Shown here one piece after another: positions 1-64,000 of a stretch of 64,000 nt of DNA. This DNA comes from Nitrosopumilus sp. (lineage in GTDB: Archaea > Thermoproteota > Nitrososphaeria > Nitrososphaerales > Nitrosopumilaceae), in assembly GCA_963667665.2 (NCBI GenBank), contig OY763927.2:1472001-1536000 (forward strand). The letters run 5' to 3'. The notes under the pieces were generated by a model. That model searched no databases. It was given only the letters and a program-made list of their open reading frames with translations, and had not been told where the DNA came from. Position 1 is the first letter of the stretch. Each line of letters starts with the position of its first letter. Made by a program: the position numbers and the translations under genes.

Positions 1-168
1 ATAATCAAAGGAACACTTGAGAATATTGCAAAGAAAGTTAAAGATGATAAGATTACAAGGACCGCAATTGTAATTATTAGTGATGTAATAGATCCTAAAA
101 CATATGAATATTCAAAACTATATGATAAAAAATTTAGTCATGGTTATAGAAAAGCCAAAGTCAAATAG
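1..168 (+). CDS. cbiF: 3' end of cobalt-precorrin-4 C11-methyltransferase (partial)
   Basis: Frame 1 reads IIKGTLENIAKKVKDDKITRTAIVIISDVIDPKTYEYSKLYDKKFSHGYRKAKVK*; SKLYD..FSH.YR is the typical CbiF/CobM C-terminus. Confidence 0.8.
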   Translation: MIKGTLENIAKKVKDDKITRTAIVIISDVIDPKTYEYSKLYDKKFSHGYRKAKVK

Positions 169-925
169 ATAAAAAAGAAACTCTATTTCTAATTTTTAAT
201 TTATCAAGATTTTTTTTAAACTTGATTGGGTTACCTGATGTGAAAATTTTTAATGAATTCCTTTTTGATTGATTATTTTTAATTACTTTGAAAACTTTTT
301 GTGCAACAATATTTCCTGGATCTATAAATTGCACATTAGGAAATTCCTTATCTAATAATGATTTCAAAAATGGAAGATGAGTACTAGAAAGAGTAATAGT
401 ATCAATTGAATTTTTAGAAATTACATCATTTAGAATCTTTTTAATAATTTTTTTGCAATATTGTTTGTTTGCAGTAAATTTTCCAGATTCTACAAGATCA
501 ATAAGCTCTGAACCATTAATTTTAAAAAATTTACAAGATTTTGAAAATTTTTTTCCTTTGATGTAGTTTGATAATCCTTTACTCTTAATTGCAGATTTTG
601 TTCCAAGTATTCCAATTCTTTTTGATTTAGAAATTTTATGAGCTTCATTTAGAGGTGGTTTTACTCCAATGATTTGGTTAGTTAGTAGATTCAACATGAG
701 ACTAGGAGTATTTGATGCCACAACTAAAACATCAGGAGAAAATTGTGCCTGGAGTGTTTTGATTGAGTTTTTAATTATTGAGCCTAGTTGTTTCTGAGAT
801 TTGTTACCGTAAGGAAAGTTTTGTTGATCTGCAAAATAGATAATCTCAGACTTCGATATTCTTTGAATAGCCTTGATTATTGAGAGTGAGCCTAAACCTG
901 AATCAAAAACTACAATTTTGGCCAT
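161..925 (-). CDS. murI: Glutamate racemase-like protein (Asp/Glu racemase family), catalytic Cys replaced by Ser
   Basis: DSGLGS, ADQQNFPYGNKS, ASNT (cf. ACNT), SSTHLP (cf. GCTHYP); likely start ATG at 925 (MAKIVVFD). Confidence 0.75.
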   Translation of the reverse strand: MAKIVVFDSGLGSLSIIKAIQRISKSEIIYFADQQNFPYGNKSQKQLGSIIKNSIKTLQAQFSPDVLVVASNTPSLMLNLLTNQIIGVKPPLNEAHKISKSKRIGILGTKSAIKSKGLSNYIKGKKFSKSCKFFKINGSELIDLVESGKFTANKQYCKKIIKKILNDVISKNSIDTITLSSTHLPFLKSLLDKEFPNVQFIDPGNIVAQKVFKVIKNNQSKRNSLKIFTSGNPIKFKKNLDKLKIRNRVSFLSI

Positions 926-1030
926 AAATTTTAGGCATAAATCAATCATAATAGTTTGTTAGCTAAATTTAATCCAAAGTCGATCTAAATGCACACAGTC
1001 CATTAAGACTAAATTTCTAAACGACCAATC

Positions 1031-1684
1031 ATGCCAAACTTCGATAAGACTTGGGCTCGACAAGAGACCCAAAGTGTAACTGGCAAACTCCGTGAAGCAG
1101 TAAAACCTCAAGGTGCATTAAAACCACGAATCCAGACTGCAGTAAACAAACTACAAGTTCAAATCTCAAAAATGGACTCTATGTTAACAAAACTGCATGA
1201 AAGAGATGCGCAACTCTTTCAGAGAGTCGTGACTGCAATGCAGCAACATGATACTAGCACAAGTAGAGTTTTGTCCAACGAATTAGCTGAAATTCGTAAA
1301 GTTACGAAGATGCTTGGCAACGCAAGAATGTCATTAGAACAAGTCCAACTAAGACTGACAACTATTCATGATCTTGGTGATGCTATGGTAGCAATTGGAC
1401 CAGCAATGTCTACAATGAAGGGATTGAAGTCATCGCTAGGAAGATTCATGCCAGAAGCAGACGCAGAATTGAATGCAATGTCACAGACACTTAATGGACT
1501 TATGATGGATTCACTTGCAGGAGACTCGTTTAGTATGGAGTCTGATGCTTCAAGTGAAGAAACAGAAAAGATTCTACAAGAAGCATCTGCAGTAGCTGAG
1601 CAACAGATAGGAGAGAAATTCCCATCTGTACCATTCCAAACTGGACTTTCGTCTCAAACCTCTACTACTTCTACCTTTGAGTAG
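1031..1684 (+). CDS. cdvB: ESCRT-III/Snf7-family cell division protein, CdvB paralogue
   Basis: Helical Snf7 core (SRVLSNELAEIRKVTK...LEQVQLRLTT), acidic C-terminus; clear paralogue of 37418-38059. Confidence 0.85.
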   Translation: MPNFDKTWARQETQSVTGKLREAVKPQGALKPRIQTAVNKLQVQISKMDSMLTKLHERDAQLFQRVVTAMQQHDTSTSRVLSNELAEIRKVTKMLGNARMSLEQVQLRLTTIHDLGDAMVAIGPAMSTMKGLKSSLGRFMPEADAELNAMSQTLNGLMMDSLAGDSFSMESDASSEETEKILQEASAVAEQQIGEKFPSVPFQTGLSSQTSTTSTFE

Positions 1685-1752
1685 ATTGGAAAGGACGAAC
1701 GTTCATTCTTTTTATTTTAATTTTTAAAATTATTCTATATTTGAACTAAGTA

Positions 1753-4243
1753 TTATGTAGATACAGAAATTTCTCCATTTAATTCACCTTTAAAATGTTT
1801 CATGCCACCTTTTATTGTTACATCTCCAGAACCAGTTGCATCTTCATACTTATCGGTTCCACCAGTTATTACAAATGTACCAGTGTATATTGGGAATTTT
1901 CCACATTTTTGTAAATCAAAATTAGCATTTACATTTCCATCACGGAATTTTATAGTACCAGAAGCTGAGATTTGTTTGCATTCATCAACGGTTTCTATAG
2001 AAAATACGCCAGATGTTTTTATTATATTATATTTATCATCGTCTATCATATATTTTCCAGTTGTCTTCTATGTTCCATTATTTTTCTGTTCACCAATGAA
2101 ACTTCCACTGAATGTTTCTGTTTCAGGTTCTGTTTCAGGTTCTGTTTCAGGTTCTGTTTCAGGTTCTGTTTCTTCATTATCTAAAATAGTTGATGGTACA
2201 CACAACGTTTTTGGCTTTTTAGCTTGTAATTCTTCAGGTCCAAATTGATTATTGGTAAATACATTTATTTTTTTGAATTTTGGTTCTCCTTTAATCTTCT
2301 TTAGATCATAACACATTACATAGTTCTCATCATTTACTATCCCTTCATCATTTTTGTCAACTGGTGAACATAACATTTTTTGTTTTTTGACTTCCATGGT
2401 TAGGCTTCCAAACTGATCTACTAAATCAACATTTCTTTTCTCAAACTTTGGTGTATGTTTGGAAACTTTGGCATCATAACATTTGAAATGATTAATTTCA
2501 ATAGGATCTAATGGGTCAGGCACTGCAAAATGATCTTTGGAAGAGGGAACTAGTAGCACCTTTACTTTTTTAATATCTACAGTAAGTTCTCCAAACTGAT
2601 TTGTGACTAAAATATTCTTAATTCCTTTAAACTTTGGTTCTCCATGTGATTTTTTAATATCATATGAAACTAGATGAGAGATATTATTTGCTATTGGTTC
2701 TCCATTTTTAGCTACTGGATTGTAAAGCTTTTTTAGTTTTTTAACATCATATTCTACTTTTCCTGCAAATTCATCAACTAAAGTAACTTGAAGTTTTTTA
2801 TATTTGTCGTCATGTTTGTCGTCATGATCATCATGATGTTTTACCTTAGTATTATATCCCAAATAATGATCTACTGGGAATTCAGCAATCACTGTAACAA
2901 AAGATATTGTTGTGGAATCTGCTTGAATAAACCAATACCAAAAATTATCAAATACTGCTTGTCTTGAGAGAACACCATTTTGAAGTGTAGCACCTTCCAG
3001 TCCAGGTAAAGAATCAAAATTGAAAGTTTGTCCTTTGTCTTGTGAGTGTGACAAGAATTTTTGGTTAGGACACTGAATCTTCCCAAATAGAGTAAAGGTT
3101 ATCACCTGTTCCTATATTTTCAGAGAAAGAATTAGAAGAAATTGGTATGACACTTCCAAATATGGTATAATTAAGAGAATATGTTTGTCCAAAGTCATTA
3201 GAAAATTTTACATGTCTTTCTGAATCATTAAGTCCCAAACACATGAAAACAGCATCATCACCTAAATTATCAATATCATATGGATCATCACATTCTGAAC
3301 CGTCATCTAAAACAGATGGACTACCAAAAGTGTTTCCACCGTCTGTACTAACTGCCTGTACTGACTCTTGTGTGTCTCCTATCCAGCTAATTAGCACTTT
3401 ACTTGCATTGTCATTTACTACCATTTGTAGGTCATCTTCACTAATTGAAGAAGTACTAATTTGAGTTGGAACACTCCAATTTACACCATTATCATTACTG
3501 TTTGAAAAATAAACATGTGTTTCACTGTTTGAACCAATCCAACTTGCATACATGTTCATTCCATTAACTACTATCAAGCCTTGAGTTTGATCAGAAACTC
3601 CATCATCATCAAAATTTTGAAGAATAATTTCAGTCCATGATGTACCGAAATCATTACTTACTAGCACAGCTTGGAATTCCAGAGCGCCTCCATCTGAGAA
3701 GGTAGATGCTATATTTTGACCATCACCACTCCATATTATTTCAGAAGCACTTAATCCAGATTCAAAGACTTCTTCAAACACTGTAAAATTTAAACCGTTA
3801 TCTGTGCTTACTGCAAAGTAAAGAACGATACCCTCTGGCTCTTCCCAACTTACACCAATATCACCATTATCATTTATGAATATACGTTGTGAAACTATTT
3901 GAGTAAAAGTAGAATCTAACCCACCACCCAAGAGAGCTGGTGTACTCCAAGTAACACCACCATCAACAGAACGTGTGAATTTTATATTGTCACTAATATC
4001 TTCATCCCAATAAAGAAGATATATTCCATTTTCAGTTGCTTTTACATCTATAATTCCAATATCACCAAAAGTACTTTCAGTTAGAATCTCTTGTAGTGGA
4101 AAAACTTCAATGCCATAAGCAGTTTGTGCATCTGAAATCATAGTAAATGAAATTGCAAATAATGACAATGCCATTAAAGTGAATAAAGATCGAGTCTTCA
4201 GAGACACGATATTTAGATCCTTTATTCTCTGATTAATCAACAT
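1753..4243 (-). pseudogene. Large secreted BNR/Asp-box (sialidase-like) surface protein split by a frameshift and an in-frame stop
   Basis: Signal peptide and repeated SxDxGxTW/F boxes in 3065-4243; next box (SHSQDKGQTF) continues in another frame at ~3066; in-frame TAG at 2068-2070 separates 2068-3105 from 1753-2049. Confidence 0.75.
2116..2172. repeat. 12-bp tandem repeat (TTCTGTTTCAGG)x4.75 encoding an ETEP linker
   Basis: Direct reading of the sequence. Confidence 0.95.
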
Positions 4244-4425
4244 GATAACCCTATCCTAACCATTTGCATATTATTTCTCAGTAATGTAGAATATTTAGTC
4301 TTAGTTTAGTAATTGAAATTAAATACAATAATTGAAAGTCCCATTTGTGGGAATAGTAAAATTAAATTTTAATCACATGCACAAAAAAAATTCGTAAGAG
4401 ATCATATTATAAATAAAGATCTAAT

Positions 4426-5592
4426 TTAGCTCCAAAGTTTTTCTTTGAAAGTTAGTTTTTTGTTTAAGATAAAGTTACCAAGTGCTGCAGTTGTAATAGC
4501 TAAAACTAAAGCAAGTGGATATACAATATCATGAGAATCTACTAACCAGAATACCATTCCTAATTGTATTATTGCACCTAATGAGCTAAAAATACAGAAT
4601 TTTCCATATTGAGATAGCGTTTTCTTTCGTGAAAAGTCTCTATCTTCAAATGTCCAGACTTTGTTTAAAATGAAATTAGTAGAAATAGATGCAATTATTC
4701 CAAAGATGTTTGCATGAACATACCAAAAGTCAGTTAGTCCAGATGTAAAAAGCATTGAGATAACATAATTTACAGCTAAACCAGAGGCCCCAACTGTAAA
4801 GAATCTTGCTGCTTTTGAAAGAAATCGAACTGAATTGCGTTTCTCATTTGTTATTTTTATTTTGTCATTTTTGTAAAGTTTCCATACGGATTTAAAATAA
4901 TCAATAATAGTTGAAATATCTAATTTACTTGAACCAAATTTCCTATTTTCAAAAGTATATGGAATTTCTTTTATGTTTATCCCTTTAGTTTTTACAAGAA
5001 GTTCTAAAAGAAATTTGTAACCCAGTGCATCAAAATTTAATTCTTTGATAATATTTTTTTTAAAAGCAAAGAACCCAGACATTGGATCTTTTGTTTTAAT
5101 ACCCAATCCTTTTTTTGCAATCATAGTTGCAAATTTACTCATTAGTTTTCTCTTAGTTGTCCAACCTTGAATATTTCCTCCTGTAATGTATCGTGAAGCC
5201 ACAACAACATCACATTGATATTGTTTTAGGGTTTCAATCATCTTTGGGATAATTTGTGGAGGATGTGAAAAATCTGAGTCCATTACAACAATTGTTTCTC
5301 CTTTTGCATTTTGAATTCCATTTAGAATTGCAGAAGAGAGTCCATTTTTTGCTTTTCTATGAATTACATCAATAGTATTTTCTGCAATTTTTTTAATGCT
5401 ACAAATATAATCTTCTACAATTTTGCCAGTTCCATCAGGAGAATTATCATCAATTACAATTGTTTCAGTATAAATTCCCTTAGGAATATTAGCACGAATT
5501 GATTTGAGAATACCAACTATATTTTGAGACTCGTTATATGTAGGAATAATAATTGAGATTTGTGGATTCTTCTGAGCCATACATTGCTTCAT
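4426..5592 (-). CDS. GT2 dolichol-phosphate mannosyltransferase-like glycosyltransferase with C-terminal GtrA domain
   Basis: IIIPTYNE, DDNSPDGT, MDSDFSHPP, DPMSGFF motifs followed by a 4-TM GtrA-like region. Confidence 0.88.
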   Translation of the reverse strand: MKQCMAQKNPQISIIIPTYNESQNIVGILKSIRANIPKGIYTETIVIDDNSPDGTGKIVEDYICSIKKIAENTIDVIHRKAKNGLSSAILNGIQNAKGETIVVMDSDFSHPPQIIPKMIETLKQYQCDVVVASRYITGGNIQGWTTKRKLMSKFATMIAKKGLGIKTKDPMSGFFAFKKNIIKELNFDALGYKFLLELLVKTKGINIKEIPYTFENRKFGSSKLDISTIIDYFKSVWKLYKNDKIKITNEKRNSVRFLSKAARFFTVGASGLAVNYVISMLFTSGLTDFWYVHANIFGIIASISTNFILNKVWTFEDRDFSRKKTLSQYGKFCIFSSLGAIIQLGMVFWLVDSHDIVYPLALVLAITTAALGNFILNKKLTFKEKLWS

Positions 5593-5693
5593 CCCTACCC
5601 TAAAGCAAATGAATATTAATTTATAACAAATTTTATGCCTGAATAATCTTGTTCACAAAATTTTTCTAAGAATTTTATCCAACATCTGATCTA

Positions 5694-6485
5694 TCACCAT
5701 CGAAAAATTCCAATTCTTACCTTAGATTGTACTATAATGATTGTGAAGATTAGGATTGTAAATACTAGAATTGGTAAACTCAATTCAGGAAGCGACTTGT
5801 CAGGAGACACAATATCTCCCCATTCAGATGGGGGTGGGATATTAAAAGAATTATCTCTTGAATTTTCAGGCTATGAATAAAATTTATCTAAACTTGCATC
5901 ATAAACTGAAAGATAAAATCCATAATTATCTGAACGTTCTAACAATTCAATTGGTATTTTAAATTCATAACTTGGATGTGGAGTTTCAGTATAACGATCA
6001 TTTTCATCAGATACAGTACTAATTGCAATAAAATCATCAGGATTAGGAATTTTTTGCATGGATGTTGTAGATTCATCTATAGTAATTCCTTGAAAAACAG
6101 TACCTTCATTATTTTCTAATAAAATAGAAAAACAAAAATCATTTGTATCAAAAATTTCACTTTTATTGTTCTTCCCATCTAAACAAATAGTTGCTTTATC
6201 CAGTTCATCAAGTGTTAAATCATTAACAGGATCAACAAAAACATAGATGTAATCTCCAAAATGAGCTGTTCTTAGATGTATTGTTATTTCTTCATCACCA
6301 AAAGAATATAGATTATGGCTTGATTGCTTCCATTCTGAATAATTTGTCCATTTTCCATCAAAGATAACATCCTACATACTTGGTGATATAGTGATTAAGA
6401 TTGGTTCAGATGTTGCAGAAGCATTTTCAAAAGAAACAAAAATCATTAAAGAAGCAAAACAAAGGAAAAATAGTTTTAGTTTCAT
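5694..6485 (-). pseudogene. Secreted DOMON/carbohydrate-binding-like protein with PEF-type C-terminal anchor, two in-frame stops
   Basis: Single frame from ATG 6485 (MKLKLFFLCF...) to TGA 5694; TAG at 6372-6374 (SPSM*DVIFDGKW) and 5871-5873 (FYS*PEN); ends PELSLPILVFTILIFTIII. Confidence 0.75.
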
Positions 6486-6571
6486 GTAGTTTTATTGTAA
6501 TTTGATCAAATATAAAAAAAATCAGCCTAAAATTTAGTCAAGTTTATAGACATGAATAAGAAAATAATTGT

Positions 6572-6994
6572 GTGAATAAAGCTGCAGGTATTGGAGCAAT
6601 AATAGCAGTAATTATTGGAATTATTATTGTATCAGCTACAATTTCTATGGATTCCTCAGTTGAGGAGGAGGATTCAGCATCAGAAGGGATTGTAATAGAA
6701 GAGGAGATTGTAATAGAAGAGTCAATTGAAGAGGAGATTGTAATAGAAGAGTCAATTGAAGAGGAGATTGTAATAGAAGAGTCAATTGAAGAGGAGATTG
6801 TAATAGAAGAGTCAATTGAAGAGGAGATTGTAATAGAAGAGTCAATTGAAGAGGAGATTGTAATAGAAGAGTCAATTGAAGAGGAGATTGTAATAGAAGA
6901 GTCAATTGAAGAGGAGATTGTAATAGAAGAGTCAATTGAAGAGGAGATTGTAATAGAAGAGTCAATTGAAGAACCAGTAGTTGAAGAAGGTTAG
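6572..6994 (+). CDS. Membrane-anchored acidic repeat protein (EEIVIEESIE)x9
   Basis: N-terminal TM helix followed by a Glu-rich tandem repeat. Confidence 0.7.
   Translation: MNKAAGIGAIIAVIIGIIIVSATISMDSSVEEEDSASEGIVIEEEIVIEESIEEEIVIEESIEEEIVIEESIEEEIVIEESIEEEIVIEESIEEEIVIEESIEEEIVIEESIEEEIVIEESIEEEIVIEESIEEPVVEEG
6701..6970. repeat. Perfect 30-bp tandem repeat x9 (GAGGAGATTGTAATAGAAGAGTCAATTGAA)
   Basis: Nine identical consecutive units with no spacers. Confidence 0.97.
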
Positions 6995-7118
6995 CTTGGC
7001 AAAAAACCCTCAACTAATAGATCCGTTTTGGCACTTTTTAGGGTGTTTTGAGCTTTACAGTTTCTTTTAATTCAACGGTAATATCCCTCCTATAATACAG
7101 TAAATTATAGTCAGTTCA

Positions 7119-7859
7119 ATGAAAAGAATCACATCTATTGTGTTATTTGCAAGTATCTTTGCAGTTGCAGTAGGAACATTAGGTCTAAGTGGAAATACTT
7201 CTACTCTGATGATATCTGCTGTACCACAAACTCAAGAAAATGTAGGCATGTTAGGTCATGTCGAATACAAAGTTCTCAATGAGTTTGGAGACATAAAGGC
7301 ATACATGCAAAATGACAACATAGTAGTAATAGCCGGAATAGATTGTGCAGCACAACACCTCTTCTTCAATACTGGTGGTCAAACCAATGACGGAACATGT
7401 ATCGCAGATTCTGCAGCTTTTACCCATATCGGTATAGGTAACGGAACAATTTCAGGTGCAGGTACTCATCTTGGTGTAGCAAATGCAACATTAGCATCAG
7501 CAACTGATGGAGATGGAGTATGTTCAGCTTCAGGCGGTACAGGAACCTCAGGTGGTGGAGACATGGCAAAAAGAAATGTAACTGCAACTACTGATACAGG
7601 ACTAACATCAAGAATTGTAACATTAGATACATCTAGTGCACCATTTACATTTGATACATCAAATGCAACAGCAGTAATTGATTCAGCCATATTCAATGCT
7701 GACTATAATGGATCACCTACAAATGGTCAATGTCCATCAACTCAGACAGCAGGAACACATTGGAATATGTTCTCAAGACAGCTACTTAACGGTATTACAG
7801 GAATTTCCGTCAGTAACGGAGATAGTCTATCTGTAAAGTGGACAATCACAATATCATAA
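7119..7859 (+). CDS. Secreted Gly/Thr-rich protein with phage tail-fibre/collar-like beta fold
   Basis: Signal peptide; GHVEY..N.VV..G, FTHIGIGNG and MFSRQ...GDSLSVKWTITI motifs. Confidence 0.55.
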   Translation: MKRITSIVLFASIFAVAVGTLGLSGNTSTLMISAVPQTQENVGMLGHVEYKVLNEFGDIKAYMQNDNIVVIAGIDCAAQHLFFNTGGQTNDGTCIADSAAFTHIGIGNGTISGAGTHLGVANATLASATDGDGVCSASGGTGTSGGGDMAKRNVTATTDTGLTSRIVTLDTSSAPFTFDTSNATAVIDSAIFNADYNGSPTNGQCPSTQTAGTHWNMFSRQLLNGITGISVSNGDSLSVKWTITIS

Positions 7860-7904
7860 GATTGAACTTTTTTTAAAAATCAATCTTGTGTTTTTTTTAT
7901 ATTT

Positions 7905-8579
7905 TTAGAAACTATTTAGCTTGTAGTATTTACAATTTCTTTTAATTTTACATACATCACACATTGGAGATATGGGTTTGCATATATTTTGTCCATACAT
8001 TACAAATGTATCATTAATGTCAAGCCAGTATTTTTTTGGAATCTTTTTCATTAGTTCTTGTTCTGTATCTTCAGGAGTTTTAGTATCAACCAAACCCAAT
8101 CTATTAGAAATTCTATGAACATGAATGTCAACAGGAATTGCAGGTTTTTCATAAGCATATACTAATACACAGTTAGCAGTTTTTCTACCAACGCCAGGCA
8201 ATTTTACTAGAGTTTCCAAATCATCAGGCACAATTCCCTTATACTGAGAATCAATGATTTTAGCAACTTCGATGATTCTTTTGGATTTTACATGATAAAA
8301 TCCAATGGACCTTATGATTTTCTCTATATCTTTTACCTTAGCATTTCCCAAAGATTTAGCATTTTTGTATTTTGAAAATAAAACTTTGCATACTTTGGTT
8401 GTACTTTCATCTTTAGTTCTAGCAGAAAGAATGGTACCTATTAGAATACTAAATGGACCACCAGTTTCTACCTCATGAAGTTCACGTAATGCAGTCATTC
8501 TGGGTGGTTTAACTGAATTCATAGTGGACATCATCCCACGTAGAATTTTTTCCATATTCATGTAATATTTTACATGCAA
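7905..8579 (-). CDS. nth: Endonuclease III (HhH-GPD, 4Fe-4S)
   Basis: LPGVGRKTA HhH, VDIHVHR, C-x6-C-x2-C-x5-C cluster. Confidence 0.93.
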   Translation of the reverse strand: MHVKYYMNMEKILRGMMSTMNSVKPPRMTALRELHEVETGGPFSILIGTILSARTKDESTTKVCKVLFSKYKNAKSLGNAKVKDIEKIIRSIGFYHVKSKRIIEVAKIIDSQYKGIVPDDLETLVKLPGVGRKTANCVLVYAYEKPAIPVDIHVHRISNRLGLVDTKTPEDTEQELMKKIPKKYWLDINDTFVMYGQNICKPISPMCDVCKIKRNCKYYKLNSF

Positions 8580-8610
8580 GTATTATATCTGTAAATAACT
8601 AACATGTTTT

Positions 8611-9765
8611 GTGGAGTTAACTAGAGAAGAAGAATCTGCATTAAAAGGTGAACAAAGTGAAATTATGCAGATGGCATATAGAATTTTAGTTGCTACAGGT
8701 GAGGCAACTGATGCAGAAAGACTTGTTCCAATAGAATGGGCACATCTATCAGGTGTTAATTACAATACAATTGGTGATGCAGGAGAAGAATTACTCTCAA
8801 GTATTAGCAAAGATGCTAGAGTTAAAGTAAAAACAACTTTGAATCCTATGGGATTTGATATAGATAATGTTTCAAACTATAATTTAGATGAAAATTTTAT
8901 TTCAAAACAACTCTCAATTAAAAATTCGTATGAAACAATGGGTGTTACTCCATCATTTTCATGTATTCCATATGAGATATTTGATATACCAAAAGATGGA
9001 ACTCAAGTAGCCTTTGCAGAAAGTAATGCTGCAATTCATGCAAATTCTTATGATCATCTAAAAACAAACAAGGAGAGTTCTTTTAGTGCACTTGCAAGTG
9101 CAATTACTGGAAAGAGTCCATATTCTTCCTTACGAAAAGAAGATTCGCCTAATCTCACAATTAGAATGAAAGTGGATAATCCAAACGAGTTAACCTATGG
9201 AATGTTAGGATTTTTTGCAGGTAAAGTTGGAGACACTTCAGTAAACATATCAGGTCTAGGAGATATGGATAGGCGTCAATGTAAGGCCATGTGTGGAGGT
9301 ATGGGAACTTCGGGAACTTGTGCAAAATTTCTTTTTGGAGATGGGGATGCAGATTGTGAAAAAGTAGATTTTGATAAAAAAGAGATGCAAAATGTTCATG
9401 ATGAATTAAACACTGCAGAAAAAGGAGACCTGATTACTCTTGGTAGTCCCCAATTAGGATTAGAAGAGATTTCAGATCTTACTGCTAGGCTTAAAGGACG
9501 ATCATTTAAGAAGCGATGCATGATTTTTTGTCCCAGAACTGTAAAAGAGCAGGCAAGAAAGATAGGATATACAAATGAATTAGAACGTGCAGAATGTGAA
9601 ATTCTTTCAGATTGTTGTACATGTCTAACACCACTAATCAATAAAGATGAAATTGATGCAGTTACTACAAATAGCATCAAAGGTGCATTTTATCTAAAAA
9701 ATTCTAACGGTGTTGATGTAAACCTAAAACCGTTATCGCAAATAATTGAAGATGAAACAAGGTGA
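8611..9765 (+). CDS. Aconitase X large subunit (phosphomevalonate dehydratase large subunit)
   Basis: AHLSGVNY, TTLNP, SCIPY, ESNA, LGSPQ, TNSIKG motifs; overlaps small subunit gene. Confidence 0.85.
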   Translation: MELTREEESALKGEQSEIMQMAYRILVATGEATDAERLVPIEWAHLSGVNYNTIGDAGEELLSSISKDARVKVKTTLNPMGFDIDNVSNYNLDENFISKQLSIKNSYETMGVTPSFSCIPYEIFDIPKDGTQVAFAESNAAIHANSYDHLKTNKESSFSALASAITGKSPYSSLRKEDSPNLTIRMKVDNPNELTYGMLGFFAGKVGDTSVNISGLGDMDRRQCKAMCGGMGTSGTCAKFLFGDGDADCEKVDFDKKEMQNVHDELNTAEKGDLITLGSPQLGLEEISDLTARLKGRSFKKRCMIFCPRTVKEQARKIGYTNELERAECEILSDCCTCLTPLINKDEIDAVTTNSIKGAFYLKNSNGVDVNLKPLSQIIEDETR

Positions 9766-10154
9766 AGAAAATTCTTGTAAAAGGTAAGGTTGAGGGAATC
9801 ATACTAAAATCAGAAGCGCCAATTAATTTTTTGGGTACAGTAGATAAAAAAACAGGAATAATTAGCGATAAGAATCATGAATTATTTGAAAAATCAATTA
9901 AAAATTCAGTTTTAGTATTTCCATCAGGAGTTGGTAGTAGTGTAGGTGCATATACTATCTATTCAATCAAATCAAATAATTCAGCACCACTTGCAATGAT
10001 TTGTCAAAAAGCTGATCTTACAGTTGCCACAGGTTGTGCATTATCTAACATTCCAATGGTAATTGTTTCTGATGAAGAATTTTCATCACTTCAAAATGGA
10101 CAAAAAATTTCTTTAGATACAGAATCTGAGAATCCAATTTCTATTATTCAATAA
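9762..10154 (+). CDS. Aconitase X swivel (small) subunit, DUF126
   Basis: INFLGTVDKKTG, GVGSSVG motifs; GTGA overlap with the large subunit. Confidence 0.88.
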   Translation: MKKILVKGKVEGIILKSEAPINFLGTVDKKTGIISDKNHELFEKSIKNSVLVFPSGVGSSVGAYTIYSIKSNNSAPLAMICQKADLTVATGCALSNIPMVIVSDEEFSSLQNGQKISLDTESENPISIIQ

Positions 10155-10161
10155 TAATCAA

Positions 10162-10830
10162 TTATCGTTTTTTGCTAAGAAACAAAATACCAACTATTGC
10201 AAAAAGACCTATTGCAAGAAAAAATGGATACAATGCAAAGATGTTCTTTGCAGGATCACCTGATAGAAACTCTACAATTATGCTTCCAGAATTTACTGCA
10301 GGAGGATCAGTGGAGCCTTCCAATCCATGCACAGAGTAGGAATCAATTGCAAATACATCAATAGCTAGATTTGTAACAACAATTCTTCCCCCATTATTCA
10401 CAGTTAGTCCTGCTCTGTCAGTATAAGACATGAGAACTTTAGCCTCTGGATACCAACCTCTATCTAAATCTCTGAAAATTATAATATATCCTTCCTTTGG
10501 AGTTTTTACTGCAACCCATAATTTGTTATCAGGTTGGGATCCCATTCCAATTTCAATAAATTCTGTTGCTGAATGATCTTGATTATAAATTCGAAGTACA
10601 GCATCTCCATTTGGATTTGCATAAAGTAGATTGTTATCAATTGTTACTTGCCAGCTAGTACTATGTACATCATCAAGTGATATAATTGGTGCATCTCGTA
10701 AAACTCTGTTAAATTCTTCTGCAGGAATTTCTATTGTATCAATAATTACAGTAGGATTATTCACTTCTTGAGCAAATGCTGAAGTGGTAAAAAATCCTGC
10801 AAGTAAAACTATAGCAAGTAAATATTTCAC
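10162..10830 (-). CDS. Secreted protein with C-terminal TM anchor
   Basis: Signal peptide, beta-rich body, C-terminal TM + SKKR. Confidence 0.7.
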   Translation of the reverse strand: MKYLLAIVLLAGFFTTSAFAQEVNNPTVIIDTIEIPAEEFNRVLRDAPIISLDDVHSTSWQVTIDNNLLYANPNGDAVLRIYNQDHSATEFIEIGMGSQPDNKLWVAVKTPKEGYIIIFRDLDRGWYPEAKVLMSYTDRAGLTVNNGGRIVVTNLAIDVFAIDSYSVHGLEGSTDPPAVNSGSIIVEFLSGDPAKNIFALYPFFLAIGLFAIVGILFLSKKR

Positions 10831-10860
10831 AAGCTAGAGAAAATTTGATTGAATAAATAT

Positions 10861-12003
10861 CTAATCAACAAAAGGTTTTGGATGATCTAAAATTACTTTT
10901 GCTACTTCTGGTCTAAGAATAAATTCAGATGGGGATTGACCATTTTGAATCATCTCTCTTAGTTTAGTTCCACTAATCTGCTCTTTTGCATCATCATCAT
11001 GTGGACATGCCTTTGGGTTTGTGTATGTAAGACATTTCTTACAATAGAAAAATGGTGGGAAAAATACTGGAGAAATTTCTAATTCTGGATAATCATCAAA
11101 TATTTTTTGTGCAGCAAATGGATCATAAAATTTTCCTACACCTGCATGGTCACGTCCAATTATGATGTGTGTGCATCCATAGTTTTGTCTCATAATTGCA
11201 TGATGAATTGCCTCTTTTGGACCTGCATACTTCATCTCAGTATGTAATGTTCCAAGTTTGCATCTGTTTTCTGGATAGTATAATTTTATCATGATTTCAT
11301 AGCATTTTACAATAACCTCATCAACAAAGTCACCAGATTTTTTCTTACCAATAATTGGATTTACAAATACTCCATCCCGTGTTGTAATTGATGTTTTTTG
11401 TAGCATTTCATGTGCAACATGTGGAGGATTTCTGGTTTGAAATGCACAAATTGTCTTCCATCCTGCTTGTGCAAATGCTTCTCTTGTTTGTTTAGGAGTT
11501 AGTCTATTTTTTCTAATTTCAGTATCTTCTGGTCTTTGAATATAATCAATTTTTCCACTTACCAGATAATCCTTCATTGACATTGTCTTTGCAACACCTG
11601 GATGAGATGAATCAGTTGTTCCATAGACTCCTTGTACGGTTTTTTCTTTATCAAAAGAATATGTTTCCTCAACATGTAATACTGCAACACCTACTCCTTG
11701 AGGATTCTTTAATAATACATCTCCTGATTCTTTCATTTTAGAAGCAGTAGATTCATCAACATCAAGAACAGTTGGAATGGTCCAAGCTAAATCATTTGTT
11801 AATCTTCCTCTTGAAACAACGCTTTCAAAATCTTGTTGTCCTAAAAATCCCTCAAGAGGGCTAAAAATTCCATCTGCTATATTTTCAACATCATTTGCAA
11901 GATCTTCACTAATTGTAATTGAGAATAATCCAGTAGGATCAACTTTAGTAATTCTATTTATCAATACCCCGCCGTGTGGTTTAATTGAATTGTTTTCTGA
12001 CAT
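10861..12003 (-). CDS. sat: Sulfate adenylyltransferase (ATP sulfurylase)
   Basis: [37 protein letters not shown]. Confidence 0.95.
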
Positions 12004-12013
12004 GCAAAATTCT

Positions 12014-12730
12014 CTATTTATGGTCTATATGAAGGCCACATTCTTTGTTTCCACCTTCTTCCCACCACCATCTTCCTGCACGAAGGTCTTCTCCAGGCTT
12101 TATAGCTCTTGTACAAGGCTCACAACCAACACTTGGATAACCTTTCGCAAGAAGACTGTTTTGTGGAAGATTATTCTTTTTGATATATTCTTGAACTTGT
12201 TCCCAAGTCCAATCAATGATTGGATTAATCTTTAGAATTCCATCATGTCCATGGTCTAATTGAAAGATTGAAATATTTTCTCGGGTTTGGGTCTGATCAC
12301 GTCTCAACCCAGTAATCCATCCATCCAATGTACTAAGTATTTTGTTAATTGGATGTACTTTACGAATTTCACAACACAATTTTCTATTTTCTACACTTTC
12401 ATAGAAAAGATTCACCCCCTTTTCTCTAACCATATCTTCAACTTCTTTGGCATCAGGGAATAGTACTTCAATTGAAATATTGTATTTTTTTCGTACTAGA
12501 TCCATAATGTCATAGGTTTCTTGTGGTAGTCTTCCAGTATCTAATGTAAAGAATCTAAATTTTGGATTAATTTTTATCATAATATCCATTATTACTGAAT
12601 CTTCTGCACCAAAGCTTGATGCTTTTGCAACTTTAGGGTGAAGATTATCTGAGGCCCATTGAAGTGCCTCTTCAGCAGTCTTTATTCTTGAATTAAGATC
12701 ATCTACTTGTTCTTGTGTGAATTTTGTCAT
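12014..12730 (-). CDS. cysH: APS/PAPS reductase, thioredoxin-dependent, with 4Fe-4S ligands
   Basis: [38 protein letters not shown]. Confidence 0.93.
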
Positions 12731-12813
12731 ATTTTCACTTGAAGTATTTGTTTTATATTGATTACCCGAGTTTTGTCCTAAATTATAAACAAGTAGATTT
12801 CAAAATAGAAAAT

Positions 12814-13929
12814 ATGAATGAAATATCATACGTTGTAGTTTTTCCAACTATATTTACAAAAAATAAAATTTCACAGTTAATTACAAATATCAAAAAAATT
12901 CTTAAAATAAAAAATCAGGAATTCAAATCTGTAAAACGTGATGGTGATGTAATTTTAGTTGATGCAAACGATCCTGTATTTGCATCATCTGCAATTAACT
13001 TACTTTTTGGAATAGAAAAAATTGCAATTGCCAGACATATTAAAAATAATTTTCAAGATGTAGTTTCTGAAATTACATCAGTAGGTGGTAATCTGCTCTT
13101 AAAAGGTGAAAAATTTCTAGTAAAAGTTGAAGGAACATCAAAAGGATTTCTCACAAAAGATGTAGAAATTGCAGCAACATCAAGCATAATAGAAAAAAAA
13201 TCTAATTTGGGAGCTCGTCCTGGAACAGAAGAAAATTATGATAAATTGTTGTATACATATTTAACAAAAAATAACGCATACATCTGTATTTTTTCAGATA
13301 AAGGAAAGGGTGGTATTCCATATCAATCACAAAATCAGAAAACAATTTGTGCAGTATATGATGAATTATCAGCAGTTTCTTGTTTTGAGACAATAAAACA
13401 AGGTTATGATACAAAGATCATTGTATGTTATAGACAAAAATCAGAATTAATGAATCTAGCCAAAATAATTAATCAAATAATTCCAAGACTAGTACAAGAC
13501 AAAATTGAATTAGAATTTTATCATCTAAAGATAAAACCGAATGGAATTAAAAATTACTTGATCTATGTAAATTCTATACTAGAGATAATGCTACAATATT
13601 CAAACAATCATGTATCACTAGCTTTATCTCCATTAGTATTTTCCACGAATTTTATTGATAGTTCATTAAACCGAGTATTTGAAAAGAAAAAAATTCCCAT
13701 AATTCCACTTGTTGGAGTAGATACTAGTTTGTTTGATGAAGCAAAAGAGATCGGATTGGAAAGAAATATCAAAAAATTAGAAAAAATAGTCACAATCAAT
13801 TCAAATGAAATTCCTGTTTTTTCAAAAAAAGAAGTAACATCTGCTCTTAAAACAAAGAAAAAGATTTCAGTTCAGGTAGGACCTAATAATCTTCATGATA
13901 TTTTAGATTCCCTAGAGGAGAATCACTGA
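12814..13929 (+). CDS. ThiI-like THUMP-domain protein with degenerate PP-loop
   Basis: ThiI-like N-terminus (LFGIEKI, THUMP region, GKGGIP); no SGGxDS; probable start MNEIS at 12814. Confidence 0.6.
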   Translation: MNEISYVVVFPTIFTKNKISQLITNIKKILKIKNQEFKSVKRDGDVILVDANDPVFASSAINLLFGIEKIAIARHIKNNFQDVVSEITSVGGNLLLKGEKFLVKVEGTSKGFLTKDVEIAATSSIIEKKSNLGARPGTEENYDKLLYTYLTKNNAYICIFSDKGKGGIPYQSQNQKTICAVYDELSAVSCFETIKQGYDTKIIVCYRQKSELMNLAKIINQIIPRLVQDKIELEFYHLKIKPNGIKNYLIYVNSILEIMLQYSNNHVSLALSPLVFSTNFIDSSLNRVFEKKKIPIIPLVGVDTSLFDEAKEIGLERNIKKLEKIVTINSNEIPVFSKKEVTSALKTKKKISVQVGPNNLHDILDSLEENH

Positions 13930-13959
13930 GAATTTAAACGGCATATTTAGTTTCATATT

Positions 13960-15195
13960 GTGCTCAAAATAGGAGAATTCATCTATCCATGGGGAAGTGG
14001 TCATTATTCTCGAATGATGAGGCTAAATGAGGTATTAGGTGACTACATAAAAGAAGACTTTGATGTTCATTTTTCAAGCAAAGGTCATGTTTATGAAAAA
14101 TTATTAAAAAAATTTCCAGACAAAAAAGAAAAAATTCATGAGATCTTAATGCCAACACCAATTGATGGAAAATTTGGTCCAAGCGTTTCAATGTCATTGA
14201 TGAATTTGTTATTACCTGTTTCAAAGAATCCTTCATTGGTAAGACAGATTGCAAACTATTTGAGAGAAGAGAGAAAACTCTACAACAAAGAAAAATTTGA
14301 TCTTGTAATCAATGATGGGGATATGGGTTCAAATATTTTGGCAAGAAATAGAAACATTCCAAGTTTGTTTATTACAAATCAATTTAGACCTAAACTATAC
14401 AATTCAAGATCATATCTTTATCCATCATTAATTTTTATTGCAAAACAAATTGTTAAAGCATCAAAAATTCTTGTTGCTGATTCACCACCACCATATACTA
14501 TATGTGAATATAATCTAAATTTCATAAAAGAAGCAGAAGAGAAGGTAACGTATGTAGGATATTTTACAAATAACAAACAAATCAAAAAAGAAAATATTTC
14601 AGATCTTGAAAAATTAGTTGAAAATAATGAATTTGGTTATTGGATGAGAACTGGAAACAAATCGACAAATGATGGAACTGGTCAGAGATATGAAGAAGTA
14701 TTTCATCAAGATGAGATGAGAAATGAAAAAAGAATTATTTCACATGCAAGAAATGATTCAAACATAGATTCTGTTACAGGAAAAGATGGTAAAAAATATT
14801 CAATTTCAGAAGCTTTGGATAAAAAAGTAGATTGGATACAAATCGATATTGGTTTTCTTTCAGAACAAGAAAAAGATACAATACTGAATTTGTGCAAATA
14901 TGCAGTTGTTAATGGCTCTCACACTGTAATGGGTGAGATTATTGGTGGAAAATCAAAACCAATAATTGGAATTCCGATCTATGATGAGCACACAAATAAC
15001 ATTAGATGGGCAGAAGAGAAAAATCTAGGAGTACTAGCCATGAAAACAAAGCAAGTAACTCAAGCAATATCCAAAATTAAAGAGAATTATGAAGAATTTG
15101 AAGAAAATTTGAGTGAATTTTCAAAGAATTTTGTTCCTAATGGAGCAGAGAATTTAGCAAAGATTGCAGCTCAGACTTTGGAAGAAAAGAGATAA
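13960..15195 (+). CDS. GT-B glycosyltransferase (GT28/MJ1255-like)
   Basis: PWGSGHYSR, DLVINDGD, NGSHTVMGE...KPIIGIP..DEH. Confidence 0.8.
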   Translation: MLKIGEFIYPWGSGHYSRMMRLNEVLGDYIKEDFDVHFSSKGHVYEKLLKKFPDKKEKIHEILMPTPIDGKFGPSVSMSLMNLLLPVSKNPSLVRQIANYLREERKLYNKEKFDLVINDGDMGSNILARNRNIPSLFITNQFRPKLYNSRSYLYPSLIFIAKQIVKASKILVADSPPPYTICEYNLNFIKEAEEKVTYVGYFTNNKQIKKENISDLEKLVENNEFGYWMRTGNKSTNDGTGQRYEEVFHQDEMRNEKRIISHARNDSNIDSVTGKDGKKYSISEALDKKVDWIQIDIGFLSEQEKDTILNLCKYAVVNGSHTVMGEIIGGKSKPIIGIPIYDEHTNNIRWAEEKNLGVLAMKTKQVTQAISKIKENYEEFEENLSEFSKNFVPNGAENLAKIAAQTLEEKR

Positions 15196-15219
15196 TACAT
15201 TATTTTTAGAATTTTGTTC

Positions 15220-15287
15220 ATCTGGCACGCGGGATTTCGATGGGCGAACGGACCGAAAGGAATGATGAAAAAATCCGCGTGTCAGAT
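15220..15287 (+). ncRNA. Candidate structured RNA: long GC-rich hairpin with apical C/D-type K-turn
   Basis: ATCTGGCACGCGG/CCGCGTGTCAGAT stem; ATGATGA (box C) opposite CGGA around a CC-GAAA-GG tetraloop. Confidence 0.5.
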
Positions 15288-15348
15288 TAATATCGATCAA
15301 TCAGGAGTGTGGGAACGCTTTTATGGAAAAAATCTTGCCAAATCATCA

Positions 15349-15657
15349 GTGCCTAATTGCCCAGAATGTACAGCAAGAGAGAAAAAGAAGATCATAGCAA
15401 AGTATGAAGCAGAAACTGCAGAAGAAGACAGAGGTAGAGATGATTTATTCAAATTATTTGATGAGATTGAAATTCCAATGAAAATGGATTCTGCCACAAA
15501 GCATTTCATTTGTAAAAGATGTGGATTATACGCAACAAGAGAACAAGTATCAGATATCAGATACAAACTAAATCAAAGAGAAAAAACACGGGAAGACAAA
15601 CATGATGACTATTTAGAATGGTGGTCAAAAAGTAAAAAAGAAAAACAAGAACTATAA
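15349..15657 (+). CDS. Zinc-ribbon protein
   Basis: CPEC...CKRC; likely GTG start at 15349 about 25 nt after TTTTATGG. Confidence 0.7.
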   Translation: MPNCPECTAREKKKIIAKYEAETAEEDRGRDDLFKLFDEIEIPMKMDSATKHFICKRCGLYATREQVSDIRYKLNQREKTREDKHDDYLEWWSKSKKEKQEL

Positions 15658-15669
15658 AGAATTTAAGAT

Positions 15670-16062
15670 ATGGTAAAAAAGAAAGAAGATGAAATTCCTG
15701 ATTGGGTTTCTGATGAGATTCAAAATGCAAAATTTCAGAAACCAGAAGAGATGAAAAAATCAGGATACATTCTAGAATTTTATAATGCAGACAACAAAGT
15801 AGATGTACAGTTGTATGACGTTATAGAAGATGGAAGACATATAGTTACAATGGACTTGCCAAAAAAGATAAAAATTGATGATTTGGTTAAAGGAGAAGTT
15901 TATGAGTTTGTTTTTGATCAACACAAAGCTCCAATAAGCAAAAAAGCTTCAGAATATCTAGATAAAGAAATTGAAATGACTGCAATTTACCAATTTGAAT
16001 TAAAATCACTAGAATTGTTAGATGTAGGCTCTAGTGAGGCTGCAGATAATGCAGAAGAATAA
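15670..16062 (+). CDS. Conserved hypothetical protein
   Basis: 130-aa ORF in operon with the upstream gene. Confidence 0.7.
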   Translation: MVKKKEDEIPDWVSDEIQNAKFQKPEEMKKSGYILEFYNADNKVDVQLYDVIEDGRHIVTMDLPKKIKIDDLVKGEVYEFVFDQHKAPISKKASEYLDKEIEMTAIYQFELKSLELLDVGSSEAADNAEE

Positions 16063-16063
16063 G

Positions 16064-16864
16064 CTAGTTCTTCTTTGTAGAATCTAATTGCTTTTTGAAA
16101 GATTTTCCTAATATAGGATTGATAAAATAAGGAAATGTATTTTTCATCCATACAGCACCACGTACTACAGATGGAACTATAATTTCCAGTCTTGGAGAGT
16201 TTGCTGCCTTCAAAATTGCTTTGGCTACAGTTTTTGAACTAAGTGACATTGGTGAGTATTTTGGCATTTTTTCAAATGAAGAATGATCAAAAAAATTAGT
16301 TCTAACCATGATTGGACTGACAACAGTGATGCCAACTCCAGTATTTTTTAGTTCATATTTCAGACCCTCAGAGAATCCTAACATTGCAAATTTAGATGCA
16401 CAGTATGAAGCAATTCTAGGCAAACCAAAGCTGGCTGCAACAGATGCAACATTCACTATATGACCAGATTTTTTCTTTAGCATTGATGGAAGAAAATTTT
16501 TGATACAGTAAATCATACCAAAATAATTTGTTTCCATCTGTGATTCTATCTCATCTATAGTAAGATCAGATACAGAACCATAAATTGCAAAACCAGCATT
16601 ATTTACCAAGAAATCAATAGAATCAAATTTTTCTAAAACAGTTTTTGACATTTCATTTACTTGATCTTTTTTTGAAACATCACATTGACAAACTAGTACA
16701 GATGTATGAAATTCTTTTAATTCATTTTCAACTTGTTCAAGTTTGTCTTTTCTTCTTGCAACTAAAATTATGTTAGCTCCTAGTTTTGCAAATTCTATTG
16801 CTGTTTGTTTACCAATTCCAGATGATGCACCAGTAATTAGAACTACTTTACTTTTGAAATCCAC
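16064..16864 (-). CDS. Short-chain dehydrogenase/reductase
   Basis: TGASSGIG, NNAG, YCASK. Confidence 0.92.
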   Translation of the reverse strand: MDFKSKVVLITGASSGIGKQTAIEFAKLGANIILVARRKDKLEQVENELKEFHTSVLVCQCDVSKKDQVNEMSKTVLEKFDSIDFLVNNAGFAIYGSVSDLTIDEIESQMETNYFGMIYCIKNFLPSMLKKKSGHIVNVASVAASFGLPRIASYCASKFAMLGFSEGLKYELKNTGVGITVVSPIMVRTNFFDHSSFEKMPKYSPMSLSSKTVAKAILKAANSPRLEIIVPSVVRGAVWMKNTFPYFINPILGKSFKKQLDSTKKN

Positions 16865-16891
16865 AAATTAAAAAAACTCACTTGAAGATAA

Positions 16892-16903
16892 AGTGGTTTC
16901 TAT
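16892..16903. repeat. att site (left), AGTGGTTTCTAT
   Basis: Identical to 28098-28109. Confidence 0.8.
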
Positions 16904-16962
16904 GGTAGTTTTTTACCGTATAAACACAAAATTTAGGCTCAAATTAGAGAAAAATAGAGAAA

Positions 16963-17268
16963 TTATGAAAATAGTTCTTCTGGTTCTGGCCCAAACATTT
17001 GTTTTGCATCTTCTATAAAATAAAGAAAATTTCCTCGTAATACCGCAACCTTGGCTTTTCTTTCACAGCATCTTTGAACAAATTCAACATCACGTGTTAC
17101 AATGGTTAGGTTGTTTTTTACTGCATAATCTGTAATTTCATCATCATCAATAAGATCAATTAATTCTTCTCTTCCTGCACAAACAACATTATAGTTTTTG
17201 TCGATTTCTGCTTTATTATTTAGATAATTTCCTGATGACATTATATCAAAAATTAAATCTATATGCAC
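16963..17268 (-). CDS. PIN-like (DUF5615/Mut7-C type) nuclease
   Basis: FD at first strand, DDDEI, IVTRDVEF acidic motifs. Confidence 0.7.
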   Translation of the reverse strand: MHIDLIFDIMSSGNYLNNKAEIDKNYNVVCAGREELIDLIDDDEITDYAVKNNLTIVTRDVEFVQRCCERKAKVAVLRGNFLYFIEDAKQMFGPEPEELFS

Positions 17269-17302
17269 ATAGTATTTTAGTGATATTTATGATTGAGTTA
17301 TG

Positions 17303-17425
17303 TTAATCATATCGAATTGTACAATTACAACCATTTTGTTTGCATGATTGATTACGATTTGTTACACTATGCCATAATTTGGGATGATTGCAAACTTGAC
17401 AGATAAGATTATCATCAAAGATCAT
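17303..17425 (-). CDS. 40-aa Cys/His-rich zinc-binding microprotein (not in ORF track)
   Basis: MIFDDNLICQVCNHPKLWHSVTNRNQSCKQNGCNCTIRYD*; starts 1 nt after the upstream stop. Confidence 0.65.
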   Translation of the reverse strand: MIFDDNLICQVCNHPKLWHSVTNRNQSCKQNGCNCTIRYD

Positions 17426-17426
17426 T

Positions 17427-18113
17427 TTATTGAAATGTTAATTTTGTTTTAAAATCTAAATCAAATCCATTTTTCTTAAGAGATTCTTTAACATCTTTAA
17501 GAATAGGGTCTACATCAATTTGCAGATATGGTTGACTAGTCATAGTTTTGATTCCTTCTGATCTCTTTCTATAATCTTCCATTACAGCAGGATATTCAGG
17601 GGTATTTTTTATAAAACCACTAATGTAGATTATTGCTGCTTTGGCTGCTTTGTATAATTTAATTTGTCCTTGGAAATAGTCAGGATCAATATCTGGAATC
17701 ATTATAAAAGAACCATCCGGTGCATAGGTAATTCCATGTGCAGTATGATTATTTCTCCATTTACAAATTCTAGTTTTTTGATCTTCAACAACTTTCCATG
17801 CATCAGAAAGTGATTTTTCTAGATTTTGTCTTTCGGGAGTTGTTAGATGAGTTACTAGATCTTTATGTATTTCTAATAATGAAAATAATTGTACTACATT
17901 GAAATCAAAACAAATTCTTGATGTAATTGCATATTCTTATAAATCTACACCTAATTTTTCAGCTTCTTCTTTTTCATCTTCAGTATAGATGGTCTTGATA
18001 TTTGCAGGATCAAGTTTTGGAGCAAGTCTATCTAAAACAAAATCTGAATAGACTAAGCGTTGTCCAAGATTATGTAATCTTATCAAACAAGTTTCAAAAG
18101 TACTTACAGTCAT
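17427..18113 (-). pseudogene. HEPN-domain ribonuclease-like protein with one in-frame TAA
   Basis: ATG 18113 overlaps the hsdS stop (ATGA); 228 codons with TAA at 17937-17939; WRNNHTAHG = R-x5-H HEPN motif. Confidence 0.7.
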
Positions 18114-19399
18114 ACTCTAATTTCTCCTGACATAAGCTTTGGTAGAAGAGAATCTTTTATTTGAGAAAGTGTTTCAATTTCTCTTTTACATTGAATAATT
18201 TGTCTAAAAAGTGGAAGAGAAATCTTTGAAAATTCATCTAATAATTTTTTTTCAGGTATTACATCAATCATATTTTTTAATGAACTTCCTGCATGTAAGA
18301 TAATTGATCCTGTAGAAGATTCCCATAAAATTTGTTGTATTGTTTCTGATTTCATTAAGAAGTAAATGAAAGGCTTTGAGAAATAATTATCTTTAGAATA
18401 TACTTTTCTAATTCCTGAAGAATATGATCCAATAATACCTGTTTGCACTCTTCCAACAGTTCCATCAAAGAATACTAAGATATCTTCGTATTCAGATATG
18501 GTATTTTTTATTAATGATTGTTCCACAAAGGTTTTACAAATAGAGTTATCAGCCATTTCACGCACACGATAAAATTTGATTGAGTTTTCATTAGATTCAG
18601 TAAGATAATTTTTTGAACCTGGCTCAATGCCTTTTTCAAATGTTAATAATTTTCCATAATTTTCTACATCCCATCCAATTGGAATATATTTTTTAAGTTC
18701 ATCATTGTAAATTATTTTTTTATTTGAAAAGTCATAGTCTATAAACCATTTTTTAAAAATTATATTTCCAATGATTTCAGGTAGTTTAATCATTTGAAGT
18801 TTAAGTTCAATGTTTTTATCCATAATATTTAGAATTTTAGCAATTTTTTGTTGTTCCAATAAAGAAGGTAAAACAATTGGAATTCGTTCAATTATTTTCT
18901 GATTTAGTGATAACATTGTTGAACCAGTTGCATGATGTAAAAACCAATTACGAATCATAGGAGTTTGTAATTGATATGCAATGAATTGAGAATCACAAGT
19001 TTTAGGTAATCGTAATCTTATTCCATCAGAGCCTAGAAACCAACCATTTTGTTCAAATCTAATAAATGCAGAACGATCTACTGAGCCTTTACGAGCAAAA
19101 ACAATATCACCTTCTTTAAGCAAAAATGTAGGTAATCGTTTTACTACTTCAATAGGGGCCCTAGGTGTTGAATCATTAATTTTAATTGTTCCATATCTAA
19201 TTTCTCCAACAGAAATAATTGGAACACCGTGAGTAGAATATTCATGGGCTTTTAGAACTGTTCCAAATGGACCTGTTTTGATATACCCCCCATCTTTTCC
19301 AATTATATCTCCAATAGTTGTTGTAATCCAATTATTGGAGGGAATTGAACCAGGATTGTTTATTGATTCAGTTTGAAGTTTGTTCTTTTTAGATTTCAA
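18110..19399 (-). CDS. hsdS: Type I restriction-modification specificity subunit
   Basis: Two TRDs, TGPFG, PSLLEQQKIA, IPIGW, C-terminal LLPKLMSGEIRV. Confidence 0.93.
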   Translation of the reverse strand: MKSKKNKLQTESINNPGSIPSNNWITTTIGDIIGKDGGYIKTGPFGTVLKAHEYSTHGVPIISVGEIRYGTIKINDSTPRAPIEVVKRLPTFLLKEGDIVFARKGSVDRSAFIRFEQNGWFLGSDGIRLRLPKTCDSQFIAYQLQTPMIRNWFLHHATGSTMLSLNQKIIERIPIVLPSLLEQQKIAKILNIMDKNIELKLQMIKLPEIIGNIIFKKWFIDYDFSNKKIIYNDELKKYIPIGWDVENYGKLLTFEKGIEPGSKNYLTESNENSIKFYRVREMADNSICKTFVEQSLIKNTISEYEDILVFFDGTVGRVQTGIIGSYSSGIRKVYSKDNYFSKPFIYFLMKSETIQQILWESSTGSIILHAGSSLKNMIDVIPEKKLLDEFSKISLPLFRQIIQCKREIETLSQIKDSLLPKLMSGEIRV

Positions 19400-19401
19400 A
19401 A

Positions 19402-22379
19402 TTATATCTCTGCATAATTATTTTCTGCTTGTACCATAATTACAGGAATCAATTTCTCAAAGCTTTCAGTGGCATAATCAGATTCTAATAAAATTCGTTT
19501 AATACCTGCACGAATTTTGGCCTTGATACTTTCTTGGTTCATCCAATCAATGGTAGTATTTTGTTTAAGAAAATCAGTTAACTGAATAGATACTGCCTTG
19601 AGTGTATCATCGGATTTTGCATACTCTTTTGCCTGAGCTACTGCCTCATAGAAAATGTATTCTTCTTCAGATAATCCTAATTCTTCTTCTTTTTTCTTTT
19701 GGTTTGTAACATCATTTCCAATCTCTATGATTCTAGTCATTGTTGTTTCAAAGTTCTCAAATCTTCCATGATACTTTGATAATGCATTTTCAATTCTTTC
19801 TAGGAATGTTTTTCTTGCAATAGCATTTCTTTTGAATTTGGCAGTAATTGCATCATCAAGTAACTTGTATGCAAGTTCAACTTTGAGATTCTTTTGTCTA
19901 TATTTGCGTAGTTTGTCTAGTTCTTTGTTTAGATTAATTTTTTCGGGATCATATTCAATACTAAATTGTTTTATGATCTTGTTTGTTCCAATTCCTTTCT
20001 CAACTAAATCTTGAATGGCTGATTCTTTTTCATCAGAAATTTGGGGTGGATTTGAGGTACTTTTTGAGAGTATTTTACGTAATTTCTGAAATGTTCTCAA
20101 ATCATCTTCTACTTCTTGGCAGGCAGGATTAGGCGTACAAACTGCATATACTTTTGTTAATTCGGTCACATTTTTTACAAATTTACGTTTGACATCATCA
20201 TCTTCTACAATTTCATCAATTGCATTATAGATTAATTCTACTTGTTTGTCTTCAGGTAAGGTGGGGTAATCAGAAATTGGTGTTTCAAAAAAGTTAATGA
20301 GCTTGTCATGTTTGTTTTGCATGTATAGAATAATTTCTTTGGTTGGCTTCATTGCTTCTTTGATGTCTTGTTCTGCAAATGCCTTGAAGGATTTTCTTAG
20401 ATCATCTCCTATTCCAATATAATCAACAATTAATCCTTGAGGTTTGTCTTTCCAAATACGATTGACTCTAGAAATTGCTTGAATTAAGTTATGATCACGT
20501 AATGGTTTATCAACATACATTGTATGCAGTAATGGTGCATCAAATCCAGTAAGTAACATATCACATACAATTAAAAGTTCAACAGGATTTTTTTCATCTT
20601 TGAAATTTTTAATTAGTTCTTTAATTTTTTGCTTGCTTCTATAATGTGGATTAAGATAATCTTCAAGAGTTTTTTTCTCATCAGATAGTCCTTCAAGTGA
20701 TTTCTTTTTTGAACCTGATATTACACAAACACATTCTGGATGATTATCTTGTTTGTCTATGAATTCTTTGTACATTGCTGCTGCTTTTTTAGAGCTTGCA
20801 CAAAGCATTGCTTTTCCATTGAGGACTTTTTTCTTTTCATTAAAATGATCAACTAGATCTTTTGCAATTACTTGGATTCTATCTGGATCCTCAAAGAGTT
20901 TTTTCATTTCAGTCCATTTTTTTGAAAGAACTTCTGTTGCTTCTTCATCAATATCTTCGGTAATTTCTGCAAAGTCTTTACCAATGAATTGATTTAGTAA
21001 ATGAAGATCAATTCGTCGTCCTTCATACGCAATCTCAACTGTAGTTTTATCTCGAACTGCTTCAGGAATTTTATAGGTAGAAATTACTGAACCAAAGACA
21101 TCAGTGGTTGAGCGGTCTTCCATCTCAATTGGTGTGCCTGTAAAGCCCAGTCTAAGGGCATTTGGGAGTGCTATTTGCAGATTTTGAGCAATTTTTCTGT
21201 ATTGTGAGCGATGGGCCTCATCTGCAATTATTATGATATTTCGTCTATCAGAGATTTTTGGATATTTTATTCTTCCTTCTTTTTCTTCTTTTGTTGTTTG
21301 GAATTTTTGAATTGTAGTAAAGATAATCTTTCCTGCTGGGGTCTCAAGTTTTTCTCTAAGATCATCTATACCTTCAGCTTCTAATACTGATGTTGGTGCA
21401 CGTGGATAAGGAAAACCTGCTGTTGTAAAAAATCCTGCTATCTGTTCATCAAGATCACGTCTATCAGTAATTATTACAAATGTTGGGTTTTCAAATTCAG
21501 GTAATTGTGATAAATATTGAACAGCAAATATCATTGTAAGTGATTTTCCAGAACCTGTAGTATGCCATACTACACCTATTCTGTTTTCATCTTTTTGTGA
21601 TAAAACTTGTTTTGCTTTTTCTGCAATTGTGTTTACTGCTTCAACTTGATGTTGCCTTGCAATTTTTTTAATTATTTTTGTTCCATCATCTTCATATTCT
21701 ATAAAATTTTGTATCAAGTGAAGTAATCTGTCTTTTTCAAATAGTCCTCGTTGTAACACATCTAATTGGTTTGAAATCTTTTTGTTTTTATTTTGAGAAT
21801 CTTTCCATTCAAAAAAGTATTCAAAGTTTGATGTTAGGGTTCCATATTTTGCTAGTGTTCTATCACTAATTACTAGAAATGCATTGTAATGAAATAGTTT
21901 TGGAATGTATCTTTGATAATCAGTATCTCCCAGCTGATGAAATGCATCTTTTATTGTTGCACTAGTACTGGTGGGGTCTTTGTATTCTAAAATTACTAGT
22001 GGAATTCCATTTACAAATACAATATGATCTGTTCTCTTTGATTCATGTTGTTTTATCATGAATTGTCTTACTGCAAGAAAATCATTGTTTTCTGGATTTT
22101 CAAAGTCAACATACTTTACAAGTTTAGTATCAGGTTTTCCTTTTTCATCAGTAATTGAAACCTTACATCCTGAAAGTAGTAAATCATGAAATTTTCGATT
22201 ATTTTCTACTAAATCTGGTGATGAAAGTCCTTCAAGTTTTCCTATGGCTATTTCATAGGCCTCATCAGACAATCCAGGGTTGATTTTCTCTAAATCCCTG
22301 CGTAATCTACGCCTAAGAAGCACTTCTGAGAGAGAGAATCTCGCTCAGCATTTTCTTTTCCAGGATTAAAATCAGGCCC
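19402..22379 (-). pseudogene. hsdR: Type I restriction endonuclease subunit R, 5'-truncated and frameshifted
   Basis: RTD...LEYK nuclease, HTTGSGKS, DEAHR, FTGTP, LLTGFDAP, QAISRVNR; upstream GPDFNPGKENAERDS is out of frame at (GA)5 22328-22337 and abuts the IS remnant. Confidence 0.85.
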
Positions 22380-23466
22380 TCTCAGACAAACCACGGTCAG
22401 GACGTCCACCCAAGATAGACAGAAAAATTCTAAACAAAGCAAGGCATTGGTGCGAGGAACGCGCATTTACACCCGTAGAACTGCACGACAAACTAGAAGA
22501 GATGTCTGGAAAAAACCTTGGCATCTCGCAGATAAGGCGATATGCCAGACAGTGGGGATACTCTAGAAAAAAGACACAGCCAATCATGGTTAGTAGAACA
22601 CCAATAGAAGAGGTGAACAAATGGAGAGCCAGCCTGTATCAAAAGATTGCAAGATACACAAAGATGCGATATACAATTGTAACACAAGATGAATCACACT
22701 TTAAGGACGCTGCAATGTCTGCAAAATATTGGGCAAAACTGTGCCTACGCATATTCATGTTATGGAGCGGAGGATTTCATAGATTCTCAATGATATGCAG
22801 CATGACACAAGACGGCAGACAGTTTTTTAATCACTGTCAGACTGTCAATACCGCTTCCTTTCTAGAACATATGGACAAGGTGTACATGGAGGTAGGCAAG
22901 ATGGTCCTGATACTAGACAAGGCACCGTGGCATATATCCCAGGAGACGAAAAGATTCTTTGCAGAGCGCGACATTATTGTCCTGTGGTATCCTATCGGAC
23001 ATCCATATCTGAATCCCGTAGAGGAAGTATGGAGCGTACTCAAACGTGTAATGAATCATTCCATACGTTATGCAGACAAGGATGCACATCTGGCAGCAGT
23101 GTATGAATTTATCAGGGTACACAAGTTTGATTATAATTTTAAGAAATTCTGGAAGAGAAAACCGCCCAAAGGAATCATGCGGCCATTCATAAAGATGGAT
23201 GATCCGCCAAATCCCGACATTGTATCACACCAGGTATCGTCTAAACCTGCACAAAAACAATGATTGTACGAATAGTTTGATCTTCTGTATGTATCATGTT
23301 GGTGCCTGCATTTTTTTCCAATGTGATATGTATAGCCATACATGAATCTGAATTTTAATTTTCCATGCATTTTGTTTTGTGCTTTTGGTGTATTCCCCAG
23401 ACAAGAGGCATTATGCCTATGATGGTCCTAAAATATCATGTACAGAAACTTATGCACGTTGCTATA
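22375..23466 (+). mobile_element. IS630/Tc1-family insertion sequence, left end deleted
   Basis: Higher GC; DDE transposase; probable right end ...CACGTTGCTATA ending in TA; no matching left end. Confidence 0.8.
22376..23263 (+). pseudogene. IS630-family transposase lacking its N-terminus
   Basis: In-frame ALSDKPRSGRPPK linker upstream of Met 22502; QDES, ILDKAPWH, LNPVEEVW DDE triad. Confidence 0.85.
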
Positions 23467-23469
23467 CCA

Positions 23470-23719
23470 TTACCACCTTGACCACTATTTAGAAACTCAT
23501 CAATTATTTTTGAATTATACAATATCATTTTAGTTATTATAAAAAAAATTAAAATTGAAAAAGAAAATATCATTCCAATAAAACTTTCAGAAGAAATTGA
23601 TAGTATAGTGATTGATAATAATATTAGAAAAATAATTATGGTAAATGACAATAAAATAATTAATTAATTAATCTATTTAGCTAGTTCACTATGTTATCAA
23701 GGTGGTAAAGGTGGTATAG
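23470..23719. promoter_or_regulatory. Candidate replication origin of the element: inverted repeats flanking an AT-rich tract
   Basis: TTACCACCTTGA (23470-23481) and TCAAGGTGGTAA (23697-23708) plus reiterated GGTGGT/ACCA units, upstream of the replication ATPase. Confidence 0.45.
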
Positions 23720-24110
23720 TGGAACCATAGTTCAATGAGACCTTAAACTAACAAAAAACTGGCAACACATACAAGATACTGTTGGTATTTCTACTAGTCA
23801 CCTAAGAAATTACGTTCGAGGTCATGGAACCTATGAACTAATTGAGAAAATTACCGCAAAGATATAAAAGTTAGAAATGTGTAATTGTACATGTTCACCA
23901 ACAGTTAGTTTCTAAATCCTTGACCCGGAATATCAAGAAACAAAAAGGTGAAACAAGTGAAAAAGAAAGTAAAGACATTCCTATTTCAGGATTTTTTGAT
24001 CCTATCTTTAGATAAAGAATGGATTAATCTATTCAAAGGAATTCCAACATTTGATGTATTCATAGACAACCAACAAAAACTCCACCTTAGATCAAGGGAG
24101 GTAATTAGCC

Positions 24111-25469
24111 TTGAGTAACAGGAACAAACCAAGTTCTACAAAGGTAAAAGGAAAAATTGAAAATAGATATGTTGAATCTGTTTTAGTTGAAAACAAGCCT
24201 ATTTTTCTAGTAAAAGATCTAGAAACAGGAGAAATTTCAATTGAAAAGACCATTGAGACAGATGATTGTATTTTCATTCCATTGAAAAAAAATGAATGTG
24301 GATATTATCCATATTCATTTGAAAATGATGAAATACAAGATATTTTCAAGCAAAAAATTACTACTGAGAAGATCCTTGAAGAGATAAAAAGTCAGGTTGA
24401 CAGATATTTGGATTTACCAGAAAGAGGAAAAATCCTGATTTCCGGTGATATTCTGATCACTTATTCTATGGATTGGATCACCACTCTTCATTATCCATTT
24501 TTTGTGGGAGACAATGAATCAGGTAAGAGTTCAGTACTTCATCTGGGAAGATGGCTAAATTACAGATGTCTGTTAAGTGAGGATCTCCCAAATGCTCACA
24601 TTTACAACTTTTTGGGAATAGATGAGGAAGGAACTGGAACAATATGTGAGGATGAAGCACAAGATATAGAATTCAACAAAGAAAAAATCAGAACATACAA
24701 GAGCTCCTATTCAAGTGGGGCAACAAAACCTCGAGTAATCACATTTTCTAACAAGAAATTTCAGGTGTATTACAAGACTTTTTGTGCCAAATGGTTTGCC
24801 GGAGAAAGACTACCAAGAAACAAGGGATTTGTTGAAAGATTAGCCATTATCCATATGGTTAGTGGTACTCCTTTGAGTAATATCAAAAGAGCAAACATGA
24901 ATGAAAAATCAGAACTAAATTCATTGAGAAATAAACTTCTGATTTGGAAAATTCAAAGAATTGGAGAAAAACATGAATTCAAATCAGATTTGATAAGACG
25001 AGACCAAGAACTTTGGGAAGATTTTATTGGAGTTTTTGAAAATACTAAATTTGCAAATGCTGCAACTGATGTTGCAAAACATTACATCAAACAAAGAAGA
25101 AAATCCATAACCAATAGTTTTGAGGCTATAATCTTCAAAATTCTTGTTGATAATCTCAAAGAAGATGAGATTGAATCACTTGTGTTATGGAGTTTACTTA
25201 CAGATGGGGTAAATCTTGTAGGTGAATTTGATTCTTGGAACAAGAAAACATTTGTTCCCGATGAGTTTGATGTTAGACTCACACCAAATTCTTTGAAAAA
25301 TCTTGTTGAAGATAAATTTCAAGCAAAGAAAATAGTTAGAACTATTACAAGAAATAAGAAATCTGTAAAAATTACTAGTTATTTCTTTGACAAGGAAATT
25401 TTGGAGTCATTGATGACAAAATATGGAATTAATTTAGAAACAATGGAAGATAGTTTGTTAAGCAGCTAA
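24111..25469 (+). CDS. P-loop replication ATPase/helicase of a mobile element
   Basis: Walker A GDNESGKS, Walker B ICEDE, arginine-finger-like FVERL. Confidence 0.7.
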   Translation: MSNRNKPSSTKVKGKIENRYVESVLVENKPIFLVKDLETGEISIEKTIETDDCIFIPLKKNECGYYPYSFENDEIQDIFKQKITTEKILEEIKSQVDRYLDLPERGKILISGDILITYSMDWITTLHYPFFVGDNESGKSSVLHLGRWLNYRCLLSEDLPNAHIYNFLGIDEEGTGTICEDEAQDIEFNKEKIRTYKSSYSSGATKPRVITFSNKKFQVYYKTFCAKWFAGERLPRNKGFVERLAIIHMVSGTPLSNIKRANMNEKSELNSLRNKLLIWKIQRIGEKHEFKSDLIRRDQELWEDFIGVFENTKFANAATDVAKHYIKQRRKSITNSFEAIIFKILVDNLKEDEIESLVLWSLLTDGVNLVGEFDSWNKKTFVPDEFDVRLTPNSLKNLVEDKFQAKKIVRTITRNKKSVKITSYFFDKEILESLMTKYGINLETMEDSLLSS

Positions 25470-26066
25470 TTCTTTGAATTGTTCAATAAATTGATCTTTG
25501 TGGAAAATGTATTTTAATTTGACATCTTTTTCAATTTCTTTGCGATGTTGCTCAGTTCCTCTAAAAATGATAGACATTAGACATTTGCATTCAAATTTAT
25601 CTTTTGCAGCATTTACTGCAGAGATTGCAGACATGCCGCTAGTAATTACATCATCAATGATAACTACTGGTGAAGTTATTATTCCTTCAATTAATTTTTG
25701 AGTTCCATGTAGTTTTGGTGCTTTACGAACAAAAAATGATGTGATCAAAGGATTTGAAGAATCTTTTTCGTTTTCAAAATAACTTAATTGTGAAATTGCT
25801 GTTGCAATTGAGATAGAACCTGATTCCAAACCACCAACTGATTTTACATCTGGCATTTGTTTAATATAATGATAAAATACTTTGGCAACGGCATTGATTC
25901 CTTCTGGATGACCATTTAGAAGTTTTAGATCAAAATAATATTCGCTTGTTGCTCCAGATGCCAATTGAAATGGTTTGTCTGGTGAATATTGAAATGCTTT
26001 AGTTTTCACTAACAAATCAAACAATACTTTGGTATCTGTCTCAATATCAGAGGATAAACTCATCAT
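25458..26066 (-). CDS. pyrE: Orotate phosphoribosyltransferase-like protein (element-borne)
   Basis: FQLASG..SEYYFD, VRKAPKLHG flexible loop, IIDDVITSG PRPP loop; probable start MMSLSS after GGAGG. Confidence 0.85.
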   Translation of the reverse strand: MMSLSSDIETDTKVLFDLLVKTKAFQYSPDKPFQLASGATSEYYFDLKLLNGHPEGINAVAKVFYHYIKQMPDVKSVGGLESGSISIATAISQLSYFENEKDSSNPLITSFFVRKAPKLHGTQKLIEGIITSPVVIIDDVITSGMSAISAVNAAKDKFECKCLMSIIFRGTEQHRKEIEKDVKLKYIFHKDQFIEQFKELAA

Positions 26067-26269
26067 TGAAGAAAAGACCTCCATCCAGATAATAAATCAT
26101 TGCTGCCAATTATCAAACATGGTAGTAATACAAAATGATTTTGGACGCAATAACCGCTATGACCCCCAAGCTTCATCAACTTATGATTTCTAGGGCCCTA
26201 TATGATCTTAAGTGGTCTAGTCATATGGATTTGACTTAGAATAGTCAAATTTTTGCAGAATTGATCATT

Positions 26270-26869
26270 TTAGCCAAAGTTTGCCAATATTTGATCCATT
26301 TTTTCATTTGTAATGTTATGATAATGACTTATTCTATTTTTTAGAGAAACCCAATCACAAATTGAAACAAAATCAAAATCCTGATTAGAAAAAGTAGTTT
26401 TGGAAAGATTTTCATCAACTAGTGAGATTACTTGTGAAATTGGAACTTTTTGTTGAGAAAATCGTTCAACTACTTCTAAAACATGATTTTCATTGATAGA
26501 ATAAGGAATTATCAAAGAACATGGAACTTTTTCAGGTTCTATAAACTTGCTATCTGCACTTGAATCATTTTCTAAATCATATGGATAAAATGGTAATTTT
26601 TCATTTAGGCTAGCTTGAGTGGCTAAGACAATTAAAGATGGATCATTTTCAGTAAATCCTATCACAGATTTACAATTTGATTGTTTGATGTAAGTTTGAA
26701 GAAGTTTTAATGTAGTTTTCTTCAAATGTTTTGGATCTTCAAATAAAGTAAGTGAGATGTGTTTTCCATCAGTATTTTCTCGAAATGCAATATTATCTTG
26801 AAAAACATTGAAAGCTAAGCTATCTGTAATGATTTCTTTAGAACTATCAACAAGTTGAGATATTTCCAT
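26270..26869 (-). CDS. Degenerate type I PRTase-fold protein lacking the PRPP-binding motif
   Basis: VIGFTE..SLIVLATQASL..KLPF and QVISLVDE line up with the OPRT core; DDxxxxG replaced by IIPYSINEN. Confidence 0.55.
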   Translation of the reverse strand: MEISQLVDSSKEIITDSLAFNVFQDNIAFRENTDGKHISLTLFEDPKHLKKTTLKLLQTYIKQSNCKSVIGFTENDPSLIVLATQASLNEKLPFYPYDLENDSSADSKFIEPEKVPCSLIIPYSINENHVLEVVERFSQQKVPISQVISLVDENLSKTTFSNQDFDFVSICDWVSLKNRISHYHNITNEKMDQILANFG

Positions 26870-26908
26870 ACATTTGAAAGAATTTTGTATTATTTTTAGT
26901 AAACTAAA

Positions 26909-28033
26909 TCATTCAATGATACAATCTATACTATTTTTTTCCAAATATTCTTTTAATTTATCAAATTTTGCTTCAAGACTTTGATATTTCTCATTCATTT
27001 GTTTTAGATTAGTTTCAACTGCTTTGAAATCAGAAATTGTTAGTAATGGTTCAACTTCCAAGTACATTTCTCGTTTCTTCTCATTTTCCAATTGATAGTA
27101 AGTATTCATGTAGAATTGATGACCAATCAATGATTCTGCAAAATCCCTGCCTGATGCATTGCCAACAACTGTTCTAAAGAACTTACGAAATGCGTGAAAA
27201 TGTACAATACTATATCCACTTGGATTTTTCTTATCTAAATCTGGAACTTTAGAGGTGTGAACTCTTAGTTGTCTCATTAGATATCCTTCTGAGACTAGGG
27301 AATCAGGCTGAACAGTTTTCTCAGTTCTTCTACGACTACCTAGTGCACTTCGACCAAAGAATTCTATATCATCAAGATGTGAATTATCTTTATTTTCAAT
27401 CCAACCAAGTGTTCTTGATAGATAGTCTTTGAGTGAATTTGTTGCCTCTGTTGTGATAAATGTCTCTCTTGCTGTTCTTGTCTTTGTGATTTTTGCTCGT
27501 AGTCTAATGGTGGTTGGGGTAGTTGACATGTCAATATCAGATAATTTTAGCTGAACTAATTCTCCAATTCTAATCCCACTTGATGCTAGAATGAGAATTA
27601 CTGTTTGCAATCTTGGTGGAACATTTCGCAATACACGTAAAATCAATTCTTTTGTTAGTGGAACTTCATATTCTCGTACATCTTTTGGAACTCGTATTAC
27701 TTGTTTACAATCCTCTGTGTAGATTTTTAATCCTAAATATCTAAGATAACCTTTGACTGCAGCTAGTCTTGATTTGATTGATTGTGGTTTGTATTTTCTT
27801 TTGTCTAAGAAAATTACAAAATCTCTAAGTGTTGCATACACATCTAATTGTTTTTGTTTTACTTGTTCTACAAACTCTAGATCATTAATGTTATACTTTA
27901 CTTTTAAAAAATCTCTAAAACCACAATGGTTTTGATTAACAATTGCTAATCTATAGGATTTTGTTGTGTTGTAACTATGAGACATTACATAGACAGAGTC
28001 AAGATAATCTTGTAGTGGTTGTTGGGGGTTCAC
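26909..28033 (-). CDS. Tyrosine recombinase/integrase
   Basis: SGIRIGE (R), KITKT (K), HAFRK (HxxR), IGH, NTYY (Y) all intact; C-terminal coiled coil. Confidence 0.93.
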   Translation of the reverse strand: MNPQQPLQDYLDSVYVMSHSYNTTKSYRLAIVNQNHCGFRDFLKVKYNINDLEFVEQVKQKQLDVYATLRDFVIFLDKRKYKPQSIKSRLAAVKGYLRYLGLKIYTEDCKQVIRVPKDVREYEVPLTKELILRVLRNVPPRLQTVILILASSGIRIGELVQLKLSDIDMSTTPTTIRLRAKITKTRTARETFITTEATNSLKDYLSRTLGWIENKDNSHLDDIEFFGRSALGSRRRTEKTVQPDSLVSEGYLMRQLRVHTSKVPDLDKKNPSGYSIVHFHAFRKFFRTVVGNASGRDFAESLIGHQFYMNTYYQLENEKKREMYLEVEPLLTISDFKAVETNLKQMNEKYQSLEAKFDKLKEYLEKNSIDCIIE

Positions 28034-28097
28034 GAATATCTAATAACACATGCTACGATAAAACAGGTCAGGGAGTGGGAGTGTTGATGCCGAATGC

Positions 28098-28109
28098 AGT
28101 GGTTTCTAT
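28098..28109. repeat. att site (right), includes stop codon of the flippase-like gene
   Basis: Identical to 16892-16903; CTA 28106-28108 is the minus-strand TAG. Confidence 0.8.
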
Positions 28110-29143
28110 AAGGTATTTTCATCAGTACTATCTGAAGTATTCTTTGGAATTTTACTTAGAGCCAACTTAACTAACAAGAGCCAAGTTATGCCTATAGGCA
28201 CATAATAAGTTGCAATTCTCCAACCAATTACTGCATCCCATGCTAAACTACCTTCAGGAATTTCTAAATTAAATGGATCCAGATTATGCAAATATGCAAC
28301 AATTCCAAATTCAGCTAATCCTGAACCACCTATAGTAATTGGCATGTTTCCAATTGCATTTGCACCCATTACTGCCATGATTGAATCAAATGCATTAATC
28401 ACATATCCTGTTCCCATAGCAATTATCATAAATGATATTCCATAAAATGACCAAGAAACAATTGATATTAGAAATGAAACTGTGAATATTTTTCTTGATT
28501 CAGTAGTCTTTAGATTTTCTTTACTCATCTTACATATTCCTTCCATCCAAGTATTTGTTTGTCGAACATATTTTTCACCTTTTTCTTTTCCAATTCGTGT
28601 AACCAAATCAGAGCAAACTTTTGGCATTAGAATAATTCTTTTAGATGACAAGAAGAATAGGGTAATCCAAAGTATAGTTACAATTAAACTAGTTATCATA
28701 ATTATAGCACCAACTACATATGCACCATGCACGAATGCAAGAATTCCTGCAATAATTGACAACAAGCCTGCAGCAAGAACTTCAGTAACTATATCCATTA
28801 TTGCAATCCAAGTTGCTTTTGCAGTTTCAACTCCTTTCTTTTTCAAATAATATATGACAACAAATTCTGCTCCAATGAACATGGGAGTTGTAAATTTGAT
28901 AAATTCACTTCCAACTCTTACACCTATTAGATTCCAAAAAGAATCAAACTTTGGCAGATATTTTCGTGTGATATATACAAATTTTATTCCTTGCAAGCCA
29001 AGTTTCATCATCATGGCAGCAATTGCGCCTAAAAATGGCAAAATTCCAATTGCCAAGACATCGTTAATGTTTATGTCAAACTGAAATGCAATTACAAAAA
29101 TTGGAATAAGGGTAACTGGAATAGCAATAATTCTCCAATTCAT
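28106..29143 (-). CDS. Lysylphosphatidylglycerol synthase TM/flippase-like membrane protein (UPF0104)
   Basis: Multi-TM, TPMFIGAE, PITIGGSGLAE, WRIATYY. Confidence 0.85.
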   Translation of the reverse strand: MNWRIIAIPVTLIPIFVIAFQFDININDVLAIGILPFLGAIAAMMMKLGLQGIKFVYITRKYLPKFDSFWNLIGVRVGSEFIKFTTPMFIGAEFVVIYYLKKKGVETAKATWIAIMDIVTEVLAAGLLSIIAGILAFVHGAYVVGAIIMITSLIVTILWITLFFLSSKRIILMPKVCSDLVTRIGKEKGEKYVRQTNTWMEGICKMSKENLKTTESRKIFTVSFLISIVSWSFYGISFMIIAMGTGYVINAFDSIMAVMGANAIGNMPITIGGSGLAEFGIVAYLHNLDPFNLEIPEGSLAWDAVIGWRIATYYVPIGITWLLLVKLALSKIPKNTSDSTDENTL

Positions 29144-29334
29144 TTTGATGATTGGTTTATGAATTCAAATATGAAAGTTGACTTAATTTTGTTGGTAAAA
29201 TTGTCAATTAGTCTAAAACTAGGCATAAAAGTTGATTAAATAATTACAACAAAGGAGATTTTTAGGATTCAAAAACCAAACATTGGTAATTTTCTAGTTT
29301 AAAATATAAGCAAAGAAAGAAAAATTATACAGGA

Positions 29335-30093
29335 TTGAAAACAATTTTTATTTCTGGTACAGCTGGAGCAGGAAAATCATTACTTACATCAAAATTATAT
29401 GAATATTATACAAAAAATGGAGCATTTGCAGCTGTCCTGAATTTAGATCCAGGTGTAGAAAGTTTACCATACACTTGTGATATTGATGTAAGAGACTATG
29501 TGGATATTGTATCTATAATGCAACAATATGATCTTGGTCCAAACGGTGCTTTGATAATGGCAAATGATTTGATTGCATCAAAAATTGATGATATCAAAAG
29601 TGAAGTGAATAGAGTAAATCCTGATTATCTAATTGTTGATACACCGGGTCAAATAGAATTGTTCGCATATCGTTCTAGTGGACCTTTTCTTGTAGAAAAT
29701 ATTTCATCAGAAGAAAAAACAAATATCTTTCTTTTTGATGGTGCTTTGATTACATCACCAGTAAATTTTGTTTCAATTGCACTTCTTGCAACATCAATAA
29801 GATTACGTTTGAATGTATCAACAATTAATGTATTAACAAAAACAGATCTTATTGGTACCAAACTAAATGACATACTCAAATGGACAACAAGTCTGAGTAC
29901 GTTAGAAAATGCGATTTACAAGGAAGCAGATGGAGATACCTATACGTTGACTACAAATATTCTACGGGGTTTAAATCTTGGTGGATTTGCACAAGGATTG
30001 ATTCCAGTTTCAAATGTTACAGGAGAGGGCTATGTGAATCTTGAAGGTGCTCTAAGTAGAATTCTTAACTTGGGTGAAGAGGTAGAAAACTAG
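29335..30093 (+). CDS. GPN-loop GTPase
   Basis: GTAGAGKS, NLDPG, LGPNGA, DTPGQIE, TKTD. Confidence 0.92.
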   Translation: MKTIFISGTAGAGKSLLTSKLYEYYTKNGAFAAVLNLDPGVESLPYTCDIDVRDYVDIVSIMQQYDLGPNGALIMANDLIASKIDDIKSEVNRVNPDYLIVDTPGQIELFAYRSSGPFLVENISSEEKTNIFLFDGALITSPVNFVSIALLATSIRLRLNVSTINVLTKTDLIGTKLNDILKWTTSLSTLENAIYKEADGDTYTLTTNILRGLNLGGFAQGLIPVSNVTGEGYVNLEGALSRILNLGEEVEN

Positions 30094-31016
30094 TGACCTT
30101 AAAAATTACTGTAAAGGCACCATCATCTACTGCAAACCTAGGTCCAGGATTTGATGTATTTGGATTAGCAATAGATGCATTTCATGACGAGGTAACACTA
30201 ACCAAAACAAAAAGTGGAATAACAATAATTACAGATGATAGCATTCCAATGAATCCTGAAAACAACACTGCAGGATTGGTTGTAAAAAATATGAAAAAAA
30301 AATTAAAAATTAAAAATGGTGTTGAAATTAAAATCAAAAAAGGAGTTCCTACAGGATTTGGAATGGGAAGTAGTGCAGCATCAGCTGCTGCAGCTGCTGT
30401 AGCATTTGATAAACTCTTTGGACTAAAGCTTGATGGAAATACATTAGTAGAATTTGCAGGTTCAGGAGAAAAAGCTAGTGCAGGCTCAGTTCATTATGAT
30501 AATGTTGCTGCTTCTGTTTTGGGAGGATTTGTGATTGTAAAGACAAATCCTTTAGATGTAATTAGAATAGAACCTCCAAAAAATCTTAGAATGTGTATTG
30601 CAATTCCAGATATTGCCGTTCCAAAAAAGAAGACAAAAGTATCAAGAGGAGTAATTCCTAAAAAAATTAAGTTTACTGATAGTGTTTTGAATCTATCAAA
30701 CGCATCAGCAATTATTGCAGGGTTTATGAAAAGAGATCCAGAATTGATTGGAAATTCAATTAAAGATGTGATTGTTGAACCTGCAAGACAGCATATGATA
30801 CCAGGATTTACTAAAGTCAAGCAAAATGCCCTAAAAGCTGGAGCATTTGGCGTTACAATAAGTGGAGCAGGACCTTCAGTAATTGCATTTTCAAAAAGTT
30901 CTGCTAATTTAAAAAAGATCAGTTTAGCTATGACAAAAGGATTTGCATCTAAAAAAATAAAATGTAAAATAATAATCTGTAAACCTAGTAAAGGTGCTGC
31001 AGATAAGAGAAAATAA
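30093..31016 (+). CDS. thrB: Homoserine kinase
   Basis: PSSTANLGPGFD, GMGSSAA, HYDN, SGAGPS. Confidence 0.95.
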   Translation: MTLKITVKAPSSTANLGPGFDVFGLAIDAFHDEVTLTKTKSGITIITDDSIPMNPENNTAGLVVKNMKKKLKIKNGVEIKIKKGVPTGFGMGSSAASAAAAAVAFDKLFGLKLDGNTLVEFAGSGEKASAGSVHYDNVAASVLGGFVIVKTNPLDVIRIEPPKNLRMCIAIPDIAVPKKKTKVSRGVIPKKIKFTDSVLNLSNASAIIAGFMKRDPELIGNSIKDVIVEPARQHMIPGFTKVKQNALKAGAFGVTISGAGPSVIAFSKSSANLKKISLAMTKGFASKKIKCKIIICKPSKGAADKRK

Positions 31017-31031
31017 TTTCAGGTAGATTTT

Positions 31032-31706
31032 ATGAAAAAAGCAGTCATTGTATTTAGCGGTGGAGTTGACTCTGTTTGTGCAGTTTCATTTTTGAAATCA
31101 AGATATGAGTTGTATGGAATTACGTTTTCATATGGACAAAAGGCAAACAGTGAAATTTTAGCTGCAAAATCTTTTGCAAAAAAACTTGGGTTAAAGGAGC
31201 ATAAAGTAATCGATATTGGTTTTATGAAAGACTTGTATGGTGATTCTAACGTTTTAACAAGCACAAAAAGAAAGATTCCTAGTAAATTTGAGTACTCAAT
31301 TGTAGTTCCAATTAGAAATGCAGTATTTCTATCAATTGCATCAGCATGGGCTTTTACAATAAATGCATCATTGGTAGTATACGGTGCTCATACTGGAGAT
31401 AAACATTATCCTGATTGTAGACCAACTTTTGCAAAAAAACTTGAAGCTGCATTTAATCAAGGAGAGATTGATGGAATAAATTCAGGATTACGAAAAAGCA
31501 TTGAGATTTGGTCTCCTTATCGTGAAGGATTATCAAAAAAAGATCTACTAAAAGCTGGAATGAAAGTTTTGGGTGATTCTATCTTTAAAACATGGAGTTG
31601 TTATTCAAATAAAAAATATCATTGTGGAGTTTGTGAATCTTGTAATAACAGAAAAATTGCATTTCAGAAAGCTGGTATTACAGATAAAACAAAATATCTT
31701 AAATAA
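31032..31706 (+). CDS. queC: 7-cyano-7-deazaguanine synthase
   Basis: SGGVDS, VPIRN, YPDCR, TWSCY...CGVCESC. Confidence 0.95.
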   Translation: MKKAVIVFSGGVDSVCAVSFLKSRYELYGITFSYGQKANSEILAAKSFAKKLGLKEHKVIDIGFMKDLYGDSNVLTSTKRKIPSKFEYSIVVPIRNAVFLSIASAWAFTINASLVVYGAHTGDKHYPDCRPTFAKKLEAAFNQGEIDGINSGLRKSIEIWSPYREGLSKKDLLKAGMKVLGDSIFKTWSCYSNKKYHCGVCESCNNRKIAFQKAGITDKTKYLK

Positions 31707-31708
31707 TT

Positions 31709-31960
31709 CTAGAAACGATTACGAAGAATTTTCTTTTTTAGAATAAAACCTCTAATTCCAACATACCAAACCAGGAAGAATGATCCAAAAATTCCTGTGA
31801 TCACATAGTTATGTATGTCTACTGGAAGTTCTCCAAAAGAGTCAGTAATTTTAACTGCTGCTAGAAAAGAGAGTACAATAAGAAGTACACATTCTACCGC
31901 ATACCAAATCCAATGAGGGAATGATTCCTTCGGAATGTGGATATTATCATGATTTACCAT
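31709..31960 (-). CDS. Small 2-TM membrane protein
   Basis: Two hydrophobic helices. Confidence 0.65.
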   Translation of the reverse strand: MVNHDNIHIPKESFPHWIWYAVECVLLIVLSFLAAVKITDSFGELPVDIHNYVITGIFGSFFLVWYVGIRGFILKKKILRNRF

Positions 31961-32002
31961 TAACTGTAATCAAAATCGTTGATTATTTAATTTTTGTATA
32001 TT

Positions 32003-32560
32003 CTAAAAATAAGAATCTGAGGCACGTTTTCTAACAAGTTTCATTATACTCTCTTTTTCCTCTTTATTTTCATAAATTCCTCTAAATGCTGATGAAGAGA
32101 GTGTTGCATTATTTTTAACACCACGCATTTTCATACAAAGATGTTCCGCATCAGCAAAAACTACTACACCTTTAACACCTTGAGAATACAGTTCATCTGC
32201 AATGTTTTTGGTTAGTCGTTCCTGAATTTGAAGTCTCTTTGAATATTTTTCAACTAGTCTAACAAGTTTTGAGATTCCAAAAACTTTGCCATTTGGTGAG
32301 TAAGCAATGTTAATTTTTCCAAAAAATGGCAACATATGGTGTTCACACATTGAATAAAATTGAATATCACGTACAATAACTACATCAGAATCTTCAGAGA
32401 ATTGTACAATTAACTCTGAATCAGAGTCATATCCCCCAAAGATTTCTTTATACATATTTGCAATTCTTTCAGGAGTCTCTCGTAATCCTTCACGGGTAGG
32501 ATCTTCACCAATTTCAATAATTAATTCTCTTACGAGTTTTTTTACACGTTCTTTGTCCAT
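32003..32560 (-). CDS. folE: GTP cyclohydrolase I
   Basis: REGLRETPER, CEHH, GISKL, QIQERLT, HLCMKMRG. Confidence 0.96.
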   Translation of the reverse strand: MDKERVKKLVRELIIEIGEDPTREGLRETPERIANMYKEIFGGYDSDSELIVQFSEDSDVVIVRDIQFYSMCEHHMLPFFGKINIAYSPNGKVFGISKLVRLVEKYSKRLQIQERLTKNIADELYSQGVKGVVVFADAEHLCMKMRGVKNNATLSSSAFRGIYENKEEKESIMKLVRKRASDSYF

Positions 32561-32624
32561 TTGATATTTTCACAGAATTTTTCTAGTATTTGAACCTAAT
32601 CAGATTTTTAGGCAGATCGTAATG

Positions 32625-33338
32625 TTATGGGGCTCCAATGAATTTGTGTAATTGAGGAACTACCTTGACATCAATATAATGTGGATACACTATATCATAC
32701 AAATTCAATAAAAGATCCAGTGATGGTTCAGAAACACCATAAGTTGGCTGAATAATAAATCCATCAATCTCATCTTTAGAGATTACATCAAAAATTTGAT
32801 TTGTTAATTCTTCAAATTCGTTTAACTGAGTTTTTGAGCTAACTACAATTTTGATATAAGTTGTTTTCTTTGCTTTTACAGATGATTCAAGACACTTCAT
32901 TGCATGAATTATTAATTTTTCATAGTGTTTAGAGTCTACAAAATCAGAATCTTTTGTTTTAAATTCAATTTTGATAATATCAAAAAATGGTAAAACATGA
33001 TTAAATCTATCAATATCAAAACATGATGATTCAAGGTATGTAGGAATTTTTTTATCTTGAATATGCTTTGCAAGTAATGCTACGGCTTGGTGTTGAATTA
33101 ATGGATCACCTCCCGTAAAATTTACTTTGTAAGTTTGATTTTTGAGATTAGAATCAATTAGTTGATTTGCATCTTCAATTGTATATTCTGTGCCAGAATC
33201 AAGGGGAAGAGATTCTAAGGTATCACAATAAAAACAAGTGAAAGGACATCCTGCAAGTCTCACAAAAAGAGTCTTTGTTCCATAAAGAATACCTTCACCT
33301 TCTACTGATGTAAATATCTCAAATAATCTTACTTTCAA
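32625..33338 (-). CDS. queE: 7-carboxy-7-deazaguanine synthase (radical SAM)
   Basis: EIFTSVEGEG, CPFTCFYCDT, TGGDP, PQLHK. Confidence 0.93.
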   Translation of the reverse strand: MKVRLFEIFTSVEGEGILYGTKTLFVRLAGCPFTCFYCDTLESLPLDSGTEYTIEDANQLIDSNLKNQTYKVNFTGGDPLIQHQAVALLAKHIQDKKIPTYLESSCFDIDRFNHVLPFFDIIKIEFKTKDSDFVDSKHYEKLIIHAMKCLESSVKAKKTTYIKIVVSSKTQLNEFEELTNQIFDVISKDEIDGFIIQPTYGVSEPSLDLLLNLYDIVYPHYIDVKVVPQLHKFIGAP

Positions 33339-33379
33339 GTAATAATAGTAGTTTTTTTCATTATTTATTCAATGAGTTT

Positions 33380-33580
33380 CTAATGCATTGAAGGTTCTTT
33401 TGAATAGAATAGTCCAGAGATAAAGAATACTATTCCTAAGATTCCAATAGTGCTTCCAACAAGTTCTATTTGATTTTGAAAATATTCTTCCATTGGAGCC
33501 CATAACCATGCCATCAAAGCGCCAACTACAATCATTGGAATTCCTACCCCAACAACAATTGCTTGAGAGGCCATGCTCAA
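33380..33580 (-). CDS. Small 2-TM membrane protein
   Basis: Two hydrophobic helices. Confidence 0.65.
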   Translation of the reverse strand: MSMASQAIVVGVGIPMIVVGALMAWLWAPMEEYFQNQIELVGSTIGILGIVFFISGLFYSKEPSMH

Positions 33581-33618
33581 TTCTGATTAGAAAATGTATA
33601 TGAAGTTTATGATATCTA

Positions 33619-34638
33619 TCAAAGAGAATTTTTAATTTCTCGTAATTGTTTTACTAAATCTCTTAGAAGATCGTTTGCTGCATCTGATTCACCTTCTGAT
33701 AAATGGCTTTTAATGTTTTCAAGTATTTTTCTGGCATCATCTAGATCACTTTGATCTACTCCATCTATCTGAGATAATCTAGATAGGGTTTTTTCAACTT
33801 GTAAAACTCTAGATTCAAGTCTATCATTTTTTGTTAGTTCAAACTGATCCTTAATTGACATAATCTTCCTAATTTCTTTGATAATTTCTCTTGGATTATC
33901 TGCAGAAGAGAGATTTTCTTTGGCTGTTTCTAGTTTTTCTATAATTTCATCAGCGACACCCTGTTTTTTGGCATATTCAATTAATCGATCAAGTTGTTCT
34001 AGATATTTCTTAGCATATTCGTTAGCACGTTGAGATTCATGTTTAGATGCTTCTTCACGAAGTTCTTTTTTTACTTCCACGATAGTTTCTTTAATTTCAT
34101 GAAGAGTTTCTAATGCTAATGCAAATTGATGATCACTAATCTGTTGTTTTGCTTTAGCAAACAACTCATCTAGTTCAGAAAAGTCAATTGAAGCATTATG
34201 TTTTTTGGCAATTGTCTTTATGCTATCTACATATCCTTGTAGTCTTTGAAGAAGATTTGATGGATCTCTGACAGTGTCTCTTATAGAAGCAGATTCAGCT
34301 TGAGATACAACATCAGATACTGTATCAGATGTTGTTAAATGTCTAGAGATTTCTTTGAAAATTTTCATAGCAGAAAGGAAATTCTCCTTTACAGAACCAG
34401 CATCATCACTTCTAAGTGCTCTTTCTAATGTATTGACTTTTTGTGTTCCTTCTTCAAATAATCTCTTTACTTGATCTGAGGAATCAGCAGAGATTTGATT
34501 ATGAATTTGTTCTTGTGCACGTTTTGCAATCTTTAGAAGAACTGAAGAATCATCTTGAGCAGAAACATTACTTGTCATGCCTCCAAGAGCCATACTTGCA
34601 ACTAAAATTAACAAACCAAGAGATGCTATATTTTTCAT
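33619..34638 (-). CDS. Secreted alpha-helical repeat/coiled-coil protein
   Basis: Signal peptide then amphipathic helices; overlaps the stop of the upstream gene. Confidence 0.7.
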   Translation of the reverse strand: MKNIASLGLLILVASMALGGMTSNVSAQDDSSVLLKIAKRAQEQIHNQISADSSDQVKRLFEEGTQKVNTLERALRSDDAGSVKENFLSAMKIFKEISRHLTTSDTVSDVVSQAESASIRDTVRDPSNLLQRLQGYVDSIKTIAKKHNASIDFSELDELFAKAKQQISDHQFALALETLHEIKETIVEVKKELREEASKHESQRANEYAKKYLEQLDRLIEYAKKQGVADEIIEKLETAKENLSSADNPREIIKEIRKIMSIKDQFELTKNDRLESRVLQVEKTLSRLSQIDGVDQSDLDDARKILENIKSHLSEGESDAANDLLRDLVKQLREIKNSL

Positions 34639-35663
34639 TCTTCTTTCTCCATTTCTTTCTTCAATTTGACAAGATTTTGTAGGTCTTTTTTGGTAATTTC
34701 AATTATTCCTTGTCTTTCTAATCGTTTTACTGCTCTCCACATTGTAGTTCTAGGTTGAAGGAATTTTTTTCTTAATTCACTTTCCAAAGCTTGTCCTCCA
34801 TTTTCAGAAATAAATTTAATGATTTCTTTGTCATCCTCACGTAATAGTGGTCTTAGATTGAAAATAGTTCCAGGGTCAAGAGAGTCTGTATTTGTTTTAG
34901 ATCCCGAAGAAACTTTAGTTTGTATAACAAGTGAAGATTTTGCTTGTTTTCTTTTAATCATAATTACTGCTCCAGTTATAGCTGCTGCAATAGGAACTCC
35001 AATTAGAGCTAATGTAGAAATATCAATAGTTGGTTGTACTGGATTTATGGTTGGTGGATTTGTAGTACCAAAAATATAATTAATTTCTGATAAACCGTTG
35101 CTTAGCTCTAGTTTTGTTTGATCATTCACTAGATCCATATTTGATGGAAGTACATTCATACCAACAATAATGGAATTTGATGGCATCAATAATGAATAAT
35201 CAATTGGTGATTCAAGAGAAAAAGTCCAAATTCTTCCTTCTTTTGAAATTAAGTCATGAATATCATAATCTATTGTTATAGTGGAAGAACCAAAAGTATC
35301 TATTGTTACTTTATCGCCAATTATTTCACTAGATAATAAAAATCCATTTTCATCAACTGCGACAAAGTTGTCAACAGATGAACCAAATAGATTAACTTCA
35401 AAATCAGGCTCTAAAGGATCTACATCTAGCTGAGTAAAGATATGTGCTGATCCATCTGAATAAAGAGTAAGATCAAGAGTTCGAGTAGAGCTGAATGAGG
35501 ACTGTATTGGCATCGTTAGTGCTACGACAATTAAGCCAGCAATTATCAAAGGTGTCTTAACCATTGTTTCGACGATACCATCAGTCCTTACAAAAAGCAT
35601 TCCATCTTCTCGAAAAGACTCTATTCTCTGTATAGGTACGATTTGGGGATTCATTGGGATCAA
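34635..35663 (-). CDS. Membrane-anchored winged-HTH regulator (extracellular domain-TM-cytoplasmic HTH, COG2512-like)
   Basis: Signal/TM, beta domain, TM, then LREDDKEII...ESELRK..QPRTTMWRAVKRLE; start may be 35564. Confidence 0.75.
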   Translation of the reverse strand: MIPMNPQIVPIQRIESFREDGMLFVRTDGIVETMVKTPLIIAGLIVVALTMPIQSSFSSTRTLDLTLYSDGSAHIFTQLDVDPLEPDFEVNLFGSSVDNFVAVDENGFLLSSEIIGDKVTIDTFGSSTITIDYDIHDLISKEGRIWTFSLESPIDYSLLMPSNSIIVGMNVLPSNMDLVNDQTKLELSNGLSEINYIFGTTNPPTINPVQPTIDISTLALIGVPIAAAITGAVIMIKRKQAKSSLVIQTKVSSGSKTNTDSLDPGTIFNLRPLLREDDKEIIKFISENGGQALESELRKKFLQPRTTMWRAVKRLERQGIIEITKKDLQNLVKLKKEMEKEE

Positions 35664-35947
35664 TACCTTAGATTCATGCTTTCTACGAGTCCCTGGAATC
35701 TTTTAAATTCCTGGAAGAATTCAAGTCCTTTTTCAGTAATCATAAAGACTCTATTCCTGTCATTTTTGACAGAATCTACTAAGCCAGCTTCTACCAGTTT
35801 CTCACATTTGTCTAATACTGCATAGTGAGATAGGTTTGCTTTGCGAGAGATCGCAGATACAATGACTCCATCACGACCACCATCGGCGGTTACGTATAAG
35901 ATATCACCCATTACGCCCATTTCGGACCTGTATTGTTGTTTTGACAT
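35660..35947 (-). CDS. Winged-helix transcriptional regulator (HTH_45-like)
   Basis: YRSE...ISRKANLSH...LVEAGLV...ITEKG. Confidence 0.85.
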   Translation of the reverse strand: MSKQQYRSEMGVMGDILYVTADGGRDGVIVSAISRKANLSHYAVLDKCEKLVEAGLVDSVKNDRNRVFMITEKGLEFFQEFKRFQGLVESMNLRY

Positions 35948-35975
35948 GTCTTAGTATACAACTAATTAGTTTATG

Positions 35976-36019
35976 AGGAACATTTTGAAACATCAAAGCG
36001 GAACGCAAAGCGGAACAGG
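35976..36019. promoter_or_regulatory. Candidate operator array: CAAAGCGGAAC x2 plus GGAAC/GAAAC at ~11-12 bp spacing
   Basis: 35994-36004 and 36006-36016 identical; GGAACAGG recurs near 36206 at the divergent promoter. Confidence 0.5.
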
Positions 36020-36259
36020 TTTTTCAGCTAGAAAAATGATGGAATTTTACAGAAAATGATGCGGGAAAGAAATTCTAAGAAATTTAATGCCTAAAATTTG
36101 ATAAGAAAAAATTCATTTTCTCAAAAAATAATCATTTCTAAAGTTTTTACAAAACTGATACAGTTTCAAGATTTTTTGTTAATTTTTAAGAAATTTGCTA
36201 TTTAAGGAACAGGACGTTTCCTTGCCGTCCCTAAACTATCATTTAACCAAGTCTTAGAT

Positions 36260-36838
36260 ATGAAAAAATCTCACAACAGAACTATTGGAGTAATAGCAGT
36301 CTTTTTGATGCTTGGTGCTTCACCGTTATCTGTAACATACTCATTTGCAGATATACAAGGCAATCAAAAAGAGAGAATTGGAGTAATTCTTACTGAAGAA
36401 GTAGTTAATGGAAAGCTGCAAGTCCGACATTATGTGTTACCTGATGACATTACAGAAGATGATATACAGAGAAGGTTATCCTTTGAAGGTCAACCATCAA
36501 GTTGGGCATATGTAAATTACCAAGCATATCATTCAGGGATAGTCATCTTTGATGGTAAAGCATCTAAGGTTGGAGAAAATCTATGGAAAATTTCTACAAA
36601 TGATGTGATGGACAAAACAGTCTCAGATGAGAATTTCAGTTACAGAGTCGTATTTTCTGGAAAAGCTGTAGAAATAGATGAGGAGAATGTAATTGCCATT
36701 TCCTTTATGAATTATAGTCTAAAAAATCCTGAGATGGTGCCAAATATCAAATTTCTTCAGGTTGGAGAACTGACCATAAAATCAGAAAAATCAATTAACT
36801 CTAACCAAGAATTCAGAAATTCAGTATGGGTGAGATAA
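36260..36838 (+). CDS. Secreted hypothetical protein
   Basis: Signal peptide; followed by a T-tract. Confidence 0.65.
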   Translation: MKKSHNRTIGVIAVFLMLGASPLSVTYSFADIQGNQKERIGVILTEEVVNGKLQVRHYVLPDDITEDDIQRRLSFEGQPSSWAYVNYQAYHSGIVIFDGKASKVGENLWKISTNDVMDKTVSDENFSYRVVFSGKAVEIDEENVIAISFMNYSLKNPEMVPNIKFLQVGELTIKSEKSINSNQEFRNSVWVR

Positions 36839-36938
36839 TCACCACTTTTTTTTCTTTAATTGACTAAAAATCATTCACAAGGTCAGCTTTGAGATTCTTA
36901 GTAACTTTTTATTCCTAGATTGAAAAGAAAATCATAAA

Positions 36939-37406
36939 ATGTTTGATAAATTCAGAGAAGGTGAAGGAGAGATGGTAGAAGAAAGAAGAGAGGAGAACAC
37001 GAATACTGAAGAATCTACTTCAACTGTAGAGTCTGGAAGTGAGATTGGAATTGGAGAATTAATAGGAAAACGTGCAAAATTAGAAGAAGCAATAGATTAT
37101 GTCGGTTTAATGATTAAGAATCTCAGAGATAAGAGAACTTTACTTGAAAAAGACATTGAAGAAGAATCAGTAGATATTAAGAATCTCAAAGAAAAACTAC
37201 AGAAAGTTAGTGAATACATAGAAGAGGAAAATAGAGGAATTAGGGATCTTTCAATTAAAAGAAAACAAGTAGAAGATGAAGCTGATCAAGTAGAAACAAT
37301 CATCAATACATTAAGAGACAGACTATCAGGAATTGATAGAATAATTGGTGATGAAGGTAGTAGAGTTAAGAGAATTAAAGAATCTAGAGATTCTCTAGAA
37401 GAATAA
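36939..37406 (+). CDS. Coiled-coil protein
   Basis: Heptad pattern, acidic; convergent with the cdvB paralogue. Confidence 0.7.
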   Translation: MFDKFREGEGEMVEERREENTNTEESTSTVESGSEIGIGELIGKRAKLEEAIDYVGLMIKNLRDKRTLLEKDIEEESVDIKNLKEKLQKVSEYIEEENRGIRDLSIKRKQVEDEADQVETIINTLRDRLSGIDRIIGDEGSRVKRIKESRDSLEE

Positions 37407-37417
37407 AAATTTTAGAA

Positions 37418-38059
37418 TTAGAGGAATTTAGCAGTAGTTGTTTCTTGAGTTTCTGTTGGAACTGAAGGGAACATTTGACCTGCAGAAGTCTCTGCAACAG
37501 CAGCAGCTTCTTTGAGAATACTTTCAGATTCTGCGTTAGTAGTTTCATCAACTCCAAATGCTGTATCTCCTGAGAAACTTTCTGTCATAAAGCCTCCAAG
37601 CATTTCTGCCATTTGACCAATTTCTTGCTCAGCCCCTGGCATTATTTTTCCAAGAGATGATTTTAGATTCTTCATCAAACCCATTGTTGGCATAATTGCT
37701 ATTACAGTATCTCCAAGATCACTGCAGGTAGTTAAGCGTAATTCAATTTGTTCTAATGCTATTCTAGCACTACTCAAAATTTTGGTAACTTTTCTTACCT
37801 CGGCTAACTCATTACCAAGAACTTTACTGGTTTGAGTATCGTGTTTTTGTGTTGCCTTTACAATTCTTTGAAATAATTTTGCATCACGTTCTTGTAAGTT
37901 TGTTAGCATTGAATCTAATTTTGTAATTTGTAATTGTAATTTTTTAATTCCATCCTGAACTCTTGGTTTTAGGGGACCTTTAGGCTTGAGTGTATCATTA
38001 ATTTTTTCAGTAATACTGGGTTGTGACTGTTTTGACCATTTACTAGACAAATTAGGCAT
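37418..38059 (-). CDS. cdvB: ESCRT-III/Snf7-family CdvB paralogue
   Basis: Highly similar to 1031-1684 (LKPRVQ..LQLQITKLDSML..LQERDA). Confidence 0.85.
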   Translation of the reverse strand: MPNLSSKWSKQSQPSITEKINDTLKPKGPLKPRVQDGIKKLQLQITKLDSMLTNLQERDAKLFQRIVKATQKHDTQTSKVLGNELAEVRKVTKILSSARIALEQIELRLTTCSDLGDTVIAIMPTMGLMKNLKSSLGKIMPGAEQEIGQMAEMLGGFMTESFSGDTAFGVDETTNAESESILKEAAAVAETSAGQMFPSVPTETQETTTAKFL

Positions 38060-38230
38060 AAGTTCGATTTTAGAATATGTACTTAATTTCAGGGGTGAAT
38101 ATTGATTTACAGTAGATAAAATTTTTCTAACTAAAATTAAACATTAGTGGTTTTTCTGAGGCTAGATTATGCAATATGTTCCTCATTAATTTAGAAATTT
38201 ATTTTTATAATGGAATTTAGAACTTAGTAA

Positions 38231-38674
38231 ATGAATAAAAAAATTATAATAATTCCCATTCTTATAATTACAATTTTAGTAGTTTTTTCATCAAATTCAT
38301 CTAAGGAAAAAAATATGATATTTCATGTAACTCTTGCAGATCCTGAACTGTACAATAATGGAGTTTATACTAATGCATTTACTATAGACAAAGGAGAATA
38401 TTATTTTAGATTTGTCCCAAATGGAAGTAGTCCAGATACGTTATCAATAAAATTGGCTGGAGAAAAATTATTTAATTTTTCTGAAGATTTTCAGCTTGAA
38501 AGTACCTCACACCAAACTGGAGCATCTGAATACTTTACATGGGAATATAATGGAAAGAAAACCATTTTGATTTCAGAGATGCAAACAGTTTTCATAATTA
38601 TTAATCCAAATGGAAATGTTATGGGTTCAGTATCTGTAGATATTTTAGAAAATAAAGAAGGCGTACACCCCTAA
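38231..38674 (+). CDS. Membrane-anchored hypothetical protein
   Basis: N-terminal TM, HVTLADP...FRFVPNG beta domain. Confidence 0.65.
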   Translation: MNKKIIIIPILIITILVVFSSNSSKEKNMIFHVTLADPELYNNGVYTNAFTIDKGEYYFRFVPNGSSPDTLSIKLAGEKLFNFSEDFQLESTSHQTGASEYFTWEYNGKKTILISEMQTVFIIINPNGNVMGSVSVDILENKEGVHP

Positions 38675-38790
38675 ACTGCAGAACTTTGAGAGATTTCCTC
38701 TCGTGGTCAGAACGTTAACGTCTGATTGCCTTTTTCGTTCTGCGGGGCTACGCAGTTTTAGTCGATAGGAATTATATCCTTCGGCATCAT
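38657..38790 (-). ncRNA. Candidate ~130-nt structured ncRNA
   Basis: GC-rich multi-stem segment with upstream TTAAATA box and downstream T-rich tract on the minus strand. Confidence 0.55.
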
Positions 38791-38884
38791 ATTATATAGT
38801 AACTTTAACTATTTAACATTTCATATGATAAATTATAAGATTTTATGATATTTTATAAAATATTTTGTGCCTATTCTGAAATAG

Positions 38885-39664
38885 TTGATCTATAAATTAC
38901 GAATTTTTGTGAAAAAAATATTGAGATTATCAGGAAAAATTGCAATAGTAACTGGTGGAAGTAGAGGAATAGGATTTGCTACTGCAAAAATTTTATCAGA
39001 AAATGGAGCAACAGTGGTAATTACAGCAAAGGATAAGGATAGATTAGAAAAATCTGTATTAGAAGTTTCTAATGCAGTTGGTATTGCAGCTGATATTAGA
39101 AAAAAAAATGAAGTAAAAAGTGTTGTAAATAAAACAATTGAGAAATTTGGAAAATTAGATATTCTTGTAAATAATGCTGGAATATTTCCAAAGATCAAAC
39201 CATTACATGAAATTGATGAGGATGAGTGGAATGAAATTATAGATGTAAATCTTACAGGACAATTTAGATTTACTAAGGAAGCAATTCCTCATTTGAAAAA
39301 ATCAGGTGGTTCAATAATTAATATTTCATCTGATGCAGGATTAAAGGCATATCAAGGATTTAATGCTGATGCATATTCTGCTTCAAAAGCAGCACTAATT
39401 TTGCTAACAAAATGTTGGGCACTTGAATATGCAAAAAATAAGATTAGAGTTAATTGTATTTGTCCTGGAGTAGTAGATACAGATATGACAAAGCCATTTA
39501 TGAAAACACAGAAAGATAAAGAATTCATGGATAGTGAGCATCCAATAGGTAGAATTGGTCAACCGGAAGAAGTAGCAAAAGCAGTAATGTATTTTGCATC
39601 AGATGATGCATCTTGGACTACTGGTGCAATACTTGCAGTAGATGGAGGAGAATCAATTAAATGA
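38885..39664 (+). CDS. Short-chain dehydrogenase/reductase (FabG-like)
   Basis: TGGSRGIG, NNAG, YSASK, VDGG; true start probably ~38921. Confidence 0.92.
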   Translation: MIYKLRIFVKKILRLSGKIAIVTGGSRGIGFATAKILSENGATVVITAKDKDRLEKSVLEVSNAVGIAADIRKKNEVKSVVNKTIEKFGKLDILVNNAGIFPKIKPLHEIDEDEWNEIIDVNLTGQFRFTKEAIPHLKKSGGSIINISSDAGLKAYQGFNADAYSASKAALILLTKCWALEYAKNKIRVNCICPGVVDTDMTKPFMKTQKDKEFMDSEHPIGRIGQPEEVAKAVMYFASDDASWTTGAILAVDGGESIK

Positions 39665-39701
39665 ATTCACATGAATTTAATACAACTATTGAGGATATAA
39701 T

Positions 39702-39911
39702 ATGATGAAAGATAGAAAGGCAAAAGCTAAGTTGATTATTCTTTTAGGATCTATTTGGTTTATTATTACATTACCGTTACCATGGATAGTAAACAACCCA
39801 CTAGTTTCAGAATCACAGTTTAACACCATACTTGCGATCATAGGAGTAATGTCAATTCCATTTATTATGCTAGGAGTTGCATGGACATTAAAGCCAGAAC
39901 TTACAACTTAG
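39702..39911 (+). CDS. Small 2-TM membrane protein
   Basis: Two hydrophobic helices. Confidence 0.65.
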   Translation: MMKDRKAKAKLIILLGSIWFIITLPLPWIVNNPLVSESQFNTILAIIGVMSIPFIMLGVAWTLKPELTT

Positions 39912-39918
39912 GTAATTT

Positions 39919-40737
39919 TTGTTGAAAAGTATTCCCATAGTGGATAAGATTCCTGAATTAGATATTGCAATTCAGGCTGCAAAAGAGGCAGGAAATACAA
40001 TTTTAGAGATTTATCAAAGAAATTTTAAAATTTCAAAAAAAAGTGATGATTCTCCAATTACTGAAGCAGATCTTAAGAGTAATGAAATCATTAAAGAGAT
40101 TCTTTCACAAACAGAACATGTAATTTTATCAGAAGAAGACACAGATGATCAAAGTAGATTATCAAAAGATACAATTTGGATTGTAGATCCACTTGATGGT
40201 ACTTCTGATTTTATTGATAAAACAGGAGAGTTTACAGTAATGATTGCGTTGATAAAAAACAAGAAACCAATTCTTGGAGTTATTAGTTGGCCTACAGAAA
40301 AAACATTCTTTGTTGCACAAAAAGGAAGCGGGGCATTTAGATATTCAAATGATGAATGGAGAAAAATATCTGTAACTACATTAACAGAACTTTCAAAATG
40401 TAGAGTAGTAGGATCAAGACATCATCTTTCAGATAAAGAAAAATCATTTATTAAAAAATTGGGAATTGAAGATTTTACAAGTATTGGTAGTTCATTAAAG
40501 GTTGGAAAGATTAGTTCAGGAGAAGCTGAAGCATATATCACAACAACAAACAAAATGAAGGAATGGGATTCAGCTGCATCTTATTGTATTATTTCAGAAG
40601 CCGGAGGAAAAATGACTGACATGTCAGGTAATGAAATCACATACAATAACAAAGAAGTTTTTCATCAAAATGGAATTCTAGTTACAAATGGATTAATTCA
40701 CGATAAAATAGTTGAAGAATTTAAAAAATTAGAGTAG
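39919..40737 (+). CDS. cysQ: 3'(2'),5'-bisphosphate nucleotidase (inositol monophosphatase family)
   Basis: SPITEAD, LSEE, VDPLDGTSDF, EWDSAA. Confidence 0.9.
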   Translation: MLKSIPIVDKIPELDIAIQAAKEAGNTILEIYQRNFKISKKSDDSPITEADLKSNEIIKEILSQTEHVILSEEDTDDQSRLSKDTIWIVDPLDGTSDFIDKTGEFTVMIALIKNKKPILGVISWPTEKTFFVAQKGSGAFRYSNDEWRKISVTTLTELSKCRVVGSRHHLSDKEKSFIKKLGIEDFTSIGSSLKVGKISSGEAEAYITTTNKMKEWDSAASYCIISEAGGKMTDMSGNEITYNNKEVFHQNGILVTNGLIHDKIVEEFKKLE

Positions 40738-41244
40738 GTTTCTTCCGTTAAGAAAGTCCTTTACTTTGTTTGCACTATCTGAAAGTGGTTCATCTTCAGT
40801 ATCAATTATCAAATCTGCGTTTTCTGGAGCTTCATAAGGATCATCAATTCCTGTAAATCCTTTGATTTCTCCTTTTCTTGTCTTGGCATACATGCCTTTG
40901 ACATCTCTTTCTTCACATTTCTCAAGAGAGCATTTTACATAACATTCTGCAAACTGATCACCTGCATCGATAATTTCTCTAGCATTTTTTCTATTCTCAA
41001 CATATGGAGACACCAAAGATACTACACTTGGAACACCGTGATTTAGCAAAAGCTTAGCCAAATGAGCAACTTTTTTGTTGTGCTCATCACGTCCTGCTTT
41101 TGAAAAGTCTTTTGGAGAAAACCATTCTCTTAGTTCATCACCATCAAGCATTGCCAAGTTAGGAATGTCTTTTTGCAAATCTTTTACGATAGTGGTCTTA
41201 CCTGAACAAGGAAGACCAGTCATCCAAAGAACAAAAGGTTTCAT
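40729..41244 (-). CDS. cysC: Adenylyl-sulfate kinase
   Basis: WMTGLPCSGKTT, LDGD, RDVKGMY, FTGIDDPYEAP. Confidence 0.95.
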   Translation of the reverse strand: MKPFVLWMTGLPCSGKTTIVKDLQKDIPNLAMLDGDELREWFSPKDFSKAGRDEHNKKVAHLAKLLLNHGVPSVVSLVSPYVENRKNAREIIDAGDQFAECYVKCSLEKCEERDVKGMYAKTRKGEIKGFTGIDDPYEAPENADLIIDTEDEPLSDSANKVKDFLNGRNLL

Positions 41245-41280
41245 AAATCAAATTCCTTAAGAGCCCATAAAGAGCTTACG

Positions 41281-41823
41281 TTAATTTTTAAACCAAGATT
41301 GATTTTCTAGATATTCAATTTCTTTAATCATATCTTCCATTTTTTTTGAAATAGCTATAACTGATTTGAATTGCTCATACATATCATATTCTTCTTCTTT
41401 TGAGAGTACTTCTGCTTCAGCTTTATCAAAGAAATTTTCTTCTTTGGTTTTATGATCCATTAGAAATATCGAATATGTTTTTAGATATCTGGCAACAGGT
41501 TCTCTTGCATCTTTTCCTTCTTTCCACTGTTTAAGATATTTTTTAATTTGTAATGCGATTCTTCTAGAAAATTCATGCTCTACTAACAGTTTGTGGATTT
41601 CTTCTTTGAGATGATCATAGCTTGCAACACAAGGAAAATATGCGTCTTCTTCTCTGGAATAATGAATAGAATCTAAGAATTCATCTATAACTAATGAAAT
41701 TTTATCTATATCAGATAAAGGAATATTTTTTCCTACATAAAGTTCCGTATAGCACTTTATGATCACTTTTTCTAATCGTCCAATTTGCTTGTGATCCTCA
41801 CGTAATGATTTTGTTGCACTCAA
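41281..41823 (-). CDS. Hemerythrin HHE domain protein
   Basis: EDH, HYSREE, EHE, HKTKEE. Confidence 0.85.
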   Translation of the reverse strand: MSATKSLREDHKQIGRLEKVIIKCYTELYVGKNIPLSDIDKISLVIDEFLDSIHYSREEDAYFPCVASYDHLKEEIHKLLVEHEFSRRIALQIKKYLKQWKEGKDAREPVARYLKTYSIFLMDHKTKEENFFDKAEAEVLSKEEEYDMYEQFKSVIAISKKMEDMIKEIEYLENQSWFKN

Positions 41824-41941
41824 GTAAGAAAAGTATTGTCAAGGTAGATTTAATGTGTATCTAAAAATCAACTATGGAGCTTAAAATTATCAAACAAATT
41901 CAGTTTAACTTTTATCCACACATATTTACATTCAGTCATTA

Positions 41942-43327
41942 ATGAACTCCATAATTTTGTCTATTTTGAATTTGATTAGAGGTCAAAGTGAAGAGGTGTT
42001 CCCATTTTCTGATTTTGATACAAGTTTGATTTTTGACAAAATTGTAGAATTACAAAATTCTATAGGGACATTATCTAGTCAAGATGGAGGAATTGCTTCA
42101 GCTCATGTAATATTACTTGCAGCAGGAGTGGTAATTTTTCTTGGAGTTGCAGGAGAAGCATTCTTCAAAAAAACAGGAATTCCAGATGTAGCATTCTTGA
42201 TGATTTTTGGAGTAATTATAGGACCTGTTTTAGGTATTATTCAACCAGAAGCTGTTATCCAAGTGGTGCCATATTTTGCAGCACTTGCATTGATAATCAT
42301 CATGTTTGATGGTGGATTACACCTAGACATCAAACATGTAATCAAAACTGCACACTTTTCTGTAACACTAGCTATTCTTGGTTTTATTTTATCAGTTGTA
42401 ATCATTACACTCGCTGCACATTTTGCATTAGGATGGTTATGGTTAGAGAGTATTTTGTTAGCTTCAATTGTAGGGGGAAGTAGTTCAGCAATTGTTTTTG
42501 GTCTTGTTAGAAATATCAAAATTTCAGAAGAAGTCAAATCAATGTTAAGTTTTGAATCTGCACTAACTGATATTTTAGCCATGATTGCTGCATTCATATT
42601 ATTTGAAGCAGTGCTAATAGGACATTTTGACTTGCAAACATTGCAAGAAACACTTGGTAGAGCAATAGTTGTAGGTTTGGTTCTTGGATTTGGAGTAGGA
42701 ATTCCTTGGATGTATGTTTCAACAAAGCTGGGTAATGCTCAACACGCATACATGCTTACATTAGGAATCTTGTTTGTTTTGTTTTTCTTAGCAAACTCAT
42801 TTGGAGAATCAGGAGCTTTGACAGCACTAGTATTTGGGATAATGCTTGGAAATAAAAAACATCTTTCACGAATACTCAAATTTAAGCTTCCAAAAATTGA
42901 GATGGATGATCCAACACATAATCAACTGACATTTTTGGTAAGATCATTTTTCTTTGTGTTTGTTGGATTATTGGCAAGTTTTGGACAAATAGAATATGTT
43001 GTATTTGGAATTTTGATTACAGTTGCTGTTTATGGAGGAAGAATATTTGTTGGTAAGGTAACGCTAACAAAGAGATTCTCCAAATTGGATAGAGCAGTCA
43101 CAAACTCTATGATTCCTAGAGGATTAGCTGCAGCCGTACTTGCTACATTTCCTATTACAATGGGTTTACCAAATGCAGAAGCGTATCCACAAATCATATT
43201 CTTTATCATTTTATCATCAGTAATAATTACAACAATTGGATTAGGAAAATCAAAAAAGATTCCTCCACCTGAATCAGTTGAAGGAGGATTTGTCAAAAAA
43301 CCACCTGAGGATTCTCAAAAAGAATAA
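41942..43327 (+). CDS. Cation:proton antiporter (CPA1, NhaP-like)
   Basis: MFDGG, LSFESALTD, PRGLAAAV; multi-TM. Confidence 0.9.
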   Translation: MNSIILSILNLIRGQSEEVFPFSDFDTSLIFDKIVELQNSIGTLSSQDGGIASAHVILLAAGVVIFLGVAGEAFFKKTGIPDVAFLMIFGVIIGPVLGIIQPEAVIQVVPYFAALALIIIMFDGGLHLDIKHVIKTAHFSVTLAILGFILSVVIITLAAHFALGWLWLESILLASIVGGSSSAIVFGLVRNIKISEEVKSMLSFESALTDILAMIAAFILFEAVLIGHFDLQTLQETLGRAIVVGLVLGFGVGIPWMYVSTKLGNAQHAYMLTLGILFVLFFLANSFGESGALTALVFGIMLGNKKHLSRILKFKLPKIEMDDPTHNQLTFLVRSFFFVFVGLLASFGQIEYVVFGILITVAVYGGRIFVGKVTLTKRFSKLDRAVTNSMIPRGLAAAVLATFPITMGLPNAEAYPQIIFFIILSSVIITTIGLGKSKKIPPPESVEGGFVKKPPEDSQKE

Positions 43328-43361
43328 ACTAATACTTTATTTCATGAAAAATGAATTAGAA

Positions 43362-44267
43362 TTATAAATCAAGTGACTCTTTGAGACCTTTGTATCTATT
43401 TCTAATAGTTACTTCAGTAACATTTGCAGCTTCTGCAATATCACGTTGAGTTTTGTCTTCCCCATTTCTTACACAAGATAGGTACAATGCTGCGGCCGCT
43501 AATCCCATAGGATCTTTTCCTGCAGAAACTTCTTTTTCTTGTGCCTGTTTTAGTACTTTGATTGCATATCTTTTTGTTTTTTCAGCAATTCCAATTCTGC
43601 TTGCAATTCTTGCAACACATTGGACTGAATCAGTTACTGGCATTTTCAAGTCAAGTTCTTTGACTAGTAATCTATAACATCTTGCAATATCTTTTCTTTT
43701 GATGTTACCAGCTTGTTCTACATCTTTTAGATTTCTTGGTGTTGAAGTATCACGACATGCAGCATAAAGTGCTGCAGCCATTAAAGCTGAAATAGAACGT
43801 CCTCTAACAAGTCCTTTTTCAAGTGCTTTTCTGTAAAGGTAAGCTGCTTTTTCAATTACTGCATCAGAAATAGCTAGTTTATCTTTTAATCTATTTAATT
43901 CACTAAATGCTTGTCTAAAGTTTCTATCTATTGGTTCATGAACTTGACTTCTACTATCCCAAGTTCTGAGTCTTTGAATTGTACTTTTCATAGATGTTGT
44001 AAGTGGTTTACCAGAAGCATCTTTGTTAACTGGATTGATAATTGTTGCAAGACCCATGTCGTGCATTGTTAAGGATGTTGGTGCACCAGCTCGTGCTCTA
44101 TCTCCATTTTGGTCTTGAGAAAAGGATCTCCATTCAGGACCAGATTCTTGTAATTTTTCAGTAATTACAAATCCACATTTGGAGCAAAACATCTCTCCTG
44201 ATTCATTATCAGTAACTAATTTTCCCTGTGCACATCTTGGGCACGATTCATTTGTTTTACTTACCAT
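43362..44267 (-). CDS. tfb: Transcription initiation factor IIB
   Basis: CPRC..CSKCG Zn ribbon, GPEWRSF, cyclin repeats, VTEVTIRNRY. Confidence 0.96.
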   Translation of the reverse strand: MVSKTNESCPRCAQGKLVTDNESGEMFCSKCGFVITEKLQESGPEWRSFSQDQNGDRARAGAPTSLTMHDMGLATIINPVNKDASGKPLTTSMKSTIQRLRTWDSRSQVHEPIDRNFRQAFSELNRLKDKLAISDAVIEKAAYLYRKALEKGLVRGRSISALMAAALYAACRDTSTPRNLKDVEQAGNIKRKDIARCYRLLVKELDLKMPVTDSVQCVARIASRIGIAEKTKRYAIKVLKQAQEKEVSAGKDPMGLAAAALYLSCVRNGEDKTQRDIAEAANVTEVTIRNRYKGLKESLDL

Positions 44268-44367
44268 TTATGATTCTAGAATCCTGCGTTGTTTGGTATT
44301 TATTAATCAACAACTTTTTTCTTTAGATTTTAAGCCCAATAATGCAAAATAGATATTTTGGAGTGAT

Positions 44368-44670
44368 CTAAGATTCTAGTTTTTCTTTTATAATTTGAAT
44401 ATATTTTTTGTTGTACTCGTTGAATAGTTGAATTTTGTTTTGAGCCAAGGCCATAGCACCTAGTCTGGTATTCACGTGTATTTGAGAAATTTTTTGTTGT
44501 TTCAAGATTTTCTCAAGATTCTCTTTTGATAGAGATTTTAATTCTTCAAGCAAAATTGCAAGTTCGTTTTCAAGAATATTTTTGGTGTCAGGAGTTGCAG
44601 GTGGTTTGGCACCAATGATTTCCTTAGTTGTAATATTACCAAATACTTTTTTGTCTAATTCAAGCAACAC
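44368..44670 (-). CDS. Hypothetical protein
   Basis: 100-aa ORF. Confidence 0.6.
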   Translation of the reverse strand: MLLELDKKVFGNITTKEIIGAKPPATPDTKNILENELAILLEELKSLSKENLEKILKQQKISQIHVNTRLGAMALAQNKIQLFNEYNKKYIQIIKEKLES

Positions 44671-44785
44671 TAGAAAGTGAAATTAGGATATTATAAATTC
44701 AATTTTTTTTGAAAAGTTTTGGAATATACTTAACTACGCCTAAGAAATGAATTCCTACTTATAAGAAAACAATGCAAGTAAAATT

Positions 44786-45058
44786 ATGACAATTCCGGTT
44801 GAAGTTGAAGAAGTTATTGAAAAACACATTAAATTAATGATTTCCCAAACTGAGACATATCTACCTTTTATCAGAGTTGTATTTCCTTACTCAAAAAATA
44901 TAGCTGATGGTGTTTACAATCTAATTATTGGTAGTGCGCTCTTTGTATTTGTCAATCAATTTGCAATTAAGATGGTAAATCCTACTGTAGAAGATTTTAC
45001 AGATTTTGGAAAAATTGCTTTAAAATATAGAGATCAAATTGACAAGTTTTTCAAATAG
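44786..45058 (+). CDS. Hypothetical protein
   Basis: 90-aa ORF with TTATAA about 25 nt upstream. Confidence 0.65.
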   Translation: MTIPVEVEEVIEKHIKLMISQTETYLPFIRVVFPYSKNIADGVYNLIIGSALFVFVNQFAIKMVNPTVEDFTDFGKIALKYRDQIDKFFK

Positions 45059-45289
45059 TTATGCCAATTCACCTAGAAAATGAACAGCATCATTAGTTAC
45101 AATAACTGTTCTATCTTTAGGAACATGGTATAATTTTTTTGAACCATTAGAAGATTGAACAATAAGTTTTGAAAATGGATCTTTGAGTGATTTGTAAAGA
45201 ATTCCTTTATCACCTACTGATTGAGACCAGTGTGTTCCTTGTACAAAGGAAATTGTTTGAAACTTTACAACTTGGTATGAATAAACCAT
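45059..45289 (-). CDS. Hypothetical protein
   Basis: 76-aa ORF downstream of the crcB remnant. Confidence 0.6.
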   Translation of the reverse strand: MVYSYQVVKFQTISFVQGTHWSQSVGDKGILYKSLKDPFSKLIVQSSNGSKKLYHVPKDRTVIVTNDAVHFLGELA

Positions 45290-45295
45290 TTCTAA

Positions 45296-45577
45296 TTAAT
45301 TATTGATTATTGCACTCATTAAGGATTTTCCTCCAATTAGTGCTGCAATAGATAATCCAACATTTGCAGCAATATTGATTGCAAGTATTCCATAGTGATT
45401 GCTCTCAAGAAGATTACTTGAATCAAGTGCAAATGCAGACATTATTGTAAGTGAACCGCAAAACCCTAATGCAGTAAAAAGAGAATATCGTCCATCAAGA
45501 TTCTATTGTTATGACATTATGACAAATGCCTCAAGTACAGAACCTACTGCAAGAAAAACAAATTCTAAACCTTTCAT
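45296..45577 (-). pseudogene. crcB: Fluoride channel Fluc/CrcB remnant
   Basis: MKGLEFVFLAVGSVL..., GFCGSLTIMSAF signature, ...AANVGLSIAALIGG; internal deletion of the TM1-TM2 part, two stops and a frameshift. Confidence 0.8.
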
Positions 45578-45707
45578 CTATTTTCTAACATAAACTAATG
45601 ATATTAGTGCTATTTGAGAGAATATAGATACAATTCATGTCAATCTCATTATAAATCTAAAAATCAAGTCTATGATTTTTATAGTCACAATATTGTTTTC
45701 AGACTAA

Positions 45708-45899
45708 ATGAATCTCAAACTAAGATGTGAAGATTATGGTTTTGAATGTGAATTTGCTCTTGATGAAGAAAAATCTTTAGCGGAACTCAAAAAATTTAGA
45801 GACCATTTTGAAGAAGAACACGGAATTGATTATACAATAGAAGCAGTTACCCAAATGATTACAAATCGTGGACATTCTTTAGATTCAATTAAGAAATAA
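45708..45899 (+). CDS. DUF1059-like small metal-binding protein
   Basis: LRCEDYGFECEF...HFEEEHG. Confidence 0.8.
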   Translation: MNLKLRCEDYGFECEFALDEEKSLAELKKFRDHFEEEHGIDYTIEAVTQMITNRGHSLDSIKK

Positions 45900-46075
45900 A
45901 TTATTAAAAAAAATTATTTTTTTATTTTAACATTTATTACAATGTATATTGTATAGCATACAAAGAGTTATTTTTTGAAAAGTTTAGGAATTTTTTGTAT
46001 GCAAAGCTTTGTTTTGATTACAAAATTACCTGAAACAAATTATTTTTATTTTAGAAACACCAATTATAGTTAGTA

Positions 46076-46996
46076 GTGATAGGAAATTATTCTAGTGATT
46101 ATGATGTAAAGTGTCAACTTGATACTTGCAAAACCTACCCCGTAATAACAGATTCTGAAAGAGGAGAAATTGTTTGTGGGGGATGCGGTCTTATTCTAGT
46201 GCAAAACATGCTTGACACATCATATGAAAACAATGGTTACACTTTAGAAGGCTTTATGAAGCAAGCAAGAACAGGTCCTGCTACATCACTAACAATGTTT
46301 GATAAGGGATTATCAACTGTAATTGGTACCAACAAAGATTTTTCTGGAAACTCATTATCTAGCAAAACAAAATATGAATTCAATAGACTACGAACATGGG
46401 ATCAGAGAAGTAAATCAAGAAATACTGCTAGCTTAAGCAAAGCGTTTACCTTACTTCATGGAATGAAAACAAAGTTAGGGATTCCAGATAATGTTGTAGA
46501 GAATGCTGCCTATATTTACAGAAAAATAGTTAGTGCAAAACTAACCAGAGGAAGAACAATGGCAACATTGATTTCAGCTGCTTTGTATGCTGCATGTAGA
46601 GAAAATAACATTCCAAGAACGTTAAATGATATTGCAGAAGCTGGAAATGTTGAAAGAAGAATACTTTCGCGTGATTTGAGAACTATAATCAAAAAACTTG
46701 GATTGAATCTTAATCAGTATGATACTAATTCATTTATCACAAAAATTTCAAACAACATGAATCTAAAAGAAAAGATCAAACGAGATGCATTTGAGATTCT
46801 AAAGCGCTGTGAAAAAGAAGAGATTACTGCTGGAAAACATCCTGTAGCGCAAGCTGCTGCTTCATTATATATTTCATGTATAATGAATGGTGTAAAAATT
46901 AGTCAAAAGAAATTTTCAGAAGAATCTGGAGTGAGTGATGTTACAATTAGAAATAGATCTGTCTTAATTAAGAAAACATTAAAACTAGTAGAGTAA
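46076..46996 (+). CDS. tfb: Transcription initiation factor IIB paralogue
   Basis: Zn ribbon (C..DTC..CGGCG), RLRTWD, GKHP..AAA.LY, VSDVTIRNR. Confidence 0.92.
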   Translation: MIGNYSSDYDVKCQLDTCKTYPVITDSERGEIVCGGCGLILVQNMLDTSYENNGYTLEGFMKQARTGPATSLTMFDKGLSTVIGTNKDFSGNSLSSKTKYEFNRLRTWDQRSKSRNTASLSKAFTLLHGMKTKLGIPDNVVENAAYIYRKIVSAKLTRGRTMATLISAALYAACRENNIPRTLNDIAEAGNVERRILSRDLRTIIKKLGLNLNQYDTNSFITKISNNMNLKEKIKRDAFEILKRCEKEEITAGKHPVAQAAASLYISCIMNGVKISQKKFSEESGVSDVTIRNRSVLIKKTLKLVE

Positions 46997-47011
46997 ACTT
47001 TTAAAAAAATT

Positions 47012-47449
47012 CTACAGGTTAATTATAGGAGAAAATATTTTTTCAAATAATACATCTTTCAGTCTATTTACCAAATCCATTATTACTTGTATTTGCTCCA
47101 TTGCTATTTCTTTAAGATTTGCAATGCTATCATTTAGTTCCAATATTTCAGCTTGTAATCTTGAATTTTCATTTTTTATAGTTGATATTTGTCCTTGAAG
47201 GTTGGTATTTTGTTGTTTTAGTTTGTCATTTTCTTCAGTTAATCGTTGTATTTTTTCTAAATCAGTATCTCCTGGGAATGGTTCTGGAACAGGATCAGAT
47301 TTGGGTAATTGAATTGGTGCTGGTTCTGGAGAGGGTTCAGGAATTCCAGGTGGTTTTGGTTCTTGTTCAGTTTCAAACGCTAATGTAAATTGCAAGGAAC
47401 TAACTAAAAGAAGCATAACAGTTAAACCAAAAATAAGACTACTTTTCAT
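47012..47449 (-). CDS. Secreted Pro-rich/coiled-coil protein
   Basis: Signal peptide, EP-rich linker, heptad repeat. Confidence 0.7.
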   Translation of the reverse strand: MKSSLIFGLTVMLLLVSSLQFTLAFETEQEPKPPGIPEPSPEPAPIQLPKSDPVPEPFPGDTDLEKIQRLTEENDKLKQQNTNLQGQISTIKNENSRLQAEILELNDSIANLKEIAMEQIQVIMDLVNRLKDVLFEKIFSPIINL

Positions 47450-47613
47450 TTTATTATTTCACTAACATACTAGAACAATTTTGTATATGAATATGATTAT
47501 TAATTTCTAAGAAGTAGTGTTTTGTCCAATTAAGTAGTGAACAGTTCGTCAAACATTACAGAAATTACTCTCTTCTATCTTTCAAAAAATTATGCGAACA
47601 TTTTCTGGAGAGA

Positions 47614-48441
47614 ATGATGGCAAGAAGAAAACTATCCCTGTATGGGAAAAGAGCAACTACAGATGATATTCTAGAAGAAATTAATCGCCTTCTTTACGCT
47701 AAAGGAAACAGACCATACCCGCTAAAGCCTGTAGAAATTGCAAAGGCAATTGGCATGTCTCGTCAATCCATTTACAACTATATCAAAAAATTATCAAAAC
47801 AAGGAGATGTGATTAGACTACAGTCTGGTCATTTTTTCCTACCAAAGGCAGAAGAAAGTGAATTTCGTGAATTCAATAAATTTCATGAGATTACCAATGA
47901 TCCTCTAATTTCAGAATGGATGGAGGATTTACTGACAAGAAAACAAGGTCTTCCACTAAAGGTATGGAAAACCAGACTACGTTCAGTCGAAACAGTCTGT
48001 AATACATGCAAAGTGACTCCATATGATTTTACAATATCCAAGAAAAATACAGAAAAGATTATGCGCTCCTTTGCAAGACATTTCCAAAGCGGAGACATTG
48101 TCTGTTCAAACAGTGGTAGAAGAAACTCACTGGGAATGAATACAACAGTATACGCAAAAGTCCAGGCAGTTCGTGATTTTTGCTCATTTTATGACATTAC
48201 TTGGAGAAAGGGAGTTACTGGAATAATGTCACAAAAGACTCCACAACACAGGAAATATGCAGATATCAGATTTACCGATGAAGAGTTTGATGCAGCAGAT
48301 ACACCATTAAGACAAGAAGTTCAACAAACTTATTTTGAATTACATAAAAAATCAATGCCAGAGTTAGATAGATTTACTCAGAGTGAATTGCAGTGGGGAG
48401 CTTTAGAAACTGAAGCACTATATACGATCAAGTCCTATTAA
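47614..48441 (+). pseudogene. HTH + N-terminal part of a tyrosine integrase-like protein, catalytic domain missing
   Basis: EIAKAIGMSRQSIYNY HTH, SAM-like domain (VQAVRDF), YADIRFTDEEF then an unrelated short tail; no R/HxxR/Y. Confidence 0.5.
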
Positions 48442-48445
48442 TAAG

Positions 48446-48898
48446 ATGATAATACAGATGAAAGAATTAACAACAAAAGCAAATAAAAGTAATGATCTGC
48501 TACTACAGCCAGGTATGGTTGTGGGAAAACTAGTAAAAAATTCTAGCCATTCCAAACAAGAAGTTATTTTAGATGAAAGTATTGATGATGTTTTAAAAAA
48601 TGTAAATTTGTTAAAAATCCCTTCTCAAGTGTTTAATCCACATAGATTATTAATTTTAACTGCATTGGATCGTTTTGGTGCATTAGATTTTCCTTCGTTA
48701 CGTGATGGAGTTTTGTTAAATAGAAGTGATGGAAATATAGCTAATCATTTACGAGTGTTAAAAGATCTGGAATTCATTAAAGTTGAGAAAAGATTTGTAG
48801 ATAGGAAACCAAAAACATACTATAGACTTACAATAAAAGGAAAAGAACTAGTAAAAGATCTAGCAAAACAATTAGTAAGTATTTTTGATGAAGAATAA
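48446..48898 (+). CDS. Winged-helix transcriptional regulator (HTH_34/ArsR-like)
   Basis: HRLLIL, SDGNIANHLRVL, RKPKTYYRLTIKG. Confidence 0.85.
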   Translation: MIIQMKELTTKANKSNDLLLQPGMVVGKLVKNSSHSKQEVILDESIDDVLKNVNLLKIPSQVFNPHRLLILTALDRFGALDFPSLRDGVLLNRSDGNIANHLRVLKDLEFIKVEKRFVDRKPKTYYRLTIKGKELVKDLAKQLVSIFDEE

Positions 48899-48900
48899 CA

Positions 48901-49368
48901 ATGAAAGTTAGAGATAAACTATTTTCATTATTTGATGATCTTGATGTTAAATATGATCTAGAATCATTTGAAAATAGAAAACAATTGCAAAAATTAACAT
49001 ATTTGATCGAAGTGTTTGGTGTTGATTTAAAATTTAGATTTCATTGGTATGTATACGGACCATACGATAAAAGACTCACTGCTGTTCTTTATGATGATAC
49101 ACCAGAATCTTCAGGAAGAGAAGTCAAGGATGTATATCCTAATGAACAAAAAAACCTTGCCAAATTGAAAGATTTCTTAGGTTCTGATATTCATTCAAGT
49201 AGAAATCTTGAGTTGATTGTATCTCTTCATTATATCATGCAAGTGGGAAAGAGAGACAATCTTACAGAAGATAGTAAAATCATTAGACAGTTATTAGATT
49301 TAAAACCACAATTCAATGAATCTGAGGCTAGGTTTTATTTGAAAAGATTAAGAGAATTTTTAGACTAA
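48901..49368 (+). CDS. Panacea/SocA (DUF4065/YwgA)-like antitoxin-type protein
   Basis: RKQLQKLTY...FHWYVYGPY and LELIVSLHY motifs. Confidence 0.6.
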   Translation: MKVRDKLFSLFDDLDVKYDLESFENRKQLQKLTYLIEVFGVDLKFRFHWYVYGPYDKRLTAVLYDDTPESSGREVKDVYPNEQKNLAKLKDFLGSDIHSSRNLELIVSLHYIMQVGKRDNLTEDSKIIRQLLDLKPQFNESEARFYLKRLREFLD

Positions 49369-49578
49369 AATCATTCCCCCTCGATCCGACAAAACGTTGT
49401 TCTTCACATCCAGTATATGCTATAATTATAGCTTCATTGAGGCTAATTTCTGCAATTTTTCAGCTACGATGGGACAGGTAGATTTAGAATTGATTGTTTT
49501 GGTACCAAATAGGCTCAAAAAACTGATTAAACTGAATGGTTTGCCAATATGTTTAGAGTGTAAAACAGAGAAAAAATA

Positions 49579-50250
49579 CTAATTTTCATCTGACATTATC
49601 AAATCTGCTTTCTCCATTTCAGTAGATATTAGTTCCTCTTGTAATCCGATCATTAATTCAGATAAAATAATTTTAATCTGTTCAAAATGTTCCAAGTCAA
49701 TTTTAATGTCAGTGACATTCTGTTGATTTTGTAACAGTTCTCGAAGATTTAAAACAGCACCAATCAATTTTTTATCAAAATTTTTAGCATTGAAATAATT
49801 TAATTTATTCAGAGTTTCAAAATTTGTATCTACAGATTTAAGATGTATTTTTAGAAGTTCTATAGTTTCAGTGCTTTTATTTGCAGATTTATTATGAATC
49901 GTAATGACGTTAATCAACCAATCAATTTTTGTATCAATTATATCTAGTTGAAATTTAACAACACGTATTCTATCTATTTTAACTGATAATTTCTTGTAAT
50001 TTTCTTTTTTAACAGATGAATAAATTGTTTCAATTTTTTTATTAGTTTTTCTTTCACTATCTTTTGTTATCATTAGAACAAACAATGTAATGATAATACC
50101 GACACCAATTTCTGCAATCAAAGTTGCATTGTTTGACCACTCTTGGTCTCCTTTTACGTATAGATTCTCCATAGCTAACCATGTAAAAATAGCACCGATA
50201 ACTACAATGGGTATTCCAAAACCAAGAAAAATTTGGTCTTTTTTATTCAT
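49579..50250 (-). CDS. 2-TM protein with helical cytoplasmic domain
   Basis: Two N-terminal TMs, helical C-terminus. Confidence 0.65.
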   Translation of the reverse strand: MNKKDQIFLGFGIPIVVIGAIFTWLAMENLYVKGDQEWSNNATLIAEIGVGIIITLFVLMITKDSERKTNKKIETIYSSVKKENYKKLSVKIDRIRVVKFQLDIIDTKIDWLINVITIHNKSANKSTETIELLKIHLKSVDTNFETLNKLNYFNAKNFDKKLIGAVLNLRELLQNQQNVTDIKIDLEHFEQIKIILSELMIGLQEELISTEMEKADLIMSDEN

Positions 50251-50428
50251 AAAATATGAAAAATAGCAGGTGGTATAAAGTAAACTAACACAAAAGACCC
50301 TATCCCAACTGGTTTAACAATATGTTTTGAGTCCTACAAACTTGGAGCTTGTTTACTGATTATTTTGATATCAAATAGGCTTGAATCTTGCTTAGATCGT
50401 TTTTATTGTAAAATACTAAGGGAGAATA

Positions 50429-51061
50429 TTGGACAATTATCTATTTCCTCCCATGATAGTCATTATCGCGTTAGCATTTGGTGTTGGATATACTATTGGA
50501 AACATTAATGATAATTCTAATGAAGAGATGTCGATCATCTTATCTGTAATTACAATTGGATTGGCCATTGCTATTTTTGCCTTCCAAAACTCACAAAATG
50601 AGAAAATCAAAGAACTTGCTAAAAATAATGAAGGAATTCTAGAGGAACAAATTGAGCGAACAAAACGACGTCATGATTATGTAACTAAGTTAGTCCAATA
50701 CAAGATCTCATATGCTTCAGATGTTGCTCCACGTTCAGAAATTTTCAAAAAAATTTTCTTGCTTCCCAAAGAAGAACAAGGAGGCCAAATACATGATGAA
50801 ATTTCAACTATAGAATACACAATAGATGAATTACAAAATATATAAAATTTAACCAGTCTTTATTCGGATGATCTTGATCCTGATGAAATAAGACTGATTT
50901 TAGGGATATCAAAATTTGCACAGATTCTTCGATTGGATCTAAGTGAAGATGTAAGAATTCTTGCAAATGATCTTGCATCATTTGAAAAAAAATGTGATTT
51001 ATTTTTCCAAAAATTCAAACGAATGGATTGGAGTAAAAATCAGGAAGAAGCACTTGATTAA
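50429..51061 (+). pseudogene. 2-TM protein with helical domain, in-frame TAA
   Basis: Frame continues past TAA 50843-50845 (ELQNI*NLTSLYSDDLDP...EEALD*) to 51061. Confidence 0.65.
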
Positions 51062-51164
51062 CTTTTGACATAATGTTATTTTTGTGCCTATTTGGTCATA
51101 TTATTATCAGCAAAGGCCGGAAATAAAAGAAAGTATAAAACACAATTATTGGGAGTGATGGTAA

Positions 51165-51857
51165 ATGGTTGAGAAATCTGAATTTCTATCAATACACATA
51201 GAAGAACTTCTCGGCCGTCCACTAAATGACATTGAAAAAAAGGTAAAAGTGGAAACTCTTTTTGTAAAAGGTTCTTTGGAAATCCCATTACCATGTCCAA
51301 AAGTGTCAATCATTGGTTCAAGAAAGGCATCTCCACAAGGAATTGAAAATGCTCAAAAAATTGCTAAAACATTGATTGAAAATCGAGTAATTATTGTTAG
51401 TGGTCTTGCTGAAGGAATTGATACAGCAGCTCACGAGACAGCTATCAGAATGAATGGAAAAACTATTGCAGTACTTGGAACACCATTAAACAAAACTTTT
51501 CCTGCCAAAAATTTTAAACTTCAACAAGAAATTATGAAAAATCATCTTGCTGTTTCACAATTTCCCGTAGGTTATCCAACCAGAGGAAAAGAATTCGTAA
51601 TAAGAAATAGGACAATGGCTCTTATTTCTGATGCTTCTGTAATTGTAGAGGCTGGAAAATCAAGTGGTTCGTTACATCAAGGATGGGAAACACTTAGACT
51701 TGGACGACCATTATTCATTTGGGAATCTGTTGTAAATAACAAACAATTGGATTGGCCACAAGAAATGATGAAATACGGGGCAATGGTACTTTCTAATCCA
51801 ATTGATGTGTTAGAAGTGTTACCAACACGATTTAAAATGATTGATATGTTTCAGTAA
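51165..51857 (+). CDS. DprA/Smf-like SLOG protein (ShosA-like)
   Basis: IIGSRKAS, IVSGLAEGIDTAAH, AVLGTPL, FVIRNRTM, VEAGKSSGS. Confidence 0.9.
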   Translation: MVEKSEFLSIHIEELLGRPLNDIEKKVKVETLFVKGSLEIPLPCPKVSIIGSRKASPQGIENAQKIAKTLIENRVIIVSGLAEGIDTAAHETAIRMNGKTIAVLGTPLNKTFPAKNFKLQQEIMKNHLAVSQFPVGYPTRGKEFVIRNRTMALISDASVIVEAGKSSGSLHQGWETLRLGRPLFIWESVVNNKQLDWPQEMMKYGAMVLSNPIDVLEVLPTRFKMIDMFQ

Positions 51858-51862
51858 CTAGT

Positions 51863-52516
51863 ATGAATATTACTGAAATGGAGTTTGGAACTCTATGGAA
51901 ATATTCTCCTTGGGGGAAAACTGAAGAGGAATTTCGTTCAAAGACCATAAAAGCAAATTTGAAGACAGATGCAGTCAGAGCAGAAGATAAAATTCCAATG
52001 TCAGAGTATGTAGCAAGAGGAATTAAAAATGATTTAGAAAAACTTCCTTTTGCCAAGTTCTTTGAGGTAAAACCAGTTCTTGTTCCAATGCCAAGTAGCT
52101 CTCTAACTAAAGCAAATACACTTTGGGTTCCACTAAATTTAGCAACTGCTTTAGTAAAAAATGGCCTGGGAGTAAAAGTTAGCCAATGTCTTCAACGAAC
52201 AAAACCTATACGAAAATCTCATGCAAGTAAAGCTGCAAACAGACCAAAAGCTCAGGAGCATTATGATTCAATGTCGGTTCAGAAAGAACTCTCTGACCCA
52301 GCTGAAATTTTATTAATTGATGATTTCATTACTAAAGGATCTACATCAATTGGGGCTGCAAGTAGATTAGCAGATGCATATCCAAATGCTAACATCCGTG
52401 TTTTAATAATAATGAAAACAATAAGTAATCCAAATAATTTTAAAAAAATTATTGAGCCATGTATAGGAAAAATTACGTATTCACATGGAGAGTGTTTTAA
52501 TGATTGTGTTGAATAG
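51863..52516 (+). CDS. ComF-like type I phosphoribosyltransferase (ShosT-like)
   Basis: LVPMPSS, LQRTKP.RKSH, LLIDDFITKGST PRPP loop; 5 nt after dprA-like gene. Confidence 0.85.
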   Translation: MNITEMEFGTLWKYSPWGKTEEEFRSKTIKANLKTDAVRAEDKIPMSEYVARGIKNDLEKLPFAKFFEVKPVLVPMPSSSLTKANTLWVPLNLATALVKNGLGVKVSQCLQRTKPIRKSHASKAANRPKAQEHYDSMSVQKELSDPAEILLIDDFITKGSTSIGAASRLADAYPNANIRVLIIMKTISNPNNFKKIIEPCIGKITYSHGECFNDCVE

Positions 52517-52849
52517 AGTTTAGAATCTAATATTGACAATTACAATCAGCTACAAACCAATACCAGCTATCAAAATTACGAATAACATTCCAAACTGTAA
52601 CAGAATATCTCCTTCGTAATTAGCTACAAAACATCACTTGTAACAAATTGAACTGCCATACAAGGTACATTTGTTACAAATTGCAGAAAACTATCTTTGT
52701 ATCAATTTGTCAAGGATTGTAACAGATTCTCAAAGGGCATGCCTATAGTATCGTAAAATTTTCACTATTAGACAGGTAATTAGACGATAAATGTCTAACA
52801 GCAGGTGTTGATTAAGGGTAACCGCAAACTCTAAGAATAAAAAATAGGA

Positions 52850-53068
52850 TTATTTGTAAAAATCAGGTTCTTGATCTTTTTTTTGCTTTGGAAGATCATC
52901 CATAACAGCTTGAACAACTTCGTTGTGATTATATGTTAAATGTCTAAGAAATTTTGCAGATTCGTCTGCTCTTTTCTTCTCATCTGCAAACAACATTTCA
53001 GGGCTACTCAGTTCTGCCATCATTGTATTACATTCTTGGCAGGGATTAAAATCAAGATAGAGTTTCAT
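52850..53068 (-). CDS. Small CxxC/HxxxxH protein
   Basis: CQEC...HLTYNH. Confidence 0.65.
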   Translation of the reverse strand: MKLYLDFNPCQECNTMMAELSSPEMLFADEKKRADESAKFLRHLTYNHNEVVQAVMDDLPKQKKDQEPDFYK

Positions 53069-53098
53069 TATTTTGCTTCATTTTCCTTAGTATTTAGA

Positions 53099-55246
53099 CT
53101 ATTTTATTGATTGAGATAGAGGAGCCTCTTTTTTTCTAGGCTTTACCTTATCTACTGCTTCAATTAGATCTTGTTGAGTTATCTTGATTTCTTTGATATT
53201 TTGAGACCTACCACTGACGTATCTCTTCAGAGCAGTTATTGCAGCCCTATTTGCAACAGCTGCAATTTCTGCACCACTAAAACTATCTGTCAACTCTACG
53301 AGTTTTGTAATGTTAACATCACTTGCAAGTGGTTTCTTTTTGGTATGAATCTTAAAGATATGATGTCTTCCTTTGGCATCAGAATTTGAAACTTTGATAA
53401 TTCTATCAAATCTTCCGGGTCTTAGCAATGCCTCATCTACAATATCTAATCTATTGGTTGCGCCAATTATCAAGACATTATGTAGTTCTTCAAGTCCATC
53501 AATTTCAGTTAGAATTTGAGAGACTACATTTTCTGTAACACGTGATCCTGAATCTCCACTACCTCTACGTGGAACAAGTGCATCAATTTCATCTAAGAAG
53601 ATGATACATGGTGTTGCCTGTCGTGCTTTTCTGAAAATTTCTCTGATTCCTTTTTCAGACTCTCCAACCCACTTTGAGAGTAGCTCAGGACCTTTAATGC
53701 TAATAAAATTAGATTCTGTCATTGTTGCAAGTGCTTTTGCAATGAGAGTTTTACCAGTTCCAGGTGGACCATGAAGTAAAATTCCTTTTGGAGATTCTAC
53801 ATTAACATAATCAAATGCCTCTTTGTACTTAATAGGCCATTCAACTGCCTCACAAAGTTCTTCTTTTAATTGATCTAGACCACCAACATCATCCCAATTA
53901 ACATTAGGAATTTGAACTTGAACTTCTCTTAGTGCACTTGGTCTGACTTCTTTTAATGCATCTCTAAAGTCTTCACTAGTTATCTGAATCTTTTGAAGAA
54001 TTTCTGAAGAAATTTTATCTTCATCAAGATCAATTTCAGGAAGAATTCTACGAAGAGATCTCATTGCAGCTTCTTTTGATAATACTTCTAAATCAGCTCC
54101 TACAAATCCATGTGTAGTCTTTGAGATTTGTTTGAGATCTACTTTTTTGTCAATTGGCATACCACGTGTATGAATTGATAGAATATCGAATCTTCCCTCA
54201 TCATCAGGAATTCCAATTTCAATTTCTCGATCAAATCTTCCTGGTCTTCGAAGTGCAGGATCAATAGAGTCTGGTCTGTTAGTAGCTGCAATCACTACAA
54301 CTTTTCCTCTAGACTTCATACCATCCATCAGTGCTAAGAGTTGAGAAACTATTCTCTTCTCTACTTCACCGGTTACTTCATCTCTCTTTGGAGTAATAGA
54401 ATCAATCTCATCAATGAAAATAATGCTAGGTGAGTTTTCTTCAGCTTGTGCAAAGATCTCTCTTAGTTTACCTTCGCTTTCTCCGTAGTACTTTCCCATA
54501 ATTTCAGGACCACTAAGTGAGATAAAGTGAGCATTAGTTTCTCCAGCAACTGCTTTTGCAAGTAGAGTCTTACCAGTTCCAGGTGGACCATATAGTAAGA
54601 CACCCTTTGGTGCCTCTACACCTATTTTGTCAAATAACTCTGGATGTCTCATGGGTAATTCTACCATCTCACGGATTTTTAGAACCTCATTTTTTAAGCC
54701 TCCAAGTTCATCGTATGTAATTCTTGGAACTGAGGCATCAACTGCTTTCGTCATTGTCCCAAGTTTGAAGATGGTATTATCATTAACAATAACTGGTTTT
54801 GATGGTTTTGTATTAGTAATAATAAACTGTATTTTTCCACCCATTTGTGTTGGTAGCTGGATTGAATCATGAATAGTAAAAACATGATTTTGGAAATTTG
54901 TAATCATTACATCATGTAATTGTTCTTCATCAATGCGTAATTTTTCAGTTGGAGATAAAGTAATTTGTTCAGCATCAACTGCATCTACAGATTTTATAGA
55001 AATTTTATCTCCAATTCCAGCTCCAATATTTAGTCTAGTCATTCCATCAATTTTGATAATTCCTGCTCCATATTCTTCAGGTGAACCTTCCCAAAGTTTT
55101 ACATGTGTTTTTTTGTTGTATGTTAATTCTAAAATTTGTCCTAATTCCCATTTATGATCCTCAATAATTTTAGGATCAATTATGGCCATTCCTCTTCCAA
55201 CATGTTGTTGTGGAATTTCATCTATTTTTAAAATAATTTCACTCAT
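53099..55246 (-). CDS. cdc48: CDC48/VCP AAA+ ATPase
   Basis: N-domain plus two AAA modules (GPPGTGKT x2, DEID, RPGRFDR). Confidence 0.96.
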
Positions 55247-55274
55247 TTTATTACCTCACAAATTTAGGAGAGGT

Positions 55275-55775
55275 TTATTCAACCTCCACCTTTTTGCCTT
55301 TTGGTTTTTCTTCTTCAACTAATTTGAAAACTATTTGTAAAATTCCGTTTTTGTAAGAAGCCTTTGCAGAATTCTCATCAACTTTATGTTTCACTGGAAC
55401 TTTTACATGATACTTTTTTTCGTCATGTTCTGCTGAAAGATCTACGATCTTATTTTCAACAACAACTTTGACATCAGTCTTTTCAACTCCTGGCATCTCA
55501 GCTATGAGTTTTACTATCTTTTCTTTTTCATCGACAATAATGTCGACAAGTGGTTCTCGTGTATCAGATATTGGAAGTTGGTCTGGTTTGACGTTTCCAA
55601 ATTCTTTTACAACAGGTTTTCCATCTGGACCAACAGTCATTGTATAACCGCAACAATATGAACCAGAGTCAGAACCGTTTCCTTTGAAATCTTCACAAAT
55701 GCCATCTATGTTAAAAAAAGAATTTGACATTTGTCTGAAGATTCTATTGATTTCACTATCAAAGAATATTGTCAT
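55275..55775 (-). CDS. hsp20: Archaeal small heat shock protein Hsp20
   Basis: GPDGKP..EFGN, REPLVD, AEMPGV, ASYKNGIL. Confidence 0.93.
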   Translation of the reverse strand: MTIFFDSEINRIFRQMSNSFFNIDGICEDFKGNGSDSGSYCCGYTMTVGPDGKPVVKEFGNVKPDQLPISDTREPLVDIIVDEKEKIVKLIAEMPGVEKTDVKVVVENKIVDLSAEHDEKKYHVKVPVKHKVDENSAKASYKNGILQIVFKLVEEEKPKGKKVEVE

Positions 55776-55879
55776 ATTTATCTATCTTATGTAATATATA
55801 TGACATTATATAAAGATTATCTTGTTTTCTTTGATATCTTACATAATCCTATTATAACTGACATATTATAATAATCTTA

Positions 55880-56545
55880 ATGAGGGTTTCAAGTATGTCT
55901 GTGCCTGAGGTAGTCAAAGAAATCATTACCAGAAATCGTTCAATTTATGATTGCATGAAGATGGATCTGATAAACTACACAGCACTAGCAGTAAAGATTC
56001 AACCAGAGATTGAAAGGATTCTAGGAAATTCTGTTAATATCAATACAGTGGTAGTTGCAATCAAACGATATTCAGATTCATTTGAGATCAAAGAAGAGAT
56101 CAAAGAGGAATCAGTTTTGAAAAATGCTAGATTGGCTTTAACTGATGGAATTATGGATATTAAATTTTCAATAAAGGATTCTAATGAAATAGATCCTATG
56201 GCAATTTTAGAAAAGTTTTCCAAGGTAACTAACAATTATGAGTTTTTCAGAGTATCTGATTCTTTTAGATTCCTTGCAGAAGATATGGAAGATATTAGGC
56301 AGATCTTCAGTAATGTTTCAAACAGAGATGATATGTTCAATACTGGTCTTGCAAAGATTAGAATTTCAATACCAACATCCCAAAATCAATCAGATGTGGT
56401 TTCTTATGTTGCTGAGGTATTACATTCCAATGGAATTGAGTTAGTAAATGCATTTTTCAGCCAAGATAGTATTGTTATTATTTTAAATGAAAAGAATTCA
56501 TCAAGGGCATATGATATCTTACATTCAGATATTATGAGAACCTAA
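55880..56545 (+). CDS. ACT-domain protein with N-terminal helical/HTH-like region
   Basis: LINYTALA..I, VAIKRY, C-terminal ACT fold. Confidence 0.75.
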   Translation: MRVSSMSVPEVVKEIITRNRSIYDCMKMDLINYTALAVKIQPEIERILGNSVNINTVVVAIKRYSDSFEIKEEIKEESVLKNARLALTDGIMDIKFSIKDSNEIDPMAILEKFSKVTNNYEFFRVSDSFRFLAEDMEDIRQIFSNVSNRDDMFNTGLAKIRISIPTSQNQSDVVSYVAEVLHSNGIELVNAFFSQDSIVIILNEKNSSRAYDILHSDIMRT

Positions 56546-56595
56546 TTGTGTGATTTTCCTGAAAAAATTTCTCATAGCATATATTCAACCAATAT

Positions 56596-57969
56596 GTGAA
56601 AAGAGCACAATTGGCTAGAAATAAGAAGAAAGTTGTGATTTTAGGTGGTGGTTTTGCAGGAGTAGAATGTACAAGACAACTAGAATCTGAATTTGGAAAC
56701 GATCCCGAAATAGAACTAGTAATGATAAGTGAAGATAATTTTATGTTATTTACACCAATGTTGCCACAAGTAGCATCAGGAATGATTGAAACCAGACACA
56801 TAGTTTTTCCTATTAGAACAATCTGCAAGAAAACAAAGTTCTATGAAGGTAGAATTAAAAATATTGATCCTTATGGAAAACTAGTAACTCTATGGGGAAC
56901 TGGAGATAAAAGAAGTATCTCAATTCATTATGATTTTCTGATAGTTGCACTTGGTAGTGAGACAAACTTTTTTGGAATGGCAGATGTTGAAAAAAATGCC
57001 TACACCATGAAGACACTCAATGACGCTGTGATGTTAAGAAATAGAGTTATTGATATGCTTGAACAAGCAGAAAATGAGACTAATCCAATTCTTCGAAAAA
57101 GCTTTTTGAATTTTGTTGTTGTTGGTGGCGGTTTTGCAGGAATTGAAACTGCTGGTGAATTGATGGATCTACTTTTTGATGCACGAAAATACTATCCAAT
57201 CACACATAAAGAAGATCTCAAAGTTATCGTGTTAGAGGCATTATCATTGATCTTGCCAGGATTTGAACCAAAACTAGCAGAGTTTGCAAAAGAAAAGTTA
57301 GAAGAGAAAGGAATTGAGATAAGACTAAAAACAGCAGTAACTAGTTTTGATGGAAATGAGGTTACCACAAAATCATTAGATGAAAATCCAAAAGACCCAC
57401 TAGACACATCAGAGATTGATGTAATTAGAACAAAGACTATGATTTGGACTGCTGGGGTAACTCCAGTTAATACAATCAAGAGATCAATGTTCAAGACTGA
57501 AAAGGGTAAAGTCATTATTAATGAATATCTTGAAGTACAAGACTTTCCGGGAGTTTTTGCAATTGGTGATTGTGCATTATTTTTAGATCCTAAAACAGAA
57601 AGACCATTTCCTCCAACTGCACAAATTGCAGAAGCTCAAGCAAAAACTGCAGCTAAAAATTTAAAGGCACTAATTACAAATTCACAAAAAGAAAAATTTG
57701 TTTATCATTCCAAGGGTCAAATGGCAATTATTGGAAAGAGATCAGGAATTGCTACATTTTTGGGAATGAATATTTCTGGATTTTGGGCATGGTTAATTTG
57801 GAGAAATGTCTATCTTTCAAAAATTCCAACTTTTGATAAAAAATTCAGAGTGTTCCTTGATTGGACAATAGATTTGTTCTTTAATAGAGATATTTCTAGA
57901 CTAAAACTAATGAAACGTGATACTGAGAAAGAATACAAGGATCTTGATGAAGTAGATGATGTTTGGTAA
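56596..57969 (+). CDS. Type II NADH dehydrogenase-like FAD oxidoreductase
   Basis: Two GGGFAG motifs, FTPML, WTAG, AIGDCA, PPTAQ. Confidence 0.88.
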   Translation: MKRAQLARNKKKVVILGGGFAGVECTRQLESEFGNDPEIELVMISEDNFMLFTPMLPQVASGMIETRHIVFPIRTICKKTKFYEGRIKNIDPYGKLVTLWGTGDKRSISIHYDFLIVALGSETNFFGMADVEKNAYTMKTLNDAVMLRNRVIDMLEQAENETNPILRKSFLNFVVVGGGFAGIETAGELMDLLFDARKYYPITHKEDLKVIVLEALSLILPGFEPKLAEFAKEKLEEKGIEIRLKTAVTSFDGNEVTTKSLDENPKDPLDTSEIDVIRTKTMIWTAGVTPVNTIKRSMFKTEKGKVIINEYLEVQDFPGVFAIGDCALFLDPKTERPFPPTAQIAEAQAKTAAKNLKALITNSQKEKFVYHSKGQMAIIGKRSGIATFLGMNISGFWAWLIWRNVYLSKIPTFDKKFRVFLDWTIDLFFNRDISRLKLMKRDTEKEYKDLDEVDDVW

Positions 57970-57983
57970 AAAGAGAATGAAGA

Positions 57984-58163
57984 TTATTCTTCAATCTTAA
58001 GTGCAGCAGATGGACATTCCTTTACAACTTTTCTAATTTGGTCTTCAGGTGCTCCATCTTGTATAATAACAAATTTTCCGTCCTGTTTTGTAAATACTGA
58101 AGGAAGATTCTTGACACATTTGGCTGAATGAATACAAATGTTTTCATCCCAAGTTACTTTCAT
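57984..58163 (-). CDS. Divergent 4Fe-4S mono-cluster (YjdI/Fer4_19-like) ferredoxin, 59 aa (not in ORF track)
   Basis: MKVTWDENICIHSAKCVKNLPSVF...KECPSAALKIEE*. Confidence 0.85.
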   Translation of the reverse strand: MKVTWDENICIHSAKCVKNLPSVFTKQDGKFVIIQDGAPEDQIRKVVKECPSAALKIEE

Positions 58164-58220
58164 TATTGTTTGTTCTACATTCAGGGATTTATAGTGTTCT
58201 AGAGATTTGTATAATATGGA

Positions 58221-59774
58221 TTAGATATGTTTTCTAATTACAACAATCACACTAGCTGGGATTCCAAGATACATTCCCAAATTAAGTATAATTAAAGATA
58301 TTCCAAAACCTAAAACTGATTCTTCTGAATCCATTTCAACATAATTTAAAATTGATAGACTAGAAATCATTGGAGTAATTCCAAGCTTGACTATTTCCTT
58401 GAATACAGGATTTTCACGCTCATAATCTGCAATGTATGGGCTAAATGAATAGTAAAATTCGTTAAATGATTTCATGAATGATGTTCCAGATTCTGTTTGG
58501 AGTAAATGATTATCTCTAAGTTCTCGTAATTGTTGAACTTGTGGTGATAATTCTGAACCATATGTTGCAGTTGCTATTAAACACCCTCCGTCTTCTTTCT
58601 CCATTACCTCTTCAATGAGTTCATTATTAGAGGAATCTTTGGATAATATTTCAAAAGAATCAATTGTTTCATCAAATCTTGAAAGTTGAGAATCAAATTC
58701 ATCTATACCATTACTGTATGCAAATGTGTAAAATTTTTCAGTATCATAAATCAAAACTTCTTTAAATTTTACATCCAAATTTTCGTTATTGGATGAAAAC
58801 AATCCTTCTGCGTTAGTTACATATGCTTGATAACCATTGATTGTAATCTTTTCCTGAGAAATTATTTTCAAGTCATCTGACTCTACTACTTCCTTTAATG
58901 TCTCAGCTTTTTCAGAAATAATATCATCTAGAGTTTTTTGATTGGTTTGTTGTACAGTTAATGAAATTACAGGATTCATTACACCTACTTTTGGTCCTAC
59001 TGCAACTACATTAGGAGAGTTTTCCTGTGTTTTAGTTGGTTCTTGTAACAACCAACCTTCTGGGGCACTAAATGCAATTTCAAGTTCAGCACTTTCGAAT
59101 TTCTGATTACCAGTAGATGGAGTTACTGCGGATTGTGTACGTTCAGGTTGTGATAATTCAAGAAGATTTGAAATGTCAGAACGATTAGTTATTGTAACTT
59201 TTGTTATTTTAACCTGTTCAGTGTCTATGGGTCTATCACTAGCTCCTATTTGCACTGCTGCAATTTTATCAAGTGTTTCAAAACTTTCATCAGTTACAAT
59301 TCTACCAAACACTGTATACTGTTCATCAAGAAAGTTAGAGTCTTTATGAACTATAAAAAATTGGGAACCAGCACTGTTTGGATCAGCTGATCTTGCCATT
59401 GAAACAATTCCACGATTGTGTTTGATTGTGTTAAATTCAGCATCAACTGTTTCTGTTGGGCCTCCTTGTCCCCAAGTACTTGGATTACCATTGATTGTAT
59501 TTGGATCTCCTCCCTGAATCATAAATCCTGGAATTATTCTATGAAAGATTGTTCCATCATAAAATCCTAATTGAGATAATTTGATAAAATTTTCAACATG
59601 ATTTGGTGCATCACTAAAGAAAAATTCTATTGTGATATTTCCAAGATTAGTCTCTAAAACAACTACAGGATCAAGTATCTTGATTTGATTAAACTCAACC
59701 CCTTGAGCAAATACTTGATTTCCAACTCCAACTAAAATTAATGAAATTATAATTACCAAAAAAATTCTATTCAA
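58221..59774 (-). CDS. Secreted cyclophilin-type PPIase with PsbP-like domain and CFI-box C-terminal anchor
   Basis: FHRIIPGFMIQGGDP, SMAR, GSQFFI; GGCLIATATYGSE. Confidence 0.9.
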   Translation of the reverse strand: MNRIFLVIIISLILVGVGNQVFAQGVEFNQIKILDPVVVLETNLGNITIEFFFSDAPNHVENFIKLSQLGFYDGTIFHRIIPGFMIQGGDPNTINGNPSTWGQGGPTETVDAEFNTIKHNRGIVSMARSADPNSAGSQFFIVHKDSNFLDEQYTVFGRIVTDESFETLDKIAAVQIGASDRPIDTEQVKITKVTITNRSDISNLLELSQPERTQSAVTPSTGNQKFESAELEIAFSAPEGWLLQEPTKTQENSPNVVAVGPKVGVMNPVISLTVQQTNQKTLDDIISEKAETLKEVVESDDLKIISQEKITINGYQAYVTNAEGLFSSNNENLDVKFKEVLIYDTEKFYTFAYSNGIDEFDSQLSRFDETIDSFEILSKDSSNNELIEEVMEKEDGGCLIATATYGSELSPQVQQLRELRDNHLLQTESGTSFMKSFNEFYYSFSPYIADYERENPVFKEIVKLGITPMISSLSILNYVEMDSEESVLGFGISLIILNLGMYLGIPASVIVVIRKHI

Positions 59775-59847
59775 CTATTTTTCTCAAAGTGCCATACTTA
59801 AAAGCCAATTGTATTAGTTTTTAACAAAGTCAAATAATTCAACCCAT

Positions 59848-60339
59848 ATGCAATCTGATGAAAAGATTCAAGCACATCTAGTTTCAGTATGGAGAGAGTC
59901 AAAAAAGTTCTTTTCAATTGGCGGAAAAGAGGGCATGTTAATACTGACTGACAAACATTTGTCGTTTGTATTCAAGACAGAAGCTAGAATGAAGTGGTGG
60001 AAAGCTATTACTCAGAGACAGGTGATTAATTTTATCAAATCAAAGAACACAATGATTATTCATGATGGGTATAATGAACAAGAATTAATGAATGATTTAG
60101 AAAATGAAAAAAATATTGAATTAGTGTTTGATGATATTTCCAAGATTAGTTTTGAAGAAAAGGTTTGGGGAAGTGCATTATTTTTAGAATATAAAAAAAA
60201 TGGAAAAGAAGAAAAATTTCAATATGCAATAGCACAAGATTGGGTAAAATATCCTGTAAAAGAGCCTACAAAATTCATGAAAGTAGATTGGAAGCCTTTT
60301 GTGCAATATATTAAAGACAGACAAATATTAACGAAGTAA
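59848..60339 (+). CDS. PH-like domain hypothetical protein
   Basis: EGMLILTDKHLSF motif. Confidence 0.65.
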   Translation: MQSDEKIQAHLVSVWRESKKFFSIGGKEGMLILTDKHLSFVFKTEARMKWWKAITQRQVINFIKSKNTMIIHDGYNEQELMNDLENEKNIELVFDDISKISFEEKVWGSALFLEYKKNGKEEKFQYAIAQDWVKYPVKEPTKFMKVDWKPFVQYIKDRQILTK

Positions 60340-60341
60340 AA

Positions 60342-61058
60342 TTGGGAAAAGTTTTTGCTGTTGGTGTTGGACCGGGTTCATCAAAATATGTAACTGAAAT
60401 TGTAAAAGAGATTATTCAAAATTGTGATATTGTGATTGGTTACAAATACACACTAAAGACAATAGAGAATCTAATTGAGGGAAAAGAGATCTATGAAATT
60501 ACCATGAAAGATCAGGAAGAGTCATATCAAAAAATTCTTCCTAAGCTTGGCAATAGAAAATTAGTAATTCCATTTACAGGAGATGTGAATTTTTCTGAAT
60601 CAGAAGTTGTTGATAGATTAATTGAGATTTTTGGTGACGTGGAAATTATTCCAGGCATTAGTTCAATTCAAGTTGCTGCATCAAGAGCCAAAGTCCCTCT
60701 TGATAAATCCAAAGTAATTACAATGCATGTTACAACCAAAATTGAAGATAAGAAATTAGAATTACAAAAGGCATTGATTGATGGTTTTAGTGTGATTTTA
60801 GTTCCAAGACCTTGGCCAAAACAACCAGACAAGCACTTTATGCCTTCAGAGATAGCAGTTTATCTTCGAGAAAATAATTTTGATACTGCAAAGATGAAGG
60901 TTCATGTTTTTGAGGCAATAACTACTGAAAATGAAACCAGTTTTGTAGGAACTGTAAAAGATTTGGAAAGAAAAGAGTTTTCTGATTTATCAGTAATGGT
61001 GTTTAATCAAACAAGTTTGGATTCATACATGAATTACAGATGGCAGTGGGAAAACTAA
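60342..61058 (+). CDS. cbiE: Cobalt-precorrin-7 C5-methyltransferase
   Basis: VGVGPG, TGD..FS, IIPGISSIQVAA. Confidence 0.85.
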   Translation: MGKVFAVGVGPGSSKYVTEIVKEIIQNCDIVIGYKYTLKTIENLIEGKEIYEITMKDQEESYQKILPKLGNRKLVIPFTGDVNFSESEVVDRLIEIFGDVEIIPGISSIQVAASRAKVPLDKSKVITMHVTTKIEDKKLELQKALIDGFSVILVPRPWPKQPDKHFMPSEIAVYLRENNFDTAKMKVHVFEAITTENETSFVGTVKDLERKEFSDLSVMVFNQTSLDSYMNYRWQWEN

Positions 61059-61963
61059 TTACCCAAGTTTTGTCCTTGCCCAAAAACTAAATTATCAGAA
61101 TCTGGAAATACATATGCTACAATTCTCATCCAATGATAATCTGGATCATATAGTCTGTAAAATCCCATATCATCAAATGTAATATCTACTGATTCTCCTG
61201 GTGCAATATCTCCAGTTGAAATTCTGTTATCTGGTGTAAATGGAATATAACGATCATTGTTTTCTTTTCCGCTAATAATACTGTGAGATACTACATCTTC
61301 ATTTACTATTGTAATGGTAGTACCAGGTTCAATTGAAATTCTATCTTGTGAGAAATAACTCAATCTAGTAGGATCTGATGTATTTTGAGCTTTACCTGTA
61401 CCAACATAACTATCTGACCCCGAAATTAAAGATGAGCCTTTAAGAATGCGCAATGTAAGATAATTTGATTCTTCAGACTCTGTAGAAGTTGTGGTAATTT
61501 TTGAGAGTGTAGATAATTTTGTTGTGTAAATTACTTTGTATGTATCATCAGGAGTTGTAATTCTTCCAGTAAAACCATAAACTGATGCATCTTTGCTTTC
61601 TTCAACTAATCTTCCAAAAAAGCTAATTGAGGTATCAAGTCCGCTTGAACTCTCAATATTTCCATTAATTCTAATGTAACGACCTTCACGCAAAAATTTT
61701 CCTTCTAAATCAGTAATTGCAAATTCATCAGCATTTAGAGTAATAAAACCATCTTCAATTAGAAAGTTAATTGTACTTCCACGTTGTTGTTGTGAAGACA
61801 AACCAATATCAATTTCTGAAATATTAATTGATTCTTCAGTAACTGCAAATCCAGAACCTTCTAAAAGAAATGCCTGATTCTGAGAAATTTCAGCAAATGA
61901 TTCATTGATAAAATATCCTGATGAAACAACAAGTAATGCTAATAGTGTTATAGCTGCCTTCAC
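61055..61963 (-). CDS. Secreted protein with C-terminal cupredoxin-like domain
   Basis: PGTTITIVNEDVVSHSI...TGDIAPGES..TFD..GFY..YDPDYHWM. Confidence 0.7.
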   Translation of the reverse strand: MKAAITLLALLVVSSGYFINESFAEISQNQAFLLEGSGFAVTEESINISEIDIGLSSQQQRGSTINFLIEDGFITLNADEFAITDLEGKFLREGRYIRINGNIESSSGLDTSISFFGRLVEESKDASVYGFTGRITTPDDTYKVIYTTKLSTLSKITTTSTESEESNYLTLRILKGSSLISGSDSYVGTGKAQNTSDPTRLSYFSQDRISIEPGTTITIVNEDVVSHSIISGKENNDRYIPFTPDNRISTGDIAPGESVDITFDDMGFYRLYDPDYHWMRIVAYVFPDSDNLVFGQGQNLGN

Positions 61964-62072
61964 GATTAATTTGTCATTTAATTTGGTTTATAATTTACTA
62001 CTAAATTATTTTAGATGTAACATATAGTATATCTAAACTCGAGCCTGTACTAGCAAACATACTCTAAATAAT

Positions 62073-62609
62073 TTAGAATCCAGGCATCTCAAGACCTTCT
62101 GTTTGGGCCAATTCGATCATGTAGAATTCAAGATATCCTCCTACCAAAAGAAGTGCCACAACAATTCCAATCTCTATAATTGTTGGTTTGATAAATGAAG
62201 AAAGACTGATCTTTTTGATTACTGCTCGAATTAGTATGAAACTTCTAGAGATACCTATAGAGTATGCAGTAATTTCCATCAAGCCAAATGGTAATAAGAA
62301 AAGAATTGAAAGTGGTGGTATTTCTCCTATTTCAGGAACAGTAATAGCAATTGCTGCAAAAGCAAATCCTGTAGACCAAGCAGAGAACAATCCCCATGCA
62401 ACCCCAAATCCTGGAATAAACATTGGTAGTGCAATAGTCAAGTTATGAGTAAAAATTCCAAATGCATCAATATCTAAAACAAGTTCTTCAAATTCAGACA
62501 TGAAAGCTTCTGCGTCTTCTTCACTTACGGAAGTCATTGAGCCTAACTGAAATGCTGCAGCAAAAATTCCTAAAAATATGAAAAATAAGATTATTCTGAT
62601 TTTATTCAC
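62073..62609 (-). CDS. SpoIIM/DUF95 family membrane protein
   Basis: IFTHN, PFGLME, GGYLE. Confidence 0.8.
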   Translation of the reverse strand: MNKIRIILFFIFLGIFAAAFQLGSMTSVSEEDAEAFMSEFEELVLDIDAFGIFTHNLTIALPMFIPGFGVAWGLFSAWSTGFAFAAIAITVPEIGEIPPLSILFLLPFGLMEITAYSIGISRSFILIRAVIKKISLSSFIKPTIIEIGIVVALLLVGGYLEFYMIELAQTEGLEMPGF

Positions 62610-62688
62610 ATTGCCTTTTCATTTTATACAATATTTGAGGGTTGGTAGTTAGACACATATTTAATTAAACCAAATGATATTTTTTGAT

Positions 62689-64000
62689 ATGAAAAAGGAA
62701 CTGACCTTTGTATTAAACTATGCATTAAACAAAGGATTTCAAATTCATCCAGATGCTTTTAAAATTTTAGAAAATTTTGATGTTAAAAAATTAGAGAAGA
62801 TCATAAAGGAAATAGTTAGAGAAAAGACCAAACAGAAATTATTCCAAATTAACCAAGACGATTTAGAAACATATCTTGGAATTAAAGAGGATCCAACACT
62901 ACAAAGTGAAATCAAAGTATTATCTGATCCTACGACAAAAATTACAACAGGTGAGGGAGTTAAAGGATATAATGCATTATTTTCAAGTCGTTTTAACAAA
63001 CTAAAACGAATAATTTCAGATAGACCAGAATCAAAAAAACTCAAATCTATTGCATCTGTAAAAACCACAAAACAGAATGGTGATATGTACGTCTGCGGTC
63101 TTGTCACTTCAAGAAGTGTTGAGAGAAATATCACAAAGTTGGTTTTAGAGGATCCATCAGGCTTGTTTGAGGGAATTGTTTTTGATAATGAATTACAAAA
63201 AACTGTAGGTACTCTTCTAACTGATCAATTCGTTATGGTAAGAACAGGTTTGGGAAAGAATTCTGGGTTTATTATAAAGGATATAATTCAGCCAGATATT
63301 CCAGACCAGGCCATCAACAAATCAGAATCTGAAGTATATGCAGTCTTTCTTTCAGATCTTCATATTGGTAGCAGGTACTTTATGGAGAAGGAATTCACAG
63401 AATTTGTTTCGTGGCTATCAAGTCCAGATCCAGTAGCAAGAAAAATTCGTTTTGTTCTAATTGGTGGAGATGTAGTTGATGGAGTTGGAATATACCCTAA
63501 TCAGGATAAAGAATTGATTTGCCAAACCATAGAGGAGCAGCTAAAAAAGGCAGTAGATTTGATTGATAAAATTCCAAAAAATATGAAGGTGATTATAATG
63601 CCTGGAAACCATGACCCTGGTAGAAGAGCCCTTCCACAACCAGCTATCCCAAAAAAATACAATTCAAGTTTGTGGGAAATGGAAAATGTGGTTATGGTTG
63701 GAAACCCAGCAGTAGTCTCATTGAATGGTGTAAAGGTAATGATGTTTCATGGACAAAGTATTGATGATATTGTAAAAACCACGCCTGGTCTGAGTTACGA
63801 CAAACCAACTAATGTAATGAAACATCTTCTCAAAGCTAGACACCTAAGTCCAATTTATGGTAGCCAAACACCCATTGCACCAGAGATGCAAGATCTTTTA
63901 GTAATTGAGGATGTTCCAGATATCTTTCATGTGGGTCATGTTCACAGAGCAGAATTGGATATGTATAAGGGAATTTTACTGATAAATTCTGGTTCATGGC
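62689..64000 (+). CDS. polB: DNA polymerase D small subunit DP1 (partial, runs off window; not in ORF track)
   Basis: ATG 62689; OB fold then phosphoesterase motifs SDLHIGS, GDVVDG, PGNHD, HG, RHLSP, GHVH. Confidence 0.92.
   Translation, partial: MKKELTFVLNYALNKGFQIHPDAFKILENFDVKKLEKIIKEIVREKTKQKLFQINQDDLETYLGIKEDPTLQSEIKVLSDPTTKITTGEGVKGYNALFSSRFNKLKRIISDRPESKKLKSIASVKTTKQNGDMYVCGLVTSRSVERNITKLVLEDPSGLFEGIVFDNELQKTVGTLLTDQFVMVRTGLGKNSGFIIKDIIQPDIPDQAINKSESEVYAVFLSDLHIGSRYFMEKEFTEFVSWLSSPDPVARKIRFVLIGGDVVDGVGIYPNQDKELICQTIEEQLKKAVDLIDKIPKNMKVIIMPGNHDPGRRALPQPAIPKKYNSSLWEMENVVMVGNPAVVSLNGVKVMMFHGQSIDDIVKTTPGLSYDKPTNVMKHLLKARHLSPIYGSQTPIAPEMQDLLVIEDVPDIFHVGHVHRAELDMYKGILLINSGSW

What the first reader, a model, noticed from the sequence alone, without database searches (positions are those of the whole stretch)
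38657..38790. Unrecognised ~130-nt structured RNA with its own promoter and a possible pseudoknot or switch
Seen (plus-strand coordinates): GAAGG 38657-61 / CCTTC 38778-82 closing stem; CTAAACTGC 38671-79 / GCAGTTTTAG 38752-61; GCAGAAC 38678-84 / GTTCTGC 38737-43; hairpins GAGAG-ATTTC-CTCTC and TCAGAACGTTAACGTCTGA; GTACACCCC can pair with GGGGCTAC, overlapping the other stems. On the minus strand a TTAAATA box lies ~25 nt upstream and a T-rich tract follows. It does not resemble tRNA, 5S, SRP, RNase P or riboswitches I know. Inference: a stand-alone ncRNA (possibly ribozyme or regulatory), antisense to the end of 38231-38674.
Basis: partly seen in the sequence, partly recalled or inferred. Interest (0 to 1): 0.7.

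Follow-up and report, generated by a model that had tools for sequence, protein, structure and literature searches.

The report
Archaeal small RNA with mini-ORF
This is a gene for a small, tightly folded RNA found in nearly all marine ammonia-oxidising archaea of one family; it matches no catalogued RNA family and starts with a conserved nine-codon reading frame, so ribosomes probably act on it.

Summary
The GC-rich island is real. It is a stand-alone gene on the minus strand (about 38788 to 38650), with an archaeal TATA box 22 nt upstream and an oligo-T tract behind it.

Comparison of 101 homologues supports five helices:
- a 5' hairpin (P1);
- a long P2/P3 stem;
- a three-way junction carrying a variable P4 and a near-invariant P5.

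93.4% of cells are paired, and 23 of 32 pairs show changes on both sides. His two outer stems are not conserved, so no pseudoknot or switch is supported.

No Rfam 15 family matches. 5S, RNase P and SRP RNAs lie elsewhere in the genome.

A covariance model finds 1-4 copies in 132 of 151 genomes of the family (Nitrosopumilaceae by record titles). It finds none in 127 genomes of 19 sister families.

The 5' hairpin is also a leaderless mini-ORF:
- ATG at nt 2-4 in 97 of 101 sequences;
- a stop codon (TAA, TAG or TGA) in the same column in 101 of 101;
- length 30 or 27 nt;
- no internal in-frame stop;
- stop codon 3-5 nt before P2.

Function is inferred only. My best reading is a ribosome-engaged regulatory RNA. 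It looks like a new family.

The parts
38810..38816 (-). TATA box TTAAATA, preceded by an A-rich BRE-like AAAT
   Evidence: TTAAAT sits at the same offset in 102 of 119 homologous promoters. It ends 22 nt before the ATG, which is the spacing peak (21-24 nt) of leaderless protein genes in this genome.
38795..38799 (-). Conserved CTATA element about 10-14 nt upstream of the RNA start
   Evidence: It shows in the position-wise consensus of 119 upstream regions. The combination BRE-TATA-CTATA occurs once in the 1.89-Mb genome.
38650..38788 (-). The small RNA itself, about 135-139 nt. The start is inferred from the TATA spacing and the end from the T-tract.
   Evidence: Covariance-model match at 38788-38654 in window coordinates, 147 bits with R1 and 134.9 bits with R2. 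The ends were not mapped experimentally.
38758..38787 (-). Leaderless mini-ORF: ATG 38787-38785, eight sense codons, TAA 38760-38758 (MPKDIIPID). A further in-frame ATG lies at 38790-38788.
   Evidence: In 101 homologues: ATG in 97, a stop codon in the same column in 101, length 30 nt in 98 and 27 nt in 3, internal in-frame stops in 0 against 83 (+1 frame) and 24 (+2 frame). 14 of 15 divergent copies keep it.
38763..38783 (-). P1 hairpin: 38783-38778 pairs with 38768-38763, with an AU-rich loop between them
   Evidence: 5 of its 6 pairs show changes on both sides, and 86.2% of cells are paired.
38744..38753 (-). P2 5' strand (GCGTAGCCCC)
   Evidence: Pairs with 38671-38661. 6 of 10 pairs show changes on both sides. 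In other genera it is a perfect 10-bp helix.
38661..38671 (-). P2 3' strand (GGGGTGTACGC)
38737..38743 (-). P3 5' strand (GCAGAAC), stacked directly on P2
   Evidence: 98.2% of cells are paired, and 6 of 7 pairs show changes on both sides.
38678..38684 (-). P3 3' strand (GTTCTGC)
38707..38725 (-). P4 hairpin, variable in sequence and length
   Evidence: All 4 modelled pairs show changes on both sides.
38688..38702 (-). P5 hairpin GAGAG-GAAAT-CTCTC, with loop G-N-A-A/G-U. This is the most conserved block of the RNA.
   Evidence: The three inner pairs are G-C in 101, A-U in 99 and G-C in 101 of 101 sequences; the two outer pairs covary. See the consensus line.
38649..38659 (-). T-rich tract (TTCTTTATTTT), the presumed archaeal oligo-T terminator
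   Evidence: A T-run lies within 15 nt after the final GCC in 95 of 120 homologues.
38231..38674 (+). Convergent ORF of unknown function, not part of the RNA. Its last 17 nt plus stop codon overlap the RNA's 3' end in this genome only.
   Evidence: No Pfam family. It is conserved as cluster c0 in 36 loci, where it ends inside the RNA's terminator.

Best explanation
The element is an independently transcribed small-RNA gene on the minus strand (about 38788 to 38650). It belongs to an RNA family that is absent from Rfam 15 and that I found in no paper. In the genomes searched, the family is confined to one family of AT-rich ammonia-oxidising archaea, named Nitrosopumilaceae in record titles.

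The RNA has two modules.
1. A weak 5' hairpin (P1) that is also a leaderless nine-codon ORF. The AUG is at nt 2-4, and a stop codon lies 3-5 nt before the next helix.
2. A GC-rich domain. A 17-bp coaxial P2/P3 stem closes a three-way junction that carries a variable P4 hairpin and a near-invariant P5 hairpin. An oligo-U tail follows.

Shown: the strand, the promoter, the fold, the taxonomic range, and the sequence-level conservation of the start, frame and stop.

Inferred mechanism: ribosomes load on the 5'-terminal AUG as they do on leaderless mRNAs. They read nine codons whose amino-acid sequence is not conserved, and they terminate against P2. A terminating ribosome would have to open P1 and part of P2. 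The fold of the conserved domain, and so its stability or its binding of a partner (probably a protein), would then depend on translational activity. On this reading it is a ribosome-engaged regulatory RNA, not a base-pairing sRNA.

My odds:
- RNA gene, strand and fold: about 0.95.
- Mini-ORF under selection: about 0.8.
- Mini-ORF actually translated: about 0.6.
- The coupling mechanism as stated: about 0.3.
For: Strand:
- 224 G-U against 36 A-C cells in the modelled pairs of 101 homologues.
- A TATA box at a fixed offset in 102 of 119 promoters.
- A T-run follows in 95 of 120.

Fold:
- 93.4% of cells paired against 86.3% in shuffles, with 0 of 500 shuffles as high.
- 23 of 32 pairs change on both sides.
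- Slid controls reach at most 56.8%.
- The minimum-free-energy fold of the window copy on this strand gives a 5' hairpin and the P2-P5 stems, close to the covariation model.

Range:
- BLAST: 35 of 36 same-genus genomes, often two copies.
- Model R1: 132 of 151 genomes and 25 of 27 genera of the family, 1-4 copies each.
- Model R2: 23 of 23 family genomes and 0 of 127 genomes of 19 other families of the order.
- The copies sit in different gene neighbourhoods, so it is a stand-alone gene.

Mini-ORF:
- ATG in 97 of 101 sequences; the other 4 have GTG or TTG one codon later.
- A stop in the same column in 101 of 101 (TAA 74, TAG 21, TGA 6), never a sense codon.
- Length 30 nt in 98 and 27 nt in 3.
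- 0 of 68 distinct interiors hold an in-frame stop, against 53 (+1 frame) and 20 (+2 frame).
- About 20 switches among the three stop codons on a rough tree.
- 14 of 15 divergent copies, including a third paralogue class with a different junction, keep ATG or GTG and an in-frame stop.
- The TATA-to-ATG spacing of 22 nt equals the peak for leaderless protein genes of this genome.
- The spacer from stop codon to P2 is 3-5 nt in 101 of 101.

Conservation is highest inside the helices and in the P5 loop, not in single strands. That pattern fits recognition by a protein or a tertiary fold more than antisense pairing.

One metatranscriptome holds a 194-nt contig over 38581-38774, at a higher depth (12) than its neighbouring contigs (4-5).
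Against: - No experiment shows the transcript, its ends or its strand. The RNA-library contig carries no strand, may contain DNA, and runs 75 nt past the predicted 3' end.
- In this genome alone the plus strand folds better (-49.4 against -42.5 kcal/mol).
- The peptide is not conserved (67 different peptides in 101 sequences), and 9 residues is very short.
- The G of the AUG is at the edge of P1, which could hinder initiation.
- 4 of 101 copies lack the ATG. The most divergent genus (g34) lacks both the start and the stop.
- The homologues are related, so the counts overstate independence. The tree rests on about 130 columns.
- The alignments were fitted to the model.
- No partner, target or phenotype is known. 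The proposed link between translation and fold is pure inference from geometry.
- A reduced-genome genus has no detectable copy (0 of 4 genomes with R1, 0 of 3 with R2), so the RNA is dispensable there.
Confidence: 0.5

Rival explanations
1. It is a purely structural or RNP-scaffold non-coding RNA. The conserved domain binds proteins. The 5' AUG and the nearby stop have no signalling role. The stop would be kept only so that ribosomes that accidentally load on a 5'-terminal AUG leave quickly and do not unfold the RNA.
For: Conservation is concentrated in P2, P3 and P5. The peptide sequence is not conserved. A few copies lack the ATG (4 of 101), and one genus lacks both start and stop while keeping the fold.
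Against: If translation were only a nuisance, losing the AUG would be the simple solution. Yet the AUG is kept in 97 of 101 copies at the exact leaderless spacing. Frame and length are kept in three paralogue classes.
Confidence: 0.3
2. It is a small mRNA whose product, a 9-residue peptide, is the active molecule. The GC-rich domain would be a stabilising 3' UTR.
For: Start, frame and stop are conserved. The promoter spacing is that of leaderless genes. Lys at position 3 and Asp at positions 4 and 9 recur.
Against: There are 67 distinct peptides among 101 copies, with radical replacements between paralogues. The codons are tied to hairpin pairing. The 105-nt '3' UTR' is far better conserved than the ORF and covaries as RNA.
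Confidence: 0.1
3. It is a cis element of a neighbouring gene. It could be the 3' UTR or terminator of the plus-strand ORF 38231-38674, an antisense regulator of that ORF, or a leader or attenuator of a co-oriented downstream gene.
For: The plus strand folds well in this genome. The RNA overlaps the ORF's end here. The next gene downstream is usually convergent and abuts the terminator. A mini-ORF followed by a strong stem and a U-tract looks like a bacterial attenuator.
Against: G-U against A-C counts (224 to 36) and the conserved promoter fix the minus strand. Paralogues lie in unrelated contexts. The overlap with the ORF is peculiar to this genome. The co-oriented downstream genes found in 4 of 19 contexts are unrelated: a sulfate-reduction enzyme, a CorA-type transporter and an unknown protein, all named by eye from the translations.
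Confidence: 0.04
4. It is a divergent member of a known RNA class: an intron-bearing tRNA, 5S rRNA, a C/D or H/ACA guide RNA, a riboswitch or a small ribozyme.
For: The size and the three-way junction recall 5S rRNA and several ribozymes and riboswitches. The window copy starts with ATGATG and has an internal CTGA.
Against: - No Rfam match for the window copy, even at E up to 10.
- No Rfam match at E up to 0.1 for 20 divergent homologues.
- ARAGORN finds nothing.
- The genome's 5S, RNase P and SRP RNAs are elsewhere.
- The family consensus has no C box, no terminal D box and no 3' ACA.
Confidence: 0.04

Closest known systems
Bacterial dual-function small RNAs (SgrS/SgrT, RNAIII/hld, SR1/SR1P; names recalled, not tested)
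   Same: A stand-alone small RNA with its own promoter and terminator that carries both a conserved structured part and a short ORF.
   Different: Those ORFs encode conserved peptides of 26-43 residues with ribosome-binding sites, and the RNA part acts by antisense pairing. Here the ORF has 9 codons, is leaderless, lies inside a hairpin and has an unconserved peptide. Conservation lies in helices, not in single-stranded seed regions. There is no sequence or Rfam relation.
Leader-peptide attenuators and ribosome-stalling mini-ORFs (trp leader, erm and cat leaders; recalled)
   Same: A very short ORF whose translation, not its product, repositions a ribosome against a downstream helix followed by a U-tract. 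The stop codon to helix distance is fixed (3-5 nt).
   Different: Those sit upstream of the gene they control. Here there is no consistent co-oriented downstream gene. Archaeal termination does not need a hairpin (established knowledge). The downstream structure is a conserved three-way junction, not a pair of alternative hairpins.
tmRNA
   Same: A stable structured RNA that contains a short ORF ending in a stop codon and works on the ribosome.
   Different: tmRNA needs a tRNA-like, aminoacylatable domain and an internal resume codon. ARAGORN, which detects tmRNA, finds none. Here the ORF starts at the 5' end with AUG. tmRNA is not known in archaea (recalled).
GC-rich ncRNAs of AT-rich archaea and environmental archaeal ncRNAs, such as Tan1 of marine group II Euryarchaeota (PMC5069720, passages read)
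   Same: A lineage-specific, strongly structured small RNA of unknown function that stands out as a GC island. The family is confined to one marine archaeal group.
   Different: Tan1 is 229 nt and from another phylum. No similarity was seen, and no mini-ORF is described in the passages I read.
5S rRNA (RF00001)
   Same: About 120-135 nt, with a three-way junction closed by a terminal stem.
   Different: No match of the 5S model at this locus. The genome's 5S gene is elsewhere at 78.2 bits.

Membership tests
Any Rfam 15 family (4227 models) | Score at or above the family's gathering threshold | tested here: not met
   0 matches on the whole window. At E up to 10 on 38500-38950 there were only 5 hits far below threshold, none aligned to the fold. 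0 matches at E up to 0.1 for 20 divergent homologues.
tRNA / tmRNA | Cloverleaf or tRNA-like domain detectable by ARAGORN | tested here: not met
   0 genes in the window. The family consensus shows no T-loop-like block.
5S rRNA | Match to RF00001 | tested here: not met
   No hit at the locus. The single 5S gene of the genome is at C1:1252880-1252999.
RNase P RNA / SRP RNA | Match to RF00373 / RF01857 | tested here: not met
   Both are present elsewhere in the genome above threshold, at 189.2 and 99.9 bits.
Box C/D sRNA | C box (RUGAUGA) near the 5' end and D box (CUGA) near the 3' end, forming a K-turn | tested here: not met
   The family consensus starts N-ATG-N-C-G, and many copies have AATG. 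The 3' end is CGCC plus a T-run. The only CTGA is the paired 3' strand of P4 and covaries with it. The box definitions are recalled.
Box H/ACA sRNA | Hairpin with a two-sided pseudouridylation pocket and an ACA triplet 3 nt from the 3' end | tested here: not met
   There is no ACA after P2, and P2 and P3 abut on the 5' side so no pocket forms. The definition is recalled.
Leader-peptide attenuator | A co-oriented regulated gene directly downstream | tested here: not met
   The next downstream gene is convergent in both main contexts, 36 and 15 loci. Co-oriented neighbours occur in only 4 of 19 contexts and are unrelated.
Leaderless mRNA (archaeal) | Start codon at or within a few nt of the transcription start, i.e. 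about 22-24 nt after the TATA box | tested here: met
   The spacing is 22 nt. The peak for long ORFs in this genome is at 21-24 nt (9, 16, 15 and 6 cases against 0-5 elsewhere). The transcription start itself is inferred, not mapped.
Dual-function (coding plus structured) small RNA | The short ORF is translated | not testable with these tools
   Only sequence-level signs of selection are available.
Stand-alone structured ncRNA gene | Own promoter and terminator, covariation-supported fold, conserved in different gene contexts | tested here: met

The most novel reading that the evidence does not exclude
The RNA is a new kind of archaeal riboregulator, a 'mini-mRNA' that senses translation. Ribosomes load on its 5'-terminal AUG, read nine arbitrary codons and terminate against the P2/P3 stem. 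Each passage unfolds the conserved three-way-junction domain. The amount of folded, partner-binding RNA would then report the cell's capacity for leaderless initiation. Alternatively, the highly expressed minigene could tie up ribosomes or particular tRNAs and so tune growth. This would be a family-wide control device in the most abundant ammonia oxidisers of the ocean, with no homologue among known RNA families.
Probability: 0.25. Interest if true: 0.85.

Novelty: new variant of a known kind. Interest (0 to 1): 0.72.

Why it matters
Nitrosopumilaceae carry out much of marine nitrification, yet almost nothing is known about their RNA-based regulation. They cannot be manipulated genetically, so comparative predictions are the main entry point.

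This is a near-universal, multi-copy, strongly structured RNA of that family. It is absent from Rfam 15, and my literature searches found no description of it.

The overlay of a covarying hairpin with a conserved leaderless nine-codon frame is unusual. It gives a directly testable hypothesis about how leaderless translation can be coupled to RNA structure in archaea.

Even if the function proves mundane, the covariance model would improve annotation. In this genome the gene is at present overlapped by the end of a called ORF.

Tried and rejected
- Pseudoknot or tertiary pairs: a mutual-information scan with APC correction gave only the known helices, one extra P1 pair, and correlations between paralogue types.
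- K-turn, C/D, H/ACA, hammerhead-type junction, tetraloop receptor in P1, and mimicry of the small-subunit rRNA 3' end by P2: considered by eye on the alignments. Each was dropped because the required nucleotides are not conserved across genera. These motif definitions were recalled, not tested by a tool.
- A second copy in this genome: none with BLAST, R1 or R2 at E up to 1.
- Regulon search with a weight matrix of the AT-rich upstream element: 1740 genome hits at the cut-off, so it is unspecific.
- Viral contigs: one pattern match, inside coding sequence and without a model match, so a chance hit.
- Bacterial pattern matches in genome contigs: 0 of 9 match the model.
- Function from gene neighbourhood: the neighbours are a short-chain dehydrogenase, a hypothetical membrane-type ORF, an Snf7-like protein, a PurP-like protein (named by eye), TFB (named by eye), CorA (named by eye) and others. 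They share no common theme.
- Expression: four RNA-library runs were laid, and only one (X1) holds a contig over the element. X2 and X3 have no cover there. X5 has a 38-nt, 90-95% alike piece at 38733-38770 that runs on unlike the window. Parts without cover say nothing.
- Earlier findings of this scan: three look-ups, nothing held.
- Literature: 7 full-text searches found no description of this RNA. One search was badly framed (it required only 2 of 3 terms) and was uninformative.

Full report
**1. What is in the sequence**

Both strands fold better than dinucleotide shuffles: z is -3.58 for the minus strand and -5.08 for the plus strand, with 0 of 200 shuffles as good in each case. On the minus strand, TTAAATA lies at 38816-38810, and TTCTTTATTTT follows the last helix at 38659-38649.

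**2. Known families are excluded**

- Rfam 15 gives no match on the whole window at gathering thresholds. At E up to 10 on the locus it gives only five far-sub-threshold hits. Twenty divergent homologues give nothing at E up to 0.1.
- ARAGORN finds no tRNA or tmRNA in the window.
- The genome's 5S rRNA, RNase P RNA and SRP RNA are all present elsewhere above threshold.

**3. Homologues and taxonomic range**

The window lies in a 1.89-Mb, 2-contig genome.

- BLAST of the element found it in 35 of 36 other genomes of the same genus, often twice. It found none in 24 genomes of other families of the order.
- I built covariance model R1 from 49 genus sequences. R1 matched over its full length in 132 of 151 genomes of the family (G000 included) and in 25 of 27 genera, with one to four copies per genome.
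- I built a second model, R2, from 58 diverse copies with a hand-checked structure. R2 hit 23 of 23 family genomes and 0 of 127 genomes from 19 other families of the order.
- Genus g26 (0.8-0.9 Mb genomes, 93-95% complete) gave no match in 0 of 4 genomes with R1 and 0 of 3 with R2. Genus g34 gave only weak matches.
- This genome has a single copy.
- A pattern scan of named genome records returned records titled Nitrosopumilus, Nitrosarchaeum, Cenarchaeum, Nitrosopumilaceae or Thaumarchaeota, plus nine bacterial chance matches that fail the model.

**4. Strand, promoter and terminator**

Across 101 homologues, the modelled pairs contain 224 G-U cells against 36 A-C cells. The RNA is therefore the window's minus strand, even though in this one genome the plus strand folds more stably.

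TTAAAT sits at the same offset in 102 of 119 upstream regions. An A-rich BRE-like stretch precedes it, and a conserved CTATA follows it 10-14 nt before the start. That combination occurs once in the whole genome. A T-run follows the last helix in 95 of 120 copies.

The copies lie in unrelated neighbourhoods.
- Type A lies between a short-chain dehydrogenase gene and a convergent hypothetical ORF.
- Type B lies beside a PurP-like gene (named by eye).
- Other contexts occur in other genera.

So this is a stand-alone gene, not a UTR.

**5. The fold**

RNAalifold and pair counts on three alignments agree on five helices.

| Helix | Window coordinates | Notes |
|---|---|---|
| P2 | 38753-38744 with 38671-38661 | perfect 10 bp in other genera |
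| P3 | 38743-38737 with 38684-38678 | stacked directly on P2 |
| P4 | 38725-38707 | variable in sequence and length |
| P5 | 38702-38688 | near-invariant; loop G-N-A-A/G-U |

On 101 sequences, 93.4% of cells pair against 86.3% in shuffles (0 of 500 shuffles as high). 23 of 32 pairs change on both sides, and slid controls reach at most 56.8%. These alignments were fitted to the model, which favours it.

His closing stem and his CTAAACTGC/GCAGTTTTAG stem do no better than shuffles (69.3% against 69.1%). A mutual-information scan showed no further long-range pairs. Nothing supports a pseudoknot or a switch.

**6. The unexpected feature: a leaderless mini-ORF**

P1 coincides with a short reading frame. 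In the window it reads ATG (38787-38785), eight sense codons, then TAA (38760-38758).

In 101 homologues:
- ATG is in the same column in 97. The other four have GTG or TTG one codon later.
- A stop codon occupies the same column in all 101 (TAA 74, TAG 21, TGA 6). No sense codon ever occurs there.
- The frame is 30 nt long in 98 and 27 nt in 3.
- None of the 68 distinct interiors has an in-frame stop, against 53 in the +1 frame and 20 in the +2 frame.

Further support:
- A rough tree needs about 20 switches among the three stop codons.
- Fourteen of 15 divergent copies keep ATG or GTG and an in-frame stop. These include a third paralogue class whose junction differs. The exception is genus g34.
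- The TATA-to-ATG distance of 22 nt equals the spacing peak (21-24 nt) of long ORFs in this genome, which is the signature of leaderless genes.
- The stop codon lies 3-5 nt before P2 in 101 of 101.

The encoded peptides differ widely, with 67 versions in 101 copies. What is conserved is the frame, not the product.

**7. Expression**

Of four RNA-library runs laid on 37400-39700, one holds a 194-nt contig over 38581-38774. Its depth is 12, against 4-5 for its neighbouring contigs. Contigs give no strand and no ends, and the library may contain DNA. This is only a weak hint.

**8. Interpretation**

Shown:
- a conserved, independently promoted, structured RNA gene on the minus strand;
- a family restricted to Nitrosopumilaceae among the genomes searched;
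- a start-frame-stop arrangement that is maintained.

Inferred: ribosomes engage the 5' end as they do on a leaderless mRNA. Because the stop is 3-5 nt from a 17-bp G+C-rich stem, a terminating ribosome must open P1 and part of P2. This relies on the known ribosome footprint of roughly a dozen nucleotides downstream of the decoding site. Translation and the fold of the conserved domain would then be coupled.

Conservation sits inside helices and in the P5 loop rather than in single strands. That argues for a protein or tertiary partner and against antisense targeting.

I rate the rivals as follows:
- a plain RNP scaffold whose mini-ORF is only a fail-safe: 0.3;
- a peptide-coding mRNA: 0.1;
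- a cis element of a neighbouring gene: 0.04;
- a divergent member of a known class: 0.04.

**9. Novelty**

There is no Rfam family for this RNA. Seven full-text searches found no description. For PMC5069720 and PMC13475601 I read matched passages only. The former reports ncRNAs of other marine groups and refers Thaumarchaeota start sites to supplementary tables that I could not open.

In kind, the closest known things are bacterial dual-function sRNAs, leader-peptide attenuators and tmRNA. It fails the defining features of the last two, and there is no evidence that it is a member of any of them.

Noticed in passing
window 38657-38674 (+), end of ORF 38231-38674: In this genome the convergent hypothetical ORF runs 17 nt plus its stop codon into the RNA gene. 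In relatives the same ORF stops inside the RNA's T/A-rich terminator, where TTA on the RNA strand is the ORF's TAA. The overlap therefore looks like a lineage-specific C-terminal extension.
   Followed up: partly
window 38795-38799 and 38820-38850 (-): Besides the BRE and TATA box, the family's promoters share a CTATA element about 10-14 nt before the start and an AT-rich, partly palindromic stretch 40-55 nt upstream. The BRE-TATA-CTATA combination is unique in the genome. A weight matrix of the upstream stretch was too unspecific to define a regulon.
   Followed up: partly
L098 (G194:C1:1604300-1604875): Two copies of the RNA gene lie in tandem about 300 nt apart in one genome of another genus. 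Both have a mini-ORF, one of 30 nt and one of 27 nt.
   Followed up: no
L256-L259 (G077, G139, G098, G142): A third, divergent paralogue class (30-35 bits with R2) keeps P1 with its mini-ORF, P2 and the terminator. It lacks the canonical P5 hairpin sequence.
   Followed up: partly
genus g26 (G064, G091, G115, G134): The only genus of the family without any match has very small genomes (0.8-0.9 Mb; three are 93-95% complete and one 79%). This suggests the RNA was lost during genome reduction.
   Followed up: partly
window 37418-38059 (-): The next co-oriented gene is a weak Snf7/ESCRT-III-like protein (Pfam E 2.2e-4, below the curated cut-off). RNA-library contigs over 37934-38020 show a 'goes back 87' joint, which suggests a short repeat there.
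   Followed up: no
L185 (JAICOU010000033.1): A record titled 'Nitrososphaeraceae archaeon' carries a full-strength match (127.9 bits), while 127 genomes of other families had none. The record's label probably reflects a different taxonomy rather than a wider range.
   Followed up: no
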